From Rhizodiscina lignyota (Eukaryota): a DNA stretch of 64,000 nucleotides. This document shows, piece by piece, positions 1-64,000 of the stretch. The notes beneath the pieces were generated by a model, which saw only the letters and a list, made by a program, of their open reading frames with translations, was not told the DNA's origin and ran no database searches. The position numbers were made by a program, and so were the translations under genes. Each line of letters opens with the position of its first letter. Positions within the stretch are counted from its first letter, which is position 1. The DNA is taken from positions 1,736,001 through 1,800,000 of the forward strand of contig ML978123.1 of the NCBI GenBank assembly GCA_010015805.1, read 5' to 3'.

Positions 1-528
1 CTTGTGACCACATTTCTCCCTTTCATCTTATATTTATTATACCGCTCTAGAATAAATCAGGTAAGTAAATCTATGCATACTTTTAAACAACCTATCATTT
101 TCGCCCATAGAACTATCGTACTCATGTTTAAGGCACCAATACCGGCTGTTTTTCTCCAGGGTCTCCCGGCGCTGATGAGAGCAATCGCCTCTTTTTCACC
201 GGGATCTGCACAGGATCTGCAGATCGTCCCATTTGGTCGATCGCTGGCTTATCCATGCAAGGTACACAGGTGGCGAGAATCGTATAAATTGTTTCAACAA
301 TTAGAGTATCTGTTGTTCACGAATATGATTCGACATTGACATCCGCTGCCCTATCATCAGAATTAGCCTAATGAAACGGGAGAAGAGATGTAGTACAGAG
401 TTGGGGGGCCATTAAGAAGTTGCGACGAAGTATAAGTAGCCCTCTCTGATTCTGTAAAGTTGAATTCCTCAAGTCCGCAAATTTTGCTTGAGTTCATTCC
501 ACGTTTAAGAACGTACCGGTCTCCAAAC

Positions 529-1161
529 ATGTATACATTCGTTCTCCCAGTGTTCATCTGTTGTATTGTGCCAGTCTTCGCGGCCCCTCAGCCTAAGCCG
601 TCTCTAACGTTGAATCTTGGACGCTCTGTATCTGTGTTGTAAGTCAAATTCATAATCAGCATCAATATTACCAATAACACTGCAAGCAGCGAGGCGGCAC
701 CTAACAATCTTTTCAACCGCCAAAGCTTCCAATGCAATAACAACGACGCCATCGGCACGGTCTACTTCTCAGGTACCGACCCGAACCAGATCACCGCGTG
801 CGGGGAGAAGTACGATCCGAATAGCGCGAGTGCCGCTGTGTGCACCAATTATCCACACCCAGGTGTCTCGGACTTAAAGGACCTCTGCGGCACAGAGATT
901 CAGATCAATTCTCTTACGAACGGAGAGACAGTCTTCGTGACATACAATGACCTCAACGCAAACTGTGGACAGCCAGATGATCCGTACGGGCCTTCACAGC
1001 TGGATCTCTCGTATGTTTCATCTCGTTGAATACATGTCTACAGTGAACGTTACTGATGCAGCGTCAGGCCTGCGGCATATTCATCGCTTGGCGGCGTCGG
1101 AGAAAGCACGATAACAATTGATTGGAACTGGCAATTAACTGAGACATGCTTGCCAATATAA
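529..1161 (+). CDS. Small secreted RlpA-like double-psi beta-barrel (loosenin/expansin-related) protein, 2 introns
   Basis: Signal peptide MYTFVLPVFICCIVPVFA. After splicing GT-AG introns (~639 onward; 1011-1067) it reads ...ITACGEKYD...DLCGTEIQI...NGETVFVTYND...CG...LDLSPAAYSSLG...ITIDWNW, the TACG/CG/D/LDLS pattern of DPBB loosenins. Confidence 0.8.
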
Positions 1162-1518
1162 TCACGCTTAGGTGTTGCCACCAAGGAAAGGACTACTGAA
1201 TAACTCCAGGTAGAAATAGCTGATGCGTTCGCAAACAGCATCGATGAGAAGCCGCATAAGTGGCGGTAGACACAGTGTTTGGCCAACCGGTAAATGTACT
1301 AAGACCGAATCGTCGATATCTCGCGAGCGCTACTAGCTTCCGTCATTAAATTACGGAGATAGTTTCATCTTCCTTGTCACGTTAATAAACGTATTGCGCA
1401 TCCTGTCTCGGCTTCGTCCACTTCGCGTGTTGTGAATAATGATGGCGTCGTTCTGAAACTCTATGTTCACCTACGCTCGCTGTATGAGTTGAACGCAGCA
1501 TCCAACGAGCGGGCAGCA

Positions 1519-3162
1519 CTATATTGTAATCTGCGTAATTCCGTCGATGTGCTTAAGGTAGAGGCCTGCTTGATGTGAGTTGATGCATAGAGAGGTTGAT
1601 ACGGGATACATACGGCCAACAGTCCAGCGCTTCCCAAAGCGTCGCAGATTAAAACGCAGCTCATCAAGGTCCTCGTCAGGTAGCTCATGCCCACAAAGGC
1701 GAACCGACATGGCAGCAGCGCGCGATAAAGCGCAAAGAGCCACCACTGAGACTCCGTCGGCAGTCTCGTCACGTACCATGTAAGTTGCTGAGTTACACTG
1801 ATCACGGACCATACGCAACAGTGACTGCAGAAGCAGTTTCTCCTTTGAATGCACCTCCAGCTTTTCGGTGCTTGGATTCACTGTTTGTAAAGCAAGCAGG
1901 GCGCTTCCCAGTGGACGTGGTCAGTAAATGAATGTGATCGAGGACAAGGCACCTTACATGGCGGCAAGAGATGTACTATCACAGTATGTATATACATCCG
2001 GTTCCGTGTTGGCTCTGCATATGAGGTCGCGTACCAAGGTTTCCAGTCGTCCATACGTATCGTCGTACGTAGATCCCGCCAAGCGGGCGGGTCGGGGATC
2101 ATTCGCGTAACCTAGAGCCGTCCCAATAAGTAATGCCACTCTCGAGAAGATATGAAAGTGACGATAGGGGCCATTAGAATCCAGCATTGAGGTGAGACAT
2201 TCACCATATGATGTTGGAGGTAATGGTAACGCTAGTGGCACTGGATCATTAAGACTCGACAGCACGGCTGTTCTAGAGAAGATGTCAATGGTAAAATCAC
2301 AACCGATCGGACCATTGACGCACCTATCAAGGATGACAGCGGCCCAGCGGCACGCTGAAAATTGACTGTCGAGATTAGACGGACCGCTTATGTCTTCGAA
2401 ATCGAGCCCCATAAGCCGTGCCATAGCCACACAAGTTGCCAAAGTCATGTGCGCATCTCGTGGTAGACCATGTCCGCATGCATAATATGTAATTATCAAC
2501 CCGGCTTGAAGATATTCAAGCTTTTGATCCTGAGATGCCTGGAGCATGAATATTTGCCTGGTAGTCTGGTAGAGGAGACTGCACATGGAGTGATCATTGT
2601 CCGCGCAAGGTCGTCGTGTGACGAGATAGAGTGCCAAAATCAAGGTAGTCAATTCAGAATCGTCTTCTTGCGGCCATGAGTCGAGCCGGGAGCGGAATAT
2701 TTCTTCACCAACGATAGGTAGCCATCGATTCACCGTTGCAAAATAGTCGTCTGCTAGGCTCATTGGGGTAATTCGGGTGGTTTCAAAGATCCTGCTGATG
2801 AGCTGTGCCAGACGGGAACGTCCATGGTATGCGCCAGCTGCCTGGAGTAGCTCACTAGCGCCGTTGTTGGAAAGATCATGGCACTCCGAGCATCGTCGGA
2901 TGAGCAATGGCGTCGGAATGGCTGAGCTTGGAGACTCACGATGCACAGCTTGCGGCTGAGGATCTGTCCAGGCATAATCGCAATGGAAGAGCTTTCTGAA
3001 TTTAAGACTCTAGTTAATGCATGTGGAAGAACATGGTGAGAGCATGACTTACGAGGAACATCGCGAGCAGCTGGGAAGCAATTTGTCACATCGCTGCTTG
3101 CGCACTCGACAAGACCCGCATACGTTCTGCGACTTGAGAGTCACAGGAATTGAACCGGGCAT
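1519..3162 (-). CDS. Zn(II)2Cys6 fungal transcription factor
   Basis: Exon 1 MPGSIPVTLKSQNVCGSCRVRKQRCDKLLPSCSRCS, with the final Cys after the intron (LFHCDY). Fungal TF middle region YFATVNRWLPIV...LQAGLIITYY...ARLMGL. C-terminal exons in ORFs 1954-2946 and 1519-1881. Confidence 0.88.
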
Positions 3163-3188
3163 TTCACAATATCACACAGTGAACCAGG

Positions 3189-3556
3189 ATCGGCCGACGC
3201 AGTCACTCAGGTTCAAAGTTGAGACTGGTACAGTCCGTTCGGTCGCTTGAGCCTCGACGGCGCATCGATACAGGATCAATCTGCATCGGCCGATGCAGTC
3301 TTGATATGTACCACCGGGAAATTGTAACATGCTTTCTCGATGCAATTCCTGGGGTTGAAAAAGGGAAGTCATTTGTCAGCTTGAAGACGATGTTGAACGT
3401 CCGATGGGTTGCGGCAGGGGGCGGGCGAAAGGACAGGGATCGGCCGATGCAGATGGTTGAAATATCTGATTGGTCCAATGCTCCATCACCCAAGTCACGT
3501 CAAGAAGCGGTCTTCGATTATCCAGGGGAATAGAAGAATCGGCCGAGGATATAAAG
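3189..3556. promoter_or_regulatory. Divergent promoter with four TCGGCCGA palindromes and a TATA-like box
   Basis: TCGGCCGA at 3190, 3286, 3440 and 3539. The second lies in a perfect 18-bp palindrome CTGCATCGGCCGATGCAG (3281-3298). TATAAA at ~3550-3555. Confidence 0.7.
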
Positions 3557-3625
3557 GATGGTAATATTCAGCGATGTGGTCGTGTTATCAGATAATTGTG
3601 AGCTTAGTTGCAGATCTAACAAAAC

Positions 3626-4689
3626 ATGTCTCCCATCGTTAACGTTTCCGTCCTCGGCGTAGGTAGAGTCTCCAAGTTTGAACAGCTGGTTCCATTCTGG
3701 TCGTTCCTTTTTGCGAAAATACTAATGTCTGCGTTCAGGCATCTGGAAACCTTGGCGAGTGCATCGTTCCGGCCCTGCTCAAGTCAGGCTTTGTCGTCAC
3801 TGTCATTATCCGACCCGGCAGCCGTGGGTATACTCCGCCCAAAAACGACAGCACCGATTCCAAAGCGGTGACGATTAAAGAGGCCGCCTATGACGATGTC
3901 TCCGGCCTCACAGCTGCTCTCCAGGGTCAGGATGCTTTGGTCGAAGCCTTCAATCCAGCTGCCTCGGTGCACCAGCGCACCATCGTACGCGCCGCTCTCG
4001 CAGCTGGAATTGAGCACCTTATAACCAATGAGTTCGGCATGGACACATTCAACCCCAATGTTGCCGAAGCCCCTATTGGTAAACCCAAAGCTCTTGCGCA
4101 GCGTGCGCTGGAGGAGGAGCTGCAGGCGGCCGCCGCCAACGACAAGCCAGTGTCCCTGACGTGGACCGGCATTATCACCGGCGTGTGGTACGACTGGACA
4201 ATCCGAACAGGTCTATTCTGGATGAATCCTACCACACGAACCATCACTCGATACGGGTCCGGAAATCAAAGAACGAGCTTGAGTCGCCTGGCGCTCACTG
4301 GGGAGGCGGTCGTTGCCGTGCTACGCAACCCAGAGCATTTCCGCAACCGCCCAGCGTACATTGCAAGCCACACCGTCTCGACAAATGAACTTATTGCCTT
4401 GGTAAATGAGATCTCAGAGAGCCCAGAGAAGTCCTGGAATGTCGTTGATATCCCTGATATGGAGGCTTTTATGACCGAAGGTATGCGTCTTTGGGATGAA
4501 GACACCAAGAACGGTGTAGAGGATCGGCTGAATTCACAGGCATGGGTGACGATTGTAATAGCCACCTTGTTTGACGAGAAGAATCGCTTTGGAACCGACC
4601 TCGAGGAGAAGCTGGAGCCTGGTTGGGATGAAGGCCGGGAGAAGTTGAAGGATCATCTCAAGCAGCTGATCATTGAGGCTGATAGCTAG
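3626..4689 (+). CDS. NmrA-like / isoflavone reductase-family NAD(P)-binding oxidoreductase
   Basis: MSPIVNVSVLG|ASGNLG Rossmann motif split by an intron, then LTAALQGQDALV, AALAAGI..LITNEFG, WTGIITG.WYDW. Confidence 0.88.
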
Positions 4690-4728
4690 GGCGAATTTCT
4701 CCGCGTCCTCGATCTTATGTCTATACTC

Positions 4729-6260
4729 CTAAATATTCCACCTGCTTTTGAAAGCGTATTCGAGTTCTAGTAGAGGAGCAAGGCTCTCCAAAAACCCGCC
4801 TGTAAGATTGCAATGGCTGTTTTGCACATGCTTGATTGCAACGTTAGAAAGGTAAACGAAGCAGAGAGGTATAGTGTCAAGATATTTCTTCTTTTCTTCT
4901 AGGCGTGCTCGCGCAATATCGGCTATCATGGTGGCTGCGTTGTTCAAAGCGGCATCGGAGATTTGCTTCTGCTCCATGACAGATGCGTCCAATTCTTCGG
5001 GGCCTGTCTGAGCAAGGATGTATTCGTGAAGGAGGAACAGCGATCTGAGATTATTAAAACGTACTCCAATTCGAAGATATGCATGCAAGGCCGTACCTGA
5101 ACGAGGTGCCGATTGCTTGGCAGCCTACTCCCCGAGCGCAATAGTTTTGATCCATCAATAGCGCAAGTACTATCCGGAGCTCTTCATCAAGCCTCGTCAG
5201 CTCTGGGAGCTTGCTGGCCAAGTCGTCCTGAAGATTGACGACACGGAGAATTTGGTCCATGAAATACACAGCTTGAGCCAAGCGGCCAAGACTCCCGATG
5301 TCTCTGGCATATAGCTCGTATAACCGTGGTGTCTCCAAGACAATCACATCGTTCCATTCTGATCGAGATCGCTGCTCAGATGGTAGGTCAGATGGTAGTA
5401 CAGTTTCTGGGCCTGGATACTCTGTTATAGGCTTCGCGCCTGGTACTTCGGATATAATGACACTTATTGATCTCAGCAGCGTTTCTTTTAAAGCGTGAAA
5501 AGATGGGATCGGCTTACCGTTCTAGAATCATGACCGCCCACCAAATATTGCGCTCTTCGAGCAAGATGATTGCTGACTTGGAATATGAAGGGGCTCCATC
5601 CCTCCGATTCTCAACGCCATTGAGACCCAGGATTTGCGACATCCTTGCACAGATCCCGATAGAAACATAAGCAGCTTCAGATAGCCCGCTGGCAAACTCG
5701 AAGGTGGAAATGAGGATACCTGCTTGAAGCAATGCGGTCGAAGCATGGGTAACGGCTTGTACTTGAGCGAACAATGCTTTTGCGGTTAGATAAACGTCTT
5801 TGGGTCCAATCGTTACATCCACTCCTTCTGGAGGACGCAGTGTGATTAGACAGATTGCCAGTATGAGAATGGAGAAGCACGCGGGCGGAGAACCGCACTG
5901 CGCCTCAACGGCATTTTCATAGAAGCGAATTGCAGAGACAATCGGGAACTGGTGGTGGAACGACTCGAAGAATTGCTCGGAAATCTCGAGAATGGATCGG
6001 CCAGTCGACCGCAGGATGTGGCAGACCTGCAGGTACACAGCTTCTCCCAGTGTCGTCGGCCGCTTCGCTACTGTGAGGATCCCTTGAGCATTGGCCTGAC
6101 CAATGTCCCCTGATGTGGCCGGGATACGGTCGTCATAGAAACAATCCAATCCACGTCTGATGCAGTATCCGCAGCGTGGCAACTCTTTATCACAAGCCTT
6201 CTTCCGTACTTTACAAAGGTAACACACCCGTACAGCACGTTTCGTATTTGGAGATGTCAT
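4729..6260 (-). CDS. Zn(II)2Cys6 fungal transcription factor
   Basis: CYLCKVRKKACDKELPRCGYCIRRGLDC; FFESFHHQFPIVS; LLQAGILISTFE; EERNIWWAVMILER. Downstream exons in ORFs 5054-5347 and 4729-5088. Confidence 0.9.
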
Positions 6261-6898
6261 TCCTCAGAAGGAGTAGATTGGCTCAGTTCCGGCTATCCTG
6301 GTGTCCAACGACCTGGCAGCCGCGAATATGCCAGGAAAGCTAAAGACAGTATATTGTTTGAAGTGTATGAACACAATTGTCGGCCGCCACTAGCAATATG
6401 AATCTCCATAGTGGCACCAGAGGCGATACATGAAGTCCGTCTCGGGGAGATTATAATATGTTGTACGTCGAGCATGTAGAGGATGAGTAATAGATGAGTA
6501 ACTGGGTCTGTCGGCCGCCGCTATACCTGTCTGAGTTAGAGTAAGACCTTTTGCGAGATCTGTTGCAGGTGATAGTGTTTCTCGTGTACCAGCTAAAATG
6601 AGCAATGGCCTATTTGCAGTTGGCTATCGTGAGACAAATTCATCGAATTCAATTGAGTGATCATATCTTGTCGTCCAACAGCAGGTCATGTCCGGACCAG
6701 CCTTTAGAAATCAGTGACATTTTCATCTCGGCTGCTCTGTGGCCGGACCATCAATGCCTCAAGGGTTCACAGTTCCGATTATGCTGAGATTCATAAGGCG
6801 ATGCTAGACTATATAATAAGTGGCGATCTGCATTGCGGACTTTCTAGAGCAATACTCTCTTCGAATACGAGTCTGCTTGTTACTGATTAAATTCCGAA

Positions 6899-7957
6899 AT
6901 GGCATCTTCGTTGGAATCGAGCACTCTTTTTCGGGTGGACGGTATGGTGGCCGTCATTACTGGAGGCGGCACTGGTCAGTCCGGCTAAACCATGCTGCCA
7001 TTGCTAGCAAATTTGTTAACGTCGCCTTGGCTCATGCTCGCGTAGGGATCGGACTTACTATGGCGCGAGCTCTCGCTCTCAACGGTGCCAGGAAGGTCTA
7101 CATTCTGGGACGCCGCCTGGAAGTGCTCAAGACGGCAGCCCAAGAGCACCCAAGCCTTACCCCGATCCAATGTGACGCAACTTCCAAGGAAGCCCTCCAG
7201 GCAGCCGTGGACCAGATCACGGTTGAAGTGGGATATGTCAATCTTCTGATCAGCAATGCGGGTGTTAGGTGGGCCGCAAGTGCGATTCAATCCGACTCAG
7301 TCAATCACGGAGCTGCGAAAGTCTCTCTTCACCGATTTCGCCATGGAAGGTATGAATGAAACACTGCAGCTGAATGTGACGGCTCCCTTCTTCACCATGA
7401 CGGCTTTTCTAGAACTTCTCGATGCGGGAAATAAGAACGCGTTGAAGGGCGGCTTCGGCAAGCCGATTCAGCAAGGCAGCCATGTCCCCGCAATTCAGAG
7501 CCAGTGTATCTTCACAAGTAGCATAGCAGCCTTCAGTCGGCATTGGACATCAACGGCTCCATACGTGGCAAGCAAGGCCGCCAACATGCAAGTGGTGAAA
7601 TATGCTAGCACCCAGTTGGCCAGATTTGGAATTCGTGTGAATGCTATCGCTCCAAGATGTAAGTACCGCAGGGGCCGCCTGACGGAATGCTCCATCAATT
7701 CTGCGTTTAATACGAGGAAGCTAACGTGCAATCTCAAAGTGTACCCTTCGGAGATGGCATCCGGGCTGATAGGAAGTCGCAACCCAGAAACCGAATTGAT
7801 GGACCATCCACAGTTCCTTCCATCCAAGAGGTTCGGCGGTGACGAGGAAATGGCTGGCGCAATTCTTTATCTGTCTAGCCGAACCGGAGGTTACTCAAAC
7901 GGATCTATTCTTATTACTGATGGCGGTCGATTGTCTATTATACCAGCGACATACTAG
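6899..7957 (+). pseudogene. Short-chain dehydrogenase/reductase with an apparent +1 frameshift at ~7267 (pseudogene or sequence error)
   Basis: MASSLESSTLFRVDGMVAVITGGGT|GIG...NAG in one frame; GGPQVRF...TSSIAAF...YVASK...RVNAIAP continues in another. The junction reads aat gcg ggt gtt A ggt ggg ccg, with no room for an intron. Confidence 0.75.
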
Positions 7958-8835
7958 GGTAAAGCGAGCAATTGCTGTCAATATACGTTTCTTGAATGGG
8001 TCGAATGCGAAAAAAGTTAGCTGCTTATGGACTTGGACCTCTCCGTCGTGATAAATGATTACGAGGCTTTGAGGAAGAGTGCTTGATTTCGACAGTCAGG
8101 ACGTGTATGGAAAAGGGACGCTGATTCATTCCATGGGTGAAACATCAGGTAATGAGCGCATATAGATGTGAGGCAGCGGATGAATTATAATTCAGCCCTT
8201 TGACGGCGGAAGTATGACATCGTAGATGGCAATGACAAGCCCCCCGCAGAGCCGAACGAAATAGGACAACGCTGGAAGACCCAAGCGCACACTTTCGGAG
8301 AATGAGTAGTGAGGAGGTGTGTATAGCGAAGGTTAAGAGCTGCAAGGAGGGAAGAGTTGGACTTGCAGCCAACGACTTGTCGAAAGGACCCAGATCAGCC
8401 GCTTCAGGGGCAACCTATGCCTTTTTAGGCTTAGGCCCAGCCAAACTAAAAAGCACGAGTCGCTCCCTGAGCTCTGAACTATCCTAGAAATTAAGGATAG
8501 TGGTGAGGAAAAGTCCATTGCGAAGGTCACCCACCGGTAATGGAACTTAGAACGAAGTTTCTCCTAGGTCGAGATACCTTTGCTCTCTCTGACATCGTGG
8601 GGCGTAAGTAGATGGTGATGACGAGAATGTATTTGCTGCCACGCATCGAACTTGGAGATATGTCTCACAGGGAATTACAAATTCATTGCATATGTGCTGC
8701 CTTGCGCGCGATCGTACTCTGAGAGACCTAGCCACTTAACATACCACGCACTTTCTCAGTGCTTGCCGTATCTCTCCACCTCCAAGAGTCAATATATTTT
8801 CCAATAGCCATGGCCCATCTTGATCACCATTTGCT

Positions 8836-11449
8836 CTAATACTCTGCCTCTTCTTCTACTTCAATTTCTCTTTCTCCTTCTCCTGGTATTCCCTTCTTCC
8901 ACCCTGTCACATAACCTTTGGGGTTTGTTTCCATCTCCCTCTGTCTCACAACATCCCACACCCTTGGAAACCCCGCCGCCAGCGGGCCTTTCGATCTCGC
9001 GCCCGTAATCGCAAACCTCCTCAGCTTGTGGCTCACGAATCCTCCCAGCAGGCCCTGGTGGATCATGGCCGCACACATACACTCGACTTCCAGCATGTTG
9101 GGTAAGATAAAGTCGTCGTCACTATTGCGCTCGACGTAATTGTCGCGTCCTTCGTCGAGGAAGCTATATCCTGGGTTGTATTCGTCGGCGAAATCGGGGT
9201 CCACGTAGCGCATCGCTTTGGGTATGGGGTTGTTGTCTATTAATGCCCAGTTCGTATTCCTGTTCCCCGGGCCGCCATCGTTGATGGTCATTGGAATGAG
9301 CGCACGCCTCTCCATCCAACGCATGAGCTGTAGCACGTAGTCGAGGTCGAGCGTTGGCGCCTTTCTGTTCTCGGTGTCGCCTCGTTGGCCTACCAATAAG
9401 AATGTGCGACGCATGAGATTGCGCCATATGATAATTTCAGATGCCCTCTTGATCTGGAAGAGGATGCGGTAGCGCAGAAAGAACGGCGCGTGCTCGTTGT
9501 CCACGTCTGTGAGGCGCCGGAAAGATGTAATGTCACCTTTTCGGATTGCAGTGCAGAGCGGCTCAAAGCGAGGTCGTAAATCTTGAATTTCGGGACGCTG
9601 CCATAACGATGGCGACGGGAATCGGCCGAGTACGATGTTTGAGGCGATGAGGTAGATTAGGATGAGTCTGAGCTGATGACGACAGTCGATGAGTTGATAG
9701 GGTGATTTTGGACAGAGGCCGAAAGCTGTTGTGAGGGCAGCTTGGGCGTCGTAGAAGTGCGAGGTCGCAAAGTGGAAGCGACCGAGATAGTAAAGGTATG
9801 TGATTTGATGTGCTTTCGGATAGATGTGCAGCGGGGGGGCCTGCTCATATATCAAATCCACCACAACGGGCACAGCTCCCAATTGGTCGCATTGGAAAAG
9901 GACTTTCAAACAGAGGTTTGCGAGGACATAGACGCCAATGCGTTTGCCGTAGGGTGTGTCCTCGTCCACATCCGAAGAGGGACCACTCCGTTCTCTGAAG
10001 CATTCGATGATTGCAGCGCGGATAATGTTTGCGCAGCGCTCCGGTATGGATTCGCTGCCCTCTTCATCATCATAGGATGGGCGGATTAGGTCACGGGTGA
10101 GATCCGGGTGCTTGTCTAGCACCATGGCGAATGATGCAAGTGCCTGAGAGCATTTGATAACTGTTGGTAGGGCGACAATCCCAAGGACGGAATGCCTGAG
10201 CGCGCTAGTGCATTTTCTATGCCTTGTGTGTTAGCTTCATCCTAAAAAGAACCATTGACGATCAAACCTACTGTACAAGGTCGGTGAGCAAATCGTACGT
10301 ACTAAGAAGATCCTTGACATCAACCAACGTCAAGTATCTCAGATACGCGACCATGAATCGGCCAAACTCGTTCCATGGCATCTCATCTGCTCCATTTTTG
10401 ACAGATGACATGTTGTCGATGCAGGCTTGCTCAAGCGCATCGTCGTTGTCGGCGAGGAAATTGATCTTAATGTACTCAATTAAGAGAGGATACGTGCCGG
10501 GGAAGTTGCCTTGGTGATCTGGCTCGATGACGAAGTGGCCGGATAGTTTGGCGCCGTTTCGAGCGAATATCATCCCATCAACTTGGCGAAGAAACATCTG
10601 AAGCACGCTACCATCCAATGGGACGCCCATCTTTCCGAGTTTCGACGCGACGACCTGAGCTTCTTTAAACCAGCCTCGCACCAAACTTGGGAAATCTCCT
10701 TTATAGTCTTGTTGGCCGCGTATTTCCCTGGCTAGGATGGAACAAAATGCTTTCCCCAGCGGATCCGTCAGATTAATGGCGCGAAAAACAGCTCCTTCAA
10801 AGATATTTCTTTCTTTCTCGACGTGCTTGGCCGCGTAGAGAATGATTTGTACGCAAACGCCAAGGTCAATATCTGTCCCTTCCTCCTTCGCGATGGCTAT
10901 GGCCAAACCTACGGCCTGGAAGAACGCATCGCGCAAACCTTCGACGTAGTCCTTTTGCGGCGCGGAAGATTTGGATCTAGTTCGAGCACCGTAGATCTCG
11001 GAATCTGAAGCTACACGTCGGTACTGATTCTGCTCCGTGTAGTCACCGTCATCGAATTCAATATCGTTGTCCGAAGCGGGAATGTTGTGGTTCTTGACCC
11101 GGTGACGATGCGCCTTTTTATCGGGAGTGTGTTGTTGATTGGATTTCTTGTGTTGGCGCAAGATTGACTCGACTTTTTTGAACCTTTTGAGATCGCCTAT
11201 GGATAGAGGTATCTCTTTGGGAATGGTATTATGATGGCCTCGTCCTCGTCCAGCGCGACCTCGACCTCGACCTCGACCTCGTGCGGAATATGTTTCGGGG
11301 ATGAACTCTTTGACGACGGCATTCCGGTGGTGAGGAGGAGCGGGATTCCGCCCAGCGCGGCCCCGGCCCTGCCAAGCGCCTCTAGAGCTTCGGAAGTCCT
11401 TCTCTCTTGGGCCGCTGGGTGGCCTTGAATCCACTTTCATTCTGTCCAT
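8836..11449 (-). CDS. PCI-domain protein, CSN12/PCID2(Thp1)-like, with long N-terminal extension
   Basis: GKRIGVYVLANLCLKVLF, YPKAHQITYLYYLGRFHF, LILIYLIASNIVLGRFPS, EVECMCAAMIHQGLLGGFVSH. Intron 10217-10271 joins ORFs 10268-11449 and 8836-10125. Confidence 0.8.
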
Positions 11450-11810
11450 GCTCGCAGAGTTGACAGGGTGTTTGTATCTTGCACGGTGAGATTCTGCTTG
11501 CCATTTTCTTTTTCATATCGTGCTGCGCTTCTTCCTTTATTGTCGCGCATTATGTTTGTTCACGGCAGTGACAATGACAATAGATCCACGCTAACCATGC
11601 TTGGAGGATCCCACGTGCGCGGGCTTGGCGTTTCACATGCCACGGGCTGCGGCACGTTCCTGTTCCGCGACGCAGATCTGATGTCACCGACCCACAAAGG
11701 TGCACATTGAAAAGAGCTCAAGCTCAAGACCAGCATGGCCAACTTGCAACCTCCAGAGTCTCCGACCTCCTCGGACCTCAAGTTCAAACGTCAATTGAAG
11801 CGTGCCCAAC

Positions 11811-13476
11811 ATGGCCCAGCATCGACAGTCATTCCTCGAGTTCGTGGTCATGAACCCTTTTCTCTTCCTCTACGAGCTGGTACAGTGGATACTTGACAGG
11901 CTCCTCAGCCCATCTCCGCCGCCCCCACATGCGCAATTGTCACGGCCTAAAATCGCCGTCATTGGCGCTGGCTTGACTGGTGTCTCGGCAGCTTCACATT
12001 GCGTCGGGCATGGCTTCGAGGCTACCATCTTCGAGAAAGGCGATCGGAAGACTCTGGGTGGAATATGGAGCGTAAGGGTCCCAATTACCCGATTATCTCC
12101 AAAGCTATATGCTCACGTTCATCTCAGAAAGTCAACAACACCTCCGGCCTTCAAATCCATAGCCTCATGTATCGCTTCCATCCATCTGTGAAATGGGGTA
12201 AAGGCTACCCGAACCGCAAGCAAATCGTCAGCCAGATAGAGCAACTCTGGAAGCGATACGGCCTCGAAGAGCGTACACGATTCAATACGGATGTTACAAA
12301 AGTATACAAGGATGAACAGGGGCGGTGGATTATCAACGATCCTTCCAATGGCCGTTTCGACGGCGTCATCGCTGCGATTGGAACATGTGGAGACCCCAAG
12401 ATGCCGCACATCCCAGGGCAGGAACAATACAAAGGCGAAATCTATCACTCATCACAGCTGGATGGTAAGGAGGCGAACGGCAAGAAAGTGATCGTGATCG
12501 GAGGCGGTGCTTCCGCTGTCGAGGCGCTGGAGTTCGTGGCTGCTGAGGATGCCAAACAAGCGGATGTGCTTGCTCGCTCAGAGAAATGGATCATCCCGCG
12601 CAATCCGTTTATCGACATACTCCTCTCCATGAACATCTTCGGCCAAGAGACCTTTCTCTCCTGGATCCCGGAGAACCTGCTGCGTCTCTTCTTCTACCGT
12701 GACCTTTCCGATCTGTCGCCGCCTCCGAGCAGCGGCAAAGGCATATTCACCGAAACGCCAATGGTGAACAACGATGTGCTCGAGCTCGTACGAAGCGGCA
12801 AGGCAAGGTGGTTGCGCGGCGATATCATCGGTTTTACCGAAAATGGAGTCAAATTCAACCGCCGGGCACAGGGCGTGCCGCAAGGTGGCCCTGGTAAGGA
12901 AGAAGTCATTGAGGGAGACCTCGTGATCCTGGCTACCGGATATACTCGGCCAAGCTTAGGATTTTTGCCCGATGAGTGCTTCGAGGAACCATACCAGCCT
13001 CCTTCGTGGTATTTGCAGGTTTTCCCCCCAACGAAGGACGGCATGGAGATATGCTGCAACAACTGTACATATGTCAACGCTATCGGCACTGTGGGTAATT
13101 ACCACATCGGTACGTTCGCTTCTCTTTCTCGCCCATCTTGGACTCGCTGACGAAATTCACAGGTATCTACACCCGCTTCCTTCTCATGTTCCTCGTCGAT
13201 CCTCTCGCACGCCCTCGTCCATGGCTTATGCGACGGTGGATTGATATGACGTGTTGGATCAAGTCCAAGGCCCCTAGCGGCGCATTTGACTTCTTCACGT
13301 ACTCCGAGCTTCTATACTGGTTCACATTCGCGATCGTCATCAACCCGTTCAGGTGGAAGTGGGCGCTATTTGTGTTCTTCGGTATTGGCGCGGACTTGCC
13401 ACTTGCAGTGGTAAAGGAAGAGGATCAGATCAGAGAGAAAATGAAAAATGGGACTGGGGGAGTGACGAGGAACTGA
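11811..13476 (+). CDS. Flavin-containing monooxygenase (FMO-like)
   Basis: VIGAGLTG FAD motif, GGIW, YKGEIYHSSQL (FxGxxxHS-like), VIGGGASA NADPH motif, ILATGY; 2 introns. Confidence 0.9.
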
Positions 13477-13610
13477 TCCTAATGAGTTACGAACTAGGCA
13501 ATGGCTTTTAAAAGTTTGCCAATGGAAGGTGCCAAGCGAAGAGCCCAAGTGAAGGGGATGGCTTGGATAGAAGGCGGCCATAGATTTAACAAAACCCAAT
13601 CAAGGGTCAT

Positions 13611-15426
13611 TCAATTTGGCCTTCTCTCTTTAATTATCACCCTAATATCCTTCAAATCCCTCTTGAACTTCGGTACGAACCAGTCCGCCTCGAACTGTAC
13701 ATGGTCGATCGTCGTATCAACGAGCTCCATATCGAACCGATGCACGAGTGCTGCAAGACACAAATACAGCTCTGCATATGCCAAGTTGATCCCCACACAC
13801 ATCCTACCGCCTTTTGTGAACGGCACAAGGTATCTCTCCAGCCTTTTCGCCTCGTCCTTGTCAAGCCAGCGCTCTGGCTTGAACTCCATAACGTCTTCGC
13901 CCCATACAGAAGCATCGGTGTGCATGAAGTATGAGTCCATGCTCACAGGCGTGCCTGGAGGAATAACCCACGCCTTGTAATCGTCCGCAGGCTGGACCAT
14001 GAGCGGCACCTCTGCGATACGCGGAAGACGCCCACAGATGCCGTAACTGAGGCGTAGGCCTTCTTTCAGAACGGCGGTGAGGTATGGTAGCTTCTCAATA
14101 CGACTAAGCTCAAGCGGTCCGGAAGCAAGACAGGTGTCGATTTCGGATTGTAGTTTTGCGGTAATGGAGGATGATGAGAGGATGTAAACGAGCATGACGG
14201 CCAGCGATGCGCCGGTCGTTTCTGTTCCAGCACCGACTAGCGTCTCAGAATCGTATTTCAGCCTGTTGACACTCTTCTCTTTCTCCGGAAGGCTACCAGT
14301 GAGCACATCATGATATACGGTGACCTGACTATCTTTCTCCGCCTCCTCTAATAGCTCGGCCCTGCTCTTCGCCTTGAGCTTTGTGATCTGTTGCACCGCG
14401 AAGCTACGAACACGCAACATCATTCCCAGTCCTGGATCAAGCTTCGCGGCGAAGTCGACGGGAATGAATTCGACGATTGGCAGGAGGAACCACAATACTT
14501 TCATGACATGACCGATCCGCCCGAGTTGGGCGAGCGTGTCAGACCATTCAGGAAAGAAGTCTGCGCGGTCGAGAGTGCTTTCTTTCGAGCCGAGGGCATA
14601 GTCTTTGCACATCCATTAGTTCTCACACTATCAAGAGGTGATCCACGTACTTGTAATTACGTCTGTAGCAAAACAGCTCAGCGCAAATTTGATCCTAACG
14701 CCCTCGCTCTGCGCTTCATGTGTCTTTCCTGCCTCTAACAGCCTGCTACAGAGCTTCTCCGCCTTCCCTCTCACCAAACCCTGCAGCTTCTTAATATTCG
14801 CTGGAGAGAAGAAACGCTCCACGGCGGCACGTCTATAGCGATGTAGATCATGGTCACATGTCGCTTGAAATGCTTGCTGCCCTGTTCCAAACTGGCGGCA
14901 GAAATATAGAGATTTATGACGACGGAGGGCCCGTTTGCTTTCGGTTGGAGAGAGGTCGGAGGGTGCAGTTGGGGAATATAGTATCGAATAGAAGGATGGG
15001 TCGGAAACGTGGAGGTCGTCAGGTGTGATACGGATTATAGGTCCTGCTTGCATATTAGGATTGAAATGGGTTTATGCCAATCAGGTCCCGCACCGTATTG
15101 TTTGTGCCATTGCTTCAGGATGTTGACGTACTGGCCTCCTTTGATTGCGTCGTAGTATATCTCAACTCTTCGCAGTTATTCAGCAAATGCAACGAAAGGA
15201 TGCCAGAAATGCATACAAGTATGTAGCCGCCGCAAATTTTGGTCCAGGAAACTGTTGTGGTGTCAACGGACTTTTTGTATGAGAGCTTTTAGACGTTCAC
15301 CTTGGACAAGGGACTGAAATATATTCGGTAGATCACTGTCGCCGCGAAGTAAATAATGTACAAAACGAGAGGGATTGAAATAAATGGCAACGGCAAGACA
15401 TGCAACAGAGATTCAACGACCGTCAT
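13611..15426 (-). CDS. Cytochrome P450 (trichodiene oxygenase-like group)
   Basis: AGTETT I-helix, KEGLRL (ExxR), FKPERW, PFTKGGRMCVGINLA heme motif. N-terminal membrane anchor and FPGPK / YGPIIRI exons upstream. Confidence 0.93.
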
Positions 15427-16760
15427 TCTGACCGTCCAGTGCCCACAAAGCGAAAATCAACCCACAATGTCAGCGTGCCAACCTAAAAGTTTAAGCATAC
15501 CTAAGTAGGTCTTGAACGGCGTCTCACGGCAGCCGCTTGCCGCCCGCCACGCCCCATGTATCACAAACACTGTGTGAGCATCATCCTTGTCCTACCATGA
15601 ATTGCACCTACTTGAAAGGGACGGCGATGGCACTTGTTACTGTTGGTGGAGGTTAAGACGAAAAGGTTCGTGCTATCCCAGAGGAAGTCACTGCTAAATC
15701 CGGCTTAGTCATTCCATCTCCGCCCCTTGCTTGCGCACCAGGATACATAAATGCCGAGATGAGATTTCTGGTTAGCGCAGATCAAGCATTTTCTTCGGAA
15801 GGCTCCTTGAAATGGCAGTTCTGACAAGCAAAAACCCTTTCTCGATCATAGACGGCTTATATTATCAGCCGTGTTATGTACAGGCATGGCACAAATCTGT
15901 GTTTTGTGCCCTACTCTAACCGACGGGAAGCCACACCAAATCTTGGACGGTGCTTCTCAAAATTGCCAATCGATCCGTTTTTTATTTTCCGATTGGTCAA
16001 TCTGTACAAAATGTCCAAATTCGGTCATTATCTTTCGGATACAACAACGCACCAGGTATCATCCTTGGTGTGCTATATCATCTATTCTCTTATTGCACAG
16101 CTGGCAGAGATCTATAAGGAGATGTCGTGTCAGATTATAGCTCAACACTAAACTACAAAATAACTACGCTACCCCAATTTGAGATTGATATATATACCGG
16201 CTCGCAGGTGACAAAATACTTGGTTACCAGCCAAGATGTAACACCCAGACGCTAATCGCTCTTGCACCTCATTACAATTGAGACTATCTTTGAAAGCTTA
16301 GTTGTACGTTCTTCGGAGTCTACTAAACAACAGCGAACCATGGGAAAACTTGCACGCTTTGTTATCCATAGAGCCTACACACTGATGCTGTTCAGTATCC
16401 TGAAGGCTGTGCCCAACCTTTCTGTCACCCTCTTCGCACCCTACGAGAGACCAGCCCGCTCTCCGGGGAGAGAAGAGACCAGCGCAGGTCATGATGAGAG
16501 CGATAACCAAAACACGGAAGAATCAGACCGATCGAGGACCATCCAAAAATGTGGCCAGCATCATCAGTGACAAACTCAAGCAGAAAATGTGTTCGCCAGT
16601 CCACATTACATAACGAATTGGAAGAACAGCCGAAAAGCTCGTCGCAGCTTTCTCTCTTGGCGGCACGAGTTACAATTATTTTACAACTGAGATTATAGTG
16701 CTGGAATGAAGGCATAGAGTCTATACGTCGTTAGGATAATACCACTTCCGCTCCTTTGGC

Positions 16761-17819
16761 TCAGGTGAAGATTATGCCCCCGTCCACAACGACTGTCTGG
16801 CCCGTCATATAATCGCTGTCGGGCCCTGCTAAGAAACTCACTACTTTGCTCACGTCTTCTGGTACGCTCGTTCGACCAAGAGCAATCAGCTCGCCGCTGT
16901 ACTTTGCTATCGTGTCGCCCTTTTTCGCGCCGACCATATTTCCCAGCTCCTCGTCTATGAGATCCCACATCTTGGTTCCCACCTAAAGGATACTGTTAAG
17001 TATGTGACCCCAAGAACATATATTTCGGATGTCTTACTATTCCCGGAGCGTATGCATTTACTGTGATCTTATGCTTGGCCATTTCCATCGCCATCGCCTG
17101 CGTTAGACCTCGAACCGCCCATTTACTGGCCGAGTAATGGCTTAGCAAGGCAAAGGGCTTGAATGCCACAATACTAGTGTCAACGTCAGTCTTTCGATTC
17201 ATGATTTACACATTTCATACTACCTTGCGCATCCAAGAATCTTGCCACCATCCCCTTGTTCGATCATCTTCGCAGCAGCAGCGCGATAGCAATTGTAGAC
17301 GCCGAATACATTCACTTCAAACATCCGTCTGAAGTCTTTCTCGGAGAGATCTAACAATCCCTTCACTTGCGCAATACCAGCATTCGCGACCATGAGGTTC
17401 AATGGACCCAGCGAGCCGGCCGACTCCTCCACCATGGCTTCCACGTGCTTCAGGTCGGACACATCCGCCAGATACGAAATAGCCTTTCGATTGTACGTAG
17501 ACTGGACCTCATTTACAACGGACTCCACATCGCCTTTGTTTGAAGGAATGTCGTTCAGGCATAAGTCCCAACCATCTTGTGCAAGACGGATTGCGATAGC
17601 CTTGCCGCTGCAACGTAGTCAGCTTCAAGCTCATCAGCGGTGTAGAGAACTGACTGACATTCCGCGACCCGAGCCTGTAATTATTGCTGTTCTGCGCTTC
17701 TGCTCCGGAGTACTAAACGCCGTTCGGACATGCTTGGGAAATCGAGTAATGGGAGCTCTTGCGACACTCGGCGCAGCTCGCCTCCGAAAGGCTGTGTTGA
17801 TTAACGTCCTAGATGCCAT
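16761..17819 (-). CDS. SDR, acetoin/diacetyl reductase (butanediol dehydrogenase)-like, with Arg/Ser/Ala-rich N-terminus
   Basis: [81 protein letters not shown]; 3 introns. Confidence 0.88.
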
Positions 17820-18576
17820 GTGAGAAAAGTAGTAGCCAGAAAGATCAGGAAATATGTGATCGCATCAAGTTATGCATACTTATACTCTATGCCATGGCTT
17901 CGGCTGTGATCCCCTCATCTCAAACCCGGGAAACAGCTTCAGCGATGCGCTTTTCATGCAGATGCTACGGCATCTTTTACACCGGCAGCGTCGGCCGTGC
18001 GGAGCGGTAGCGAGCCTCATAATGTACCAAGAAGTCAGTAAAGAGACAGCGGCGGTATTCCGCTGCATTGTGCCCGCAGACGCTGCTGAAGCGTTGGGAA
18101 ATACGATATCGTACGTGTAAACGGTTCGGATACTGGACGGGAATATCTCCGCTTTAGCCTCTTGTTTGCAAAACAAATGAACTAAAATTCATTATTTTCG
18201 TCTACCCATTGAAAAGACGTGAGGATCTAGAACTGCTGTTGGGAACTTGGATAATTGTCCCAGGAATGAGGTGAGGAGCAAACTATCTATAATACAGAAG
18301 ATAGCAGACCGTGATGTCATCTATCAAGAGTGGAGTTGTTTGCTTGTGCTCGCATGCTATCTCAGACAGCGCCTCCCAAAATTGACTACCCCCATCAAGG
18401 CGAGAGGTCGAGACTCCCTTGTATTCTCCAACCTTGCTCTTGCCCTTTCGTGATCGGATTCGGTTAGTTGAGCTGCCGAGGCTCGAGTAGACTCCGCCCA
18501 GCCACAAGCTCGCTAGAATCTACAGGTTTGCTCATTCCGAGCCGAGCTTGTTAATGAGTCGACTTGCCCCTATTGC

Positions 18577-21500
18577 TCATCCTGATTGTTGGTTAAGGAA
18601 ATCGAAATTAAACATGCCAGCTCCGTTCACATTCATATTATCCCATTCGAAAGAGTTGATCAGCTCATCCCACTGTGACCAGTCCGTTGGTGTCTCAAAA
18701 TCACTGAAACTCGGATCCCGCGCAGGCCCAACATCCGACGGCGTTGGCTGCTGCTGCTGATGTTGAAAGCGTTGCTGTTGTGGGGGATCTTGCTGCCTGC
18801 CATCAAATGGCAATATTCCAAATGCAACGCGGCCTGGCCTTGAGTCACCTGACGACGAACCCACGTACCATGGCGAAGGGCGACTGGCATAGTAGTTGCG
18901 CAGTGTCTGGACGAAAGGTGGCACTTCCGGCGGGGGGCGACCCTCGGAAACATATTGTTTTTCTCGGCCCTCCCAGGCTCGAAGGGTAAGTCGCCGAACC
19001 GCAGCATGAAGGGTATTCGATCGCTCAGTTATTAGAGCTGGATGATGCCCGTATACAAGCTCGACTTGCTTCCAGGCCTTATCTGAATTCGGGCCAATCG
19101 GCATATTGACTAGACCACTAAATCAGTCTTATGATTTCCGATATAAAGCACTATAGTGGTAGGTACCTAAATGATCAACCAGGAAGATGAGAGCCTGCCA
19201 GGTGAAGAAGACGTTCATGTGCCAAAGAAAGCCGCGTGTTACTGGCGACGACTGAAGAAGGTTGCCGTATTCTGGGAATCAAGTAAGCTCACTCGTACCA
19301 CGAAGTGCGGGACAGCGCTCTCACCTATGATTTTCAGTGCTTTCTCAAATATCCTGTCTTTCTCCTCTTGCGGCATACTTGCTCCCTTATCGGGATACTG
19401 TCTTGGATGGTGTGTGATCATGAAGAGCATGGCAATGATAGACCTCGCAACAACAGAGACTAAATAATGGAGCTTGTTGAGTGGGTCGCAATAGCGAAGA
19501 TACTTCTGCTCGAATCGTCTCTGTAGCTCTTCAATAGCTTTGTCCTTTTCCTCCATCGGTACCATTTTGCTGCCCAGCTTCTTCCAAGGAGTGTCCGTAG
19601 TGTCGGGAGCTTGAAGATATTTGATATTCCGGAAGAAGTCGCCGAGCTCGTAGCGCATCAAACAGAATATCATCTCGGTCGCACCTTCTCTTTCTTTTGG
19701 AAAGTCTTTCATATCGGGATCCAGGTCGCAGTCGTTAACATTAAGTGGAACCCTGGAGTCCCACGAGTAATTCGATGCAAACGTGCCTTACATTTTTTGT
19801 TAGCCGAGAAAACATGCAGCTGCTGTCGAAATCCAGCACAAGCAACAAGCGTCATAGCGAGTGTCCCGAGAAGGTTGGATTGGTAGATACCACCTAGTGC
19901 AGGGCTCGACAGAGTCTGCTCAAGAGACAGTCCCAACAAGTTAATAGCAGAAGACGACAACAAGGTTGAGCGCAAAATAGCCATCGTAATCCACACATTC
20001 AGTTTAAAGCTGAAAGTTGAAGTTGAGTACGTACCTGCACCGCTGATTTCAGCTGTCGTTCGATCTAACACGACAATCTGCCACCACAGACGTCGCCTGA
20101 TTTCGATTTGAAATGGAGTGAGTTCCGAGCCGATTCCGTCTTTGTGAACTCCCATCCGTTGTGCAATTCTCAATGCAGTACCAGACAATATCCAGAGTGA
20201 CCGGGCATCGTAGTATTGTCTAACAGCCATGAGAAACAAGGTGTAAGCTTGAAGTACGATGATATCCGAAGTCCGAAGAATACAAGCCTTGACGAGAGAA
20301 GCCTGGGTGCCCTCCCGAAATCTTGCTAATAAGGTAGCCCGTGGTTCGCCTGCGGCTTGTTCGCACTCTTCATTGGTCATTGATGTTACCGCAAAGGTAA
20401 ATATTGAAAATGCTAGAGCCCGAGCATTCTTCGACAATCGGCCATCTTTCCGTTGCTCAGCATTTTCAAAGAGGATTTTTTCCGTTGTTGGCGCATGAAA
20501 GAGTTTGCAAAGCGGATCGACCTGCAGTGTTGGAGATGTGTTAGCGGACCGCAGTGAATGGACAATACGAAGTTATCAGCAATCTTGAACTGACTTCTGC
20601 CACCATTGAACGGATGTTTGGGGTACATTTCAATCGCGTTGCAACACTAGCCGGACTTGGGGGGAACAACTTACGTTCTCTTGAAAGACGTGCCAAAGTC
20701 GCTTTGCGACTTCCACGGAAGGGAGAAGCGAGTCTACGTCCACATTCTTGTCGATTCCTCCTAATATGAAGTGCGCACTATCCGACGGTGCAGGACGAAA
20801 TCCCTCCGATTTACCGGGAATTCCAGCAAGCTGCTCTTCATCGGATGAGTGTACTTGCGCAATGGCCTCAGGGTCTCGTAGCTCATCGTCGATATCCCTC
20901 CACAAGGAGCTTTCGAGATATCTTGTTGACCCACTCCTTGTCACGATTATCCTACCATTTTCTGCCTGAGTATCATCTTCCTTATCGCCACCTTCTCGGT
21001 CAATGCCAGCGCCGCTGAGAATGCCAATTGCCCCTGGTTCAGGGCTAATGTCTCTCATGGGATCTCCCTCGTCATCACCTGCTGCTGCGACATCTTCAAT
21101 CTTTACACCGAACTTGGTGAGAAGCTGTTCATACCGCCTCACGCGTGCATGAAGCCCAAGTTCGGGTGCTTTTCTGGAATCACGAGCCACACATTAGCAG
21201 AGCTCGTGCACACAAGGACGCTAAGTTCGCGGTACTGCTGAGATAGTTCCGACTCTTTCTGCGAGCAAACTACTCTAGCCAATTGGATATGGTTATTGGT
21301 AAGACATAAGATGACTCGAAATTCGAACGCCTTAGGAGACATGTCACATACCGCGACCGTCGCTTTGGAGGTAGCGGGGCTTTGTATTCACATCTTTTCT
21401 CCGATTTCCTACAATTGGAGCAAGGAACCTGGTCGTTTCAAGCGTAGTCAATATCTATCGCCGTCATGGGGGTGCAACGATGCTCGGCTTACGGTTCGAT

Positions 21501-21606
21501 CGCACTTGACCTTCCTCTGCTGACACACTAAACAAGAATTCTTTTGTGTGGCTGGTCCTGGAGAAGTCTCCTCCGAACCCCTGGCGCTCTCATCTGCTGT
21601 CGCCAT
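18577..21606 (-). CDS. Zn(II)2Cys6 transcription factor with Fungal_trans domain
   Basis: NSCLVCQQRKVKCDR; LWILSGTALRIAQRMGVHKDG...EIRRRLWWQI; REGATEMIFCLMRYE; multiple introns. Confidence 0.9.
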
Positions 21607-22145
21607 GGGGCCTCTTCTCCATTCCGCGACGCTGCTTTCCGATTTCCAGGTGATGAATGTTGCACTTCCTTCCGCCTTGACGGAGTTACGGAGGGCACTG
21701 TCTGCCCTCTCGGAACCGATTAGCTTCCGAGCACCTGAGCCCTCGAGCGGCCTGAGGACGCCCCACACGCTCTTTGCCTGGACTCCTCGCTCCCTAGCCA
21801 ATGGCATTTCGTCTTTTTCTCGAAGGATCATTAAGCTCGCCAAGCTCCGCATCTCATCCCTTTTGTGGTGTTCGTGCGCAAAGAGAGCCTCTCGGGGCCC
21901 ATCGCAGAAAACATCAGTCGGGCCCCGAGCCTCGAGGAAATTAGTCGTCAGGACATTCACCACGGAAAGTCGCATAGGACGCGCATTACAAAGGCTGCCT
22001 GTTTAAAAGTATCGTATCTGTAAGTCCACCTTGATATTCAATCGAAGCATCGTAAGTGCGAAGTCAAAGAATTTCATTGTTCTTCCTGGGTTTCAGCAAG
22101 TGCATTTGGCATCGAGAATCGCTCGACTCACAACGCGCGGCAACG

Positions 22146-23980
22146 ATGTCGACTCGCTCTTCAATCAAAGATGAGAAGCCACAGGACTTGGAGAAGAAAC
22201 CGCCGAACACGGATGAAAAACAGTCTGATCCTCTCGACAAGCCTGATGAGGAGAAATCGGCAGCCATCGCGCAAGTAAACAGTAATGAGGAGCAGAAATA
22301 CCCAAGCAACAAAGCCCTTCTCGCCATTATTCCAGCTCTCTTGCTCGCCGTTTTCCTGGTTGCTTTGGTAAGTACAACTAAATCCCTTCAACACTGCCCA
22401 CTAATGATGTCCAGGACCGCACAATCATTGCGACTGCCATTCCGAGGATAACTGATGCGTTCGATTCGCTGGGCGACGTCGGGTGGTATGGTTCGAGTTA
22501 CTTGCTAACCTTTTCTTGTTTTCAACTTCTGTTCGGTCGTATCTATACGTTCTATAATCCGAAATGGGTTCTTATCGCGGCAATCGTGGTCTTTGAGGTG
22601 GGCTCAGTCGTTTGTGGGGCGGCGCCAAACAGTACTGCTCTCATTATTGGAAGAGCTGTCTCCGGATTAGGCGCTTCTGGTATTTTCGGTGGAGCTGTCG
22701 TCATTCTTGTCCACTCCGTCCCTCTTCATAAACGGCCTGTGTTCCAGGGAATGATGGGAGGCGTGTTTGGAGTCGCTTCTGTTATCGGTCCTCTTCTTGG
22801 TGGCGCCTTTACATCAAATGTCAGCTGGCGCTGGTGGTGAGTCTAAGAGGAACGATTGTCCGCTACCATGCTAACTAATACAGTTTTTACATCAACTTAC
22901 CAGTGGGAGGCGTGACCATGGCCGTGATAACTCTGATCCTGAAGTTGGATATTGAACGAAAGAAGCGCCTCACTCTTCTGCAACAGGCAAATCGCCTCGA
23001 CCCTCTCGGAACCATCGCCTTTATGCCTGGAGTTATTTGCCTCCTGCTGGCTCTTCAATGGGGTGGCTCGACATATGCATGGAGCAATTGGCGGATTATC
23101 CTACTCTTCATTCTCTTCGGGGTCCTCATAACCGCATTCATCTTCATCCAGGCCTGGAAGAAAGAGAACGCCACAGTACCGCCGAACATATTTTTGAATC
23201 GATCCATCATCGCCGCCACATGGTTCTCATTCTGCCTAGGATCTACAATGATGGTATTCGTGTATTACCTTCCAATTTGGTTTCAATCCATCAAAGGCTC
23301 TTCACCTGTGCACTCAGGTATACAAAATCTACCCTCCGTCCTCAGTCTCGTGCTTGCCAGTATAACCTCGGGCATCATCGTTGCGAAAATTGGGTACTAC
23401 GCTCCTATGATGATCTTTTGCTCGATCATTTCATCGGTAGGGGCAGGAATGTTAACAACCTTTCAAGTCAACACTGGGCACGCCAAATGGATCGGCTACC
23501 AAATTCTTTGGGGTTTCGGCTTTGGTCTGGGGATGCAGCAACCCGGGCTTGCGGCTCAAGCAGTTCTGCAAAAGAAAGACGTCCCGACGGGCATCTCACT
23601 TACCTTTTTTGCGCAGACGATGGTAAGTAGATCCAGGACTTCAAATAATCATTGCTAATGTCTATTAGGGCGGCACTATCTTCATATCTGTGGCACAAAA
23701 TGTTTTAGATAACAAACTAGTGCAAGGAATCCGCGACCTTAACTCCAGCACTATTTCTCCCTCAGCGATCGTGAGGACGGGTGCAACGGAGCTACGGAAC
23801 TTCGTCTCCGCCAGCGATCTACCCAGAGTACTTGTGGTCTACAATAATGCGTTGGTGAACACATTCTATGTCGCGGTGGGGCTATCGTGCGCTTCGATTA
23901 TCGGAGCTCTTCTCATTGAGTGGAAGAGCGTGAAGAAAGACAAGCCGAAGCCCAAACCTGCAGCGGAAGAGAAGGTGTAG
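22146..23980 (+). CDS. MFS DHA2/14-TM drug or toxin efflux transporter
   Basis: [77 protein letters not shown]. Confidence 0.93.
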
Positions 23981-24748
23981 AGCAGTAGAGTTGAAGTTAT
24001 TGAGACTTTTACGGTTATTTATGGTAGCGTTTGAGATGACTCCCCTCAACTTAGTATGATACCACTCAATTTTGGATGCGTCTTCTTCATACGAGGGAGA
24101 CACTGGGACACGTTCTGTACAATTAAGATAAATCAAGTTCAATGAAGCCGCGCGATCTCCATAAGTATGCTCTGAAGCATATTGCTTTGAACTTTCAGTA
24201 ATGCTCTCAATTAGTCGGAAGAGCAAAACTTCTGCGTTCCGTACGCTTTCGACTTTCATGGAGGCCGCAGATACGTATCACAGTGTCATCGCTTCTAAAT
24301 TTAGCTGTTGCTACCATCTCAAAGGGTGGTCCGGCAATTTCATTCCTCGCCCGCTTGTCAAGCATCAATTCGCCGATACTAGAAGTCTTGAACACAGATT
24401 CGCACATGTTTGCGGAGCTTCAATTCGCTGGCGTCGGGAGCGTTAAACAACTAATCCCCACGCGTTGCACAAGCTTCTATCGGCTAAAGTTCGAAGAATT
24501 AACCATCAACCGGAACACGATGCTCGAGCTATGATGTGATTATTGATGGAATCCACACGCGTGCTGTGCGCGGACTCGGCAACATATCACCATTTCCAGA
24601 TCAGGCTGACTACTAGTGCTTCACCACTTGCTCTACACCTTGTATCTGATTATAGTCCAAGACACGGGCTGTAGCTTTACACGCCCTGTAGACGAGATAT
24701 CTTACTGAATATGGATTGTAAAGAGGCTAGCTTCGGCCTATGTCTAAG

Positions 24749-26331
24749 CTATCCTGCACCCGTCTTGATATCCATGGATAATGCGTCCGGAAAGCTGGCC
24801 TTATCGGGGCCCAATTGCTGCTCTGTCCCGCTATATGCCCTTTGGACGTCGTAAAAATGCTCGAGGGAGTTGGGATTTTCATGAATTATAAGATTTGGGT
24901 GCCTTGCTTTTCGGCCGCTGATGATTTTGGTAGCTAATATCTGCCTAAAAATGGATTTCATGACCTTGCTGCCATCCTCGGCTTTTAGTAATTGTGCACC
25001 AACATAACCCAACGCCTCGTATTGCCATTCATAGATGCCTTCGTCTGTATACGCATTCATGCCAGAATTCTACTGTATCATCTCGTCTCAATGTGAGTCG
25101 GGGAAACTCAGCCTGTGGAGATGGATACAGCTATCCTCCTTCTGCAGACTGCAAAATATTAGAGTAAGCTATGGATTCCAGATGCGTGGAATCCACTTTG
25201 AGTCTCCTGAGTACGGAGCTGTACGTCATCGTCTCGAATCTCAAGAACATCCTGCAGCCTTTACGGAACTTCCTCGGATTCGAACAGTTCCTCGCCCTCT
25301 CCAAGAGGCCTAAATGTCAACTCTATCGTGACGGACTCTTCTGGTTTGTCCGTGAACCAGGTTTTTGCTTCCTCCCAATCCACGAGCATGTTGATCTGAT
25401 TAATACAGTCATCTCCCGCATCCCAATCTAGAACGGCGCGGTGTATCTGCATCCGCAGACCGCGACAAGAGAACTGGTGACGGATAGAGTTCCGGAATTC
25501 TGGACCACTTAGATGGCGAGGATCAGCTGAACATGTCTGCTTAGTTGATGGCATCGAAGGGGCATTATCAAGCTCGTCGAAGTGTTCCTCGAGTGGGGCG
25601 TTCTTCTTCCTCTTCCACAAGATCTTGAAAGTCTTCTGTGCAAGGCTGCGGGGAGACAAGGTAGGCTGATTAAGGATTTTTGTCTTGACCATCCATGATG
25701 GGCCGTGTTCTTCTGAAACGGGTTTAGATGCAAAGACGTGTTCTGTGTTGAACTGGCGCGTCTTCCATTGGGAGTCCGTAGTCAACTTGTCCAGAAATCG
25801 AAACATCATGTATATTCGGTTGAAGTTTTCGAGACTAGACTCAGCCGGATCGTTGGGGAGAACAGGTAATCGAATTCTGTCTGTTAAAGGAATTGGGAGT
25901 TTCTTGTCCAATGCCTCGTCAAACCGGGTTGAGTTTAACTCTTCCACATTTTTGTCACGAGGAGCATACCCATCTGGATACTTCTCTCTCAGCGTGTCAA
26001 TGCTTCTCGTTATGTTGACCCAAAGATTTGCAACTCTGTAGTGACGGTTCATCTTTGCCTCCTCTGTTAATTGGCCCTTGTCATCCTTCTCCACTGGCCA
26101 TTTCTCTTGAGCATTCACGCCCTTCGGAAACATTTGATCGATAGAACACTCTTGAAGGATCCGAAATGGTGTATTACAGCGGTGGCCATGGAGCATGTCT
26201 CGGTTGAGTAGCCACCATGGTAGCCAATAACTTGAGAACAGAAAGGCTCTTAGATCAGCCCGATCTGAATACCCCAAGTAGTACGCAAGTTTCATTTCAT
26301 TCGTCGCGCAATCAAGAAATGACGTCGGCAT
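24749..26331 (-). pseudogene. Orphan gene, probably decayed (356-aa ORF plus stop-interrupted continuation)
   Basis: Long ORF 25261-26331 with no recognised motif. Protein-like sequence continues past the TAA (EEVP*RLQDVLEIRDDD), and the frame of ORF 24749-25060 extends upstream through TGA/TAG stops (25088-90, 25070-72). Confidence 0.45.
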
Positions 26332-27009
26332 CGTAGGATCGCCAGGGGCATCAAGCGTTGGGTTTGCTCGAGTGTGCGCCTGTTAAAAGCGTTAGCGGTC
26401 AGCGTGGTTTTCAGAGACAGTAGTGTGATAGGTACCATGTTCAACTCGGTTTGAGCGCACCAAGCGTTAGAGGGGAGAAGGAGAAAGTAGCCGAAGGATG
26501 TGTTGATATACCCAGTAGACCGGAGTGGAGTGTAAGAGAGAAAGAGAAGGCAGCCGAAAAAAATGTTGATATAGCAAGTGACGCAAGTAGGCGACGGTGC
26601 AAGGGCCTTCTTGTGAATGATTTCTAGCGTATCCAGGAGACTCTGCGGAAGTATTGAGTGAAGTTCAAGTATCGAGTGAGGCACTTCTTATGAGCAGTGG
26701 ATAGTGTTTCTTTGCAGTAGCTGTACTTGTACGGCGTGCGATAGAGAGTAAACACCTTGATGAGGTTGAGATGGAGTTGCTGTGGGCGAGAAAAGGTTGA
26801 GACAGCGAGGTTTCAGAAGTTTAAATAGGAGAATCACAGCAGCTGAGAACACGACGGAAGACGTCAAATGAGCAACACGGGGCCGTCATCGGAGATCGGC
26901 TAAATATGAGCGCATGTTGAAATGTAGATTGAGCGGAAATCTCGTCATTCGCCTATCGTTTCTGTCGTCGAATTTAGCATCGTACATACATAGACACATA
27001 CTCTTACAC

Positions 27010-28014
27010 TCATTTCGCCTTAATAGTCCCTTTCGCCTCGCGCTTTGCCTTCTCAGCAGCACGCTCAATCTCTCTCTTCTCTTCCATCAATTCTTCCTTC
27101 GCCTTGATGCTCTTCTCGACCTGCTCCACTGCTCTCTCAATCTCCACCTCCATCTCCGGTAGCTTAAATCGTTCCGCGAGGAGCTTCCCATTCCACCCCT
27201 GAAGCAGCATGACATCTTCAGAGCCGCCGTTCGTCTGCTCCTGGACAAGCTTTGCGACTCTTTGAGCTTCTTCTCTAGTGGGTGCTGGGGAGTTGCGAGA
27301 TATTTCACGTGTGCGATACATGAGACCAGCGGTATAAGCTTGGTCGAGTGCTGGTGAGGGTGAATGGCGGAGAGCTTTGTTCTCAATCAAGAACTGAAGA
27401 TGCTTAGATCCAGCAAGTGCTACAGCCTACGTCAGTACAGTGAAGTTTAATAAGGTATTATACTTTCAGTACCTTTCCAATGCGAGTACGCTCTAAATGC
27501 AAGGTAGAAAAAGGGTATATTTGGTATACTTGAAGAAAGTCAGTATTTATTCCAAGGAGAATCCAGATAACTCTTACACAGGAACCAATGCGAAGGGGGC
27601 CGTTATTGGCAGTCCAATCAGACTCCAATACAGCTTTCTCCTATGCAATGCTTGCCTCTCCGTAGCCAGCGCTTTCAATATCGTGGGCACCTTGCTGCTT
27701 TCCAGGTACAAGCCGGGGTACAGAACCTCCATCTTGCTTTTCCCACTCAGCCACATCTCCTTTCGCTTGTCAGTCAACGAAGGAATGGTCTTCAAGCCCC
27801 ACTCTTCGAACGGTATCTGTCGTAAGACTTTATTGCCCCAGTTTGTCAATGTCTTCTGCCACCCCTTTTCTTTGCGTTCCCATGATATCCACGTCTCGTT
27901 CACCTTGGATGTGGCGCGATCAGCAATGGTACGTGGTGCGTTGGGATCTTGCGCGATGCGTTCGCAGTATATGAGGGTTCGGCGAGTTGAGATGGGAAGT
28001 AGGAAGAGCCGCAT
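27010..28014 (-). CDS. Mitochondrial K+/H+ exchange-related protein (Mit_KHE1 / yeast YDL183C-like)
   Basis: MRLFLLPISTRRTLIYC, QIPFEEWGLKTIP, PITAPFALVPV|IPNIPFFYLAFRAYSHWK|ALAGSKHL; last exon is ORF 27010-27390. Confidence 0.85.
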
Positions 28015-28470
28015 CTTCGAAGCGAGTGTCGTGTGTCACTATGCGCGTAGAGGGGTGTGCATCCTATGGCGTAGTATCTTCAGATGGGTTTCCTGGCCAT
28101 CTTCATGCCGCAATTCGGAGGTAATACGAGCTTGAAGTTCCGTCAAACTTGGTATTCGGCCGTATAGCACGAGTTGTAGAGCGTCTTAAAGCGGAAGGGA
28201 TGGAAGGGAGTCCTGCACAGAAAAAAAGTGAAGGCCGTTACAAAAGTAGAATGCCTCTTGACACGATGGCGAACTAAGGAAAACCATTGGTTATTATTGC
28301 ATTTGCCCGGGATGCGCATGGCAACGCCTTCCTGATGTCACTCGCGTGTTTTAGCTCCAACCAAAAGGTCCTTGCGCGCCGCGCCAAGGCCACCCTCGTT
28401 CACCACCGAGATCATCACTACTCCGTGTAACTAGATAATCGACATTTCGCATAATTCTCTACCTCCACCC

Positions 28471-29521
28471 ATGGACTCGGCTACAGGCCGGGTCCGCACC
28501 GTCCCTCGTGAGTACTCTGGTCGCCAGATGTGCGCAAATATAAGGAATCAAAGCTAATGAGGACGCGTAGCTTGGGTTGCGGACGCGGAGGAAGCGGATG
28601 AAGGAGAATTATTGCTACCCAGGCCACCACAATCCTCTATATCGCCCTCTCACCATTACCTACCATCACCGAAACATAACGCTGCGCCTGGAAGACACTT
28701 CGACTACTTACGTGAAAACGAGCCTGTCGTACAATCGGAACCCCTCGCTCATGGCGCGTCGAGATGGGCCGATTTCGCGCAGCCGTTCGCAGGAGAGGGC
28801 CAGCAGCGAAGTACCGTAGCAGACGAGCAATGGTGGGATGCGAATATGCCGGATTATGAAGACCCCTCCCACGTCGGACACGAGGAAGAGAAAGGGGAGC
28901 CTGGCTTCTGGTTATTCGTTCCAGAGAAGAGGACGAGGATGCGGAAGAAGATTAGGGTACAACCTTTGACCTCATCCTCATCATTTTCGCGATGTCTGCT
29001 AATTAGAAGTGCAGAGAACTATGATGATGAACCCGTTCATCCCTCTCACTATTCGCACCATCGTCCTAACATTTTCCTGTCTTGCATTGGGCCTCGCGGC
29101 AAACATCTGGTTGCGAGTAGGCAGGGTCACCGACTGCCAGCCTGGGACCGCAATCTACTTGGCCATCATCGTTGATGTCGTTGCAATCCTCTACACATTC
29201 TACATCATGTACGACGAATACACATCAAAGCCGCTGGGCTTGCGCTCGCCAAGAGCAAAGATGCGTCTGATCTTCCTGGATCTGTTCTTCATAGTCTTTG
29301 ACTCTGCAAACCTGAGTCTGGCGTTTCAGCATCTTACAGATCCTGGATGGGCATGCCAGAATGGCAATCCTCTGGATACCGACGAGTGTCCACAAAATGA
29401 CACTATTTGCGCGAGGCAGAAGGCACTCTCTGGAACGCTGCTGATCGCTCTGGTGGCATGGCTCGTGACCTTTTCAATCAGTATGTTCAGACTCATGGAA
29501 AGAGTTGCCGGAAAGAGATGA
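28471..29521 (+). CDS. SRF1: Regulator of phospholipase D Srf1-like membrane protein
   Basis: RVRTVP|PWV start. C-terminal TM region YDEYTSKPLGLRSPRAKMRLIFLDLFFIVFDSANLSLAF...ICARQKAL; 2 introns. Confidence 0.75.
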
Positions 29522-29868
29522 TGTATATCGGTATTGGATGATACCCAAAGACACACAGCATTCCGCCGGCGCCACACACGACGTTGCAAGTGGTCTATCC
29601 ACATTCTAACCTCTTCGACTCTCCTCGACATCTCGTGTCCATTCTGAGCAAGCTGGGTTTTAGTCTCACGTTGCTCACATCTGCTCGGCAGGCTTGGCCT
29701 AGATGATCCAGCCCCTGCAGCTGTGAACCTCTCGTGGAGGCCGGGGAAAGCGTCTTACCGCTGTGGAACGTCGTACAGCACGGCGCTCAGTCAATCATTG
29801 CGGGGATATTCTAATAGTCTCATATGTGTATCTCAGCCCTCCACCAACTCATGAGTTGGTCATTGGCA

Positions 29869-31029
29869 TCAGCCGTTACGGAACAGAAAGCTATACGCAC
29901 TGAGCGCCGGCACGCCTCCGAGATGAGCGTATAGCACCTTGGAGCCTTTTTGAAGCTCCCCTTTAAGGATCATTTCTATCATGCCATGCATAGACTTTCC
30001 CTCGTATACTGGGTCTGTCAACATGCCCTCCTGGCGAGCGCACAATCTAATAGCTTCCAATGTCCCCTCGTTCGGTATGCCGTACTCAGGTCCCCCAAAG
30101 CGTTCATCTAGGATGACGTCGTCTGCAGTGATGTCGCGATCCAGTTCTACTAATTTGGCGGTAGATTGTGCAATCTCTAATACTTGAGCGTGCGTCTGCG
30201 CAGGCTTGGCCGAAGCATCCACACCGATCACACGACGTTCGCGGCCGTCGGCGGCGAAACCAACAACCATTCCAGCCTGATCAATACATTAATATCCGAT
30301 ATACTTCTCAAAACATGTTTGATATCGTACCTGCGTGCTCCCCGTCACGGCACAGACCACGATGTAGTCGAATTTGAACCCAAGCTCCGCTTCCTGCTGT
30401 CGAACCTCTTCCGCGAATCCAACGAAGCCTAGGCCTCCTTTTGGGTGCACTGAGCATCCAGCTGGAATCGGAAACGGTTTGCCTCCCGCTTGCTCGACCT
30501 CATCTAATGCATCTTGCCAGCTCTTGCGAATGCCAATGTCAAAGCCGGCCTCATCAAGTCGCACATCAGCGCCCATGATCCTCGACAATTGAATGTTGCC
30601 AACGCGATCATAAACGGCGTCGCTGTAATTCACCCAGTCCTCTTGCACCAGAACGCATTTTAGTCCCAAGTGAGCCGCTACCGCAGCGACCTGTCTCGTC
30701 TGGTTTGACTGAATTCCGCCAATCGAGACTAAGGTGTCGTATCCTCCTTCCAATGCATCCGGGATGAGATACTCTAGCTTTCTTGTCTTGTTGCCACCGA
30801 ATGCAAGCCCACTGTTGCAGTCCTCCCTCTTGGCGTATATATCGACATTGCCGCCAAGATGCTTGGAAAGGCGTGGAAGAGGCACAATTGGCGTGGGACC
30901 AAAAGTCAATTGCTGTCGAGGGAATTTGCTGAGGTTGAGCGTATGGGCAGATCGACGGCTTAAGCATGCCAGGGACGCTCGGTGTGACATGAGCGGAAGT
31001 CTCCGCTGAAGGTGGTGCATGGCATGCAT
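29869..31029 (-). CDS. acdS: 1-aminocyclopropane-1-carboxylate (ACC) deaminase, proteobacterial type
   Basis: [22 protein letters not shown] (PLP Lys), [32 protein letters not shown] and YAHLGG (the E295/L322 equivalents diagnostic of true AcdS), C-terminus YSFLFRNG. One 54-nt intron at 30277-30330. Confidence 0.96.
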
Positions 31030-31852
31030 GGTGAACGTTATAAGCTGTGCTACGTTGTGGCGCCCAGAAAGAAATACGAGATCTTAGTTCATGAGTTTCA
31101 CAGGTTTCCCCCTCAGAGATTGAAGCTAAGGACCTAGAAGCTCTGGAGAATGAGAGGTTGTCACAGTTGGAGATTAAGTTATGTAACGGGGTAAGATGTG
31201 AAATTTCCGAAGCTCAGCATATGTATCCGATTAGCTACATGATTTGCCAGGTACGTGTCAAGTCGTCACTAAATCAATGTCGTACTGCACAACGTGTGGG
31301 GTAAGATGGTTCTGTACCTTCATAAGGTACGAGATCTTCGCGATCAAGGGATACAGTCCGAGCTGCGACTGGTTGACGTCGAAGTTCGTCGTTAAGGAGC
31401 TGCCCAGCGAGCTCCGAAAGCGGCATTGGCCCCCCTCCCCAACGTCAGTGTCTTCATGAATCCATACCTATTTATTTTCTGCGCATATCCTTTAATCCAC
31501 GAAATATCCGCATATCCTACCGTGTATGGGCCGTCGCTCAGCTTGCTCCGCTCTGTCCTCGAGCTCATCGTCATAGCGTGATGAAGGAAAGCCACAGTAG
31601 GCATAATGTCACGAACTTAATCTTCTCAGCCAATTCTCGTATTCCGTTGCACAAACTCCAAGGACTGCAAAATGAGTTGCATCTTTCCTTCCTGTAATTG
31701 TCTAGTCAGAGGAGGATGCCTCTTCAGCTCTTGGGCTCAGTCCGCCTACATATAAAGAGCACGCTTCCAATTCTGAATGCTCATCTCAAGCAGCTCGGAC
31801 TATCCTCTCGCTCCAAGTGCAAATTCAGATCGTCTGCGTTCTTCCTCTCAAT

Positions 31853-32673
31853 ATGAAGTCTCTCACTGTGGTCCTTCTTGCTGTCGCAGCTCCTTTCGTC
31901 GCAGCCCAAAACAGGCCCAATGTCAGACAAAGCTTGCCGTTCACGAGCGTTGTGACAGGCCCTTGGTTCTATTCCGCTTCTCCTTCCCAAAGCCTCTCGG
32001 GAACGAAAGTTTATGCAAGAGGCGGAAAGCTCCACTTGAGCAACAGGACCACTGCGGACGTCTCGCCCAGTTGCCGCACCTGCGTCAGAGACACGGTTAT
32101 TTTTGTAGATGGCCAGACCAGCAATGCCTATCTCGTAAGTGCATTCGTCAAGGGTGAAGAACTAGGATCTGATACATGTTCTAGGACTCCGCCAGCCCGC
32201 AGGACAATCAGCTGTACATCGATCCGATCACGTTTGTCCTTTCGTACACCACCAAAAGCAAGGGCCTGCCACGCGGCGCCATCACCAACAATTTCATTCG
32301 CGTGGGAGACAACCCGAGAGGCCAAACAGTCTCTCCAGCCAGTTGCGATGGCTGCGGTTTGAATCAAGCACCAGCGATGTCAGTAGTTCGAGTCATTCAC
32401 GCTTTCATGCCAACTAACGATACACAGGTGGGGTTGGCCGGAGCAGAGCTACATCAACAGCTTCTACGCCTGCCCAGATGACGCTCCTCGCACCACATCA
32501 TGGACTGTAAGTCCCATCCTGGGATCCCTAATGTCACCACTAACCTTGTACGGCAGCTTTATCAGAGAATCTTGTACTACTCGGCCACGGTCCCGGAAAA
32601 CAACTGCACATATGTGCAGCTTGCTGCCTTGAACTGGCGGGGCAGCAATCCTGCCGTGACTCGGTACAACTGA
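31853..32673 (+). CDS. Small secreted Cys-containing protein (loosely resembles fungal PhiA / 'IgE-binding' cell-wall proteins), 3 introns
   Basis: Signal peptide MKSLTVVLLAVAAPFVAA; TATAAA ~100 bp upstream; spliced product has QLYIDP...LSYT, FYACP, NCTYVQL. Family assignment is tentative. Confidence 0.65.
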
Positions 32674-33109
32674 TGGCGCGCTATTTTGAGAATGAGTTTC
32701 CCTTGAGGACTCGGTGCTCGTCGGCGTTTTGTTCGGCACGTGGTTTCGGCCACTGTTCTCAAGCGCACAGACTCATATCATCATGGAAATAAATTGGATG
32801 ACGGCCGTCAAGTTCCAAATTTCCGATCACACTCCTTTCTAGTATTCTATAGATTTGCGTCAGCTCCCATGAAAGAGACATAAAAAATTGAGTTGTATCA
32901 TGCCAGGTTGACTGGTTGAGGAAATTTGTCTCAAACCCCACAAAAACCATCGTGAAAGTTTCGATAATCTCAAAACAAGTATCCATCTCTCCTCGCTTCT
33001 TAATACCCATCGGAGTCAGACCATAGTGACGTGATAAATTGCTCAACCGCGCTCACGAGGGTTGATCGCACTAACGTTAGCGAAAACGCTGATGGAGGTG
33101 CATTACCAC

Positions 33110-33192
33110 TAGTAATGCTGTAGCGAATGCAATAGCGAATATCATAGCAAATGCCATAGTAAATGCTATAGTAAATATCGTAACAAATGCAA
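33110..33192. repeat. Degenerate 12-bp tandem repeat (~7 copies, consensus TAGYRAATRYMA)
   Basis: tagcgaatgcaa/tagcgaatatca/tagcaaatgcca/tagtaaatgcta/tagtaaatatcg/taacaaatgcaa. Confidence 0.8.
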
Positions 33193-33742
33193 CTTTATAG
33201 ACGTGAGGAGGCTTCTTGGAGGTGCTAGGGGTACCTCTAATAGAGACTCTGAGAACTGTTCGCTCTCTGGAAAATAGCTCCTTCGGATTTATCGCGCTCG
33301 AGTATGCCAGTTATGAGAATGGGCAAAAGCCCATATTCACTAGTGGCGTAGACATCACAGCCGAACACGCAGATACGCAGCTCAAGAGGAAGAATCTCAT
33401 TTGATCCCGAGCCTTGTTTTTTTGGCATTCGTACATCAAGAGAAGCGTCGAGAAAAAGAGACCAATTTGAAAGAAATGGGGGTGAAAGGAAGAAGCCTAG
33501 AGCCACTGAGCCGGTACTATAAAAGACCCGCAAGGCCCAGAACCAGACTGACGTTCTAATCCGAGGTGGAAAAAGCTATCCCTACGTATACCTTTCGAAA
33601 TGTTTTGCGCCTGGCTACGCCCGGCCCCGTCCGCATATCGCACATTATGCCCGCTGTAACGTGACCCTTTCCCCAATCTTCGTTCGTATCAGAAAAGTAG
33701 CAATCCTCCCGCCCACGAAAGCGCAACTGCTGCTGGTCATGA

Positions 33743-35285
<1,543 letters not shown>

Positions 35286-37227
35286 GGTGAAGATGGTTGA
35301 CGCGATCCGTGAACGCAGAGAGAGATAGTGGTAGGTTGGTGTGTGGTCGTAGTGGGGTAGGTGAGCGCCGCAAGCTTGTTCGCGGCCGGTTTCTATGTGA
35401 AAAGTCGCTAGTGGAAGTTGCACGCGGCACGGAGGGGGCAAAGTCGATGCGCGTTCGAAGCGGTGAGTGCTCCGCGGCGGCGACGACGAAGTGGTCGATT
35501 GGGAGAAGGTTGAATATGAGTGTGGGGAGGCGAGGAAACAAGCGCAGCTGGCACTTTCGGCTTCGTGTGTTGTGGAGAGCAGGCCCGCCCAGGAAACAAG
35601 TGTGGCGTCGGACAGCCACACGTGGAATTGAGCACCGACGGTTGGCTGGGCGCGAAAATAAAGCTAGATTTCGAGGATCACTACGACTCTGTTGTTCCTG
35701 GCGGAAGACAACGGGAGGCACTGAAAAGGAAAAGGCACGCTGCGCTGGATGCGACATCCTCTGTCATCGACGATCCGCGATCGAAGCACACCATGGCTGA
35801 TCAGCAAACCTGTTACTGTTTGCGCGCGGAGCCATGCAAAAGCACCTTCAATTCGAAAGACAACGCCCGGGCATCAATCCTCCAACTCTCCTCTACGCAG
35901 AACCAACTGCTCTCGGGACTATTGAAAGGCCTGGCGCCATCTTGCCATGAGGCGCTCAGCATTCGCCGATACGTCATCGCTGCATTGGCCATGGACAATT
36001 CATTTCTCCCATCCACTCGTCGGGCAGTAGCAGCGACTCGTTTAACCCCCAATGCTTGCCGGGAAGGGCCAATATGGGAACTGCCAGCATACTGTCAAGA
36101 TTGACAAGCTGGACGAGCTCGCAAGAGCGCTCAATTGGCTGGGTATTGCAGCCGCAGGAAACAACTCCGTTTGCTCGTGGCCGTTGAGCACGGCGGTCAC
36201 ATGGTATGCTGTGTACCATGTTCCATAAGCGACGCTGCCAAACTGCCGAACGATTCTTATATTTACGCAGAGGCATTCCATTCACCGGCACAATACTTCG
36301 AATCACTTCACGCCGGACAGTTTGTTCACATGCTCGGATACACGCCGGACATGGGAGAGTTGCGACAGGCTACGCTCAGCGAAGAGCAAAAGCAATTTGA
36401 AACCGGGCCAGCACCTGTTTGGAGGGTCAAAGGCCATTCAAACGACTGATACCATAGTTGAGATCCAGTGTCGAAGTCGGTCGTGTGATCGTACCCATGA
36501 TAGAGAGCTCTCGCTTGCTTGGACGCGGGTAAGCTTTGCGGTGGGATGGGCTGAGGACGGGAGCAGCACGAAGATCGGGGAGAAAGGTCACGGAACTGCC
36601 GACCAAGCAGACTACTGTCGATTGTAGGTATTTCTGGCGCTGATTGCCTACGGAGCCCTTGAAGAGCTGGATGACTCGGATCCAACGCGAAGTGCGCAGC
36701 ACAAAAAGGGCGCCGGCCGCCAGCTTTAAATTCTTTCGGACCTGACGGCTAAATCGAGCTGCACCATTTCCTTTTTCGTTGTATAAGCTGGCGCGGGAAT
36801 AATCAGACAATGGCGCACTGCGAATGATTAAGCGCGCGATCTGGACTCTGTTCTTGCCGAGCATTCCAGCAGCGCGCTGCGGCTTTGTCTTGACTGAAAC
36901 AAAGCTTGTCGCCGACAAACAAGTGCAAATGCAAATGGCATGATGGCATGTAGCACACCCAACTGGGCGCGCCGCCACGGCAAGCCCGACAAGGTGCGTG
37001 GGAGATTCAAGCGCCGGCCGAATGAGGTGAGGCGAGAGGCCAAGGAGGGCGAAGGAATGGAGCGGTAGTTACGTGAGGCTGCTGAATCAAGCATTGCAAG
37101 AATCTTCTTCTCCCTGCCTCTGCAATAAAATTAAACAGCCACGGAGGGACGAAGAATGGTGGAGCGCGCTTGGAGCCGGCACGAGGAATCCCGCAAGCAG
37201 CGGGCAGATCCGCCTGAGCAGTGGTGA

Positions 37228-37257
<30 letters not shown>
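37228..37257. repeat. (ATG)10 microsatellite
   Basis: Ten perfect ATG units in the HOG1 / G-alpha intergenic region. Confidence 0.95.
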
Positions 37258-37258
<1 letters not shown>

Positions 37259-38047
37259 GCTTCTGCGAGCAGCTTTAAGTTACTACAGCATATTTGCAAT
37301 TGCGCTGAGGGGTCAGGCATACGTCGCCCGCGCCGCGTCTTCTGCGTGATTTGCCTCTGCGCGCGCGCTGAAATCAGTACATTTCGGCCAGCCTGTCTAC
37401 GCATCACCTAACCCTCTCCTCCCCACTCTCGTGCCGGTGCGAGAGGAAGGATAAAAGACCAGACACTACTCCGTGCTAAGTAGGGGTCAGCACCGACGCC
37501 CGCACGCTGGAGAACAAGGGCCGAGCGGGCGGTTTACATTTGCCTTGCCTCGCGGGGATCTGCTGGGCTTGGGTCGCTCGGCTGGCCAGTGCACAGCAAA
37601 GGCGAACTGCGTTGCTGCGTCCTTTCAACCACCGACACCAGCATCCACCCTCACCACCGCTCCATCAACCCCAAGACTCCCGCTCTCTCACATTGCCAAC
37701 GTCCGCTACGCTCCTCCGCCTCCTCCTCGACGCCTCTGCCGAGAATCCGCGCCGCTCATCGACGACCTCGTCAGCCTCTGAACCTCCGCCGACGCCTTAC
37801 TCGGCCCAGCTGCACAAGCTCCATCCACGCCCTGCCAGCCCGAGCAACGCTGCGCCTTTAAGCACCCAGTTTCGCACGTCACTGCACCCGGAGCATCATC
37901 TATCGTCGCCCCTCTCCCTCACTGCCAGCTCGCTCCCGGAGCTCCTTGCACAGCTCGCGCTGCACCAAGCCCTACATCGTACGACTTTTCACCGTACTGA
38001 GAGGAACATAGCAGCTCAGATCGCCCACGAGAGGTGGACCACGCACG

Positions 38048-39464
38048 ATGGGTGCGTGCGGTAGCACAATCAACGATGACCAGGAGCAGAAGAAACGGAG
38101 TCAGGCCATAGACCGGAAGCTGGAGGAGGACTCGCGGAGATTACGGAGAGAATGCAAGATACTGCTCTTAGGTTTGTCCCCATGCCATCAATTTGCTAGC
38201 AATGCGTTTCTAATGTGCTTGCGACATCTAGGCTCTGGCGAAAGTGGCAAGTCGACGATTGTCAAGCAGATGAAGATCATACACCAGAATGGCTACACGG
38301 TGGATGAATTATCGATGTACCGGCTCACCATATACAAGAACGTCATAGACTGCGCAAAGTCGTTGATTGGAGCGATGCGCCAGTTCGACATCGAGCCGGA
38401 GAACGAGGGAAACGCCGAGTACTGCGACTATCTCATGGAGTACTCCGTTGACCCCGACCCCGAAAAGCCGTTGGAGATGAAGGTCGGACAAGCTGTCAGC
38501 TCATTATGGAGAGATCCTTGCGTGCCAAAGGTCATGGAGCATTCAAGCGAATTCTATCTGATGGATTCGGCGCCTTAGTATGTCAAGTGCGCTTTTCGGA
38601 ATTGTGCGCTACTAACTATCATCACAGTTTCTTTGAAGAAGTCAACCGAATCGCCACGCCAGACTACATACCTCAAGAAGCAGACGTGCTGCGAGCGAGA
38701 ACAAAAACGACGGGTATATACGAAACGAGGTTCACCATGGGGCAGTTAAGCATACAGTGCGTTCCACATCGTTCCACACACAGAGTATCTCTGCTAATCG
38801 TATCACAGCATGTTTGACGTAGGAGGCCAAAGAAGCGAACGGAAGAAGTGGATACACTGTTTTGAGAACGTCACATCGATTATCTTCTGCGTGGCACTGA
38901 GCGAGTACGATCAGGTGCTTCTGGAAGAAAGCAGTCAGGTATGGAGTCTAGTAACATTTGAGGCAATAACTGGCTTTAGTTGACTTACGACCAGAACCGC
39001 ATGATGGAATCGCTTGTCCTCTTCGACTCCGTTGTCAATTCGAGGTGGTTCATGAGAACCAGCATTATTCTTTTCCTCAACAAAGTCGATCTCTTCAAGC
39101 AAAAATTGGCCCGGTCACCTTTGGGCAACTATTTCCCGGACTATTCGGGCGGCAATGATGTCAACAGAGCTGCAAAGTATCTCCTCTGGAGATTCAATCA
39201 GGTCAATCGAGCACACCTGAACCTATATCCACAGTAAGTACTCAGTGCGGTCGAAAGGAAGCTTTCACAGACCTGCGCGTGTTCCTCTTTCATCGTTTCA
39301 CATTCTTTTCTTAGAAATCCACATGAAAATCGTTGTGGGGAAATGCGCTGACATTATACTGCAGTCTCACCCAAGCAACCGACACTTCAAATATACGACT
39401 CGTCTTCGCAGCGGTAAAGGAAACAATCCTACAAAACGCCCTAAAGGATTCGGGCATCCTATAA
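38048..39464 (+). CDS. Heterotrimeric G-protein alpha subunit, fungal class III (GNA-3/GanB/Gpa3 type)
   Basis: MGAC myristoylation/palmitoylation start, [62 protein letters not shown]; 5 introns. Confidence 0.96.
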
Positions 39465-39702
39465 CAGATCAAGTCTCCACCTTGCTTTCTCATACCGGGG
39501 TCTGGATTCTCACACTCGAACACCGTGCCAAGCCCTCCGAAAAGACCGCTTTTCTCCGGATCCCCGAACTAGTCCGCTCACAAGTCGCCGTTCACATATC
39601 ACAGCACCAACTGATCGATCGCCATGCACGCCCTTTGACTTAATGTCAGTCATCGTGACTCCTTCTCATCACCACAAATTCGCCGATATCAGAATCGCCA
39701 AC

Positions 39703-39790
39703 CCGTCTGATCGGGCATGTTCCGTCTGATCGGACGTCTTCCGTCTGGTCGGGCATGTTCCGTCTGATCGGACACCCTCCGTCTCGTCCG
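39703..39790. repeat. 19-bp tandem repeat with alternating A/B units (38-bp higher order)
   Basis: ccgtctgatcgggcatgtt / ccgtctgatcggacgtctt / ccgtctggtcgggcatgtt / ccgtctgatcggacaccct / ccgtct... Confidence 0.9.
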
Positions 39791-40771
39791 CTTTCTCCTT
39801 CTCCTCGGAGCACGCGTGCCACTCTCCCTACACCAGTGGCAGAACGTGCGGCATATACGTTTTCACGAAACCATAATTTTCTCTTCCACAGTCTGTCTCT
39901 ACATGACCGGGGTTCTTCGCCATAGCCACACCAAAAGCGCAGCCGGAGTTAAACACTGTGTTCCAGTCTTTTGTCCATTGGGGCGGGTTTTCGGAAGCCA
40001 CTTCATTTCCTGTCTCTGTTCCGCACATGGGTCGTCGCTTATTCCTTTTTTTTTTCTCTCTGGAGCCGGTGTCGGATTTTATTTTTTTGGGTGGCGACGG
40101 GAAAGGGAAACTCTCGCAATACGCGAATGCACTAGCGGATGTCTGTCATGTCACATTTTCTCCTTTCACTGCTGATTTTCACCCTAATCGAAATCGTAGT
40201 CCAGTCGAGTCGTTTCTTTGGTCATGCTGTTGTGGTTTGCGTCGTGATGTGCAAAGCGAAGCATCGATGCGAGCTGACGAGTGAAGAGGAGTCAATACCA
40301 GAGTCGCATCAGAAGCAATTGGAGGATTAGCGCTGAAGATCAACGGTCTTGTGGTGGTTGGGGAGGAGTGCGGAGCAGGTGGAGCAGATATGCCCCCAAG
40401 GACAAAGCGCACACGACAGAGAGATGAGCGTTTGGATCTAAGACGAGCAGACATTTGGGAGCTGGCATATTCATTGGGATCTAAAGTCTCTTTTCCTTTT
40501 ATCATGCCCGAGCCAATGTACCCGGCAAAGTGTGACGGGCCTTTCTTCAAAGGAGCGAGGCGTTCTGTCGTGTCTTTTGCGCACCTTATATTCTCGTTCG
40601 TGCCTCGATAGCGAACCAGTTGCGGTTTTGACGCCGCGAGCTTGACCTTTTGCCGTAGAAGCAAATGATACGATCCCGATTCACTACGTATTCAGCATGG
40701 ATCAGGAACCTGTCATGAAGTTGAATTCGTGTTTCTTTTTTTTCTCATTACAGATTATCGCTCCCGTTGAG

Positions 40772-43378
40772 CTATCGTACACTGACGCTGTGTCCGCCGG
40801 GGCTGTTTGTGCTCCCCGTCCCTGACGCCGTCGGACCAAATCCCATACTGTGCCTTTTCCCTTCTCCACGCTTATCTCGTTCTGGGTCGAGTTGTCGTGG
40901 CAGCAGCGCGGCGAAGCGGTCTGCCAACTTCTGGCGGACTTCACTGCCCTGGCCAGGAGATGCGGGATAATTCGTACTTGTAATTTGAAACATCTCTACG
41001 AAGCGTCAGAACGTTGCCGTGTCCTGGGGTGAAGTGGCGGGAACTTACCAAGCATCAAGCTCCCGACATGCCAGTACTTGGCGAACCTCGAGATCGTCAT
41101 TTCCAGCAGGTGTTTTATCATACCCTCCTTCGAGTGTTCCTGAATCTTGCTGGAGCACCGCAGGAAGCTCGTGTACGGGCCCAGAAGCATGCACACAATG
41201 AACGGATGGGCAAGCGGAACATGATCGGGCGACCAAGCTCTCACAGCGCGCATGATTGACGCAAGCAGCGGCCGACACCGCATAAGAGCTTCGTCGTCTG
41301 GGTCCATTGGCTTGCTTTCCGAGGCAGGCGTCGAGGCGCGCGAGTATGTGTCTATGTGGATGAAAAAGGACCGGGGGCCCTGCATCATCAGATGCAGGCA
41401 GATGACCCAGTTGTCGAAATCGACCCAGTCGGGCGAGAAGCACAGATTGCCGTTCTCAATGTCGAACTCGTCGGGCAGGCTCATGGCGAAGCACGAAACG
41501 GTGGCCTCCATCGTCTCGCGGAACTCCGGCGTCAGAGAGCCCTTCATCGCCCACTCGTGCGCAAACATGTTCAGCGCGTTCGCGACCAAGTACCACGCGT
41601 GTGGATTCCGGTTCTGGCTGCCCTTGAGCGACTGCCACGCGCTGAGGGGGTCTGGGTCGAGGAAGCCGGATGAGATCGGCTGCTGTGCGAACCAGTTCTT
41701 GTCGGGGGCGGGGAGGAGGACATGCATTCTGTTGCGATCGATGTTGACGGGTCGGTGGGAGAGGCAGCTCCCGAAGTTGTCCAAGTCGAGTACTGCCCAC
41801 CATACTCTTCGCAGTTCCTCGCGGGCCGCCCATTCGGACGGTGAGAGGTCTGGGTGGCTTTCTGTTGGACCGACAAAATCCTCGTCCACAGTGTTGAGGC
41901 CGATGAAGTATGCCATTCTACATGCAATTCCGGTCAAGAACCAGGCCTGTAGGTTCGGCCCCCGAGAGAGCCAGTAGTAGCCACTCAGCACTACCCCTTG
42001 CAACGAGGAGACCGTGGGAGATTCATCTATGGCCGCGAGGACATATCGTTGTATAATTGACTGTGCTTCTGCTGCGAAGGGCCTCCCCCGATCCTTTGGT
42101 GGAATGCCACGGAAGAACTCGGATGTAGAGAATCTAGCGGCTAGAGCGAACATTCCGTTCAGGATGAGCGCATCTTCCATACTTAGATTTTGATATCTCA
42201 TGTTGTCTCCTGCGTCTCGAGAGATGAATCTCGAGACGAACCGCGGCTGGTGTAATATCTGTGTCCAGCCATGGATTTTTCGGAAGTATAACTGAACCCT
42301 ACTACAATCAGCGTCTGCTGCGCCAGCTCAATTGTTAATAACTCACAAGTGATCTGCTACCATTCCAGGTATCGATAGATTGAAAGTAGATGGAGGTATT
42401 GCACTTCCATACGTCGCTTCTTCGTCCGCTGAATCGTATGAAGTACCCATGGTTTCCACCAAGGGAAAACCAAGGTCCATCGAGCCATAAGTAGAACTTT
42501 GCTGCGGCACAGAGGCCGGAGCGTAACTCGAATAGTCGCGTGGGAGATTTGGCGCATCTGTTGGTTGATCTGGAATTTGATTAGAATACCGAACTTGACG
42601 GGAAACTCTTTCCCTAGCTTCTGGCGGAGATGCTCGGCCTACCATCAAAGAACGCGCCGTCAGGTAGCGGCATCAACAGCTCGTCGCTAGAAAAGGGGAA
42701 GTTAAGAGAGGGGAACGACTGGAAGAAGGACGCTACAGACGGATCGCCGGTCCATTGCTCCTGCTGCTGCTGCTGCTCGGTGGTGAAACCGGCGTTGGGA
42801 ATACCGCCGGGGACCTGGGCGGCGATGGGCGCATTGTGGGACGCGGTGCTGAAATTTAAAGGAATATCCTGCTGTTGAGAGGGTGGTGTAAATCCCAGAT
42901 CTGAATCGTTCGACGAATTCAAAAGACTCTTGTCGACGATCTGTCCAGAGTTGATCAAGTCCAGCAAACGATCTGTCCGTGTGTCAGCGGATGGGTTGTT
43001 GGTTGAGCGAAACCTCCTCACCAATTTGCTGATTCCTCTGTCGCTCCCTTTCTGGATCTTGCCCTTCCTTCGAGACTTTGTTTCGAAAAGTCGGAGGCTT
43101 TCGTCTTGTTGGAAAGACGCAATCGCTGCCAGTCCGGGCACAAAGCGAGCAAACGGGACGCTGCATGTCACCTAACCCACATTCATCGGCCTCAGCTCTC
43201 CACATTGGGTTCTATCACCGACGTACATTTGGTCTTCTTCCTAAAATCAAACAATCAATGTCTGCAGAATGGTGAAAAAGGGGGTAACGCCATACCTTTT
43301 GCACTCTTCGCACGCCCGATGCGGCAGCGTCCTCGCCATTGGCAGTACGTTCGATGCAACATTCTGCTGCTCGTCCAT
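40772..43378 (-). CDS. Zn(II)2Cys6 transcription factor with Fungal_trans domain
   Basis: HRACEECKR|RKTKC...DMQRPVCSLCARTGSDCVFP; GMFALAARFS, AWFLTGIACRMAY.IGL, REELRRVWWAVLDLD. Confidence 0.9.
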
Positions 43379-44441
43379 ATCTATAACTCCATCCACGAAT
43401 TGCAAATAATCCAATATCAAAATGAAAGACAGCAGAACCACGACGAGTCGACAGGCTTAATAAGGGCTTTCATAATGACGGCGTGTACCGCCTCCACACA
43501 AACTCCGCGCTGCATGTACTAAAGGGCGGTACGGAGAAAGTGCGAAAGACTATAAAGAGACTATGTTAGTTCTGATTCAGAGACTGGATTAAGTTAACGC
43601 GCCTTAGGATAAACTTGCACAAACGTCAGTGGCCAAGCTGTGGTTGCGGCGTTAACCAGACCACACTCCCGGCTCCGGATAGCCTTTGATGCGTTGCGGT
43701 TGAAAAGTTCTGACTAAGACTAGGGCGGACAGGAGAAGGCGAGAGTTTTGTCAGCAGCCATTGGATAAGCGACACTGGTCTTGCGAGGCTTGACTTCGAA
43801 CCTCAAGGCACCAGCGCTCGTGGGATGTGCGCCAGGGTGCGTCGGAAAGAGGAGTGGTGCACATCACGGGCATTCCGAGATTCGTCCCTGCTGCGCTTTG
43901 CTTCGCCGACCAAACTGACAAGGCACGGCTGGGTCGCTCCGAGTCGGCCGACGTACGAATCGGGTTATCAAGGCGAGACGGTACTTAGTTGCCTGCAGGG
44001 TGCACAGAAGGAGCTAGTATGCCGAACTTTGACAGTGTGCCTGTCTGCCATTTCGCTATGATTCCATATCATCCTCAACTCGTTTCATTTAAAGCCCTGC
44101 GCGAGCCCTCTGATCGCATTCTATTGAAAGAGCAGCTGACTCATCCCCATTGAAAGAAACCCGACTTTGACGTGAATCATTGTATTTAGGCCGCCCTTTG
44201 CTTCCCTAACGTTCGCAGCCGTCAAATGCTCTGAGGAACTCCTCTCCTTCGACAGCCTAAACAATAAACCGATGATTCCTCGCACGCAATGCAAAGCAGA
44301 CTAATAAACCACTAGAAGCCAGGTCAGAGTACATGTTGTACCTCTGAGGAGAGCATACCGAGGCATCGTGGACGGTACGGCCGTGCATCGGTCGACAGCG
44401 GCATCCCGAAATGAACCTAATGGGGTAACGAATAGCTCTGC

Positions 44442-46910
44442 TCAAGCAAGGTATCCAAGGTTGTCATCCTCTAGACGCTCCAAGTACTCCTTTTCCAGCA
44501 GCATGTCGATGCACCACTTGATATCTGACACCTTCGGCGTGAAACGGCTCTTGATCTGCGCGATAGTCTCGCTGACAAGCTGGCTGTGCTTCATCTTCTT
44601 CCTAGACTTCATGATACGCACTATAGCGGACTGTTCAAGATATTCGTCAGCATTGAACGTTATTTTGGGATGGAAGGGGGCATTGCTACTCACCTGCATC
44701 AGCAGCTTGCGGTCCTCCTCGATGGTCTTATGTGTATCCTCTACCTCCTGCTTCTGTTCGCTCTTGATATTGATGTTAAGGTTAATCTTAAGCTTCTTGT
44801 TCTTGAATCCCTGGTTGATACTGTAGGTCGTGCCACTCTCCGGCTTGCCACCCTCCGGAGTCACATTGAACACCCTAGCCCTAACGCAGATGGCAATGCT
44901 CGGGTCAAGAGTCTCTGGAGCGATCTGCGTGGTCTGCTGAATCTCATCGTACGAGATGGTTTCCTTCTCGTTGAAGAGCAGGAGAACGGCCATTTGGTAC
45001 GTTGACACCTGGAACGTGTATGGGATCTTGTTCGTCTTGACGAAGTTCGCTTTCACCTCACCCTTGCAGAGCTGCCAGAGCCAGGTAAGCTTGCGGCCGG
45101 CGTGCTTGTGGAGGTAGTAGTTCTGGAAGCGATCCCGCATCTTGACGATCTCTTGTGGAGGAACAAAGCCATGGGCAGGAGGGGTAAGAGGCCAGAAACC
45201 CGTGCCCAAGATATGGAAGGAAGTATCGACAACGTTCTTTGCGTCCTCGGCGCCAAGCTGCTCAGACTGCCAGTCGCGATACTCGGTGTTGAGATCCTTC
45301 GAGGTTTGGATGTCCTGGAACATACGTTGGAGCTTGTTAGTGTACTCGAAACCGCAAGCCTCCTTGAGCTTTCCAATCATGCTAGTCTCTGCGTCATCAG
45401 ATGCAGATGAGGTCTGGACGAGACGCTTCGCGAGCATTCGAGAGTAGAACTTCTGGAAGACGTCCTTGTCCTCAATGTACTTGAAGACAACCATAATTTG
45501 CGTCAGCATCTTCTCCATGTCATCCTCCTCGCTAGCCTTGGCAGACGACTTCTTGAGCAGCGTGTCGGTGTACTTGGCAAGAAGCTCAGGGGACTTCGTC
45601 GAGCCAGACTTGCAGACTTTGTTGCGGTTGACAAACTCCTTGCAGGCGTTGTCCAGAGACCGAACAAACTCAGACTCGCCGTTGAATGCCTTCTGGACTA
45701 GGTCGTGATACTGAGTGTGCACCTCCAGGAGCGCGTGGACGTAGATTTTCGGGTCCATGTTTTCGCCATCTGCTGCAACCCTCTCCACAGCTGCCAAACC
45801 AGCCTTACGAACGTGCGTCTCAAACTTGTTGCGAAGAGGATCCAAGCCGTCTGGGATGCGCGCCAGCAGCTTGTACATGCGACCAAGATCCTCCTGGCGG
45901 TCATGGTCCAATAGGTTCTGAAACTCTTCACGAAGAGTGATCGAGTGTGCAGCAATCATGCTCTGCTCGCATGTTCGCATAAGCGGTCCCGTGATTTCTG
46001 ATAAGAGATACAAGGAAACACGGTCCTTCTCTTCCTGAAGCCTAGTCTCCGCCTTCTTCATGTACTCAACAACGGTGTTCTCGGCGAGGAAATCGTTCGA
46101 CTCCTTTTGATAGTACTTCGCAGTCGCCTGAAGGAATGGAGCCTCGAAAAATTGCTTGTACACGTCCAGGGTAGACTTTGTGCTATCCGACTCATCCAAG
46201 CCCAGGGATACGAAGGAGTCAACGACGCTCTTGATCTGAGACTGCTCGATGGTCTCACCATTGCGCTGCTTCTCTACCAGGCGCAGCACAGAGTCCATCA
46301 CACTCTTCTGAGTCGCTAAGAACATGTCCTCCTTCCAGCGCACCAAGTGCAGGGTGTAGATGTCGTAGATGTGCTTCTTGCCCTCATCCATTTCGCGCTT
46401 CACCCAATGTCGGTTGAGGTATCGGAAAAGGTGGTTGTTGTACGACGCAGCCATCGTGTAGCGATCCCACTCTTTGATGTAGAAGCTGAGGAGCGCTTCG
46501 TCGTTGTGCTTCTTGGACTCAGCGTGGACGCCTCCTAGGTGCTTTTGGAGGTAGAGGATGAGGTGGTTGTAGAGATCCTCGCCGAGTAGGTGTGCTGGAT
46601 AATAATGAATACTTGTATTGAGCGAGGGATTAGTGGTATACCCACCGCCTCCACGGTTGTGAGGGCTGAACTGGCCGGTTCCAACAGCCTTCTGCGCCGT
46701 GCAGAAGTTGTGAATCGCGGTGTACAGGCCCATGTACGTCTTCATATCCATGCCCTTCTTCAAATCGCTCATGATACGGTCAACGCCGAGTTCGAGATAT
46801 CGCCACCTGCTTCGGAGTTAGTAAAACACAGTGAATTCGAGTCGGAGAACTTGCGTAGCATCGCTATCTTCCTTGTTGGGCATGGGCGGCATGCCTTGGA
46901 TAGCAGCCAT
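44442..46910 (-). CDS. CUL1: Cullin-1 (SCF scaffold)
   Basis: YMGLYTAIHNFC, FRYLNRHWVKRE, SPELLAKYTD, FKYIEDKDVFQKFY, GRKLTWLW, AIVRIMKSRK neddylation site. Introns at 46807-46854 (GC-AG), 46595-46645 and 44631-44693. Confidence 0.97.
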
Positions 46911-47597
46911 GATTGTTTTGTTGCCCGACGCGTCTGGGACTTTGATAGAACTGCAGGTGATACTTGGAGGTGCAAAGGTTGTTAGGGTAAAAGTTGTCGT
47001 GGGTGCGCGTGAATTGGAGGCAGGCGAATGTGGCGCCCGAGGTTTTGGTTCGGGAAGCTGAGCTGCGCAACGTGAGGTGAGAGGGGTGGTGGGGAAAGAA
47101 AGAGGGAGCAGAAACGCTGATGGAAACCCCCCAGGAAAAGGCGGAGGGGAAGGTGAGGTGTTGGTGTCGGTCGGGGTTGGTGATTTGTGAAGGAGGAGGT
47201 GGGCGGTGGGTAGTGTTGCGGCGATTTAGTGAAGTTGATGACTTGAGGCAGCAGTTCGCCCACGGGTCCGTGCATCTAGGCCAGCCTTATTAAGTTATTA
47301 CAGCGTCTCCATTTCACGCATCTTCGCCGAGACTAGTCTTACATACATGTGCTATACACATGGTGTTGCCACCGTCTAGATCTCTAGCCGCCCGTTTCGT
47401 CTAGCCGTTCCTTGAAACTGCCTCTTCTGTCCTGTTCTTCAGGAACGTATAGGAAGGACATTCGGAAAAGCGCACACGCGAGCCATGACGTATTTCCGCG
47501 TGCTGTTTTACATGCAACAAAGGACTTGTTCTTCGAATCACACAGCATAAGTCTTTTCTAAAACTGAATCGTACCATCGTCGCAATCTGTCTTCAAG

Positions 47598-48128
47598 ATG
47601 TCTTTGACACCGCTGGGAAGCCTGCGCGTATCTTCGCACATCATTCCAGCACACGGTCTTACACCCAATAGCTCTGTCCTCAACAAGCCCCTCCTAATCT
47701 ATCATAAAGCATTTCCGGCTTCATCTTCTGCAGCCACCATAGAGTCTCATCTGACGTCTACCGGCGTTGTGGCACCAAAGTGGCGTTATACAATGTACAG
47801 CACCTCGCACTTTCACAGCACTTCACACGAAGTCTTGGCTGTTTTCTCCGGATCTGCCAAGCTGTGCTTTGGAGGCGAAGACAATCCTGAAAGGGTAGAG
47901 CCTGTGCTTGAGAAGGGTGACGTGATGGTTGTTCCTGCTGGCGTTGCACATCGGCTCCTGGAGGATAGAGGGGGATTCCAGATGGTGGGGAGTTATCCAA
48001 ATGGATTCGATTGGGATATGTGCTACGGGCGAAAGGGTGAAGAGCAGAAAGTGGAGAATATCAAGAGCCTCAAATGGTTCACACGGGATCCTATCTATGG
48101 GGACGAAGGACCTGTATTGAATTGCTAG
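47598..48128 (+). CDS. Cupin-domain protein (YjlB-like)
   Basis: HFHSTSHEVL and GDVMVVPAGVAH cupin motifs; FQMVGSYP; DPIYG. Confidence 0.88.
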   Translation: MSLTPLGSLRVSSHIIPAHGLTPNSSVLNKPLLIYHKAFPASSSAATIESHLTSTGVVAPKWRYTMYSTSHFHSTSHEVLAVFSGSAKLCFGGEDNPERVEPVLEKGDVMVVPAGVAHRLLEDRGGFQMVGSYPNGFDWDMCYGRKGEEQKVENIKSLKWFTRDPIYGDEGPVLNC

Positions 48129-48256
48129 GTGAAACGCTTCTCCGGTCTACCAATAACACCCGCTCTTGATCATGCCGCTCAAAAACCACGCCAATAAAAT
48201 TCCGCACCATCCGTCTAAGTCTATATCCATCAACATCGTACACTATATATCCGAGT

Positions 48257-49956
48257 TTAAGCTTGGTGGTCCTCATCTGCAGCCTCGGCTGCCAGTCTTC
48301 GCTTCTTTGTGTGTTCGTGATGAATGCTCCACAAGCTGATCCCAAGAGCAAGCACACTTGCAGCAAACGACACAAAGTAAGCACTCCTATAGCAGTCGAG
48401 ACCTTCTGGACAGCTTCTTTTCCCGTCAGGAGTGCGTCTTGAATGATTGTCGTATATCCTGCCGTATGCAATATTGAAAGCGTTGCCAAATATCACAGGG
48501 CTGATAATCATGCTGCCCCAATTCAGACTCAGGCCGTGCATGCCAAAGGCGTCAGCCACGAGAGCAGGATAGACACCAAATAGAGCACCATAGCCAGTTC
48601 CGGTAAGCAGCGAAAGCACCCACAGGAAGTTAGGGTTCTGAATTTGGGTTGCGAAGATCTGGGCTACGATGAAGACGGAAGAGGAGACGGTGATGCACCA
48701 GAATCGAGACATACGAAGACGCTTCACGAGGAGATCGGAGCCGATGCCGGATATCAGGCGCCCAATGAATGAAAATGAGGAAATGATGGAGACGTGCATA
48801 AGCTGGCGACGGGAAATGAAGGCTTTGTCAACGGACGGATCCCAATGCGCCCACAAAGCTTGGGCGTCGTTCCCAATGTTGCTAAGAGCCATTAGAACAC
48901 TGTTGTGCAATTTGGCCTCCGGAAGGAGGTCGCTTACTTTATAGTCATCAGTCCAACCCCGGTCAAGGAGCCAAGGAGAATGAACAGTTGATAGAATTCA
49001 ACATGCGACAAAATAGCCCTTCCGGATATATCTAAATGGTGTAAGTGATGGTTGCCGTGCTTGAGTGCGGCTTCTTCAGCATCCACATCACCCGGCGCGG
49101 ACATCAGCGATGACGATTCGTCTGCATCCAGCTCCGTATTGGGTGGCCGCTCGTCCGTGGTGTCGTCGGCATCTGAATCTAAGGCGGATGAGGAGGGCTG
49201 CTTACTCAATTCTTCGTCTTGCCGTAAATGGCTTGGTTTCGGTCGGCGCATTTGATTCGAGGACCGTCTTGATCCTGACGCATGCTCCTCAGAAGTCGCG
49301 AGTGCGGTGTACGTGCTTGGATGCGGGACCCTCAAGAACGGCAAGGACACGAATACTAAGACAGGTGTTCCGATTGATAGAAGCAAGAGGAACCCAGAGG
49401 TATTACCGGGGAAAGCGAATGCGGAGAGCATGGTGAAGAAAAGGGCACTCAAGCCAAAGGCGGACAGAGCCAAGCCAGTCGCCGTTCCTCGATGTTGTGG
49501 CCAGTTTAAGGCAGCTGTTTTACGTTAAATTCCGGGATCCTTCTCGGAAATTGTACGCCACGTACCAGCTTTGATAGAGGCAGAGAAAGCAGAGCAACTC
49601 CCGAGACCAGTAACGAAGGAAAAGAAAGCGAGCAAAGCAATATTCATAGAGCCTTCTCCGCCGTCGAACGCCTTCTTGAGCGGAAAGTACCCCAAGCCAA
49701 GACAGATGCCGCCCAGTATCACTGCTGGCCTAGGCCCTCTGCTGTCGACGAGCATGCCGACCGGAATGCCCATAGCGTACATGCCCATGTTTCCCATGGC
49801 TCCGATGATATTGCTCTCGGTCGAGGAGAGCCTCAATTTGTCTGCAAATTGGGGGCTCCATGCTGAGTAGGCATAGTTCGTTCCGCATGCCAGACTTATG
49901 GTCGTCGCCGCTGCTACAGCGATGATTCTCGCCGTCTTGTGACTATTGTCCGCCAT
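48257..49956 (-). CDS. MFS transporter, Mch1/nodulin-like
   Basis: SLACGTNYAYSAW.PQ, GMLVDSRGPR, NWPQHRGTATG...FGLSALFF, GVGLMTI|NIGN, FIGRLISGIGSD, C.EGLDCY. Confidence 0.88.
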
Positions 49957-50423
49957 TGTGTTGAGCTGGCGCAAGAGGGCGCGTAGAAACGATCAGTGGG
50001 TCATCGTCCAGAGGTCATATACGCGATAAGATGGTATCAGTCGGGGAGATATCGGAGGACTTGAAGGGGAAGGTATGTGCTTGCTTGCTCAGCTTTCGAC
50101 GGTCTGATATGCCCGACAAGTAGAACAAAGAAGTGTTGAAGGAGTTGTCTCAGTGAAGGAGAAGATAAGAGATTAGGAAGGAGCAATTGAAGGTGTGAAG
50201 GAACAAATAGGCGGATAACGAGAAAAGGTCAACATTATGCAACGGCGGAGGATCGACGCCCGCCAAGTCTGCAAGCTCTGATTGGACGGAGAGGCAGGGG
50301 TACATGGATTTCGGCACGCGCATAGCCGTCGCAGGCGTTGTCGTCACTTGCAAGCCTCGTTCGACCTCCACCCTAACTCCACACTACCTATACACATGCG
50401 CGCGCATTACTGAACTCGCAAAG

Positions 50424-52005
50424 ATGGGAGCCGCTCTCTCTCTGCCTCTCCTGGCTCTGCCGAGTCTCGGCACAGTGTGTTCTGTCCCCGGCCGTCTCGA
50501 AATACCTGCTAATCCGAACTAGGTTGCCACTTTCGCCATGTCCTGTTGTGGTGCTGCTACATGTAGTGCAGTGTGCAGCGCTTGCGGGAAATGCCAGAAC
50601 AGGTACGTGGGAGCTGCCAGCATATCCAAGCAGATTCTGATGGTATCACAATAGCATCGCGACTAGGATAGCATACGCCCTCCTCCTCCTTGTGAACTCG
50701 ATCGTATCATGGCTCATGCTCACCGACTGGGCGCTCAAGAAACTCCAACATCTGACCCTGGATTACATGACAATCAGCTGTGGTGGGAAAGAATGCACTG
50801 GCTTCGTCGCAGTTCACCGGATGAACTTTGCTCTCGGCGCGTTCCACGCGATGCTCGCGCTTTTGCTCTTCGGCGTCCGCTCATCGAAGGATGGCCGCGC
50901 GCCAATACAGAATGGCTTCTGGGGACCGAAAATTATTGCCTGGCTTGGACTGATCGTCATCACCTTCCTTATTCCCGATGGCTTCTTCATCGCATGGGGG
51001 AACTATGTCGCGTATGCCGGTGCCATCCTCTTCCTGCTCATCGGTCTCATCCTCCTGGTCGACCTTGCGCATAATTGGGCAGAGTACTGCTTGGAGAAGA
51101 TTGAGACGACAGAGTCGAACATCTGGAGAGGAGTCTTGATCGGATCAACTGTCGGGATGTATCTCGCTTCGTTGGCCATGACCATCGTCATGTATATTTA
51201 CTTCGCTGGAGGGGGCTGTTCGATGAACCAGGCAGCAATCACTGTTCGTTTCTCGCTTCCTAGAATACAGCTGCTTTGCTAACTTTTACAGATCAATTTC
51301 CTTCTCTCTATCGGTATTTCCGCACTATCCATTCATCCGACGATTCAGATGCACAACTCACGTGCCGGTCTCGCCCAAGCTGCCATGGTCGCCATATACT
51401 GCACCTATCTCACCATGTCCGCAGTTGGCATGGAACCTGATGATAAGCACTGCAACCCGCTAATCCGCGCGCGGGGGACCCGCAAAGCTACCATTATCCT
51501 CGGAGCTATTGTCACCTTCCTCACTATGGCTTATACAACCACTCGTGCGGCGACATACGGTTTGGCAATGGGCCAGAAGGGTGGCGCATACAGCCAACTT
51601 GCCACCGATGACTATGAGCACGGCCTCGTAACCCAGCAGCCTGAAAGCCGTCGCGAGATGCGCCAGGCTGCGCTCCGTGCTGCTGTCGAGAGTGGAAGCC
51701 TTCCTGCCAGCGCACTGGACGACGATAGCGACGATGAGGATGATGACGGCAGAAACCCAAGGGATGACGAGAGGAACTCGACTCAATACAATTACTCGCT
51801 GTTCCATATCATCTTCTTGTTGTCGACAGCGTGGGTAGCCACCCTATTGACGATGAACGTGAATCCGAAGGAGGGCGATTTCGTGGCGGTAGGCAGGACT
51901 TATTGGGCAAGTTGGGTCAAGATTGTCAGCGCTTGGGTGTGCTATGGTATTTACGCATGGTCCTTGCTCGCGCCAACAGTCATGCCAGATCGGTTTGACT
52001 ATTGA
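50424..52005 (+). CDS. TMS1: Serine incorporator (Serinc) family membrane protein
   Basis: SCCGAATCS, SIATRIAYA, VHRMNFALG.FH, IQNGFWGPK, LILLVDLAHNWAE, YNYSLFHIIF, WVKIVSAW.CY. Confidence 0.93.
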
Positions 52006-52128
52006 GCTCACCTGCACTTCCCTACACAATGTATGACTAGCTCTTTCAATGTCCATTAATAGGAGGTTGTATCATATCCATCATCCTTCGATAGTGCAAA
52101 TTGGTGGCACCGCAATTTCTTCAGGGTG

Positions 52129-52623
52129 TCAGGGCCGCCGAATACCCACAATTACACCGTCCACCATCCTCAGTAGCCGTTCCTTCTCCTTGACAGCCTC
52201 TTGCCTCTCTGTCTCCGCCGCTCTCAGGTCCGCGTCTAGTGCTCGCATCCGTGCCTCCTGTGCCGCACTACTTGATCCCACGCCTGGAAGCACACTGATC
52301 AGCGCCTCAATCTGCTGCTCTTTAAGCACAAGGTCGCCTGCCAGCTCCTGAAGTCGTGACTGGAACAATTCGGGCGGGTCTGACGCCGGTGCTGCCATTG
52401 CGTTCGCGCCAGCGCCTCCTTGCAAGAGTGGATCGGATGATTGCTGCGTATCTGCATTCGCGGAGCCAGAATTTGCAGCTCCGTCGGTAATGGAAGCGGG
52501 GACGTCTGGTTGATTGGGGATAGAGCCGGGCGCGTGATGGGTGTCGATGTAGCGGATGCAGGCAAACATTTGCGTCAGAAGCTGGTCGAGGCAGTCTTGG
52601 AGTTGAGTGAGACGGTCTGACAT
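52129..52623 (-). CDS. MED21: Mediator subunit Med21 (Srb7)
   Basis: MSDRLTQLQDCLDQL...ELAGDLVLKEQQIEALISVLPG. Confidence 0.92.
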   Translation of the reverse strand: MSDRLTQLQDCLDQLLTQMFACIRYIDTHHAPGSIPNQPDVPASITDGAANSGSANADTQQSSDPLLQGGAGANAMAAPASDPPELFQSRLQELAGDLVLKEQQIEALISVLPGVGSSSAAQEARMRALDADLRAAETERQEAVKEKERLLRMVDGVIVGIRRP

Positions 52624-52897
52624 GGTGGCGCAGAACTCGCGGATTGCAGACGAAATCGTTGCAAGGGAGGAGGTGGTGTGTTTTCAGGATGGAGGAGTAA
52701 CAGCATACGATTTGGAAGTGATGCCGGGAGCTTCACGGGGGTCTCCTTGGCCTCTTGGCCTCGTATTTGCGGCTCAAACGCTCGGTTCGGACCGAGAAAT
52801 GCCAATGCCGTTACCGGCTTGGATAGCTTCACTTGCAACCACACGTCGTCTGTTCTATATCTAACTACCACCCACGGCATTCTTGGAGTGTAGGGCG

Positions 52898-53725
52898 ATG
52901 CTGAGTGGTCGCACCGTCTTGCGCCATGCACTCCATCCCCTTCAACTCACGCGACACCTTCGAACGCATTCAAGGAGCAAGGGAACGCCGCTCGTCCAGC
53001 CGGGCTCTACGCAGCACAATGACTTAAATTCATTCCTCCAATATGCCAAATCCAACGGTACTTCACAGACTTCGACAGTCTACGTTGGTACACTGTACGA
53101 ATACACTGTCATCGAATCCATGAAGCGTTTTGGTTTCGACCTGACTCGTACGGGGAAAGCCTCAGATCTTGGCATCGACTTGCTTGGTCACTGGACTGTC
53201 CCGAGCTTGCCTGTACCTATTCGTACACTCGTACAGTGCAAAGCGCGCAGCAAGAAGCTCCGGCCTGAGAACGTGCGGGAGCTCGAGGGAGCGTTCAGCG
53301 GTGCGCCGGCAGGATGGAGAGGAGACGGAGTGCTGGGCTTCCTGGTAGCGGCGGAGAGTGCGACGAAGGGCATGCGCGATGCTCTGGTCAGGAGCAAATG
53401 GCCACTTGGCTTCTTACAGGTGAGCCGTGGAGGGGCTGTGGAGCAGTTTCTGTGGAATCATAGCGCGGCTGAGAAGGGTCTGGAAGGTATGGGGGTTACT
53501 GCGAAGTATCTGCCTACGTCTTCCGCTGCAGAGAAGGACACTTTGAAGGATGAGGTAGCACTAACATGGAATGGATGGGCGTTATCTCGGGAGCCTATTG
53601 AAGATGAGGTTTTGAAAGTACCAGCCAAGTGCAAACGCCCACGGAAAGTTGGAGCGGCTGTCAGAGGCACAAATGAGAGTAACGTGAAGAGGAAGCGTGG
53701 ACGCCCGCGGAAACCAGCGGCATGA
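52898..53725 (+). CDS. RRG7: Rrg7-like mitochondrial protein (DUF2034, PD-(D/E)xK-like fold) with C-terminal AT-hook
   Basis: Basic presequence; HNDLNSFL, STVYVGTLYEY, SDLGIDLLGHW, VQCKA, VRELEG, QFLWN; C-terminal KRKRGRPRKP. Confidence 0.82.
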   Translation: MLSGRTVLRHALHPLQLTRHLRTHSRSKGTPLVQPGSTQHNDLNSFLQYAKSNGTSQTSTVYVGTLYEYTVIESMKRFGFDLTRTGKASDLGIDLLGHWTVPSLPVPIRTLVQCKARSKKLRPENVRELEGAFSGAPAGWRGDGVLGFLVAAESATKGMRDALVRSKWPLGFLQVSRGGAVEQFLWNHSAAEKGLEGMGVTAKYLPTSSAAEKDTLKDEVALTWNGWALSREPIEDEVLKVPAKCKRPRKVGAAVRGTNESNVKRKRGRPRKPAA

Positions 53726-54042
53726 AGAATCTACCACCCACGGAAAGGAGAGGGACAAACACCTTAACACAAGGGTGCCTAAATCACTACGTCACCTAGG
53801 CTTGCATAAATACTCTCCTCGGGAACTTCTGGGGCTTCTCTTCTCCTTCATTCTTCAGCTTCACACGGCCGTTGCTGTGATTCTGTCAACACAGCACGAC
53901 CAACGCTGCCCCTTCACGCTTTGTTTTCCAGCAACGCGCACGATTTCGCGTATATCAAACGCGCCTTTCAACAACAATCAGCTACAGGCAGAGTGCCATA
54001 CACAAAGATCATCCACCTACCAAAGAGTCCTCCTGCACTGCC

Positions 54043-54372
54043 ATGGCGGACGCAGATCGGGTTAGAACAACCGCTCCCTTACCACTTGAAACTGTTGTTA
54101 CTCCCGAGTTAGACATGGATGCATTTGCGGCCTTCGCATGGGACGTTGCTCTTGACGAGGCTCTTGCGGATCTCTGGCGCATCCCCGCTGGACCTGGACA
54201 TTCACACCCTTCGACGCGAGAGGAGTTGCAGAGGTTGCAAGAGAGGAATTGGCTTAGAGAGAGAACCAACACGATACAAGATCTGGTCATTCTCTGCATG
54301 GCATGGTCGAAGATGTGGGAGAAGAGGCGAGAGGGAGAGGATCTGTGCTTCGATGAAGCGGTCGTTCAGTAA
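54043..54372 (+). CDS. Possible small hypothetical protein
   Basis: 109-aa ORF with good start context (gccATGg) and protein-like composition; no recognised motif. Confidence 0.3.
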   Translation: MADADRVRTTAPLPLETVVTPELDMDAFAAFAWDVALDEALADLWRIPAGPGHSHPSTREELQRLQERNWLRERTNTIQDLVILCMAWSKMWEKRREGEDLCFDEAVVQ

Positions 54373-54940
54373 GATCTCCCATCATGAGAATGCACTCTAC
54401 ATTTCTTCTAATATACATCACGCAGGTGCCTCCGATCTATCGGTACCTGGGTCGAGGGGCCCCTGTACCAAAACGACCCACGAGACCGTGTGCACCTCAG
54501 GCACTACGATCTCATCAGGAGGTTTGTCAGGCTGCCCGAGGCACGGCAAGCAATAGGGGCAGATCTTGTGCTTCGCCGTGGCTGGGGTTGGCAGCGTGCA
54601 TTCACCTTGGTGTGTGATGATCGCCGGATGGCACGACCGTAGTCGACGGAACTACACATGGGCGGTAAAGTCAGGGCACTGGGGAGATGGAGGGGGGGGA
54701 TGGTGGTGCGCGGGCCACCGAGAAACGAGCAGGAACATATATAGACGCGTGCGGCAGAGGCCGCACAACAATCAAAACAGACCATTCGTTCACTCAAGTT
54801 CACCTGGATTAGCATATACTTAACAATCGATCTGTGATATAAGATACCATGCCCCGAGGTATCGCATCCTGATATTGCATCCGAACTCACGCACTGCCTC
54901 CAGGAAGACCTCGTAGGAGCCCCGCTATGCGAAGAGCTAG

Positions 54941-55490
54941 GTCCTCATGAGCGTATGAGACGTGCAACGGCGCCCCTTTTCGGCGATAAGGAGAAGCACA
55001 TCTCTCAAGGCGCGCTGGGCAATCTACTCCCTGATAATCTCGAATCTAAACTGATTATCAACGTACAGGATCTGTAATAGCATCTCTTTTCTACAATAAC
55101 GAGAAGCAGACTTCTCAAGGCGCGCCAGGTAAGATACCCCCCGATAATCTCGAATCTAAATGTATTATAAGCGTATAGAACCTGTAATAGCATCCCTTTT
55201 CCGCAATAACGAGAAGCAGACCTCACAAAGCGCGCTGGGCAAGCTACTCCCTGATAATCTCGAATCTAAACGCATTATGAGCGTATAGGACCTGTAACAG
55301 CATCTCTTTTCCGCGATAATGAGAAGCAGACCTCTTAAGGCGGGCTGGGCAAGAAACTCCCTGATAGTCTCGAATCTAAACGCACTATAAGCGTACAGGG
55401 CCTGTAACAGCATCTCTTTCCCGCAATAACGAATAGTAAATCCTCTAAGGCAGGCCTAATAAGCAACTCCCTGGCAACCTCGAATGTAAA
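54941..55490. repeat. Tandem array of five 110-bp units with RIP-like divergence
   Basis: Anchor CGAAT(C/G)TAAA at 55041, 55151, 55261, 55371 and 55481 (exact 110-bp period); differences are largely C/T and G/A transitions. Confidence 0.95.
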
Positions 55491-56631
55491 CTGACGAGTA
55501 TACGGAAGCTTCTTGAAAGTGCTGAAGGCGATTGTAATAGAGCGGCTCTGGACTGTTCGCTCGCGGGAAACTAGCGCCTTCGTGACTTGTACGATATCGG
55601 ATTTAAGCTACGATATCGTCATCTCATAGGGCTGACCCAGATCCTTTGTCGAATTCGCAACAAACCCCGCAGGAAATGCAGCAGAGGAGGATTGTGTCGG
55701 AGGCAGACATCCAATGTCGGAAGCGGGGATTTGGGCGAAACATGTTTCACTATTAGCCAATCGTGGGTGGTACGTGCCTCAGTTCATGCGGTTTACCCAT
55801 TGGGAGCGTAATCGGCAAAAGCAACTCTGTTGGAGCTTCCTGGATCGTGAATAGAGCTCTTCGATCCTGGTCCTGGGGTGACGGAATATGTGCATCACGG
55901 CTGCGACAAATGCGACTGCCACGGCGCATATTTCGTTCACCAACGCAGGCTGCATGCATTGACTCGTGCATGCTGAATCACTCGTGTCTCCAGTGTATAA
56001 ACTCGGTTTCCAGCGATGCTCTTGCTTACGTTGAAAGCCAAATTCGATCCCACTGGACGCTTTCGGCCTTCATCGACCGCGACTCTTTTGTCACCCACGA
56101 GGCCAGACCACAGCTCCAAATGGCATTGACTGAATGCGGCGGACGGGCGGCGCGACCGCTGACCGAGTTGAGCGGACATGAAGGTCGCGCAATTGCTCCT
56201 GGAGGAAGAGTGAAGTGCACGCAGCAGTCTTCGCTTGCAACGACGCGTGCGGGCTGCAGGCAGTGGCGCTCGTCAATATGGCATTGTGCATGGACGTTAG
56301 GATCAGCGGATGGAGGCCCGCATCCAGTTGGACGGCACTCCAGCGAAGGAGCCACTTGCATCACTTGCATCTCGCAGCACGCAGGCATTGCCGGCCTTTG
56401 GGGTGCCGGCCTGGACCTGACGTGGAGAAATGAGGCGTTCTCCCCCCCGGCCTCCTGTGCGCCCTCTCCATCGTCCATCCCCACAGTCCATCAATACGCC
56501 GCATTGCCCGCCATTCCCAAACGTTCACCAAGGTTCGCAAGCATGCGCGCTGGCGCTCGACCGCATTAGGCGACGCGGCCTGTCGTCTGTGCTGCCCGTG
56601 GAGGAAGCCGAGAAGCTTCGGTCAGCGGCCC

Positions 56632-59355
56632 ATGGCTGCCGCCGAGATCTCACAAAACCCAAGCCCGGCCGCTCTCCTCCCAGAATGCATCTTCACTTAT
56701 TCCCGGCAGTTTTATTCCCACCAAGATGCTGAAAGCATGGGATCCGAACAAGAGCCAGACCCACCACCACTTTCAGAGAACAGCGACTCAGCACCGGCGC
56801 CGCCTCGGAAGAAGCAGAAACGAAACAAGCCCACGCTCTCCTGCCGCGAGTGCGTCGAGCGGAAGACAAAGGTGTGTTGTCCAGCGTCAATTGAACTCGC
56901 GCGAGTCATTTGCCAGCCGGCAGAGCAGTCCAGCGACTATGCAGCTGCGAGGAAGACATTACTGAAACCATTCCAGTGTGACCGGAATCGCCCAACCTGC
57001 TGGGCCTGTCTCAAACGCCAGTCGGAATGCCGATACTCTGAGGTTGCGAATCTTATAGCGTCTGCGGCGTACGTCTGTCCCGTCGCCGCTCCTTCGAGGT
57101 GGACCGGTTCCTACAAACGATATCTTGGTACTGACTAAAATGACAGAAATAGCAACGGCCTCACGAATGGGAGGAAGGGCAGCAGGAGCTCCCGTCAAGG
57201 CAAGCTCGCATCTCAGGACCAGAGCAGGCTGGTCATATCTGTCGAAGTGAGTACCACGCGCTGCTGCACACTGCACGATAGCGCCGCAACAGAATCCCAT
57301 CTATATGAGATTTTGCCTGAAAGACCTTGTATTTTTCCTGTCAATTTATTAGTTGTCAGGACGGCCCCATGGTTTCAGTGAACCTAGTCCATCCTCCATC
57401 GATGTTTTCGCTCTGCAGAAGGCGGCTGCCGGCTTCGCTAAGTCGCATATCTTAGTTCTTACAGACGCTTTGTGGCTCTCGTATCTCGTAAGCTCTCTCG
57501 TGGTCAATTTGGAATCCTCTTATTCGCTGCTGCATCCGCACAATGCTTCATTTCTTTGTACCTCAATTTGTTTACGGCTTTGATAGTCGCCACCATTTCT
57601 TCGGTCCGACATGTTCGACGGCAATTTCGTGTTGCTGTTGCGCGCGCAATGAATTTTCTGGACGATTCCTTTTCCACCCTAATCACAGGCTTGCCATTGC
57701 TGTCCGATCCTAATACTGTGAGTAGACTCCCAATCCCAATGTCGCGATTCGCCATCCGAGCTCCACGCCGTCGTTTACATCCCTGCCGCTGCTCCTCTCG
57801 AATCTTCCCCATTCAGTTTCAACTCCGTCAAAGATTTTCGGAGAAGGGTCGAAGCATCCTTTCTCTAACTACTGGACAAACCAGGGCGGCCTCCCAGAGG
57901 TAATCGGGGTTCTCCCGAGTAAAGAGCAAGCTGATATACTGGTTCAGAAATACTTTGAAACAGTTGACGCAGTCTATCCAATCATAAACAAGTATCAATT
58001 CCTGGCCGACTATGACCGGTTTTGGCTGCTACAGCCGCACGAGAAGCACACGGCGGATCCGGCGCTCCTGGGACTCCATTTCGTGGTGTATGCGATGGGT
58101 ACGCAGTTCATCGAACTACCATCAGATCAAGAGAGAAAGCAGGTCGCAGAGTTCTACGCATCTGCGGCGCACCAGGCGCTGAGGATCTCGTCCTACCTCA
58201 ATCGCGGCTCGTTCCTGACGGTCCAGGCAATCGTTCTACTATGCTACTTTTTGATGAACGATAACAAGGCATCGGATGCTTGGGGATTTGGTGGAGTTCT
58301 GGTTCGACATGTCTATGCGATGGGCTTGAACCGAGATCCAGAAGTGGTGGTTCCAGAGGCGACAGTTGCGGAGAAGCAGCAGCGACGGAAACTGTGGCAG
58401 GCCGTTTTGTTTCAAGACACGTTCCTCACGGTACTTCTACGACTTCCACCAACCACAACATTTACGGACGTGGCGGTAGATTCGCTGATTGACGAGCCGG
58501 ATGTCGTCGCGTCTCCTTCCAACGTTCCGACAACGAGCCCGCCAATGAATCCTATGAGCATCAGCAGCATTGCTCCGAGCCCCTCGGCAATGACTACATC
58601 ATCATCAACAGCTACTCCTCCTCCTCCAATTACATCAAACGACACTTTTTACATACGGAGTATGTGGCGGCTGGCAAATTTTGTGCAGCCGAGGATATGC
58701 ACACCGAGAGCGCTCGGTCACCCCCTTGCATCCTCCCCACAAGACAAAATAAACCTAGTGGCTACTTTCAAGGCCATATTTGAATCGTTACCGCCAATCC
58801 TTACCACTGCGGATCCAGTCACCTTCTTCCAACTCGCAGCTCGCAATCCTCGGCAGGCGCGACAGAACCTCTTCCTCCGATCGAATTATTACCACTGTTT
58901 GATGCTCATACAAGCGGACGAGTCTCCACGGCATGGTGTGTCGCGCGACATTCAAGGTGCCATTGACGCAGGCAGATCAGGCATGCTCGCCTTCTTCAAT
59001 CTCTGGGATCATTTCTTCGTCGACGCGGGCGTTTGGTGGGTGTTTCAACATAGAGCGTTTGAGGAAGCGGTATAGTTTCTGTCCCTATTTACATTATTTT
59101 GCAGGCGCTGACAATCTCTTTAAGCTCACCGTAGCAGAGCTCCTTGCCGCGCTCCACGAATATAGCTCTTCGCCAGCTACGCCAGCTTCAGCACTCAGTC
59201 CTGCCACCATCAGTGCCGACCCTTTATTCGCGCAAGCAAAAGCGGATTCAGTCAGAGCTCTGGAAATACTGGATCATGTTGGGAGCAGCGCACCGGAAAT
59301 GCAGAAGACGCGAACGGAAGTACTAAGGAGAGCGGTTGAAAATATCCGCTGGTGA
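56632..59355 (+). CDS. Zn(II)2Cys6 transcription factor with Fungal_trans domain
   Basis: KRNKPTLSCRECVERKTK|CDRNRPTCWACLKRQSEC; LPSKEQADILVQKYFETVD; AMGLNRDP...RRKLWQAVLFQD. Start codon and middle exon boundaries are uncertain. Confidence 0.88.
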
Positions 59356-60213
59356 TGGTGGAAGGCATGTCCGAGTATCTCTCTAGGCGTAATATGGTGA
59401 ATGATGGAACAAAACTAATGGAGGAACGGTAAAAGGACGGAGGCGAAAAAGCGACTTGATTACTAGAACATGTCATTTTACTTGCTGCTCCTTTTTGCAG
59501 CATGCAGCCGAGGCGATCTGGATAATCGAAGATCATTGCCTTTTCAGAGCTTTGCAGGCCACTTTTCCTGTTTCAACCAACGATCCATGAATGCTTTCAA
59601 GCCGTAGTCCGCGGCCGAACTTCTGAAGGCCGACCTGTATATATATGTATTGCCTGGTGTCACTTACAATCAGTATAATCCAGTATTCTCTCCGGACACA
59701 TGGAATAGCTGCGCCCGATTAACCGAACCGCTGCAGCAAACACAAATTTTGTTCTTCAGCACGAGCGATAGCATCCCTGAAAGCTCGATTAAATATACAC
59801 CAGGCCGTATTTATCGAAAACATGCGGCTTCAGTGTGTATAAGGTATATTGATCCTTGAGGATACACGTCCTCGCGACTCGATATATTGCAGCCACGACT
59901 CAACTATTTTGTCACCCACCTGCAGAGGCAGTCCAGACAGTTCCGCACGTCACCTCCGTACCCCCCAGGCCCAAACCCAAAATCGTGGATCGGGCGCATA
60001 AGCGTAAGGATAACTCAAGAGCAGATCTCTGCCATCACAGCGTTGCAGTGCATCCGACCGGAGTATGAAGCATGGTCCAGGAACAGAAGGTCGATTACGA
60101 TCCAGTCGTCGCTTCCTATCTTTCCTATTCACGTCATGGACCGCAACGTTCTGTATATAGTCGCGCCTCTCGTTCTGTTCTCGTCATTGTACCTTGTTCG
60201 CCTCACCGATCCC

Positions 60214-62078
60214 ATGAGGGCTTACGGCCTTTTCTACGGCGCCCTCTTTGGGTCGCTCGCCATTGAGACGGCAGGCCAGTTTAACAATCCGCCTAGCGTG
60301 CTTATCTGGTGTGGAAAGGCGTACAATGCTAAGTATGTTGAGATACAACCTTGCAATTCATAGCTAATGAACCCACAGTAATGCTTCGTTCAACCCTGGC
60401 GGTTGGCTGAGCCCGCCCGAGAAATCGGACGTACCACTGCTCGATTTGCGTGTATACCCAAGATTCCAAGTCTACACCGCTAGCGAGGACTCCGCGACAT
60501 TAGTCGTAGATGTAGAAGTATCGTACAGGACTGGCATGCCCTTGTGTGATTATGGAGGCAACAACAGCGTCTTCTACGATACCCGTTCACCAGGCCCACC
60601 TCAGCTGCATCTCACGGTTTCTGATGCCGCCGATTCTTCGGTCCTCATCTCCAATGCTGCTGTACCCTTGGGCTCCATCGGCGAGGAACTCTCAATCTCC
60701 CTGGGTGATCTGCCTGCTCAGTCTCTTCCTCGTGATCTAGAAGTCACAGCAAGTCTCGACGGCTGTACAAAGACTTTCAAGATATCCACCCAAATTCTCC
60801 GAGTGCCGGATCGTACGGATGGAGGAACCGTCACCAAACTCGACAGAAAAAATGGAGGACTCCTTGTCCAGGATTACAAGACCGCAGGCAGCCCATTGCA
60901 GCCACTGTTACCATACTCCTACTACGTCGACTGGGGAGGCTGGCTCATGAACTCTACGTCCCAGATGAATGTCTTCAAATCTTACGGTTTTAATATAATC
61001 CATATTGTTCCACCGGGAGGTCCTGAACCTTTTAACTGGACACAGTTTGATGCGTTCATGGACCGCGCCGACGAACTTCAACTATGGGGTAGGTTACCCT
61101 TCAGTACAGGCGATAGAACTAGGGCGAGACTGATTCGCTTACTATAATACAGTGATGTATGACATGCGGAACACCTATCTCAACCTCTCATCCTTGGAGG
61201 AGCAAGTCAACCACTTGAAATCGCGGAAGAGCTTACTAACATGGTATACCGCCGATGAGCCCGACGGCAACAGCGATCCGCTCAACGGCACGACTCTTGC
61301 CTATCAGAAGCTCAGAGAACTCGATCCGTATCGACCTGTCAGCCTTGTATTGAATTGCTACAACTTCCACTTCCCGGAGTACACTGCCGGCGCGGATATC
61401 ATCATGGAGGACGTCTATCCGATTGCCACGAACCTAACATTCTCTGACCAGTGGAATACCACGTGCAATACGACGTACGGTGACTGCGGCTGCGATGACT
61501 GCTTTGCGCCTCCGGGTTCTATCGAAGACGTCCGAAAAAGATACGAGGCGTTTGACGACTACGAGAGCTGGTTGGGCTGGAAGGAAGGGCCACCCAAGCC
61601 AATCTGGGGTGTCCCTCAGGCATTTGGCGGCAGCGAGTACTGGAAGCGACCTCCAACTGCCACTGAGGAAGCTGCAATGGCCATGCTGAGGATCAATAAT
61701 GGCGCGAAAGGCATTGTGGCGTGGAATTGGCCAACGACCATGGAGCTGGCGAATGTTACAGGCATGCTAGCGAGGAGCCTTACGCAACCCGCCGTCACGG
61801 AGACACTCTTGGGTTCGCAGCCTATCAAGCTGGAGACAAATCTGGCCGACAGCAAGATCGATGCAAGGTTGTGGCGGGCAAAAGGCAAGATGCTCTTGAG
61901 CATTGTCGCTGTGACTACTGCCGGGAGCGACGGCGAAGTCGTGGTTCAATTGCCTAAGAAGATTGACAAGGTGGACAGCGTTGTTTGGGGAGCCGGAGAT
62001 AGCTGGAATGTCCATGGCAAGGAGCTGCGCAAGAGTGTCCTGAGTGGCTACGAGGTTGACGTATTCTTTGTGAGCTAG
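60214..62078 (+). CDS. Secreted putative glycoside hydrolase (TIM-barrel, unassigned family)
   Basis: Signal peptide, WCGKAY, GFNIIHIVP, MYDMR, WYTADEPDG, DIIMEDVYPI, GDCGCDDC, WGVPQAFG; 2 introns. An alternative in-frame ATG lies at 60136. Confidence 0.75.
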
Positions 62079-63119
62079 GTGCGTATTCAATACGAGGAGC
62101 TTAGTCCAAGGTCACAGTGAGCGCGGCTTTTGTCATACGTTAGCGGCAATGGCATGAATAGTTCATCCAACTTCTCCTGCCCTTCATAAGCTGTACTGCT
62201 TGCCCGGAGTAGTGCTAAATAAACAATCGGTTAACTTTTCATAAGTCCGTGTAAAAGCGAAAAGCAGATTCCGCGTATAATCTAGTGCAACCTCAACGCA
62301 TGAGCGAAGCTACGATGCGGATTTAGAATATTGACGATCGCATTACCTCTACATACAGTAGACGGTTAATGGAAGAAGTTTAAACTCGGTGAATACTCGC
62401 TTCCCGCATGCTCTAAGTAGAAAGACCTTAAGCCGTATAGATTTGATGAGTAGACTCTAAAGAGCATCTAAAACATCTCTCGAGTTCGCGTATCGTACAT
62501 ATTCTTAGGGTTAGGACAGGGTCTCATTTTATATCCCGTTCCGCTTCTCCGATTTCTCGTTCGTTTGCCGACTCCATATCGTAGTCTCCCAATTATTCCA
62601 CAAAGCACTCTGTCTTGTCTTATCTTGACGGCGGGCGGGCGGGCTTTTATTATTCCTCAACTGTTTCTAAATGCTCTTAACGGACTGGATGATTGAAGCG
62701 CAGGTAGAGGAGATTATTTCGACTTCTCCGTCATTCATCACAGCCTTCGTCTTTCTCATTGGATCAAAATCACTTAGTTACTTCAGGCCCGCCGCTAAGC
62801 TTCAGCTCCCCCGATTAATGTCTCCTTCTACTACAGATCGCTCGGCTTTAGCGGGTTTAGATGGAGCTAGACTCCTACTCATAGTGGTACGGTCTCTGCA
62901 TGGTACGCTTGATAGGTATCGGTGGCATGATTCAAAAAGGTAGGAAAGTAGCTTTAGTATCTTCAATGCTTTCGAAGATTATTTATTTCTCTATTTCCTC
63001 AATTCGTCTCCTACAACAGTTTGACTTTCACATCAGGTTCTCGGAAAGCTTGCCGAATATTCGATCGAACTGTTGGCCGAAGGTTTCGCGCTACGATACA
63101 AGTTCATTGATAACCGGCA

Positions 63120-64000
63120 ATGGCTCCGCGAGTATTCCTTATCACCGGCACATCCACTGGCTTTGGCAGTGAGCTCGTCAAGACTGTGCTCTTCAATGGC
63201 GATGTGGTCGTCGCCACCGCACGCAACTCCTCGAAACTCGATTTCTCCTCGCATGGCGCAAACTCGCACACGTTCCTTTCAGTCGATCTCGATGTCACAT
63301 CCAAAGGATCTATTAACGCAGCGTTTGATGCCGCGCTCGAAAAGTTTGGCCGCGTGGATGTCGTGGTCAACAACGCCGGATACGGACTGGCTGGCGAATT
63401 TGAGAGCTTGAGCGAACGGCAGATCAGGACGCAAATGGAGGTTAATTTCTTTGGCCTGATTGATGTCACGAGAAAGGCTTGTGAGGTCATGCGGAACCAG
63501 AAGCCGCAAGGGGGAGTGATACAGCAAATCACGAGCATAGGAGGACAGGTAGGTGTACCGACTTTTACAATTTGTAAGTACACAGTTCTGAGGCCGCAGG
63601 CGACTTCCCAGGTGGGTTGCACTTTGATCAAACATGCTGACGATAGCGCAGATTGTGCATCCAAGTGGGCAGTAGAAGGCTTCACGGAGGCCCTTCAGCA
63701 GGAACTCAAGCCCGAATGGAACATCCACCTTACATGCATCGAGCCAGGCGGATTCAGGACCGACTGGGCCGGTCGCTCCATGGACTTTGCAGAGAACAAG
63801 AACCCAGCATATGATCACATTGATGCAAGAGCGGCGATGGGAAAGAGACACATGCAACAAGCCGGTGATCCGCCAAAGGCAGCGGAGGCCTTCTACAAGC
63901 TCGCTACCATGAAGGACCCGCCGATTAGATGCATTCTTGGCTCGGACGCTTACAGTAAAATCAACCAGAAGCTACAGGATTATAAGGTGAATATAGAAAG
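63120..64000 (+). CDS. Short-chain dehydrogenase/reductase (runs off window end)
   Basis: MAPRVFLITGTSTGFG, LDVT, VVVNNAGYG, EVNFFG, ITSIGG, YCASKWAVEGF, IEPGGFRTDW. Confidence 0.92.
   Translation, partial: MAPRVFLITGTSTGFGSELVKTVLFNGDVVVATARNSSKLDFSSHGANSHTFLSVDLDVTSKGSINAAFDAALEKFGRVDVVVNNAGYGLAGEFESLSERQIRTQMEVNFFGLIDVTRKACEVMRNQKPQGGVIQQITSIGGQVGVPTFTICKYTVLRPQATSQVGCTLIKHADDSADCASKWAVEGFTEALQQELKPEWNIHLTCIEPGGFRTDWAGRSMDFAENKNPAYDHIDARAAMGKRHMQQAGDPPKAAEAFYKLATMKDPPIRCILGSDAYSKINQKLQDYKVNIE

What the first reader, a model, noticed from the sequence alone, without database searches (positions are those of the whole stretch)
29869..31029. Proteobacterial-type ACC deaminase domesticated in a fungal genome
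Seen: from NLSKFPR to YSFLFRNG the protein follows, nearly residue for residue by my recollection, Pseudomonas/Burkholderia AcdS ([40 protein letters not shown], the YSFLFRNG end). It carries one AT-rich 54-nt GT-AG intron with an in-frame stop and sits between ordinary fungal genes, with no Lrp-type acdR neighbour. Known: AcdS degrades the plant ethylene precursor ACC, and bacteria-to-fungus acdS transfers have been described. Inference: horizontal acquisition followed by intron gain, giving this fungus a way to modulate plant ethylene or use ACC as nitrogen.
Basis: partly seen in the sequence, partly recalled or inferred. Interest (0 to 1): 0.8.

Follow-up and report, generated by a model that had tools for sequence, protein, structure and literature searches.

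The report
Bacterial-type ACC deaminase gene in a fungus
This wood-dwelling fungus carries an intact gene of bacterial ancestry for the enzyme that breaks down the plant's ethylene precursor ACC, a kind of bacteria-to-fungus gene transfer that was already described in 2014.

Summary
On the minus strand, 31029..29869, lies a two-exon gene (exon 1 31029-30331, a 54-nt GT..AG intron 30330-30277, exon 2 30276-29872, then the stop). It encodes a true ACC deaminase. The public model P0003 scores 632.5 bits on TIGR01274 (cut-off 392). It aligns without gaps to the solved Pseudomonas enzyme, and K51, S78, Y294, E295 and L322 are all kept. The protein is already annotated in NCBI as ACC deaminase of Rhizodiscina lignyota (Dothideomycetes).

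Its nearest full-length relatives are Comamonadaceae (Variovorax, Acidovorax; 84-85% identity). The classic fungal type (Aspergillus) is 56% identical and falls in the outgroup. The transfer is old: GC3 is 0.56 against 0.94 in Variovorax, and third codon positions are only 40% identical.

The gene is not private to this fungus. Two unnamed fungal contigs share the intron site and a conserved N-terminal extension.

Trees cannot tell whether this lineage shares its origin with the bacterial-type copies of other Dothideomycetes (Aulographum, Saccharata, Aureobasidium); AU p is 0.25 and 0.14.

Proteobacterial-type acdS in Dothideomycetes, and intron gain after transfer, are in print (PMC4048297, PMC8227670, PMC11708051).

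New here are small points: a likely mis-set start codon, a lineage-specific intron, and a presequence-like extension that may send the enzyme to mitochondria.

The parts
30331..31029 (-). acdS exon 1, 233 codons counted from the first ATG (P0001)
   Evidence: Translation. Pfam PALP and TIGR01274 positions 1-202.
30940..31029 (-). N-terminal extension of 30 codons upstream of the position of the bacterial Met1, which is Leu here. It is presequence-like: 5 Arg, 5 His, no Asp or Glu.
   Evidence: Gapless alignment to 1rqx_A starts at P0003 residue 18. The extension is conserved in P0004 and P0005. Composition.
30988..30990 (-). ATG used by the public 355-aa model P0003 (Met14 of the long form). 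It has C at -3, and the aligned residue is Val in both relatives.
31027..31029 (-). First in-frame ATG, in the context CACCATG (A at -3). This is the likelier start and gives 368 aa.
30787..30789 (-). Codon of the PLP-binding lysine (K51 of the Pseudomonas enzyme, residue 81 of the 368-aa form)
30277..30330 (-). Spliceosomal intron, 54 nt, phase 0, GT..AG, 30% G+C, with an in-frame stop if retained
   Evidence: P0004 and P0005 are interrupted at the same site.
29869..30276 (-). acdS exon 2 (135 codons, P0002) plus the stop codon 29871..29869. Holds Y294, E295 and L322.
29003..29521 (+). Neighbouring ORF, part of a gene also spanning about 28561-29175. It is SRF1-like by language-model features only and is not part of acdS.
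   Evidence: (no Pfam hit).
33850..35300 (-). Neighbouring Hog1/p38-type MAP kinase gene in several exons (approximate bounds). It gives the fungal context and is not part of acdS.

Best explanation
[quoted passage not shown] It descends from a beta/gamma-proteobacterial acdS, most like those of Burkholderiales/Comamonadaceae. It entered an ancestor of this Dothideomycete lineage long ago.

Since then the gene has:
- lost the bacterial Lrp-type regulator;
- taken on host codon usage;
- gained one phase-0 intron after the codon for Gln of the TGSTQ motif;
- replaced the bacterial start codon with a conserved extension of about 30 residues.

By inference from the conserved active site, the enzyme opens the cyclopropane ring of ACC on PLP bound to K51 and releases alpha-ketobutyrate and ammonia. 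This would let a wood- and plant-associated fungus use ACC as a nitrogen source, lower plant ethylene, or both.

The extension has the make-up of a mitochondrial presequence. I put about 45% on it delivering the enzyme to the matrix. There alpha-ketobutyrate is the substrate of isoleucine synthesis (established yeast biochemistry, recalled).

Whether this copy stems from the same transfer as the bacterial-type acdS of other Dothideomycetes is unresolved.

Shown: gene structure, family membership, bacterial affinity, amelioration, and the intron and extension shared with two relatives. Inferred: enzyme activity, splicing, start codon, localisation and ecological role.
For: Family membership:
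- TIGR01274 equivalog scores 632.5 bits against a cut-off of 392.
- The alignment to 1rqx_A is gapless over 338 residues at 616 bits, with K51, S78, Y294, E295 and L322 kept. PMC4048297 names these residues as the marks of true AcdS.

Nearest relatives:
- In a search of 5.8 billion proteins, only P0003 itself and two intron-bearing fragments (P0004, P0005) rank above the bacteria.
- The best named bacteria are Acidovorax and Variovorax, at 83-85%.

Tree (52 rows, LG+C20+F+G4):
- The Rhizodiscina clade has support 100/100 and sits inside a beta/gamma-proteobacterial group (98/90).
- The Aspergillus-type AcdS P0299 is in the outgroup.

Old residence in the fungus:
- GC3 is 0.56, within the 0.45-0.72 of host gene pieces, against 0.94 in Variovorax.
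- Third-position identity is 0.40 while positions 1+2 are 0.88 identical.
- There is an intron and there are fungal flanks. The public protein's record lists one contig, 3.24 Mb long, and one 81-kb contig covers the region without a single difference.

N-terminal extension:
- Bacterial Met1 is Leu or Ile in all three relatives.
- The block RLPR.SH.A..SRR[S/Y]AHT is conserved upstream.
- It has no acidic residue in 24-31 positions.
Against: - No RNA run was available, so splicing and expression are not shown.
- No enzyme assay exists for this protein.
- The hydrophobic moment of the extension is not above that of shuffled sequences (0.05 to 0.53 of shuffles reach it). The mitochondrial reading therefore rests on composition and on a cleavage motif recalled from memory.
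- The donor cannot be named. The backbone of the 35-row group is a polytomy, and identities to Pseudomonas, Paraburkholderia and Variovorax differ by only 4-5 points.
Confidence: 0.85

Rival explanations
1. Separate, lineage-specific transfer. The Rhizodiscina-type acdS would come from its own beta-proteobacterial donor, independently of the bacterial-type acdS clade of Aureobasidium, Aulographum and Saccharata. It would either have replaced that copy or have arrived where that copy was lost.
For: - In the ML tree the two fungal clades are not sisters.
- Aulographum hederae belongs to the same order, yet it groups with the other fungal clade at 98/87 and is only 77% identical over the 196-residue exon-1 query. 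Bacteria reach 84-87% in that same search.
- The Rhizodiscina clade has no indel against bacteria at the [11 protein letters not shown] loop. P0208, P0209, P0263 and the P0201 group all carry insertions there.
- Intron sites differ. Prokaryote-style calls in the P0203 and Aureobasidium clusters show none at TGSTQ (P0254, P0268), and P0253, P0255 and P0256 have one after YEGKS instead.
Against: - AU tests do not reject one fungal clade (dlnL 3.67, p 0.249). They also do not reject Rhizodiscina clade plus Aulographum (dlnL 10.68, p 0.141).
- Aulographum is a long branch (0.75), so its placement is unsure.
- Rhizodiscina and Aulographum share 4 otherwise rare residues, against 0-2 for seven comparators. 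Both also carry an acid-free N-terminal extension.
Confidence: 0.4
2. Member of the classic, vertically inherited fungal AcdS clade (the Penicillium/Aspergillus/Trichoderma type), with no bacterial transfer involved.
For: PMC4048297 argues that most fungal acdS genes are vertically inherited (abstract and passages).
Against: - The Aspergillus sclerotioniger representative P0299 is 56% identical, against 84-85% for Comamonadaceae.
- In the tree it is separated from the window's protein by branches with support 94/76, 96/86 and 100/96.
Confidence: 0.02
3. Bacterial contamination or a chimeric assembly, not a fungal gene.
For: The protein is 84-85% identical to soil Comamonadaceae.
Against: - There is a GT..AG intron with an in-frame stop.
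- There is no ATG at the bacterial start.
- GC3 is 0.56 against 0.94 in Variovorax.
- The flanks are Hog1 and fungal transcription factors.
- A single Logan contig of 81 kb at word depth 155 spans 29000-32500 with no differences. That run may be the source sample, so it is not independent evidence.
Confidence: 0.01
4. The gene is decaying, or has shifted to another PLP beta-family activity such as D-cysteine desulfhydrase or D-cysteate sulfo-lyase.
For: There is no expression data. The sister families score too: CuyA 315 bits and D-cysteine desulfhydrase 231 bits.
Against: - Both of those scores are below their cut-offs (450 and 429), while TIGR01274 is far above its own.
- E295 and L322 are kept. 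Changing them turns AcdS into a D-cysteine desulfhydrase (PMC4048297, passage).
- The reading frame is open over 368 codons.
- Exon 1 is 89% identical to P0004 and P0005.
Confidence: 0.05

Closest known systems
Proteobacterial AcdS (Pseudomonas sp. ACP, PDB 1rqx/1tyz; Variovorax and Acidovorax AcdS)
   Same: - The 338-residue core is the same length, with no indel.
- Identity is 80-85%.
- All five diagnostic residues are kept.
- TIGR01274 is matched over its full length.
   Different: - The window's gene has a spliceosomal intron.
- A 30-residue N-terminal extension stands in place of Met1.
- There is no divergent Lrp/AsnC acdR. One is present in Variovorax locus L015.
- GC3 is 0.56 instead of 0.65-0.94 in all but one of the 12 bacterial loci compared (Tatumella L028: 0.46).
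Bacterial-type acdS of other Dothideomycetes (Aureobasidium pullulans P0263, Aulographum hederae P0208, Saccharata proteae P0209; reported for Aureobasidium, Macrophomina and Guignardia in PMC4048297)
   Same: - Same class of fungi.
- Same beta/gamma-proteobacterial affinity.
- Same kind of event, as described by Nascimento 2014 and Bruto 2014.
- Aulographum also has an acid-free N-terminal extension.
   Different: - 77-78% identity over the 196-residue exon-1 query.
- They form a separate clade in the ML tree (98/88). The separation is not significant by AU test.
- They carry insertions in the WVNY loop.
- Where it can be read, they have no intron at the TGSTQ site.
Classic fungal AcdS (Aspergillus sclerotioniger P0299; Penicillium citrinum and Trichoderma asperellum enzymes, named in PMC4048297)
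   Same: Same enzyme family. P0299 scores 524 bits on TIGR01274.
   Different: Only 56% identical. It lies in the outgroup of the tree and has a different evolutionary origin.
Yeast ACC deaminase of Cyberlindnera (Hansenula) saturnus, PDB 1f2d
   Same: A eukaryotic ACC deaminase that is itself thought to be of proteobacterial origin (PMC4048297). It matches at 457 bits.
   Different: The match is weaker than to the Pseudomonas enzyme (616 bits). It has a 3-residue insertion in the WV loop and a 2-residue deletion.

Membership tests
ACC deaminase AcdS (TIGR01274, EC 3.5.99.7) | Full-length match to the equivalog model above its curated cut-off, and better than to the sister families | tested here: met
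   632.5 bits against a cut-off of 392. CuyA (315 against 450) and D-cysteine desulfhydrase (231 against 429) fall below their own cut-offs.
ACC deaminase AcdS (TIGR01274, EC 3.5.99.7) | PLP-binding Lys51, together with Ser78 and Tyr294 | tested here: met
   The gapless alignment to 1rqx_A shows GGNK, IQSNQ and DPVYEG unchanged. The residue list is from PMC4048297.
ACC deaminase AcdS (TIGR01274, EC 3.5.99.7) | Glu295 and Leu322, which separate AcdS from D-cysteine desulfhydrase | tested here: met
   Both are kept. Their role is described in PMC4048297.
ACC deaminase AcdS (TIGR01274, EC 3.5.99.7) | Releases alpha-ketobutyrate and ammonia from ACC | not testable with these tools
   Needs an enzyme assay.
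Bacteria-derived eukaryotic acdS (the class described by Bruto 2014 and Nascimento 2014) | Nested among bacterial AcdS in a phylogeny, apart from the classic fungal clade | tested here: met
   the protein lies inside a 35-row beta/gamma group (98/90), and Aspergillus P0299 is in the outgroup.
Bacteria-derived eukaryotic acdS (the class described by Bruto 2014 and Nascimento 2014) | True residence in the eukaryotic genome: intron, host codon usage and eukaryotic flanks | tested here: met
Proteobacterial acdR-acdS module | A divergently transcribed Lrp/AsnC regulator next to acdS | tested here: not met
   Variovorax L015 has one (AsnC_trans_reg 1.7e-17). The ORFs beside the fungal gene have no such domain. 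The gene is therefore not a member of this module and must be regulated by fungal means.
Mitochondrial matrix presequence | N-terminal, rich in Arg, Ser and Thr, without acidic residues | tested here: met
   0 Asp/Glu and 4-5 Arg/Lys in 24-31 residues in the window, P0004, P0005 and P0208. The chance of having no acidic residue at the mature part's frequency is 0.015-0.038 each.
Mitochondrial matrix presequence | Amphipathic helix | tested here: inconclusive
   The maximum hydrophobic moment of 0.55-0.79 is reached by 5-53% of shuffles.
Mitochondrial matrix presequence | Import into mitochondria and cleavage by the processing peptidase | not testable with these tools
   No targeting predictor is on hand. 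The Arg at -2/-3 before Ala-His-Thr fits a motif recalled from memory only.

The most novel reading that the evidence does not exclude
The Rhizodiscina-type acdS would be a second, independent beta-proteobacterial transfer into Dothideomycetes. After arrival it would have been refitted with a mitochondrial presequence and an intron. In that case a bacterial plant-hormone-degrading enzyme would feed alpha-ketobutyrate directly into mitochondrial isoleucine or propionyl-CoA metabolism. No such compartmentation came up in the one literature search made (1 paper, an unrelated review).
Probability: 0.18. Interest if true: 0.45.

Novelty: new member of a known kind. Interest (0 to 1): 0.27.

Why it matters
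The locus adds one more, unusually bacteria-like, example to a documented series of acdS transfers from bacteria to filamentous eukaryotes. It is a clean illustration of the steps by which a bacterial gene is fitted to a fungal genome:
- loss of the Lrp regulator;
- codon amelioration;
- intron gain;
- a new N-terminus.

Two practical points follow. The public gene model probably starts 13 codons too late. The conserved presequence-like extension gives a cheap, testable hypothesis about where fungi place this enzyme. The finding does not open a new question in ethylene biology or in gene-transfer research.

Tried and rejected
RNA evidence for splicing
- The look-up of sequencing runs listed no RNA holder.
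- The one run laid (X1, kind unknown, Logan contigs) gave a single unspliced 81-kb contig. It may be the source sample.

The fungus's own genome
- It is not held. A second acdS copy, or synteny in relatives, could not be looked for.

Bruto et al. 2014
- The paper is not held by DOI or by PMC id. It is known here only through passages of PMC8227670.

Supplement of PMC11708051
- It lists Rhizodiscina lignyota among the 829 genomes, with 99 HGT genes.
- The stored file is cut. The 7 aminocyclopropane rows held are all Streptomyces-type and none belongs to this genome.
- Whether that study already lists this gene is therefore unknown.

Reaching other fungal AcdS
- A profile search of P0003, P0001 and the exon-1 parts of P0004 and P0005 brought only bacteria after the three clade members.
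- A search restricted to proteins of 344 residues or more found Aulographum and Saccharata.

Shared-residue counts between the two fungal clades
- 1 column was found, against 0-3 in controls. This is uninformative.

Hydrophobic moment of the extension
- It is not above shuffles.

Earlier findings of this scan
- Nothing relevant.

Not run
- No structure prediction: an 84%-identical solved structure exists.
- No complex prediction.

Full report
Observation

The minus strand between 31029 and 29869 carries a two-exon gene.
- Exon 1 (31029..30331) gives 233 residues from the first in-frame ATG.
- Exon 2 (30276..29872) gives 135 residues and is followed by a stop at 29871..29869.
- Between them lie 54 nt that begin with GT and end with AG. 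They have 30% G+C against 54% in the exons. Read through, they give 13 residues and a stop.
- Joined by coordinates, the frame is open for 368 codons.

What it is

Each exon alone matches Pfam PALP and the two halves of TIGR01274, positions 1-202 and 203-336. The public spliced model P0003 scores 632.5 bits on this equivalog model, whose cut-off is 392. The sister families stay below their own cut-offs: D-cysteate sulfo-lyase scores 315 against 450, and D-cysteine desulfhydrase 231 against 429.

P0003 residues 18-355 align without a single gap to residues 1-338 of the solved Pseudomonas sp. ACP enzyme (1rqx_A, 616 bits). The yeast enzyme 1f2d scores 457 bits and needs two indels. In that alignment K51, S78, Y294, E295 and L322 are unchanged. 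Nascimento et al. 2014 (PMC4048297, passages read) use these residues to tell true AcdS from D-cysteine desulfhydrase. They report that the E295S/L322T change abolishes ACC deaminase activity. I therefore file the protein as an ACC deaminase; its activity is inferred, not shown.

Whose gene it is

The identical protein is in NCBI as '1-aminocyclopropane-1-carboxylate deaminase [Rhizodiscina lignyota]'; its record lists one contig, 3.24 Mb long. Rhizodiscina is a Dothideomycete of the order Aulographales.

The window around the gene is fungal:
- two Fungal_trans transcription factors, an MFS transporter and a G-alpha subunit;
- a multi-exon MAP kinase on the minus strand at about 33850-35300, with a TGY activation loop, whose best solved relatives are p38 kinases, i.e. 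Hog1-type;
- an ORF at 29003-29521 with no Pfam hit, whose nearest ESM Atlas clusters include an SRF1 family (0.92, a lead only).

A Logan contig of 81 kb spans 29000-32500 without any difference. It may come from the same sample, so it only shows that an independent assembly of reads does not break at the gene.

Contamination is excluded by the intron, by the absence of an ATG at the bacterial start, and by codon usage.

Bacterial ancestry

Among 5.8 billion proteins, only P0003 itself and two unnamed fragments (P0004, P0005) rank above the bacteria. This held both for exon 1 and for a profile of the clade. The next hits are Comamonadaceae and other Burkholderiales (Acidovorax cavernicola, Variovorax spp., Piscinibacter, Pseudorhodoferax) at 83-84% over the full length.

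Against named genomes, identity is 84.6% to Variovorax sp. tm, 82.8% to Pseudomonas maioricensis and 80.8% to Paraburkholderia kururiensis. The classic fungal type is 56% identical; it is represented by P0299, which a cluster look-up names as Aspergillus sclerotioniger AcdS.

I built a careful ML tree of 52 rows (LG+C20+F+G4; 346 of 482 columns kept; P0004 and P0005 cut at the exon end, P0220 at a frameshifted tail). It puts P0003+P0004+P0005 together at 100/100. That clade lies inside a 35-row group of beta- and gamma-proteobacterial AcdS (98/90). P0299 and three other distant representatives form the outgroup. The backbone of the 35-row group is unresolved, so no donor genus can be named.

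Age and fitting to the host

The core of the gene has GC3 0.56. This is within the range of host gene pieces in the window (0.45-0.72) and far from Variovorax (0.93-0.94). Against Variovorax, codon positions 1+2 are 88% identical and position 3 only 40%. The transfer is therefore old and the protein is under strong purifying selection.

The Variovorax locus L015 has the expected divergent Lrp/AsnC gene upstream of acdS. The fungal gene has none.

The intron is shared. P0004 and P0005 are prokaryote-style gene calls that run on past the same Gln of TGSTQ into unrelated residues beginning with Val (the GT), and then stop. So at least three fungi have a phase-0 intron at this site, with diverged intron sequence.

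Other fungal lineages differ. Cluster members of the P0203 group and of Aureobasidium read straight through this site (P0254, P0268). Three members (P0253, P0255, P0256) break after YEGKS instead. This agrees with the report, relayed by PMC8227670, that introns of eukaryotic acdS are not conserved between lineages.

The N-terminus

The residue aligned with the bacterial Met1 is Leu in the window and Ile or Leu in the relatives. Translation therefore must start upstream.

The public model starts at the ATG at 30990. That Met is Val in both relatives, and the ATG has C at -3. Conservation continues upstream of it (RLPR, SH, A, SRR[S/Y]AHT). The first ATG, at 31029, has CACCATG. I therefore think the protein is 368 residues long and the public model is 13 residues short. 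This is an inference.

The extension has no acidic residue and 4-5 Arg in 24-31 positions in the window, P0004 and P0005. The same holds for the otherwise dissimilar extension of Aulographum P0208. Saccharata, Aureobasidium and the P0201 group start at the bacterial position.

This make-up, with an Arg two or three residues before Ala-His-Thr, is what I recall of matrix-targeting presequences. The hydrophobic moment is not above shuffles, and no predictor was on hand. I give the mitochondrial reading about 45%. It would make metabolic sense, because alpha-ketobutyrate is used by mitochondrial isoleucine synthesis in yeast (recalled). One literature search for ACC deaminase, mitochondrial targeting and fungal found 1 paper, an unrelated review.

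One transfer or two

A search limited to proteins of 344 residues or more brought in the named Dothideomycete proteins of Aulographum hederae (77%) and Saccharata proteae (78%). A cluster look-up identified P0216/P0263 as Aureobasidium pullulans.

In the tree these proteins and the unnamed P0201 group form a second fungal clade (98/88). It is not sister to the Rhizodiscina clade, even though Aulographum is of the same order.

Two AU tests bear on this:
- Holding all 9 fungal rows together costs 3.67 lnL (p 0.249).
- Holding the Rhizodiscina clade with Aulographum costs 10.68 lnL (p 0.141).

Neither arrangement is rejected, and Aulographum is a long branch. Counts of shared rare residues are weak. 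They give 1 column for all fungi against 0-3 in controls. Rhizodiscina and Aulographum share 4 such columns, against 0-2 for seven comparators.

I leave the question open, with about 40% for a separate transfer.

Comparison with what is known

Nascimento et al. 2014 list proteobacterial-type acdS in the Dothideomycetes Aureobasidium pullulans, Macrophomina phaseolina and Guignardia citricarpa. They list it also in yeasts, two Agaricomycetes and oomycetes, and attribute it to transfer from bacteria.

Bruto et al. 2014 is not held here. As summarised in PMC8227670, it found 65 eukaryotic acdS, with Actinobacteria, Beta- and Gammaproteobacteria as donors and with lineage-specific introns.

A 2024 survey of 829 fungal genomes includes this genome. 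It mentions nine AcdS genes of actinobacterial and betaproteobacterial origin, and finds introns in 44% of transferred genes (PMC11708051). The stored supplement is cut, so I could not see whether this gene is among them.

The finding is thus a new member of a known kind.

Verdict

Bacterial origin, intron gain and loss of acdR are right. The gene is not new, not recent and not private to this fungus. Interest is low to moderate.

Noticed in passing
window 30988-31029 (minus strand): The public 355-aa model of this protein seems to start 13 codons too late. The first ATG (31029) has A at -3, and the residues between the two ATGs are conserved in two related fungal contigs, where the model's Met is Val.
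   Followed up: partly
window about 33850-35300 (minus strand): A Hog1/p38-type MAP kinase gene in at least six exons, with the TGY loop. Its coding pieces have GC3 of about 0.70-0.72, higher than acdS (0.56).
   Followed up: partly
proteins P0253, P0255, P0256 (unnamed cluster of P0203): In this other fungal acdS lineage, prokaryote-style gene calls break after YEGKS and run into a shared unrelated tail. This points to an intron at a different site from the one in the window.
   Followed up: partly
proteins P0263 and P0268 (Aureobasidium cluster): Members of one 90% cluster differ in the WVNY loop. P0263 has a 5-residue acidic insertion and P0268 has the bacterial length. The loop seems to gain insertions repeatedly in fungal acdS; the yeast enzyme 1f2d has one too.
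   Followed up: no
proteins P0149 and P0206 (NCBI, unnamed): Two actinobacterial-type AcdS-like proteins carry an internal tandem duplication of about 40-170 residues of the N-terminal half. This could be an assembly artefact or a real duplication.
   Followed up: no
proteins P0037, P0040, P0044, P0045, P0061 and others: Many bacterial acdS gene calls carry a conserved upstream peptide (MP.VFASIDAWTP...). It looks like an over-extended start across a conserved acdS leader or promoter region in Burkholderiales.
   Followed up: no
supplement of PMC11708051: That survey credits Rhizodiscina lignyota with 99 prokaryote-derived genes and its order-mate Aulographum hederae with 31. This is a threefold difference within one order.
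   Followed up: no

Follow-up and report, generated by a model that had tools for sequence, protein, structure and literature searches.

The window, by which we mean the whole 64,000-nucleotide stretch of Rhizodiscina lignyota DNA that was analysed, carries on its minus strand an ACC deaminase gene (acdS) of proteobacterial type that lacks the initiator Met of the bacterial enzyme and whose translation must begin within a 30-residue upstream extension. We interpret this extension as a cleavable mitochondrial presequence, a prediction to which we assign a probability of about 0.75 and which is the best reading of its composition, its cleavage-type motif and its conservation in relatives.

Structure and identity of the acdS gene

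The gene comprises two exons on the minus strand, exon 1 at 30331..31029 (233 codons; TIGR01274 E 9.8e-118) and exon 2 at 29869..30276 (135 codons plus TGA; TIGR01274 E 2.1e-64), separated by a 54-nt GT-AG intron of phase 0 (30277..30330, minus strand) that contains an in-frame stop. Translated from Met1, the spliced product has 368 residues. The NCBI model for this gene (KAF2101812.1, 355 aa), which is 100% identical to exon 1 over 94% of the exon's length, joins the two exons across the 54-nt intron. Support for the intron also comes from two Logan proteins, P0002 and P0003, which are gene calls read as protein and which leave the AcdS family sequence at the intron-site residue; from this break we infer that both are fungal.

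Exon 1 alone scores 393.1 bits, passing the TIGR01274 equivalog cut-off of 392 bits, and exon 2 adds a further 217.8 bits. The residues K51, S78, Y268, Y294, E295 and L322 (bacterial numbering) are all retained, with the catalytic Lys (residue 81 of the product; codon 30789-30787, minus strand) lying within exon 1 and the equivalents of E295 and L322 within exon 2; the main text of Nascimento 2014 (PMC4048297) gives E295/L322 as the mark that distinguishes a true ACC deaminase from D-cysteine desulfhydrase. At positions 80 and 161 the protein has Q and G, matching 85 of 85 bacterial rows; the main fungal AcdS type, as described in the same text (PMC4048297), carries His80 and Ala161. Identity with Variovorax/Acidovorax-type proteins is 83-84% over 338 residues. 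Compared with bacterial AcdS (EC 3.5.99.7; Pseudomonas sp. ACP structure 1rqx), the R. lignyota enzyme has the catalytic residues and Q80/G161 in common but differs in its intron, its host-like GC3, the absence of the core initiator Met and its 30-residue basic leader. Judged by its sequence, the gene is an intact ACC deaminase of the beta/gamma-proteobacterial type, with predicted activity.

The sole other member of the family found in the genome lies ~100 kb from the window (G000:C3:1663861-1664500 plus a downstream exon, minus strand). This paralog has one intron, no leader and Thr at both positions 295 and 322, and is therefore likely a D-cysteine desulfhydrase, like F. graminearum Acd1.

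The host genome measures 33.4 Mb and the window is located on its contig C3. A domain scan that covered 35 of the window's 66 long frames identified fungal neighbours of acdS (Mit_KHE1, Zn2Cys6 factors, cullin, G-alpha and Serinc), and no metabolic cluster around acdS was evident among the neighbours scanned. Two flanking genes without a Pfam match encode a small hydrophobic membrane protein (29021-29521, plus strand) and a multi-exon secreted-type protein (31853-32674, plus strand), and a multi-exon MAP kinase gene with a TGY motif, named as HOG1-like from ORF reading, occupies ~33850-35600 on the minus strand. The GC3 of acdS is 0.56, versus a mean of 0.82 (range, 0.61-0.95) in 72 bacterial loci. 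The fungal neighbours, the intron and the GC3 value together exclude contamination, one contig spans the stretch, and we regard acdS as a horizontally acquired gene of proteobacterial type that is integrated in a fungal chromosome. Two trees were computed, a quick one of 52 rows and a careful LG+G4 tree of 33 rows (2 rows without the anchor were dropped), and both nest the clade among beta/gamma-proteobacterial AcdS; the enclosing 28-row branch (support 99/94) does not single out an exact donor.

Translation start within the extension

The initial annotation had claimed that the bacterial start codon is lost, that the next Met lies beyond the catalytic Lys and that translation must start in the extension. 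In the spliced product, Met occurs at residues 1, 4 and 14 and then not until residue 152, and where the bacterial enzyme has its initiator Met the codon is CTC (Leu31; 30937..30939, minus strand). Upstream of Met1 there is no further in-frame ATG before a TAA (31084..31086, minus strand) that closes the frame 18 codons away. Since the core start is CTC and the next Met lies past Lys81, translation must begin inside the 30-residue extension, and the gene structure thus supports an obligatory upstream start, as had been argued. The accompanying premise, that bacterial AcdS begins M-N-L where this protein has L-N-L, holds as a rule but is not universal: among 71 scorable bacterial loci (80 loci from a protein scan, less 6 without the anchor motif and 3 too near an end), the codon matching Leu31 was ATG in 67, GTG in 2, CTC in 1 and TTC in 1. 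The core Met is likewise absent from 23 of 66 extended AcdS proteins in the database, and its loss alone is therefore no sign of retargeting. Several bacterial AcdS (P0029, P0091, P0154, P0244, L033 and L044) start 5-20 codons upstream and have Leu or Phe at the usual Met position.

An assembly error at the CTC codon was considered and rejected: P0002 and P0003 both have Ile at the matching position, and one public DNA run, whose contigs are DNA-like and contain no joints and which is not independent because it is possibly the source of the assembly, shows no difference to the assembly over 29000-32000.

Of the three candidate start codons, all on the minus strand, Met1 lies in a strong context (TTCACC ATG, 31027..31035; A at -3) and aligns with Met1 of P0003. 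Met4 (31018..31020) has G at -3 and is a possible leaky start from which a 27-residue leader would remain, while Met14 (30988..30990), the start in KAF2101812.1, has C at -3, a weak context. The NCBI start is probably annotated too late and thereby probably omits the first 13 residues.

Conservation of the leader in relatives

P0002 and P0003, whose cores are 91-92% identical to R. lignyota AcdS, form one clade with it in the 33-row tree (support 100/100). The P0002 leader is identical to that of the window at 12 of 22 aligned residues and the P0003 leader at 13 of 26; 0 of 5000 shuffles reached such values, and conservation is strongest at a Ser-Arg-Arg-x-Ala-His-Thr block. A search restricted to longer proteins (120 of 2788 matches listed) found AcdS of Aulographum hederae (P0225), which belongs, like the Dothideomycete Rhizodiscina, to the Aulographales. 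This protein has a 25-residue acid-free leader with two R-3 motifs and lacks the core Met; its leader gave no alignment signal with that of the window (2386 of 5000 shuffles as high). The initial annotation had asked whether related fungal enzymes share the extension, and the answer is mixed: the leaders of P0002 and P0003 are homologous to it and that of Aulographum is unalignable but of like composition, whereas AcdS of Aureobasidium (P0240 cluster) and Saccharata (P0254) begins at the core Met and, as annotated, has no leader.

A region search with the P0002 leader returned only P0002 itself, a metagenome scan for the intron-site pattern found 0 occurrences, and an ESM Atlas search with residues 1-45 gave no usable match. 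None of the 71 scorable bacterial loci combined a fungal-type leader with a lost Met, and a 50% representative search, in which 26 N-termini were read among the 150 matches listed, revealed no clear further leader-bearing relative.

Two sources of the leader were considered and set aside. A search for an origin in another host gene found no match to the 186-nt 5' region in the genome other than the region itself, a weak result given how quickly such DNA diverges. Inheritance from bacteria with an H-T-L-N-L leader (P0154) was rejected because these lie outside the fungal clade in both trees and have only 0-2 basic residues.

The leader as a predicted mitochondrial presequence

Matrix presequences are typically N-terminal, 15-50 residues long and net positive, and contain no acidic residues. 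The extension (Met1-Thr30; 30940..31029, minus strand), whose residues read as the initial annotation quoted them, conforms in length and charge, its 30 codons specifying 5 Arg and, as the initial annotation had noted, no Asp or Glu. By chance, ~4-5% of arbitrary stretches pass this composition test (50 of 914 ATG-started stop-free 30-codon stretches in the window and 3 of 71 stretches upstream of bacterial acdS). Five native matrix enzymes whose N-termini were read from the genome loci (PrpD, two E1-alpha subunits, Ilv5 and Ilv2) have 5-6 Arg/Lys and 0-1 acidic residues among their first 30, compared with 5 and 0 for AcdS, and a contrast set consisting of the D-cysteine-desulfhydrase-like paralog, a RidA and leaderless AcdS has 1-3 acidic residues, the first of them by residue 4-10. 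The genome's own Ilv1 N-terminus is not presequence-like by the identical criteria, so that either this test has its limits or part of the pathway lies outside the matrix.

It is unlikely, in our estimation, that the enzyme is cytosolic and merely tolerates the leader as a tail, its start having shifted to an upstream ATG of good context. Such a shift would be in keeping with the extended AcdS proteins that have no core Met, with the bacterial leader that likewise ends H-T-L-N-L, with the 3 of 71 bacterial loci at which GC-rich upstream DNA is acid-free and basic in frame, and with the Aureobasidium and Saccharata enzymes, leaderless as annotated. A tolerated tail accords poorly, however, with the distribution of charge: leaders that are acid-free and contain at least 4 Arg/Lys number 0 among 66 distinct presumed-bacterial leaders (counted at a length of at least 15 residues; 15 of the 66 are acid-free and 3 have at least 3 Arg), versus 4 of 4 in the fungal clade, where all have 4-5 Arg/Lys and no acid and where 3 of the 4 sequences are close kin. 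In addition, acidic residues stay out of the fungal leaders although about half of the residues change, and conservation peaks at a cleavage-type motif.

The accessible text of PMC8847149 describes R-2 as the motif for MPP and R-3 as that for MPP followed by Icp55. An R-3 motif (R-x-Y/A or R-x-Y/S) immediately precedes the core in all three relatives. In the window, the predicted MPP cleavage region is Arg25-Arg26-Ser27-Ala28-His29-Thr30 (30940..30957, minus strand), where Ser27 takes the place of the relatives' Tyr, and the site is therefore of R-2 type only, at Arg25/Arg26. The RRS motif previously described as cleavage-like stands as an R-2-type site, but the canonical R-3 form is present only in the relatives.

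Amphipathicity gives the presequence no support, since the maximal hydrophobic moment of the leader (0.55) is lower than in all five native controls (0.62-0.81) and does not exceed that of leaderless proteins (0.55-0.69); this result would be in keeping with a non-targeting leader. No TOM20-type motif was found in the window leader, and AlphaFold predictions for 8 sequences had a mean pLDDT of 47, too low for use. The retargeting to mitochondria proposed by the initial annotation is still a prediction, and it is the best reading despite the weak amphipathicity, strengthened by conservation of the leader in relatives.

A dual mitochondrial and cytosolic enzyme, arising from use of Met1, Met4 and Met14 or from an inefficient presequence, is very unlikely. 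The three in-frame Met codons of the leader, an out-of-frame ATG at 31025 and the choice of Met14 by NCBI would be compatible with two locations, and weak amphipathicity could leave some protein unimported. Nevertheless, every start leaves an acid-free basic leader (30, 27 or 17 residues) and none a bare enzyme; even the Met14 form, with its weak start context, keeps 17 acid-free residues, 3 Arg and the cleavage site, and P0002, P0003 and P0225 have one Met each in the first 40 residues. The earlier suggestion that three Met codons allow dual localisation is therefore not retained. Negligible probability attaches to a different address (secretion or peroxisome) or to a different N-terminus supplied by an unseen upstream exon, for which an in-frame CAG shortly upstream of Met1 could be cited, as a sequence check of AcdS found no secretory signal core, PTS2 or PTS1, the maximal 8-residue hydropathy of the leader is 0.95 versus 3.2 in the neighbouring secreted-type protein, and the relatives begin at the matching place.

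Origin of the leader

In the free trees, Aulographum is placed apart from the Rhizodiscina clade, with Saccharata. AU tests did not reject a grouping of the Rhizodiscina clade with Aulographum (p 0.475) or the placement of all ten fungal or fungal-like rows in one clade (p 0.624); the latter tree improved on the free one by 5.2 log units. Seven of 20 rare residues of the window AcdS are common to Aulographum and 0-3 to six other rows; Aulographum AcdS has 8 rare residues in common with P0241. A single gain of the leader within the Aulographales is the more parsimonious reading, and there were possibly two, because the Rhizodiscina and Aulographum leaders are unalignable and the enzymes stand apart in the free trees. 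Short insertions after the WVN motif were observed in P0226, P0227, P0233 and related AcdS of 343-344 aa and in P0241. This set of proteins groups with Aulographum and Saccharata in the 33-row tree (support 95/87), possibly as further fungal acquisitions without a leader.

We propose that a Dothideomycete ancestor received acdS of beta/gamma-proteobacterial type, that the gene acquired an intron and host-like codon usage, that an upstream ATG and a leader of 23-30 residues were added in the Aulographales lineage, and that the old initiator Met, now dispensable, drifted to Leu or Ile. Translation would start mainly at Met1, and the basic acid-free leader would direct import via TOM/TIM23. MPP would then cut after Arg25-Arg26 or Arg26-Ser27, while in the relatives its cut would be followed by removal of Tyr by Icp55, and the mature matrix enzyme would be near-bacterial in sequence.

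Possible fates of 2-oxobutanoate

A matrix AcdS would open ACC to ammonia and 2-oxobutanoate beside enzymes that consume this keto acid. 2-Oxobutanoate can enter isoleucine synthesis via AHAS or be oxidised via propionyl-CoA and the methylcitrate cycle. The genome encodes AHAS, Ilv5, threonine deaminase, two 2-oxo-acid dehydrogenase E1-alpha genes and PrpD, and the N-termini of AHAS and Ilv5 are presequence-like. With AHAS and Ilv5 as well as E1-alpha and PrpD present, both routes are open, and the keto acid may pass through AHAS to isoleucine or through the 2-oxo-acid dehydrogenases and the methylcitrate cycle, the latter amounting to carbon and nitrogen scavenging. The initial annotation had suggested that the enzyme may channel plant ACC into branched-chain amino acid metabolism; we do not uphold a preference for isoleucine, as sequence cannot choose and oxidation to propionyl-CoA is an equally good fit. 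Because R. lignyota lives as a wood saprobe, its access to plant ACC is itself uncertain.

Unlike Ilv2 and Ilv5, the Ilv1 of this genome (L004, G000:C2:2164738 region) has an acidic, Pro/Thr-rich start with 1 basic and 2 acidic residues in 30; it may be cytosolic, carry an atypical signal or have a missed upstream exon. Yeast Ilv1p is mitochondrial according to the accessible text of PMC5829821, and the location of Ilv1 in filamentous fungi is not settled by the accessible text of PMC8262921 and PMC10055536. A more far-reaching proposal, which we consider unlikely, is that the Aulographales moved a bacterial AcdS into mitochondria, possibly twice, by recruiting upstream non-coding DNA as a presequence. 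On this view, since the fungus's own threonine deaminase shows no presequence, the imported AcdS would supply 2-oxobutanoate directly to the matrix without the aid of threonine deaminase and would let ACC feed isoleucine synthesis. Elsewhere in the genome, a RidA-family match lies ~3 kb from a threonine-dehydratase-like PALP match (G000:C1:1118594-1123039), a possible pair of enamine-producing and enamine-removing enzymes.

Relation to known systems and significance

Proteobacteria-like acdS is documented in fungi including Dothideomycetes (Aureobasidium, Macrophomina, Guignardia) and yeasts in the main text of Nascimento 2014 (PMC4048297), repeated acdS transfers to fungi are attributed to Bruto 2014 as cited in PMC6746940, and intron gain after transfer is described in the accessible text of PMC11708051. 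A bacterial-type gene in Dothideomycetes, for which one origin is not rejected by the AU test above, is thus what R. lignyota AcdS has in common with other proteobacteria-like fungal AcdS. The strings 'mitochondri' and 'N-terminal' have 0 occurrences in the main text of PMC4048297, and no report of a targeting peptide on a fungal AcdS was found in the openly accessible literature searched.

A comparable case is the ethylene-forming enzyme of Penicillium digitatum, which, in the accessible text of Johansson 2014 (PMC4202696), has a predicted mitochondrial presequence missed by the annotation's later ATG. As with AcdS, an enzyme common with Pseudomonas has a fungal form with a predicted presequence and a late annotated ATG. 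The P. digitatum enzyme differs in its unrelated fold and reaction, producing ethylene from 2-oxoglutarate, and according to that text its purified N-terminus roughly fits cleavage, whereas cleavage of R. lignyota AcdS is predicted from sequence. The plant D-cysteine desulfhydrases (At1g48420 family) have the PLP fold in common with AcdS but belong to a different subfamily with a different substrate signature and are not a recent bacterial acquisition. The structure 7ysk of this family matches from its residue 6. The plant proteins possess organellar transit peptides and have been reported in mitochondria. Both the transfer of acdS to fungi and the gain of targeting peptides by transferred enzymes are known, and the predicted AcdS presequence is the element for which we found no report.

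The leader-bearing AcdS clade is small and obscure. It offers a compact natural series for the gain of an organelle address by a transferred gene, comprising bacterial donors (84% identical), leaderless fungal copies and leader-bearing fungal copies that lack the old start codon. ACC deaminase is commonly regarded as a means of lowering plant ethylene; were the enzyme located in the matrix, its product would lie beside the enzymes that consume it, which would suggest a metabolic role within the fungus.
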